A stretch of 20,000 bases of DNA. Origin: an uncultured virus (IMG/VR IMGVR_UViG_3300042386_000493). Taxonomy: Duplodnaviria; Heunggongvirae; Uroviricota; Caudoviricetes. Numbering within the stretch: the first letter of the stretch is position 1; every line of letters begins with the position of its first letter. The notes below the pieces were generated by a model, which was not told where the DNA came from, did not search any database, and saw only the letters and a list, made by a program, of their open reading frames with translations. The DNA is taken from the IMG/VR virus record IMGVR_UViG_3300042386_000493; one strand, given 5' to 3'. Position numbers and translations under genes: made by a program. Positions 1 through 20,000 of this stretch are shown in pieces.

Positions 1-20
1 ATATCTCCTAAGTTAAGCAT
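1..20 (-). CDS. 5' end of the next structural-module gene (MLNLGD...), truncated by the window edge
   Basis: ATG at 20..18 lies 18 nt after the stop of the upstream gene, with an A/T-rich leader, and the frame is open to the edge. Only 6 codons are visible. Confidence 0.45.
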
Positions 21-38
21 TATATCTAGTCTTTATTT

Positions 39-2309
39 TTAATACTGTCTGTAAGCAAAACCGTCAACAGCATAGAAGGTGTTAGTAAAGGCAACCCCTG
101 AACCTACAACGTTAATGACGGTTGGGGTATTAAACGGAAGCAAGGTAGTTGGGTCGATAGTGAAGTCTCCTATCACCGCTAACGAGCCGCCAATATTAAC
201 TGTGCCCCCTATCTTCCAAGTCAAATCGGCTGAGATGTAGCACATATTAAGCTGTATGTCATATGCGTTATTGCCAACAGCCACACCGAATATAGTCGTG
301 TTAATATTTGTGTTAACCAACTTAATCACATCTGCTGGGTCTGTAGATGTTCCCTTTATATTAAACTTGTAAACTATTTTTTCACCTAGCCAGTCGGCTG
401 GAATAAATAAATTTACAGCGGCGGGAGAGGACTCATCAACATAAAAACCTAGCAATCTAAACTTATTCAAACCGTTAACCGTAGCCGTTAAAGTGTTTAC
501 CTCGTTTGTCAGGTCTAATAAATTATTATACAAGTTTGAAATAACCGTTTGAATGTCGGTAAGCCAAGCGTTGATTAAATTTATTTGATTCCCTAAGCTA
601 GTCACCTCGTTAAGTATAGTAGCGATGACATCCCAAATAGCTTGAATATCATCAAGGTATGTGCTAGGTGTTAATGACGCTAAAAATAATTGAAGTTCGT
701 CTATTGCGTCTTGAATATCACTAGCTGCATTTTGAGATTGAGTTAAATACGTAGCAATGTTTATCGTGTATTGAGAATATTCGGGGAAGTCCGCAATGAA
801 CGCATCAAGCAACGCTACTATTCCATTTAAATCCGTTACGACAAATCCAAACGAAACTTCTAAGGCGTCCGCCCAAACCTCTAATTGGTCAACATCATCC
901 GCAAATGTTGAAGACGTTGGGTCTAGCGCTAGAGCCGCTGATTGTATTTGAGTTACTTGCGCTAAAATACCAAGAAGGTCTGCATCGTATGAGGCAATAG
1001 CGGCAATAATAATATTGTAAGCCTCTAGCGCATCCGCATTCTCTTGAACCGCATTGCCAAGTCCGAGAACTTGAAGGCTTAAATTGTCTATTTCCTCTTG
1101 AAGTTGAGTAATAATAGAAGTCGCATCTAAATTACTATTATCAACCCAGTAAGGGACGTCTTGATTCTCATCGCAACAACCACAACTACATTGACCGCTT
1201 TCATTAAGCACAGACTCTAGTTGAGCCACGGTTGCAGCATACATAGCGTTGTTACCGCAAGTCTTGTACTCTTTAGCCAAAGCGTATAATTGAAGAACAA
1301 GTAATATAAGGCTATTTAAACCGCTATCTTGACCTTTTATATAAGAGGCATTAAACTTATCCTTTAAACTTTCAATACAAGGTGTCAATCCACACAATGT
1401 GCCAACGCAAGTAACCAACGTTTCTCCCGTGTCTCTTACTTGATAAGTATAAACTAGACCGTCGCTTTGCGTCACACTCATATTCAAAACAAGGACGTGA
1501 GTCCAAGTGCCTACCGCTAATTCAGAAAATGTAAGGCTATTTGATGTTGTTGTTTGAGGATTTGTTGCTGGAGCTGGATACAATCCATTTGGATAATAAC
1601 CACTTAAATCTCTTGAAATAACTGTTTGACCGTTTAAAGCCGTACTGTCTTGAAAAACAATACTACCAAATTGTGTGCTTTCACAATCATAAGTAACCGT
1701 AACCGATGGAGTAACTAAATTACATCCGTTAAACGTGTAAGTAGACCCCGCGAAGTTAGCCCGTGTTACATCAAATGAATAAGTACCCGTCGCAATCGCT
1801 TCGTTCACCAAAGTTGTTTGTGTCACTACAATGGTTGAATTATCAAGACCTTCATCAAACGCCGCAGTAGATACGGTGAATGTACCGTTATTCGCCGCTT
1901 GCGTATTAGCCGTAGTTACCAAGCTATCTCCCGCGATTAGCACTCTTCCCGCATTGGTAAACTCTAGTTCAAAAGTAGAAGTAGTGGCTACCGAGTTAAC
2001 AACACCCGCCGTGATGGCGTAGCGTAATGAGTATGTGAACGAGTAAGTCCCGTTCAAAATCTCTCCGTTAGAATCTAATGGCAAGTTAAACCAAGCACTT
2101 GTTGTTGTAGAAGCAAGGTTTACTAGCGGTGAACCTACCGTGCTGCCGTTGACAATTATTGCCCCCGTTGGACTATAAACATTTCCTAGTCCTTTTGCTG
2201 AAAGTTGAGACAAAACTATACCCTCTGCGGTATAATTACTAGCGTCTACTATTCGACCTTTCTTGGTAGTGTTGTTGATTTCGAGATATACGTTTGCCGT
2301 AAGTGCCAT
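39..2309 (-). CDS. Large virion structural protein (fibre/spike-like): T/S/G-rich beta-type N-terminal half, Cys cluster, long acidic coiled coil, C-terminal globular domain
   Basis: Long ORF downstream of the capsid genes, with heptad-like helix at about 465-1125. Start moved from 2339 (track) to the ATG at 2309 (MALTANVYL) because a TATATTTG promoter box lies at 2328-2335. Confidence 0.6.
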   Translation of the reverse strand: MALTANVYLEINNTTKKGRIVDASNYTAEGIVLSQLSAKGLGNVYSPTGAIIVNGSTVGSPLVNLASTTTSAWFNLPLDSNGEILNGTYSFTYSLRYAITAGVVNSVATTSTFELEFTNAGRVLIAGDSLVTTANTQAANNGTFTVSTAAFDEGLDNSTIVVTQTTLVNEAIATGTYSFDVTRANFAGSTYTFNGCNLVTPSVTVTYDCESTQFGSIVFQDSTALNGQTVISRDLSGYYPNGLYPAPATNPQTTTSNSLTFSELAVGTWTHVLVLNMSVTQSDGLVYTYQVRDTGETLVTCVGTLCGLTPCIESLKDKFNASYIKGQDSGLNSLILLVLQLYALAKEYKTCGNNAMYAATVAQLESVLNESGQCSCGCCDENQDVPYWVDNSNLDATSIITQLQEEIDNLSLQVLGLGNAVQENADALEAYNIIIAAIASYDADLLGILAQVTQIQSAALALDPTSSTFADDVDQLEVWADALEVSFGFVVTDLNGIVALLDAFIADFPEYSQYTINIATYLTQSQNAASDIQDAIDELQLFLASLTPSTYLDDIQAIWDVIATILNEVTSLGNQINLINAWLTDIQTVISNLYNNLLDLTNEVNTLTATVNGLNKFRLLGFYVDESSPAAVNLFIPADWLGEKIVYKFNIKGTSTDPADVIKLVNTNINTTIFGVAVGNNAYDIQLNMCYISADLTWKIGGTVNIGGSLAVIGDFTIDPTTLLPFNTPTVINVVGSGVAFTNTFYAVDGFAYRQY

Positions 2310-2327
2310 CTTATGATAATTTGATAG

Positions 2328-2360
2328 CAAATATAACACAATTTTAGTTAAGAAAACAAA
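2328..2360 (-). promoter_or_regulatory. Bacteroidota sigma-A promoter TTTG-N21-TATATTTG
   Basis: -7 box at 2335..2328 and TTTG at 2360..2357; the box ends 18 nt before the ATG at 2309. Confidence 0.75.
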
Positions 2361-2386
2361 AACCCCTCGAACTTAATCAAGGGGCT
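2353..2386 (-). terminator. Intrinsic terminator
   Basis: Minus strand CCCCTTGA-TTAAGT-TCGAGGGG followed by TTTTTGTTTT. Confidence 0.8.
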
Positions 2387-2428
2387 TTGACAATAACACA
2401 ATTTAACTTAACACTTTTTAAACCGAGA

Positions 2429-2460
2429 CAAACATAAGGACAAATATCTTATTCCTCCAA
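2429..2460 (-). promoter_or_regulatory. Possible sigma-A promoter TTG-N21-TATGTTTG firing into a terminator about 70 nt away
   Basis: -7 box at 2436..2429 and TTG at 2460..2458; no ORF between it and the terminator. Confidence 0.45.
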
Positions 2461-3477
2461 GCCTTTAGCATTTTTTAACGCTTCAATACGGCTTAGGTAA
2501 GTTTCTCCCGTATTCAAGTCCAAACACACCTCGTACACGTCATTCTTTCCTTGTGCTGGTTTTAGTTGTGGTTGAAACGATAGTATCGCTTGTTTAGTTG
2601 GGTCGTAAGTGAACGTATGGGTGTCGGCATCATAGCCAACGTTAGTTCCCGATACGATACCAACCGCAGTTGCTCTAAAGTCAGACTTAGAAGGAATACG
2701 AACTGTTCCCGCTTCTCCAAAGTTTCCTTCACTCAACCATTGTGGAGTACCAACAAGTTCGTGTTCATTATACAACACCCAATCTACTACGAAGTCTTGC
2801 CCCGACTTGCCAAATGGGAATATCAAGCTACCGAAATTATACTTGGTGAAACTCTTTCCGTTTACCAAAACGTCTGCAAACGCTTCTCCGTTCTCTACCT
2901 TTAGCGTAGAGAAGATATTAGCTATGTGGGTATTTGTATCTACCTTAACACCGTTCCATACCCATCCTAATCCGTTCAACCACTTAATAACATCTCCTTC
3001 GGGTGAGCCTAATTTCTCCGCTATTTGAGCTGAATTGTAAGTGCTTTCAAGAGTAGTTGTTACTCCGTTAGTTCGCATAGAAGTAGTAAACGTTTTAGAA
3101 CGGATACCGTTGTCGATAGTCATTATGAACTTATCGCCAATATCCAATCGCATCTTAGTTCCATCTCCCTTTACGAAAATAAAAGCATCTCCGTCTTTAC
3201 CGTCATACGAGTAACCGTAATCTAGTGTGTAAAAGGCAATCATATTGAGAAGCCCAATACCAAAGACACCGTTGGAAAATGAATGAGATAGGTTATCCAC
3301 CCATATTTTTTCACTTTTAGTAATGGTTCGGTTAGGAATAGTCGGGTGAGGAACTTTAGATGTAACTACCTTTGCGGTTACGCGGTTAGTAATTTTATGT
3401 TCTTCTTTGTTGGTAATAACCTTATCTATTGCAAGGTCGTACAATTCTTGTGGAATTTTTAATAGTTCAGCGCTCAT
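2449..3477 (-). CDS. Hypothetical protein, probably virion or fibre associated
   Basis: 342-aa ORF with an A-rich start context, in tandem after the fibre gene pair. No motif recognised. Confidence 0.6.
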   Translation of the reverse strand: MSAELLKIPQELYDLAIDKVITNKEEHKITNRVTAKVVTSKVPHPTIPNRTITKSEKIWVDNLSHSFSNGVFGIGLLNMIAFYTLDYGYSYDGKDGDAFIFVKGDGTKMRLDIGDKFIMTIDNGIRSKTFTTSMRTNGVTTTLESTYNSAQIAEKLGSPEGDVIKWLNGLGWVWNGVKVDTNTHIANIFSTLKVENGEAFADVLVNGKSFTKYNFGSLIFPFGKSGQDFVVDWVLYNEHELVGTPQWLSEGNFGEAGTVRIPSKSDFRATAVGIVSGTNVGYDADTHTFTYDPTKQAILSFQPQLKPAQGKNDVYEVCLDLNTGETYLSRIEALKNAKGLEE

Positions 3478-3491
3478 TTTATTTTAAGTAA

Positions 3492-3767
3492 TTAAATTTC
3501 ATTTGGTGGTATTTCCAAGTCAGGTATAGGCTCTAAAATATCTACACCCTTTACAATCGCGTTGTACTGTGCAAGGGTAAGGGTCGTGGTGTCTTCCGTC
3601 CCTACAAAGGTTTTAGAGTAGATTAAGTACATCTGCTGTTGTACTATCAACTTAGTGTCTTGCAAACTTGCGGCATAGTCAACGTCCTCACATTTTTGAG
3701 TGATGGATATAACCGCTTTCTTAGAGTCGTCGTCGTTAAACGTATATGTGTATTTGTAGTATATCAT
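3492..3767 (-). CDS. Small hypothetical protein, possibly a fibre assembly chaperone
   Basis: 91 aa with an ATGA overlap with the fibre stop codon. Function inferred from position only. Confidence 0.55.
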   Translation of the reverse strand: MIYYKYTYTFNDDDSKKAVISITQKCEDVDYAASLQDTKLIVQQQMYLIYSKTFVGTEDTTTLTLAQYNAIVKGVDILEPIPDLEIPPNEI

Positions 3768-6058
3768 CGTATTAAATTAAAAGATTCGCCACACCAATCA
3801 ACTGATGCAGTCCTAAAGTTTGAAGTTCCTACTGTACCTGCCAATCTATAAAATGGAAGCCCTCCATAGTTACCCGTAACTCTTGTGAATCTATATGCAA
3901 ATGAGTAGGTTATACCGTCTGTTGAATAGAAGAAAATAGCATCACCGTTTGTAGATGTACTAAATATTCCTAGATAAATATAAGTATTGGCGGTAATGGG
4001 AACGGAGGTTGTTGTTAGTATAGTTAAAGCACCTACCGAATTTGTAATTCTGATATTCCAGAAAGCAGGAGTCACACCACCTGATGCAAATGTTGGCATC
4101 TCCCACATTAAACCAAATTGCCCTCCCGATACTAAAGACGATGCACAATTCAATCCAGCATTAAAATTAAAATCTTGTGCTGCTGTTGGCAGTGTGACAA
4201 TTTTTGTTTTTGTTACCCATAGTTGAGGGCATAAACCATTAACACCAAATATCGAACTTGCTCCAGTTCTTCTATAATCTACACTTGCATATAAAAATCC
4301 AGTAGCTGTTGTCCCTGCTGTAAGTAGCATTACGCCCCAAGCAGTTGATGTGTCTCCACTAGAAAGTAAACCCGCACCTGTACTTCCCGCTCCCACTACT
4401 CCATAAAACATTTTAGTTGCCTGAGAACCTGCGGTTGGGTTGAGATTTTCAAAGTCATCATAGAAATCAAAGCCGCCTTGATTTGGGTGGGTGTTAAATT
4501 GAGCCCATCTTGTTCCCGTGTAGAGAAATGTTATCTCTCTTTCAGGCATTAAGAAGTAAGGAGACTTTTGAGCCAACTTAAATCTATTAGCGGCGGTAGA
4601 CGTGGTAGCTTCATTCTCAATAATAACAAGATTATTTGTTGAACTATTTACTATTGTAACTATCTTACCCGCCGACGGATTTGCTAGTCCACCTATACTT
4701 ATAATATTGTTTGTGTTGTTCGGGGTAAAATCAATAACTTTAATTGTACTTGCCGACCAACCAGTCGGAGACCAATTGTCCTCCCGCGCATTAGTGCTTG
4801 TTACTGAAATTAAAGACAAATTAACGTTGGGTACATCCTCGTTTGACCACACCCCAACCACCGAGTCATACAAAAGAGTTTGACCCGTTGACGGGGACGA
4901 TATAAGGACATTATGAAGTTCGTCTAACTCATAGCCGTTGTCTACCTTTACAAATATTTTTCCGTGAATTGCGTGGGCGTACTCCACGTACCCCACAATG
5001 ACAGAGTGCTGCGGCGCCGTCGGCTTAACGTTGGTGATGGCGCCAGCCGTTGTTGGAGAAAGATAAAGAACTTGACCGTCCACCCAAGTCTCTCCCTGTA
5101 AAGAGCCCGTGGTGTTGATTTCTTTTACCTGCCCCAACACGGTAATAAAACCTTCTTGATTTCCAAGGATAGTCTCGGTAACTATACCAAGAGTACCCGC
5201 CGAGTTAGCGTCGTTATTCCCCTGTGCAAGCCTAACCGATAGTCTTTGACCCGTGGCGCCAGTAACTAGCACCACTTGATAATTAGCTTCTAATAAATCT
5301 ATGAGCGGGGTCGTCTTGTTGACCACCCTTGCCACTTGCTCTTGTCCAATTTGAAGCGTCACGTTGTTACCCTTCAACCTCAAATCCATCGTGCCGTCGG
5401 TATCGTTCCATCGCATTCTACCCACTTGTAAGGCGTTAGTAGGGGTTAGGTCGGCTTGAAAAAAATCTGACGTGATACCGTGAGTACCCAAGTCAACATC
5501 ACCCGTTGCGCCCGTATAAGGCACAAAACTTCCACCTCCACCGCCAATTTGAACATAAGCCGCGCCGTCCCATAAGAACAAAGCGGGAGTAGCCATATCA
5601 ACGTACAACGTTTCTACAATTCCAGTTGCGGGAAAACTTGCCTCGTCCGCATACCACAAAATACTATCCGTACTCGTATTGCAACAACCAACAAAAATAT
5701 TACCCACCAAATACTCATACGCATCTCTCACCTTGGTGAGATAAGTATTCATATCGTAGTCAGGTTGAGTTAGTGCCGTATAAGGTTTGCCGTCAATATC
5801 CGTCAAGCCTATTACCGTAAACTTGTAGAACGAACTATTAAATCCCATTGGAGTATTAGACGCCCCGCTTTGGTTAGGTACGCTCGTCCCTCCACCATCT
5901 TGTATTACATAAATATACCCTCCGCTATACTGCATTTGTATTTGGGAGGTTTCGCTTAGACCTAATACACAAACACCGTCGGCATCAAAAAATAACACAC
6001 GACCTTTTGCCGATTTGCTAATAGTAGCTATATCCGATTCTAGTTGCTGGAAGTACAT
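3764..6058 (-). CDS. Tail fibre / receptor-binding-like modular protein
   Basis: G/T/S/N-rich 764 aa with fibre-like modules seen in Bacteroidota phage proteins (SFPATG...YVD...WDGAAYV, FVPYTGATGDVDLG, ELDELHNV.I.SP..GQ.L.Y....W.N) and a beta-rich C-terminal domain. Confidence 0.7.
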   Translation of the reverse strand: MYFQQLESDIATISKSAKGRVLFFDADGVCVLGLSETSQIQMQYSGGYIYVIQDGGGTSVPNQSGASNTPMGFNSSFYKFTVIGLTDIDGKPYTALTQPDYDMNTYLTKVRDAYEYLVGNIFVGCCNTSTDSILWYADEASFPATGIVETLYVDMATPALFLWDGAAYVQIGGGGGSFVPYTGATGDVDLGTHGITSDFFQADLTPTNALQVGRMRWNDTDGTMDLRLKGNNVTLQIGQEQVARVVNKTTPLIDLLEANYQVVLVTGATGQRLSVRLAQGNNDANSAGTLGIVTETILGNQEGFITVLGQVKEINTTGSLQGETWVDGQVLYLSPTTAGAITNVKPTAPQHSVIVGYVEYAHAIHGKIFVKVDNGYELDELHNVLISSPSTGQTLLYDSVVGVWSNEDVPNVNLSLISVTSTNAREDNWSPTGWSASTIKVIDFTPNNTNNIISIGGLANPSAGKIVTIVNSSTNNLVIIENEATTSTAANRFKLAQKSPYFLMPEREITFLYTGTRWAQFNTHPNQGGFDFYDDFENLNPTAGSQATKMFYGVVGAGSTGAGLLSSGDTSTAWGVMLLTAGTTATGFLYASVDYRRTGASSIFGVNGLCPQLWVTKTKIVTLPTAAQDFNFNAGLNCASSLVSGGQFGLMWEMPTFASGGVTPAFWNIRITNSVGALTILTTTSVPITANTYIYLGIFSTSTNGDAIFFYSTDGITYSFAYRFTRVTGNYGGLPFYRLAGTVGTSNFRTASVDWCGESFNLIR

Positions 6059-6062
6059 TTAG

Positions 6063-6070
6063 CAAATTTA
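6063..6070 (-). promoter_or_regulatory. Sigma-A -7 box TAAATTTG, 4 nt before the ATG (possibly leaderless mRNA)
   Basis: Exact TAnnTTTG match directly after the terminator. No well-spaced -33 element is evident. Confidence 0.65.
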
Positions 6071-6071
6071 A

Positions 6072-6099
6072 CAAAAAAAGGGTAGCAACCGCCACCCTC
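6072..6099 (-). terminator. Intrinsic terminator
   Basis: AGGGTGGC-GGTT-GCTACCCT followed by a T-run on the minus strand. Confidence 0.85.
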
Positions 6100-6122
6100 T
6101 TTCATTATTATTTTACTAATTA

Positions 6123-7052
6123 TCAGTTCAAATACGACTTCAAAGTAGTTTCTTCGTTTGGTTGTGAGATAAGCCAATCAACTAAATGAGTGCGCTTTTC
6201 CCCCGCGTTATCTCCCGTAGCCAATACAAGCGTTCTTTCTTCGTTGTTTACCGAAGTAATCCACCACCCGTCTTTCTCTTTCAAAACCTTAGCTTTAACC
6301 AAGTCTTTTACTAGATTAATTAAGTCGTCAATCTTGTTTGAGCCATCACGAGCCGACAATGCTTCAATATTATTCTTAGCGTGTTCGTAGCGTTCACGGA
6401 ACTTATGAGCGTTTGTTTCAGAAGCGTAGTCATAAAGAGTTACGCGGTCATCTTCCTCTACTCCGATTGATGTCATACTCAATGCGTTGAACATTGATAA
6501 AATCCACTTGTAATCCTTACGAGTTCCTTCTACCAATAGTTCGTTAGCAAACGTAGCTTTCATTGAAATATCACTTGCCTTAGCTTTCGCTTTAACTGCT
6601 GGTATTTCAAATTGGTATCTTGCGCCTTCACGCTTTTGTTTACCGTTTGTAAACTCGTTAGAGTAGTAATATAGGAAGATAATCTTTTCTAAGTCTACCG
6701 TGCCGTCAATTACCATATCATCCTTTAATTCAAACCTACGGAGGTTATTGAATAGGTAGTTACCCGCCTTATCCGTTGAAGGAGGAGTCTTAGTATAAAC
6801 TACCTCTTTTCTAATACCGTCTTTAGGGTCTATAAACATAACCTTTGGGCTAGTCAAAGAAGGAGGGGTAGTGATACGGAAGTTGCGGACGGCGGTATCC
6901 GTTTGATTTGGAATAAATACGGGAGCAAACCTAACTATTGAGTTAGATAGCTTAATTCGAACACCATTAGTTTGGAAGTTAGGGAACAATCCCTCTAACT
7001 CCGCAATTTCGGTTTTGAAATCCGTTTTGCGTTTTTCTTCAATGTAAATCAT
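6123..7052 (-). CDS. Hypothetical protein following the major capsid gene
   Basis: 309-aa ORF with its own promoter and terminator. No motif recognised. Confidence 0.7.
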   Translation of the reverse strand: MIYIEEKRKTDFKTEIAELEGLFPNFQTNGVRIKLSNSIVRFAPVFIPNQTDTAVRNFRITTPPSLTSPKVMFIDPKDGIRKEVVYTKTPPSTDKAGNYLFNNLRRFELKDDMVIDGTVDLEKIIFLYYYSNEFTNGKQKREGARYQFEIPAVKAKAKASDISMKATFANELLVEGTRKDYKWILSMFNALSMTSIGVEEDDRVTLYDYASETNAHKFRERYEHAKNNIEALSARDGSNKIDDLINLVKDLVKAKVLKEKDGWWITSVNNEERTLVLATGDNAGEKRTHLVDWLISQPNEETTLKSYLN

Positions 7053-7076
7053 TTCTTTTGAGTTTTATTTATATGA

Positions 7077-7106
7077 CAAAGATAAGCAAAGTTACATTAA
7101 AACAAA
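7077..7106 (-). promoter_or_regulatory. Tandem sigma-A -7 boxes TAACTTTG (7094..7087) and TATCTTTG (7084..7077)
   Basis: Two exact TAnnTTTG matches 10 nt apart; TTTG at 7106..7103 is 18 nt upstream of the proximal box. Confidence 0.7.
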
Positions 7107-7135
7107 AAAGCTACCCCCGAAAGAGTAGCTTTTTT
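7104..7135 (-). terminator. Intrinsic terminator after the major capsid gene, potentially bidirectional
   Basis: AGCTACTCT-TTCG-GGGGTAGCT with T-runs on both strands. Confidence 0.9.
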
Positions 7136-7151
7136 AATATAGTTGGTTAGT

Positions 7152-8540
7152 TTATGACAATGATGCGTTGTAGAAGTATCCACATTGCTTGATTGCAAAG
7201 AAGTCAAGACCGAAGTGCGTCAAGTAGTTAGTCACACGGTTGTCAATGTCATTGGTTGGTGTTGGTGCATTCGCTCCAGTCTCCCAAATCTTGAACATAC
7301 GTGATTGACCGTTGTCGCCGTTTTCCGCGTAAGTCAACTCCATATTTCTACGCATTACACCCGTTGGGTCAGTCGCTTTACCCGAAGGCATAAAGTATGC
7401 AGTAGAACAGAATTGGTTGAACTCGTGGTCAAGACCGAACAATTCAGGGTCGTATGATACGTCGAACAAACGAAGGTTGAACGTCATACCCTCTAGTGTC
7501 AATGTTTGGTAGTCAAACGTTGCCATCAAGCCTTCACTCGCTTCACCCGCACCGAAAATCATTTCAGCAGAGTGACGACGAACCGCCTCAATGTTAGCGT
7601 TCTTAGTATAATCAAACAAAGCAGTTTGAAGTGGACGGTTCACGTTACGTGTCAACCAACCCATATAGTTGTTTGGAACAGCATTTGGCTTCAATACGTC
7701 AATCAAGTCCTTCATTGTGTCCAAATCAACACCCGCTTGAATGTCAATAGAGTTTGCTCTTGTTGCAAAGGTATCCATCATACCGCCCGTAGTTTGTGTA
7801 ACTCCAGACGCAGTTGATTCTTTACCCAAGATAAGCTGACCCATTGATTGCTTCAAGTGACGGAACTCCGCTTGTGTGCGTTGAACACCACCCCAATTAC
7901 CAACTACGTTTCCTAGTTCGTCAGTTTCAGGGTATAGTTTATCAACCGCAGCATCACCCGTAATCAAAGCAGATGTTTTTAGCTTTTGAAGTTTGAAAGA
8001 GTATTTAGTCCAAAAACTTGACTTAGCGTCGGGCTGACCCGTGTTTTCGCCATAAGCGTTGGTGTAAATACCGAATTTCTTACCCGCAGTTGGAACGGTA
8101 GCGGTTTGACCGTTAATCTCTTTCGCTTTAAAAGTGAAGTCAGTACCGTCGTCGGTTTTTGAATAAACTTCATAACGCTTGAAAGTTACAGGGTCAATAA
8201 TGAAATCACCTTCGTTCAAGTAGCAAGTACGAATACTTCCTACCACTTCGATTTGTGAAGTAGCAATCTTGAAGCCAAGTTCACTTCCCGCCGTACCCGC
8301 GTTTGCTTTAACCTCGATATAAGTATCGTAACGGTCTTCTTCAAAGTGGAAACCACCTTGTGCGTTACGGATTGCGCGAGTCGCTTGCATTCTCTTCAAT
8401 AGAAGGAACTCTTTAGCGAATTGGTCGCCATACTGATTGAACAGTTTTGTTTGAAAGTCAGGACGTACAAAGTCGGAAGCCGCTAAGATTCCCGATTGAG
8501 CGTACCCTGCTGTATTTGGTGCTACACTATTTGGTTGCAT
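7152..8540 (-). CDS. Major capsid protein (crAss-related type)
   Basis: 462 aa in the order terminase-portal-scaffold-MCP, with a strongly A-rich start and a strong terminator. The C-terminal strand pattern (DIDNRVTNYLTHFGL) is compatible with an HK97-fold capsid protein. Confidence 0.8.
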   Translation of the reverse strand: MQPNSVAPNTAGYAQSGILAASDFVRPDFQTKLFNQYGDQFAKEFLLLKRMQATRAIRNAQGGFHFEEDRYDTYIEVKANAGTAGSELGFKIATSQIEVVGSIRTCYLNEGDFIIDPVTFKRYEVYSKTDDGTDFTFKAKEINGQTATVPTAGKKFGIYTNAYGENTGQPDAKSSFWTKYSFKLQKLKTSALITGDAAVDKLYPETDELGNVVGNWGGVQRTQAEFRHLKQSMGQLILGKESTASGVTQTTGGMMDTFATRANSIDIQAGVDLDTMKDLIDVLKPNAVPNNYMGWLTRNVNRPLQTALFDYTKNANIEAVRRHSAEMIFGAGEASEGLMATFDYQTLTLEGMTFNLRLFDVSYDPELFGLDHEFNQFCSTAYFMPSGKATDPTGVMRRNMELTYAENGDNGQSRMFKIWETGANAPTPTNDIDNRVTNYLTHFGLDFFAIKQCGYFYNASLS

Positions 8541-8565
8541 TTTTTAATTTTTTTATTGGTTAGAA

Positions 8566-9717
8566 TTACTTACCAAAGCTATTCAAGAACTCCTCGGCTG
8601 GGCTTACTACTTTGTCAACGGGTTTAGTTGGAGCGGGTCTATCCGTGATAGGGGCGAGATTATGCTTTTCAGCTATAATGCGTTCTCGTATCTTCCCCTC
8701 TGCCGCTTTGATACCTTCAACTACAAAAGCCTCAATCTTGCTATTCCGCAAGGACGACTCTATCGCTGAACGCACGGCTTGGATTCCCTTTTCATCGGGA
8801 TTCGCCATTCCTAATACTCCGACACTTTTAAGATTTTCAAGTGCTGACGATACTTCTTGTTCGCTAACCGCGAGTGTAATCGGTATCTTGCCAACTCCTT
8901 CAACCTTAGTGTCAACTTCCATAGTTACTGCCTTTACTGAACTCTTCACACTAGGTAGTTGTTGCTCCCATTGTGCGTCCCTTTCAGAAGTCAACCTTTG
9001 TTGCTCTTGGGCTTGGTTTTGCAAAGTTAGGAAAAAGTTGTCATTTCCTACAAATTCTTCTTTCTTTTTTTCTATGTTGTTCAATGCTTTAACACCATCG
9101 ACTTGAAGTGATACAGGAAGTTCATATCCTTCTTCACCATATTCACTCAAATCTACCCCGTTTTTGTTAGCCACATAGGTTCTTAACTTGTCTAATCCTA
9201 TCTTAGCTAATTCAGGGTCGCTAATAGCTTCATTTAGCACGAGGGCTTGTAGCGGGTCTTTGCTCAACTGCTCTTTTGTTGTCGATAAAACTTGTTGTGC
9301 AAGGTTAAAGTCATTGATGCCCGTCTTAGCAATAAAGTTGTTGATTTGCATAATCGTTTCATTAGCAAATGGATTCCTTACGTGTTCTAGGGCGGACGAT
9401 TCTTGCTTTAATGTGTTGTAATCCGATTCAAGAGTATTGTACTTATCTAGTCTTTGTCTCAACTCATCCTCACTTGTTACACCAAACTTTGAAAAGTCAT
9501 AAGACTGTGTTGGTTCGGGAGTATGAGCTGGTTCTCCGTTTGTCGGCGCAATAGGTTCGGGCGTTGGCGTAGGAGCTGGTTCGGCTGACGGTGTAGGTTC
9601 GTTTTGAGGTGACGGGTTCTCTTGTAGATACTGCGCTCTCATATCGTCCTCACTACCGCTTGGGTTGCGTTGTGCAAAGTCCATTGCGTACTCTGCGGGA
9701 ATTGTTACATTTTCCAT
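8566..9717 (-). CDS. Scaffold-like head assembly protein
   Basis: Acidic and helical, with a Pro/Glu/Thr-rich disordered N-terminus (EPTP-like units), located between portal and capsid genes. Confidence 0.65.
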   Translation of the reverse strand: MENVTIPAEYAMDFAQRNPSGSEDDMRAQYLQENPSPQNEPTPSAEPAPTPTPEPIAPTNGEPAHTPEPTQSYDFSKFGVTSEDELRQRLDKYNTLESDYNTLKQESSALEHVRNPFANETIMQINNFIAKTGINDFNLAQQVLSTTKEQLSKDPLQALVLNEAISDPELAKIGLDKLRTYVANKNGVDLSEYGEEGYELPVSLQVDGVKALNNIEKKKEEFVGNDNFFLTLQNQAQEQQRLTSERDAQWEQQLPSVKSSVKAVTMEVDTKVEGVGKIPITLAVSEQEVSSALENLKSVGVLGMANPDEKGIQAVRSAIESSLRNSKIEAFVVEGIKAAEGKIRERIIAEKHNLAPITDRPAPTKPVDKVVSPAEEFLNSFGK

Positions 9718-9739
9718 TTATTTTTTGTTTTTATTTGTT

Positions 9740-12082
9740 TTAAATTTTACCCGTTATCTCAAGACCTTGCATAGCTTGTAGGCTACCCTCCAAAGTCATT
9801 GTTTCTAAGTCAGCGTTCTTTTGCGCTTCAATCTTCATCAAGTCCGCTTCTAGTTGCGCCCCAATCTTAGCCGTATCTTCCCCTAGTTTAAGTTGAGATA
9901 CCACTTGCATTTGTTGAGTTTTCATTTGCTCCGCCGCTTGTGCTGATTTAATTTGATTTTCCGCGTTAATAGCGCTCATTCGCTCTTGGTTCGCTTGAAT
10001 TTGTTTAGCTACTCTTTCCTCACTTATAATGATGAACTTTTGAGCCAACTCGTCGTAACCATCTTCTAGCAATCTTTCCACAAACATAGCATCCGCACTT
10101 GTCACGCCCACTTGTCCGTTCTTACCTGCTTTCAATGACTCCGCAAGAATACCCATTATATAAGCCTTTCTTTGAGCCGTAGTTGTTGACTTTAACTTGA
10201 TACCGATAGATTCCAAGCTAAGTGTTTCTATGCTATCTACCGCCGCGAAGAACATATCTCCAAGAATGCCTTTGTAGTATTTTTTACACTTAGGGTCTCC
10301 CGCGATATTAACGCGAACCTTTTGTATCATCTTCTTTGCCGCTTTCTCTTTCATTCGCATTATTGCAAATCTCAAAGCGTTCAAAGCATTATTGGTAGTG
10401 TCAATCTCCATTTGAGCCACACCCTTCAACTTCTCCGCACTAGCCATTGGCGTTGCTACCGCCGCATCCGTCAATCCCGCCACTCTTTGCATTGTAGCTT
10501 CAATATGAACTTGGTAGGTTAACCATTCATCTAATTGCGTACCGATACCGTTTTGAAGTTCCGTAATGGCACTAGCGTTGTTGTAACGTTGCCCTACCTC
10601 ATACCTAGACGCAAAGAATTGGTTACCCGTTTCTCTACGTACCCTTGCGATTTCTAAAGCCGTGCTTTTTCCTAATCCAAAGTCTACGTTACTCAAAATA
10701 CCCACGTCAATAGCCAAACCCTTAGGGGCTGCGGCTAATACTGCGGCACGTAATTTATAAGTAGCCATTGCTTGGTCATCTAATAGAGAAACCCATCTTT
10801 CAACCACGCTTCTACCCGCCATTCTTTCGTGGAAGTAACTTAACGTCACCCCGCCGTCCGAGTCGCGCATCATATTCTTTTGTAGCCCGTAGTCGTAAAC
10901 GTGAGGCGTATTGATAATCCAATATCCTTCGTAAATTACTTGCTCGTAGAACGTATCTGTTTTTCTTTCACGACCATCCGCGTAAGATTTCTTTACTCTA
11001 TCCTCTTGCTTGTAAACGTAATTACCGTTACTTGCTTTTCTGCCCACAAAGTGTTTTTGGTCGTCACTCTTATACTCAAAGTGCATAACGTCAATCAAGA
11101 AGTCATACCATAGGTAACGAGAAGTAACAGGGTCGCGGTTTTCCCAATTATAAATAGTTGGGTCTGCAATACCATTTGCGGCACTAAACATTCGCGCAAT
11201 ACCTCTTAGTTCATCGTCGCTAATGCTTGGCATTTTTGCCTTAATAACATATAAAGGAACTCTTTGTATATACCCCGCAAATGGAGGGTCTAAATCAGGG
11301 TTATTATCGTCGTAAACGGTAACGTAGTAAGCGGGGTTTAAATACTCCATTCTTACACTTCCGTCATTATGAGTCTTTACCCTTCCGCAAACAAAAGCCG
11401 TTTGCAATCCAGCGTCTAACATTTTATCTCGAACCTTTGACCAGTCGGAAATATCAAATCCGTGTTCGGCTATCATTGAGAGTGCGGTTTCTAGTGGTAA
11501 TCTAAAACCGTTAATGTTTTCGTATAGTTCTAACTCCGCTTTCGTTTGTGGGGCAAAGTCGGGTTCTTGAAAAGGCACACCTAATTCTTTCTTTAGCGGA
11601 TTGAATAGTTTTGCATCCACATACATTTTCCACTTCTTTACGTTCTTCTCTTTAATAGAGGCGTAGCTATTAGAACTAACCACTACTTTATAATCCGATT
11701 GCGTAAGAAGTGCTTTAATAGTCGCTAGAAACATTGGTGCGGAACTAACAATAGAATTTTGGTCAAACCCAATATTGTTATATCCTTTTCTATGATTCTC
11801 TGAATATTGATTGCCGTTACCTGCCGCAGTAGAGTTTTTAGCACTCTCCCCACGATACTGCTTACGGTATCTATCGGGTGATTGACGACCCTCTGCGTAT
11901 GCCTTAATAGTATTGAAATAGGATAGGTTGCCGTATGGCTGACCACCCGCGCCGTATGGGTATGGTGCGGAAAACCAACGCCCATAGATAGCTTGGGCTA
12001 TTTGCTTACCATACTCTTGCGTTTCTTTTTTATCCCTTGAAACTTCGTCGCTTGGGAAAGTTGATTGATAGACATTAATCAT
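9740..12082 (-). CDS. Portal protein
   Basis: About 780 aa directly after terL, with an N-terminal FPS...K...EYG.Q.A.AI...WF pattern and a Q/E-rich C-terminal helical barrel. Start moved from TTG 12106 to ATG 12082 because the TTG is part of a promoter box. Confidence 0.85.
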   Translation of the reverse strand: MINVYQSTFPSDEVSRDKKETQEYGKQIAQAIYGRWFSAPYPYGAGGQPYGNLSYFNTIKAYAEGRQSPDRYRKQYRGESAKNSTAAGNGNQYSENHRKGYNNIGFDQNSIVSSAPMFLATIKALLTQSDYKVVVSSNSYASIKEKNVKKWKMYVDAKLFNPLKKELGVPFQEPDFAPQTKAELELYENINGFRLPLETALSMIAEHGFDISDWSKVRDKMLDAGLQTAFVCGRVKTHNDGSVRMEYLNPAYYVTVYDDNNPDLDPPFAGYIQRVPLYVIKAKMPSISDDELRGIARMFSAANGIADPTIYNWENRDPVTSRYLWYDFLIDVMHFEYKSDDQKHFVGRKASNGNYVYKQEDRVKKSYADGRERKTDTFYEQVIYEGYWIINTPHVYDYGLQKNMMRDSDGGVTLSYFHERMAGRSVVERWVSLLDDQAMATYKLRAAVLAAAPKGLAIDVGILSNVDFGLGKSTALEIARVRRETGNQFFASRYEVGQRYNNASAITELQNGIGTQLDEWLTYQVHIEATMQRVAGLTDAAVATPMASAEKLKGVAQMEIDTTNNALNALRFAIMRMKEKAAKKMIQKVRVNIAGDPKCKKYYKGILGDMFFAAVDSIETLSLESIGIKLKSTTTAQRKAYIMGILAESLKAGKNGQVGVTSADAMFVERLLEDGYDELAQKFIIISEERVAKQIQANQERMSAINAENQIKSAQAAEQMKTQQMQVVSQLKLGEDTAKIGAQLEADLMKIEAQKNADLETMTLEGSLQAMQGLEITGKI

Positions 12083-12103
12083 TGGGCGTCCAACTATTTT
12101 GAG

Positions 12104-12136
12104 CAAATTTAACGAAAATTTACGTTTGTTGGCAAA
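12104..12136 (-). promoter_or_regulatory. Sigma-A promoter TTTG-N21-TAAATTTG for portal-scaffold-capsid
   Basis: -7 box at 12111..12104 and TTTG at 12136..12133, in the terL-portal gap. Confidence 0.8.
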
Positions 12137-12147
12137 TTTTTATTATA

Positions 12148-14550
12148 TCAATCGTACATTTCAATCAAACCGCCACCGTCTTGTTTGTCGTCATTCCTTT
12201 TCATTAACTCCGTAAACTTGCTTTCAGCACCAAGTAGCGCCATACCCCCAGCCGCAAATAAGTCTAAGTCCGTCATATCTTCAAAACTTTGAGCGTCACC
12301 AATTTCCTCCAACAACTCCAAGTGTCTTGCCCTATGACCCACATTGTTTACGTAGTCACCGTACTTGCTAAATATTCTTTCCTTAGTCGCGTTATCCGTC
12401 CATACACCCACTACTTTTTCAAATTCTCCCCTAACGTGGTTGAACATTGGTAATAAAAATGCGCTTGCGTTATTTACCTTAAAGTAAGTTATCAAGTGAC
12501 CAACGTTTCTTTCCGACACCACCATAGAGCCAAATAGAGCCGCCGCCATTAGCATATCTTCGCAATACTCGTCCGTAGTTTCAGTCCTGTTGTTATACGT
12601 CATTACAAAGTCTCCCGTGATGTGGTCGGATGGTGACTTATCCGCAGAGTCAATTAGCGGGTTAGTAGGCATAAACATTGCCCCACCACCGTTTGATTTC
12701 TTCTTACTTGTTGTGTCTGCGGCGTTAAAGCTAAATGGGTCACAACCTAGCACATACCTACCTAAAAGTTCGGTCTTAGGCTTAAAAGAATTTTGAGCGT
12801 CGTCCCAAATAAATTGGTTTCGATACATTTCGGCTGGCGGTAAACTTAGAATAAACTTACCCTCTTCTCCTTCGGGTGGGTCTACAATTTCTATCGTACT
12901 CCATCTCCCTTGCGTCCATTTCAAATTTACACTTCTCGTTTGGTTGTCCACAAATTTTAAGTCTGCCATACGACCCATCAACTTGCTAATATCCCAAAAG
13001 TTTGTCTTATTCGCCTTACTTGCCGCTTCTCTTAGAGTAAATGGGTTGTTACGCTTCTCTGTGTTCAACGCCACAAAGTTCTTTTGTTCCTCGTAAAACT
13101 TTCTATTTTTTAGCAAATAAGACTTAGCTCCTTCTTCAACTAATATCCCGTCCAAGTTTTTAACCACGGGGAATGGGTCTTCAATTATTGAGTACCCGAA
13201 CTCATCTACGAATCCGTCGTAACCGTCGTATGCTGGAATAAACAAAGTTACTAGCCCCGATACCGTTTGACCATTATCGTTTCTCTTATGACTAAAGGAC
13301 TGCTTACATAAATCAAAATACTCCTTACCCCCGCCGCTTTCAAACTCTCCAAAAGTAGAGGTGTAAATCGCTAACCCGTGAACCTTTTGACCTTGTGCCA
13401 ATGCGTTCTTAATTGTATCAGCAAATTCAAAGGCAATATCCGCGTTTTCCTTTTTTCCCGCCTCGTCATTTAAGTAAAAGAATAGCTTGTTACCGTCAAA
13501 CGCTTTGTTGGCGGAACTACGTGGTATAATCCAACCGCCGTGACTTACTATGTCATCACCGAAATTAGTAGCGCCCTTCTTAGTAAAAACTAGAGCGTTA
13601 GTGTCGGACGGGTTAGCGGTTGGCTTAAAAAAGAACGGGTAGTGATACCAGCTCTTTAATATCTTGCCTTGATAAACGTCTTTTGTTGCCGTTTCCTCCG
13701 TCAATGCTTGAATAGCGAAAGTCCCCATTGAGTTGTCTATCGCTACTCTAGTTCCTACGTGCGCTCCCATAAATGTAGCCCCAACCCTTCGACGTTTCGG
13801 GAACACAACCCCTAGCACCGTTCTAAAGTCCATTTCTACATTCTTAAAACCCTTTCCGTTGTTGTCGTCCAAAATATAATCGTTACCACCCGTTTCAAGT
13901 CGGCAGTATTGGTTCGCGCTCATTAAATTGTTGAAATACTTGGTTCGTACTTCTCCTCTCTTTCTAAATGTAGCCTTGTACTTGAAGTTAGTTTCGGTTG
14001 TGGTATAAGCCCACTTAAAGAAGTGGAATATTCGTCTATCTACGTCACGGTAGTCGGGGAGTCTATCCCTTCTCCTGTCGTTGTCTATAAGCCAATAATT
14101 GAGGTAGGTAAAGTGCCATCCGCAAATGTAGGTAGGGCGACCTTTGATAAAACACCAATACCCTTGCAGACTTCTCTTAATAATGACTTTCATCCATTCT
14201 ATTTCGTCTTTGTAGAATAAAGGATTGGACTCAATTTCATCAAAAATATCTTCGGTGTATATCTTCTTGTCGTCTTTTATGTTGTACTTGCGACGCATAT
14301 TTTCTTCTATGTTCGCTAGTTTTGGAGGCAGTTTAAACAAGCCCCCATCTCGATAAGTGTCGAACTTTTGTTTTTCGGGCGGCAAACCGTAACCGTCAAT
14401 TTCTTTAATTGCTTCTAGCCACGGCTTTCCAAAAAACGATTCAACACTTGGCATTCGAACTTCAATCCCACCTTCAACGGCAAGGTCAGGGTCGTTCTCG
14501 TTATAAAAAATTGAAGTTTCTTCTTTTATGTATTGGTCTAGGTACTCCAT
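12148..14550 (-). CDS. terL: Terminase large subunit
   Basis: Walker A-like KRRRVGAT, Walker B FYLNDEAGK, coupling motif YTST, and RNase H-like nuclease motifs YVLGCDPF, VVSERN and DLDLFAA. Confidence 0.92.
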   Translation of the reverse strand: MEYLDQYIKEETSIFYNENDPDLAVEGGIEVRMPSVESFFGKPWLEAIKEIDGYGLPPEKQKFDTYRDGGLFKLPPKLANIEENMRRKYNIKDDKKIYTEDIFDEIESNPLFYKDEIEWMKVIIKRSLQGYWCFIKGRPTYICGWHFTYLNYWLIDNDRRRDRLPDYRDVDRRIFHFFKWAYTTTETNFKYKATFRKRGEVRTKYFNNLMSANQYCRLETGGNDYILDDNNGKGFKNVEMDFRTVLGVVFPKRRRVGATFMGAHVGTRVAIDNSMGTFAIQALTEETATKDVYQGKILKSWYHYPFFFKPTANPSDTNALVFTKKGATNFGDDIVSHGGWIIPRSSANKAFDGNKLFFYLNDEAGKKENADIAFEFADTIKNALAQGQKVHGLAIYTSTFGEFESGGGKEYFDLCKQSFSHKRNDNGQTVSGLVTLFIPAYDGYDGFVDEFGYSIIEDPFPVVKNLDGILVEEGAKSYLLKNRKFYEEQKNFVALNTEKRNNPFTLREAASKANKTNFWDISKLMGRMADLKFVDNQTRSVNLKWTQGRWSTIEIVDPPEGEEGKFILSLPPAEMYRNQFIWDDAQNSFKPKTELLGRYVLGCDPFSFNAADTTSKKKSNGGGAMFMPTNPLIDSADKSPSDHITGDFVMTYNNRTETTDEYCEDMLMAAALFGSMVVSERNVGHLITYFKVNNASAFLLPMFNHVRGEFEKVVGVWTDNATKERIFSKYGDYVNNVGHRARHLELLEEIGDAQSFEDMTDLDLFAAGGMALLGAESKFTELMKRNDDKQDGGGLIEMYD

Positions 14551-14553
14551 AGA

Positions 14554-15270
14554 TTAATCTCCTACTTCGGAATATATTTTTCCACCCTTAGCTTGATGCG
14601 GCTTTTCCACCTTGTAGTTTTGCATCACACGCTCCTCTACTCGCAAACCGAGTGTAGCGTAAGCAACAAACTCGCTTACTTCTTGCTCTAATATTTTGCT
14701 CTTATCATTCTCCAGCATTCGCTTCTTACACTCCTCAATTTGTTTTCTAATGTCCTCAATAGCCTTTTGTCTTGCCACTTGTTTTGTTGGGTCGTCTGGC
14801 AGTTTCATACTAAGCACCTCTTCCAAGTCCTCTTGCGACTTTAGCATAATAGCCCAATCGCTTGAACATTGCAACGTTAGGAAAGCCGCTATCTTTTTTA
14901 AGATTAAACGGTTCTTGTTCGCCAACATATCACTTACGTTCCTTTCGTACTTGTTCTCTTTGTTGGGAAAGATATTAAGCATTTCCATTATCTTAGTTTT
15001 CCGCTTTCCTATCTTTGGGTAACTATCGATATAACTACTTCCTAGCGCGTACATCATTATAATATACCGCATTACAAGTTCGTTGTCTAGCCCGTTTAAG
15101 GTCACAAGACGCACCTCTTTGCTTGTTTCTCCGTCATCACCCACTATCTCTACTTCTAATTCCATTTCGGTAGTTGTAAAGACTTCTAATGAGTTTAGTT
15201 CTGCGTGGGCGGTAAATACAGACTCGCTACCAAGCCTGTACTTACCAACCGTTTCAGTTTTCTTTTTCAT
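14554..15270 (-). CDS. Hypothetical helical protein, candidate terminase small subunit
   Basis: 238 aa ending 3 nt before terL, with a coiled-coil C-terminal half. Function inferred from position. Confidence 0.5.
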   Translation of the reverse strand: MKKKTETVGKYRLGSESVFTAHAELNSLEVFTTTEMELEVEIVGDDGETSKEVRLVTLNGLDNELVMRYIIMMYALGSSYIDSYPKIGKRKTKIMEMLNIFPNKENKYERNVSDMLANKNRLILKKIAAFLTLQCSSDWAIMLKSQEDLEEVLSMKLPDDPTKQVARQKAIEDIRKQIEECKKRMLENDKSKILEQEVSEFVAYATLGLRVEERVMQNYKVEKPHQAKGGKIYSEVGD

Positions 15271-15940
15271 CTTTTGTTTGTTTTGCTAATATGTCCGTCG
15301 ACCGAAAGTAATAGAACTCGTCTAGTTCACTACGATAGTCGTCCTCCAACTTCCCCGCCACCCCGCCATTTGAGTCTATTTTGACGGTATCTCCTATTTC
15401 ACATCGGATAATTTGTCTACCACTAGCGTATTTACCGTGAAAACTTGGCACGTACACAACTTTAAACCTATCGGGTGGTGGCTCAGATAAACTCGAAACG
15501 CTTAAATCGATTATACTGCTTTTTACCGCTTCGGTTTTTACCGCAATACACCTATCATTCAAGGCTATCATCTTGTCGCCTCTTTTCGCTAAATAGATTT
15601 CGGGATATGGAATAATAATATACTCCTTGCCGTCTACTTCAAATCTTGCGTTCTCTTTTAGCAAGAGCAAGTTACCCGTAGCGTTAGCGCTCCACCACAC
15701 TTTATCTCCCACCTCCAGCTCCATTTCGCTTTTGAAGTCGTAACCCATTTGTAGAATATCAGTATTCACGGGTATCTTTATAACCAATCCACTACGGGCG
15801 GCAAAACTTGAACGGGTTTCATCTCCAACTGGGTTAATGTGGATTGAGCCTATCTTGGACGTTTCAAATTCATCGACCAAAATAAGAACGCGCCCGTCTT
15901 TCATTACCATTCGGTCAAACTGTTCTTTTGTTAAATTCAT
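15254..15940 (-). CDS. Tandem two-domain GroES/Cpn10-like protein
   Basis: Domain 1: DGRVLI..., SGLVIKIP, LEVGDKVWW, VDGKEYIIIPYPEIY. Domain 2: IALNDRCIAV, FKVVYV, EIGDTVKI, FYYFRSTDILA. The ATG at 15940 (AAACAAAATG context, just after the upstream stop) is preferred over 15973. Confidence 0.75.
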   Translation of the reverse strand: MNLTKEQFDRMVMKDGRVLILVDEFETSKIGSIHINPVGDETRSSFAARSGLVIKIPVNTDILQMGYDFKSEMELEVGDKVWWSANATGNLLLLKENARFEVDGKEYIIIPYPEIYLAKRGDKMIALNDRCIAVKTEAVKSSIIDLSVSSLSEPPPDRFKVVYVPSFHGKYASGRQIIRCEIGDTVKIDSNGGVAGKLEDDYRSELDEFYYFRSTDILAKQTKDEKEN

Positions 15941-15945
15941 TTTGT

Positions 15946-16344
15946 TTATAAGTATAGCCCCAACAATATCCAAATAGTAGCCATATACCCGATTAAGAGT
16001 AAGTATAGCCTAGTGGAATAAGTAAACGAAAAGATAGCGGTTGTACCGTGACTTTGCGCTTTCCATTTTAATTTATATATCGTCGGGTTCAATTTGTTTC
16101 TAACTACGTAATAAGCCCCGTCGTGGTAGAAAGGGAATGTTAAGGTTGCGGGAATAAACATCAGGTAACTGCATTTAAGCCCGTAAATAAGCGTTGTCAC
16201 TATAACACCTCGGATAACCGTAAAGAGTACGTGTATGTGCTTGTATTTGAATCCAAGGTCTGGACGAAGGTGAAATAAAATAGCTTCTTGCTCTCCCAAG
16301 ATTATCGCTACTACCGTCCATAATGTTAAGAATAACAATTCCAT
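15946..16344 (-). CDS. Multi-pass membrane protein of unknown function
   Basis: 132 aa with 3-4 hydrophobic segments and its own promoter box. Confidence 0.7.
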   Translation of the reverse strand: MELLFLTLWTVVAIILGEQEAILFHLRPDLGFKYKHIHVLFTVIRGVIVTTLIYGLKCSYLMFIPATLTFPFYHDGAYYVVRNKLNPTIYKLKWKAQSHGTTAIFSFTYSTRLYLLLIGYMATIWILLGLYL

Positions 16345-16348
16345 AAGG

Positions 16349-16356
16349 CAAATATA
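16349..16356 (-). promoter_or_regulatory. Sigma-A -7 box TATATTTG, 4 nt before the ATG; likely start of the packaging operon
   Basis: Exact TAnnTTTG match directly after the terminator. Confidence 0.7.
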
Positions 16357-16360
16357 GTGT

Positions 16361-16395
16361 AAAAGCCGAACCCCTCACGAAAGAGGGGCGCGGTT
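16361..16395 (-). terminator. Intrinsic terminator ending the replication/recombination block
   Basis: GCCCCTC-TTTCGT-GAGGGGT core with an outer CCG/CGG pairing, then TTTT. Confidence 0.8.
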
Positions 16396-16442
16396 TATTA
16401 AACAAAACAAAATGAAAACATTTGTACCGAACGGCACATCAT
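16361..16442 (-). ncRNA. Candidate ~80-nt small RNA
   Basis: TAACTTTG box at 16454..16447, 5' hairpin TGTGCC-GTTC-GGTACA, a U-rich linker, then the terminator. Confidence 0.4.
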
Positions 16443-16663
16443 TTCACAAAGTTACGCTTATAATTGTCGTATGCCGCACCCCCTCGGAAATAAATTGTAA
16501 CAATAGCCGCCACAAAGATTAGCGGTACTGACCAAACACTCCAATTCACCAAATACTCATAGTTTTTCGTGATTGTAATCACCGAAAATAGGGTAAAAAT
16601 GGTGAACAGGACAATTAGGTTGGTGTAATTGTTCCTTTTAAAATACTCTCGTTTAGTTATCAT
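16439..16663 (-). CDS. Small two-TM membrane protein
   Basis: 74 aa with two hydrophobic helices and basic termini; ATGA overlap with the ninG stop. Confidence 0.7.
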   Translation of the reverse strand: MITKREYFKRNNYTNLIVLFTIFTLFSVITITKNYEYLVNWSVWSVPLIFVAAIVTIYFRGGAAYDNYKRNFVK

Positions 16664-17187
16664 TTTAGTTCCTTTATCTTTTGTTTGTACACCTCTATCA
16701 GTTCTTTGATTTCGGGTATTGTTAGTTTTAACTCTCCGTTTCTTCTCTCATTTAATTTATCAAACTCCTCTTGCCCTATTCGATTTGGCAATCTTAATGC
16801 GTACTCTACTAGGTTTCCGTGTAGGTGGAGATTGCAATGGGAGCAACTTCTAAAAACGTTCATTTCATCAAATCTAAGATTGGGATAACTGCCTACTGAC
16901 CAAAAATGGGAAGCGTGACCGTTTGTCACGGGTCTATCACAACTAATACAAGGCAACCCCTTATCTCTCTCTCTTATGTAAGTATTGAAAACTTTTTGAA
17001 GTAAGTTACGCCAGTCACTAGCCGTCATTAATGCCTCTAGCCTAACCTTCTTTTCTTTTGCCCAGCTCTTTTTACTTTCCTTTTTACCTTCCGCTATTGC
17101 ACACGCTACTGAGCAAGTCTTTTGAAAAGAGTTATTGGGACTAAACTTGTTTCCGCATTGCTTACATTTCTTTTCTTTAGTTCGCAC
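16660..17187 (-). CDS. ninG: NinG/Rap-family recombination endonuclease
   Basis: KCKQC...CSVACA, Q..FN.YIR.RD...PCISC, HASHF.SVG...LRFDE.N...C..CN.HLHGN. GTG start. Confidence 0.92.
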   Translation of the reverse strand: MRTKEKKCKQCGNKFSPNNSFQKTCSVACAIAEGKKESKKSWAKEKKVRLEALMTASDWRNLLQKVFNTYIRERDKGLPCISCDRPVTNGHASHFWSVGSYPNLRFDEMNVFRSCSHCNLHLHGNLVEYALRLPNRIGQEEFDKLNERRNGELKLTIPEIKELIEVYKQKIKELK

Positions 17188-17218
17188 CTCGTTTTAAATT
17201 TAAGTCAATCTCATTGTA

Positions 17219-17361
17219 GCAGTAATAGTGTAAAATGAAATAGAACCGTTGGTTTCGGTAAGATGCAGAGGCTAAAGTTTCGACGAAGAAACTTCTTTGT
17301 TCTCCGCTATACTTATTCATCCAACTTGCCGAGTGGTCAACGGTTCTTTTCACATTACTGT
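17219..17361. ncRNA. Long nested inverted repeat, candidate structured RNA or DNA hairpin
   Basis: Six collinear complementary segments, listed under findings. Confidence 0.5.
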
Positions 17362-17390
17362 CGGGTAATTAGTTCGTATTCACATAGTTA

Positions 17391-17735
17391 TCAAAATGGT
17401 AACGAATCCGAGTCACTATCATTTCCTTTTCCGCTACTAGCGCCTTCTTTAAAAACACCCCAAGCCTCGCACTTAGTGTACCATTGCCCGTTGTATTCGC
17501 GGCTTTCAGGCTCGTTATACTTCACCGTTACGGTGTCTCCTAAACCTACTCCATTCAACGATTTCATACTATCGAACTTGTCAGTTTTCTTTAGTTCAAA
17601 AGCCGTCTTTCGAGAATAGCTTTTATCCTTAACTTCTTTAAACCACTCAACAACTACTTGCTGGATTGTTAGTGTGTCATTAATTGTTTTTGGTGTTGTT
17701 ACTGCAATCACCTTTCCTTTCACTTGTAATTCCAT
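17391..17735 (-). CDS. DUF3127-family OB-fold ssDNA-binding-like protein
   Basis: MEL.V.GKVI, GDTVTV.Y....REYNG.WYT...AW, and an acidic tail DSDSDSLPF. Confidence 0.85.
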   Translation of the reverse strand: MELQVKGKVIAVTTPKTINDTLTIQQVVVEWFKEVKDKSYSRKTAFELKKTDKFDSMKSLNGVGLGDTVTVKYNEPESREYNGQWYTKCEAWGVFKEGASSGKGNDSDSDSLPF

Positions 17736-17743
17736 TTGTTTGC

Positions 17744-17995
17744 TTATTTGCGTAAAATTAATTTTAACTGTTCATCACGTATAAATAGTAGTTCTCCCTC
17801 GTCGGTTTGCACCTTTTCAAAATCAAACTTACTAAATAATACTTCATCACCAACCATTACCGAAGTTTTTTTCCCAACTCCGACCACTACCCCCGAAAGG
17901 GATTCTTCTATCGCAATATCGGGTATCTCTAATATGGCTGACTTTTTTTCGGGCGGGTTTTGTTTAACCGCTATCCAATTTCCTAGTACGTTCAT
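17744..17995 (-). CDS. groES: Co-chaperonin GroES (Cpn10)
   Basis: LGNWIAVK, mobile loop ILEIPD, GVVVGVG, VMVGDEVLFSKF, ELLFIRDEQL. Confidence 0.9.
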   Translation of the reverse strand: MNVLGNWIAVKQNPPEKKSAILEIPDIAIEESLSGVVVGVGKKTSVMVGDEVLFSKFDFEKVQTDEGELLFIRDEQLKLILRK

Positions 17996-18519
17996 TATTT
18001 TTCGTAGTTTCTTTGGTTATTCAATGATGTGTATTCCTTCAAGAAGTTAGCCTTAACTATCTTCCAGTCTTTTCTTTCTACTAGCGGGTGTTCCTTCTCG
18101 TGAGTCCAAGCCGTCGCTTCAAAGTCGTCTACTTGCTTTTCCGCCTCATCAACCTCTACCGCGTACTTAGACTCCTCAATGCCGTACTTCCCAAAAACAA
18201 CATCCATCATTACTTGCTCATAACCCCAATACGCTTTAAATGCGTTCTTAATTGGTTTTGGCAAATTACACAAGTACGCTTCACTAGCTTTGTTCAACAA
18301 GCCGTGTATTCCCATCTCCGAGTTAAAGTCTTTACGTCTACGCAATACCTCCAATACTTTTAGAGAGTGAGCAGCAACCGAAACTGGCACGGGATACTGA
18401 CCGTTAAACAAGTTAATGCAAGATAAGGCGTGGGCTATATCCTCAATCCTAATATGACGAGGATTCGGGTCGGTGACGTTAATCATTGCGCCCGTGTATG
18501 TTTTAATTACCGCTTCCAT
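17995..18519 (-). CDS. HD-superfamily YfbR/YfdR-like protein with a degenerate active site
   Basis: I.TYTG, IEDIAHALS, SVA.HS, GLLxxASEAY and P.PIK all match the family, but the HD pair reads NK. Confidence 0.85.
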   Translation of the reverse strand: MEAVIKTYTGAMINVTDPNPRHIRIEDIAHALSCINLFNGQYPVPVSVAAHSLKVLEVLRRRKDFNSEMGIHGLLNKASEAYLCNLPKPIKNAFKAYWGYEQVMMDVVFGKYGIEESKYAVEVDEAEKQVDDFEATAWTHEKEHPLVERKDWKIVKANFLKEYTSLNNQRNYEK

Positions 18520-18854
18520 TAGAAATTAACTCCTATGGTAACTCCTAGAATAGCTGCAATAATACAAAGAATAGCTACCGCTAATCCACTACCTTGTGGT
18601 GCTTCGGTGTCATACTCTTCTGTTGATTTTAAAGCTATAGACTCAATGCTATCTATTAGTTCTAACATTTTTTGTTCCTTACCAGCCAACTCAAAATTCA
18701 ACGCTTGGATTTCCAAATCCTTTTGCTCAATTTCCTTGCGGCTTTCAATAATTGTGTTGGCTATACGCGCACTTGTTTCGGGGGAAAGTTCGCGCCCGTT
18801 TGAACTTTTAAAGTAACATCTTACTACTTTGTTCTCAAATATAATCTTTTCCAT
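18519..18854 (-). CDS. Coiled-coil protein with a C-terminal TM anchor
   Basis: 111 aa ending LAVAILCIIAAILGVTIGVNF; TAATG overlap with the next gene. Confidence 0.7.
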   Translation of the reverse strand: MEKIIFENKVVRCYFKSSNGRELSPETSARIANTIIESRKEIEQKDLEIQALNFELAGKEQKMLELIDSIESIALKSTEEYDTEAPQGSGLAVAILCIIAAILGVTIGVNF

Positions 18855-18870
18855 CTTGTTTTATTTTTGA

Positions 18871-18900
18871 CAAATCTATATTAGTTTTTCACTTTCACAA
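18871..18900 (-). promoter_or_regulatory. Sigma-A promoter TTG-N19-TAGATTTG
   Basis: -7 box at 18878..18871 and TTG at 18900..18898, both intergenic. Confidence 0.7.
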
Positions 18901-18905
18901 CATTT

Positions 18906-19424
18906 TTAACACTTGTTGTGATAAAAATAGAGCGCGGTTAGAAACTCGTGCAACGCTACTTTTACGTCTTTCTTTGACATCGTTTTAATTATTGTTATGT
19001 TAGGGCAACCCAAGCCCTTTTGGTCTTTACCTCTATTGTGAATAGTATAATATTCATCCGCGCTCAAATTATCCACTTTTGCCTCATAAAATAGTCTTTT
19101 ATCATCGATGTTAAACTCCTTTACCCCAAACATTTCGCTAGTTATATCAAAGTAAAGTCGCGCTGAAATAGTCCCGACGTACTCATTGAACTGCCCGTCG
19201 TGGATAGTAACTAGGTAGTACCTGTAAATAGCTACCGTTGTTTTATTTAAGATAAAGTCAAGTTGCTTTTGGGCGTCTTCCTTACTTAACTTCATACTTT
19301 TACCCTTACACGTTATACATTCGTGCTGGTGCTTGCTTCGTCCATCTACGTATCTATACTTTGTTCTGTAGAAACTCATTAACGGTTTCTTATTTTTGCA
19401 ACTGCTACATATTTTTGTTTCCAT
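18906..19424 (-). CDS. Hypothetical protein with an N-terminal C4 zinc finger
   Basis: KICSSCK..KP...FY...ECITC; TAATG overlap with the helicase stop. Confidence 0.7.
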   Translation of the reverse strand: METKICSSCKNKKPLMSFYRTKYRYVDGRSKHQHECITCKGKSMKLSKEDAQKQLDFILNKTTVAIYRYYLVTIHDGQFNEYVGTISARLYFDITSEMFGVKEFNIDDKRLFYEAKVDNLSADEYYTIHNRGKDQKGLGCPNITIIKTMSKKDVKVALHEFLTALYFYHNKC

Positions 19425-20000
19425 TAGAAAGGGGCTTCTTCGTTAGTGTTGGTTACTTGATATTCGTCGTCGTCAGGGTAAGTGTTTAGAAAACTAGTAT
19501 TCTCCTTAATCTTGTACTTTTCTATATCCAACTCTACTTTTTGAGACTCCGATTTGGGGATGGGTATTGAAGATTGAATGTTCTTTGCAGATTTAGCTAC
19601 TTGTATTGGGTCTTCGTTAAATCTTACATCGACAAACCCACAAGAGTTAGAAAGCATCCTCAATACAATCGGTTCGCTATCGTAGCTTACTTTTCCTCCC
19701 GTCATTGTATCTTTTATCTTTTGAACTTGAATTATGCTTTCGTTCCAACAAATAGGGTCTTTCGGGTCTCGGTGGTAAGTCAAAAAATCGTCAGCCTTAC
19801 TACCAAACTTAGTTCCGCCCTCGTTGTCAGCCATAGAAGGTATTTGCTTCTTACCATTAGCGTCTTTAGTTCGCATCGCTAAAGTATTAGTGTGGGTGTT
19901 CAAAAATATCATACTATCTTCTTGCTTAGTCCATACTCTCATTTCCGATAATTGCTGGTACTGATAATCGTGGCTATTCATTCCAAAAGGTATCTTGGGT
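19424..20000 (-). CDS. DnaB/T7 gp4-like (SF4) replicative helicase, C-terminal part, 5'-truncated
   Basis: IFLNTH (H3-like), PSMADNEGG.KF.SKADDFLTYHR (H4-like), IQVQKIK...GG. The frame stays open upstream of 19981 to the window edge (PKIPFG-MNSH). Confidence 0.8.
   Translation of the reverse strand, partial: PKIPFGMNSHDYQYQQLSEMRVWTKQEDSMIFLNTHTNTLAMRTKDANGKKQIPSMADNEGGTKFGSKADDFLTYHRDPKDPICWNESIIQVQKIKDTMTGGKVSYDSEPIVLRMLSNSCGFVDVRFNEDPIQVAKSAKNIQSSIPIPKSESQKVELDIEKYKIKENTSFLNTYPDDDEYQVTNTNEEAPF

Follow-up and report, generated by a model that had tools for sequence, protein, structure and literature searches.

Phage genes for HD-fold proteins of the YfdR type are very common (20,157 representatives at E <=0.001), and the default annotation of their products is dNMP phosphatase. 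The window analyzed in this study, a stretch of 20,000 nucleotides from an uncultured member of the class Caudoviricetes (IMG/VR IMGVR_UViG_3300042386_000493), carries one such gene (17995..18519; minus strand), and the protein deduced from it, P0001, has the His-Asp (HD) pair and further catalytic residues replaced. Pseudo-enzymes as such are well known. The question raised by this locus is whether the gene is decaying, encodes an enzyme working in some other way, or has been kept for a job that does not need catalysis, and, in the last case, which job that might be.

Gene structure and genomic setting

P0001 comprises 174 residues (plus the stop codon), and its gene is on the minus strand, as are all other features for which window coordinates are given below. 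The ORF shares a TAATG stop/start overlap with an upstream ORF of 111 codons (18517..18521) and a second one with the downstream GroES-like ORF (17993..17997). As the original prediction described, the ORF is full length, both overlaps are present, and the protein reads LLNKASEAY (codons AAC AAA at 18294..18289), LFNGQ at residues 37-41, CN at 84-85, and AE at 126-127. The codons for N76 and K77 are identical in the records L001, L002, and L006. Likewise, the contigs from four of the 24 listed runs (lake-water or freshwater metagenomes) contain no alternative letter at these codons; in one of the four runs, X20, the gene was partly covered, with the NK codons within the covered part. With the same codons in three records and in metagenome contigs, an assembly error as the source of NK is ruled out.

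The window derives from a phage genome and contains genes for a terminase (phrog_6681), a portal protein (phrog_6547), NinG, a single-strand DNA-binding protein (SSB), and two GroES-like proteins, as well as the 3' end of a primase-helicase gene (19424..20000; 683 aa at full length in G001/L181). The P0001 gene belongs to a replication/recombination operon, the gene order of which is kept in two sister genomes. Its upstream neighbor (18519..18854; 111 aa with a hydrophobic C-terminus) has no Pfam or PHROG family, and its downstream neighbor (17744..17995; 83 aa) is GroES/Cpn10-like (PF00166, E 3.9e-8). The same operon includes, by Pfam and PHROG matches, a DUF3127 SSB (17391..17735) and a NinG/Rap junction endonuclease (16660..17187). 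The second GroES-like gene (15254-15973; 239 aa) gave weak Cpn10-type matches in both halves (Pfam over 28-126, below the cut-off; PHROG over 135-232), which suggests a tandem GroES. An ORF of 462 aa (7152-8540), located downstream of the portal gene and a 383-aa gene, probably encodes the major capsid protein by its position; no match to this ORF was found in Pfam, PHROG, or cultured phages.

When the terminase was compared with those of cultured phages, the best listed matches were Flavobacterium phages, with 27% identity over 57% of the terminase, and 86 of the 87 matching records were named Flavobacterium, Cellulophaga, Tenacibaculum, or Maribacter phages. As the terminase matches are named for such phages, we infer that the host of this freshwater phage is probably a member of Bacteroidota. 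The phage may be related to the Flavobacterium/Cellulophaga podoviruses (Pachyviridae-like).

Several differences in gene content were found among the related genomes. The primase-helicase of the window's phage (L181:3035-5086; 683 aa) differs from the 646-aa version in L001 and L002 (L001:5165-7105); high DNA identity between the two is restricted to about the last 200 bases, while the genomes are otherwise 86-90% identical. As judged from these alignments, the replication module has been swapped between the window's phage and L001/L002. The NinG of L002 (L002:9336-9965; plus strand) differs in its C-terminal part and is longer (209 aa versus 175 aa in the window and L001), which is likely an allele swap. 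A CxxC-bearing ORF of 169-172 aa located just upstream (18906-19424 in the window, L001:7105-7614, and L002:7099-7614) seems far more divergent across the three genomes than its neighbors and gave weak N-terminal PHROG matches of the endonuclease VII/HNH type. L001 alone has an additional gene, placed between those for the GroES-like protein and SSB, for a 131-aa RyR-domain protein (L001:8785-9180; plus strand; PF02026, E 6.9e-12), a candidate for a RyDEP-type anti-Thoeris enzyme or sponge. Finally, in the sister genome G002, two very long ORFs flank a gene for a ferritin-like protein (L089:13754-14248; minus strand; PF00210, E 2.8e-22).

Family assignment and the state of the metal site

P0001 matched the profiles of phrog_318 (E 4.1e-27) and phrog_8467 (E 4.3e-20). 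In Pfam, P0001 had no match, and its intact sisters matched PF12917 below the cut-off of that family only; matches in NCBIfam were all sub-threshold, and PADLOC matched none of the proteins submitted (6/6). The structure model of P0001 (pLDDT 94.7) is predicted to resemble Atu1052 (PDB 2gz4) most, with a Foldseek E of 6.6e-10 and a TM of 0.82-0.84, and the structural alignment between the two gave a Z of 23.0 and an rmsd of 2.6 over 173 aligned residues. Further structural matches were OxsA (Z 10.4), YfbR (Z 9.1), and DatZ (Z 8.6), and the dGTPase- and SAMHD1-like chains scored 4.4-5.8. The matches in the ESM Atlas were YfbR-like or unnamed phosphohydrolase clusters only, and the named top matches in the BFVD fold search were HD/COG1896 proteins. 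The profile alignment and structure prediction, both called for in the original prediction, show that the HD fold of the YfdR/Atu1052 branch is intact, whereas the catalytic set is broken. P0001 is a homolog of this branch by both sequence and fold, but several of the catalytic residues are gone, and it should not be classed as an HD phosphohydrolase enzyme.

P0001 and the YfdR-type proteins represented by Atu1052, PHROG 318, and COG1896 have the fold in common over the whole length, together with the scaffold motifs DIAH, SEAY, and PxPxK. While these proteins keep R, H, HD, E, D, and D, P0001 is without R37, H76, D77, D85, and D127 and bears the clade-specific H72, Q102, D106, E116, and W138 (see below for the details). 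E. coli YfbR and the DatZ of cyanophage S-2L (two-metal HD nucleotidase/dATPase) share the HD core with P0001, and H51, E80, P89, and K91 of P0001 correspond to H34, E70, P79, and K81 of DatZ by motif spacing. Nevertheless, the branch of these two is farther removed (11-17% identity when aligned by structure), and their ligands of both metals, reported to be strictly conserved, and the Arg are mostly gone in P0001. We found no Z-genome partner (purZ/mazZ; PurZ/MazG-type Pfam families) in the 50 ORFs scanned out of the 76 listed for the sister genome G002 or in the 19 ORFs of the window.

In DatZ, metal A is bound by H34, H66, D67, and D119 and metal B by E70 and D75, R19 acts on the oxyanion, and K81 contacts the phosphates; the catalytic residues are described as strictly conserved among the close homologs (PMC8065100). 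We mapped the residues of P0001 onto DatZ via the YfbR alignment and motif spacing. N76-K77 (18289..18294) replace the metal-A pair H66/D67, L37 (18409..18411) replaces the oxyanion-stabilizing R19, N85 (18265..18267) replaces the metal-B ligand D75, and E127 (18139..18141), which aligned to the invariant distal Asp of the family, replaces the metal-A ligand D119. On the other hand, the metal-A His H51 (18367..18369), the metal-B Glu E80 (18280..18282; YfbR E72 and DatZ E70), the phosphate-contacting Lys K91 (18247..18249), and E101 are retained; the original prediction is silent on these catalytic or pocket residues. By the DatZ numbering, P0001 has thus lost the Arg for the oxyanion, three of the four ligands of metal A, and one of the two of metal B. 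Judging from these replacements, hydrolysis by P0001 through the two-metal mechanism is very unlikely.

How unusual these replacements are can be seen from the relatives outside the clade to which P0001 belongs. Among the 328 domains with letters at both HD sites (out of 330 found, which are the top-ranked matches and no random sample), HD is kept in 323, D85 in all 328, R37 in 326 (the other two being gaps), and D127 in 326. The original prediction had pointed to four changed motifs, and the changes of HD to NK, D85N, R37L, and D127E in them indeed go beyond chance, but Q41 and C84 are partly ordinary variation. Q at position 41 occurs in 23 of the 262 aligned domains, the clade included. C is the commonest residue at position 84 in the 133 outgroup rows of alignment A5 (43%), and only the D85N half of the proposed change from GD to CN is therefore informative.

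Repeated loss of HD within a single clade

Three protein searches plus a search with a profile were used to define the clade, which is set apart by a gap in the scores (219 to 150 bits). At 90% identity, it comprises 19 clusters, with P0001 representing the cluster of P0002 and the fragment P0005 excluded. Eleven of these clusters are HD-less, and the other eight have the full catalytic set. Outside the clade, 5 of the 328 domains are non-HD, namely P0192 and four domains that each form the dead half of a tandem two-domain protein. In the loci that we fetched, HD was found in 145 of the 148 distinct domains, the remaining three being of the window's lineage. No locus of the other 18 clade clusters was found in the viral, metagenome, or genome contigs searched; L176, considered as one, was rejected because the match was fortuitous and fell within a long ORF of a different frame.

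The tandem proteins (P0123, P0125, P0126, and P0127; 389-413 aa) consist of two YfdR-type domains, one of which has a broken metal site as in P0001 (HS, HN, KD, or RD in place of HD, with the catalytic Glu replaced by R, K, or H). Three of them have the dead domain at the N-terminus, and one has it at the C-terminus. Unlike P0001, which stands alone, the dead domain in these proteins is joined to an intact domain, and its R37 and D85 are retained.

We reconstructed trees from 19 clade and 8 outgroup rows after removing seven catalytic columns. These trees need four changes of the HD state, and the starred branches force four (LG+G4) or three (LG+C20) of them. Trees with a single origin of the HD-less forms accounted for 0% of 200 bootstrap trees, and the AU test against a single origin gave p-values of 1.85e-8 and 5.0e-6, so that one origin for all HD-less forms was rejected. 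An earlier 33-row tree, in which the catalytic columns were retained, needed three changes. With an intact outgroup and joint changes at several residues, we read the changes as losses. On these phylogenetic grounds, HD is regarded as having been lost three to four separate times within one small clade. The HD-less P0008 pairs with the intact P0009, the window's group with the intact P0007, and, less firmly, P0275/P0122/P0276 with the intact P0017.

The replaced residues follow a partly regular pattern. D85 is lost in all 11 HD-less clusters (to Asn in 10), R37 is lost in 10, being L, M, or I in each of them, and D127 is lost in six (to E, T, or S). At positions 76-77, the HD-less clusters have NK, NR, NK, SN, CN, SE, AE, LN/AN, SH, SR, and CR. 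As the replacements differ between lineages, NK as a selected motif of the whole clade was rejected, and no common new pocket chemistry is visible across the HD-less lineages at the sequence level. The original prediction also proposed that Lys could replace the metal charge. Position 77 is K, R, or H in 6 of the 11 HD-less clusters, spread over two separate lineages, which agrees with the proposal for that part of the clade, but it is N or E in the other five. The recurrent change from Asp to Asn is suggestive only, being a single transition, and neutralization of a metal-free acidic pocket, driven by stability, would explain the replacements without any ligand. P0008 and P0009 differ at 30 positions in all, of which only H76, D77, and D85 lie within residues 25-106; this range was picked after inspection, and we do not take the concentration as proof of positive selection.

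Selection on the P0001 gene

All six pairs among the four copies of the P0001 gene gave dN/dS values of 0.009-0.051 at dS of 0.15-0.51 (Nei-Gojobori), and the comparison between the window and L001 found 39 synonymous and 2 non-synonymous differences. In the same genomes, dN/dS was 0.025-0.068 for SSB, 0.048-0.058 for the GroES-like gene, and 0.14-0.23 for the upstream ORF. Fifteen variant sites were detected within the P0001 gene in the metagenome contigs, 14 of them synonymous and one V108I. The P0001 gene is under strong purifying selection, as tight as that on the phage SSB.

These values bear directly on the reading that the gene is functionless and drifting. The branch of P0008 is 0.19 long versus about 0 for P0009, which fits relaxed selection in that other lineage, and the recurrence of Asp to Asn is partly expected from a single transition. 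In the window's lineage, however, the dN/dS values lead us to reject decay; besides, the reading frame is open in all four copies, and the HD-less relatives (41-86% identity) are full length. Decay is thus scarcely credible for P0001. The original prediction that the pseudo-enzyme is retained by selection is borne out by the dN/dS values and by the 11 HD-less clusters among 19; it had named, as one outcome speaking against it, relatives that all keep HD and a copy that evolves neutrally, and we found neither. Altogether, P0001 has likely lost metal-dependent catalysis while being retained by selection.

Residues specific to the clade

If catalysis is dispensable, the residues conserved within the clade may indicate what is not. 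We examined 153 columns, 67 of which vary freely outside the clade (>=2.5 bits). Inside the clade, these 67 columns changed 7.1 times on average (tree length 8.9). No change was found at H72 (18304..18306), Q102 (18214..18216), D106 (18202..18204), or E116 (18172..18174), each of which is present in 19 of the 19 clusters and in 9, 16, 27, and 21 of the 328 domains outside the clade, respectively. P43 and G99 changed once (G99 occurs in 9 of the 328 outside domains), and K95 changed twice. W138 (18106..18108), close to what is presumed to be the base end of the pocket, is near-invariant (18 of 19 clusters versus 3 of the 328 outside domains). The four unchanged residues are common to the intact and HD-less members of the clade.

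Covariation was computed on 481 non-clade sequences. Position 72 covaries with 114-120 (Z 3.8-5.5), while covariation of 116 with 102, 105, and 109 is weak (Z 2.4-2.6; 421 of the 13,366 pairs reach Z 2). These values weakly suggest that H72, Q102, D106, and E116 are grouped in one patch, which is separate from the metal site and made up of helix 5 and the loop after it. Near the pocket, the pairs 41-87 (Z 4.1), 42-139 (Z 4.0), 43-138 (Z 3.1), and 43-98 (Z 2.9) covary, which suggests an aromatic rim close to the base end (42/43, 98, and 138/139). The clade has a one-residue insertion in the loop 113-120, where the aromatic-Pro motif of the family is lost. The invariant patch may thus be purely structural, a polar network that holds the remodeled loop.

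The clade-specific residues also need to be weighed against the possibility that P0001 is still an enzyme, either by residual activity of H51, E80, and E127 or by a new site, metal-independent or binding a second metal, composed of H72, D106, E116, and Q102. With His, Asp, Glu, and Gln, the clade invariants offer typical catalytic side chains; furthermore, H51 is found in nine of the 11 HD-less clusters, and E80 likewise in nine. However, the lineages have lost different subsets (E80Q in P0015/16, H51 in P0006 and P0018, and D127 to E, T, or S), leaving no common residual site. For the new site, the proximity of H72, Q102, D106, and E116 is weakly supported by covariation, and a packing role of position 116 is suggested, as the residue outside the clade is mostly aromatic or followed by Pro. 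We regard an enzymatic role of either kind as improbable.

A bolder reading of the same residues is that the clade built a new functional site, composed of H72/Q102/D106/E116 and the aromatic rim of Y42, W98, and W138, for counter-defence or host takeover, and that the ancestral two-metal centre, being no longer essential, was given up on three or more occasions. We consider this scenario, drawn from sequence comparison, possible but doubtful. If true, P0009/P0008, P0007/P0001, and P0017/P0275 would be natural matched pairs of the transition from enzyme to binder.

Possible functions of a non-catalytic P0001

One candidate function, put forward in the original prediction, is that of a nucleotide or immune-signal sponge, in which the old pocket would bind a ligand without cutting it and the intact members would degrade the same ligand. 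Enzyme and sponge forms coexist in the phage RyDEP family, as reported in PMC13232231; catalytic and non-catalytic members thus occur in one family there as well as here, but fold and ligand are unrelated, and the likeness is an analogy only. A RyR-domain gene is located two genes downstream in L001. In the pocket, the aromatic residue at 38, G40, K91, E101, H51, and E80 are mostly kept, the clade-typical Y42, W/Y/L98, and W138 show covariation with positions close to the presumed base end, and position 77 became basic or His in two lineages. On the other hand, the phosphate-binding Arg37 is replaced in 10 of the 11 HD-less clusters, and the charge of the pocket is 0 to -2 in the HD-less members (-1 in P0001) by a crude count over 14 positions of our own choice. 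The pockets of phage immune-signal sponges usually lie between protomers. In known sponges, a highly positive pocket is reported to be nearly universal, although exceptions exist (10.1101/2025.07.12.664507), unlike those of the HD-less members by this count. Furthermore, P89, which corresponds by spacing to the base contact P79 of DatZ, is lost in four of the nine HD-less rows of A5, and the phage 5'-nucleotidase Dmp of T5, which counters Kongming, is reported to need its catalytic residue (10.1101/2024.12.20.629578). The loss of Arg37 and the pocket charge in particular weaken the proposal, and we judge a sponge role to be rather unlikely.

Alternatively, P0001 could be an inactive subunit or a dominant-negative decoy that forms hetero-oligomers with an active HD enzyme, supplied by either the host or another phage infecting the same cell. 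The related enzyme DatZ is described as a hexamer (PMC8065100), and four of the five non-HD domains outside the clade are dead halves of proteins with HD in the other half, both of which fit such pairing. Nevertheless, the complete 66-kb record of the sister genome G002 has a single phrog_318 match, no intact paralog of P0001 was found in G002 or G003, and no HD-family Pfam match was found in 50 of the 76 listed ORFs of G002. The host dNTPase defences are on distant HD branches (the Z of 4.4-5.8 mentioned above), which would make mixed oligomers unlikely on fold grounds, and the invariants common to the intact members of the clade are left unexplained. The decoy for HD dNTPases envisaged in the original prediction thus loses ground, as the complete sister genome offers no intact paralog as a target, and we hold it to be decidedly improbable.

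The explanation that we favor, albeit tentatively, is that P0001 is a folded, selected pseudo-enzyme that binds a protein partner via its clade-specific surface, with catalysis being dispensable. P0001 would no longer hydrolyze nucleotides by the two-metal mechanism of the family. The ancestor of the clade may have gained a second, non-catalytic job on the surface formed by helix 5 and the loop 113-120 (H72, G99, Q102, D106, and E116, with K95, W98, and F109); this job would have become dominant, after which several lineages dropped the metal site, and the carboxylates left unshielded would have been neutralized (Asp to Asn, Lys, or Arg), keeping the fold stable. The job would most likely be the binding of a protein partner, for example, a host protein of replication or defence. 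We favor a protein partner because the invariants are common to the intact and dead members and seemingly lie outside the pocket, because the replacements in the pocket have no common chemistry, and because YfdR, described as having low nucleotide affinity, binds domain I of DnaA (PMC4776307). The retention of H51, E80, K91, E101, and the aromatic residue at 38 in most HD-less members also fits ligand binding.

YfdR, encoded in a cryptic prophage of E. coli, is probably of the same PHROG family as P0001, as phrog_318 matched the E. coli control and phage matches are annotated as yfdR. It offers a precedent for a non-catalytic binding role, while the binding of DnaA is a feature of YfdR and an analogy for P0001. 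YfdR keeps HD, and its binding to DnaA was seen under overexpression and in vitro, the authors flagging the overexpression effect as a possible artefact (PMC4776307). The primase-helicase of the phage itself is disfavored as the cognate partner, as it was exchanged while P0001 stayed 97-99% identical across the window, L001, and L002.

Implications for the YfdR-type family

Our literature search, which covered titles and abstract openings and a minority of the subscription journals, found no description of an HD-less phage protein of the YfdR type. What appears new from the sequence comparisons is the combination of repeated loss in one phage clade, a shared set of new residues, and matched intact and dead sisters. 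For the HD-less members, the default label of phosphatase is probably wrong. The repeated loss of catalysis under tight selection suggests a non-catalytic function of the family, and the residues possibly carrying it are indicated here. The closely related pairs of intact and dead members make this function directly testable. If it is a function in counter-defence, these proteins would represent a new type of inhibitor on the HD fold.
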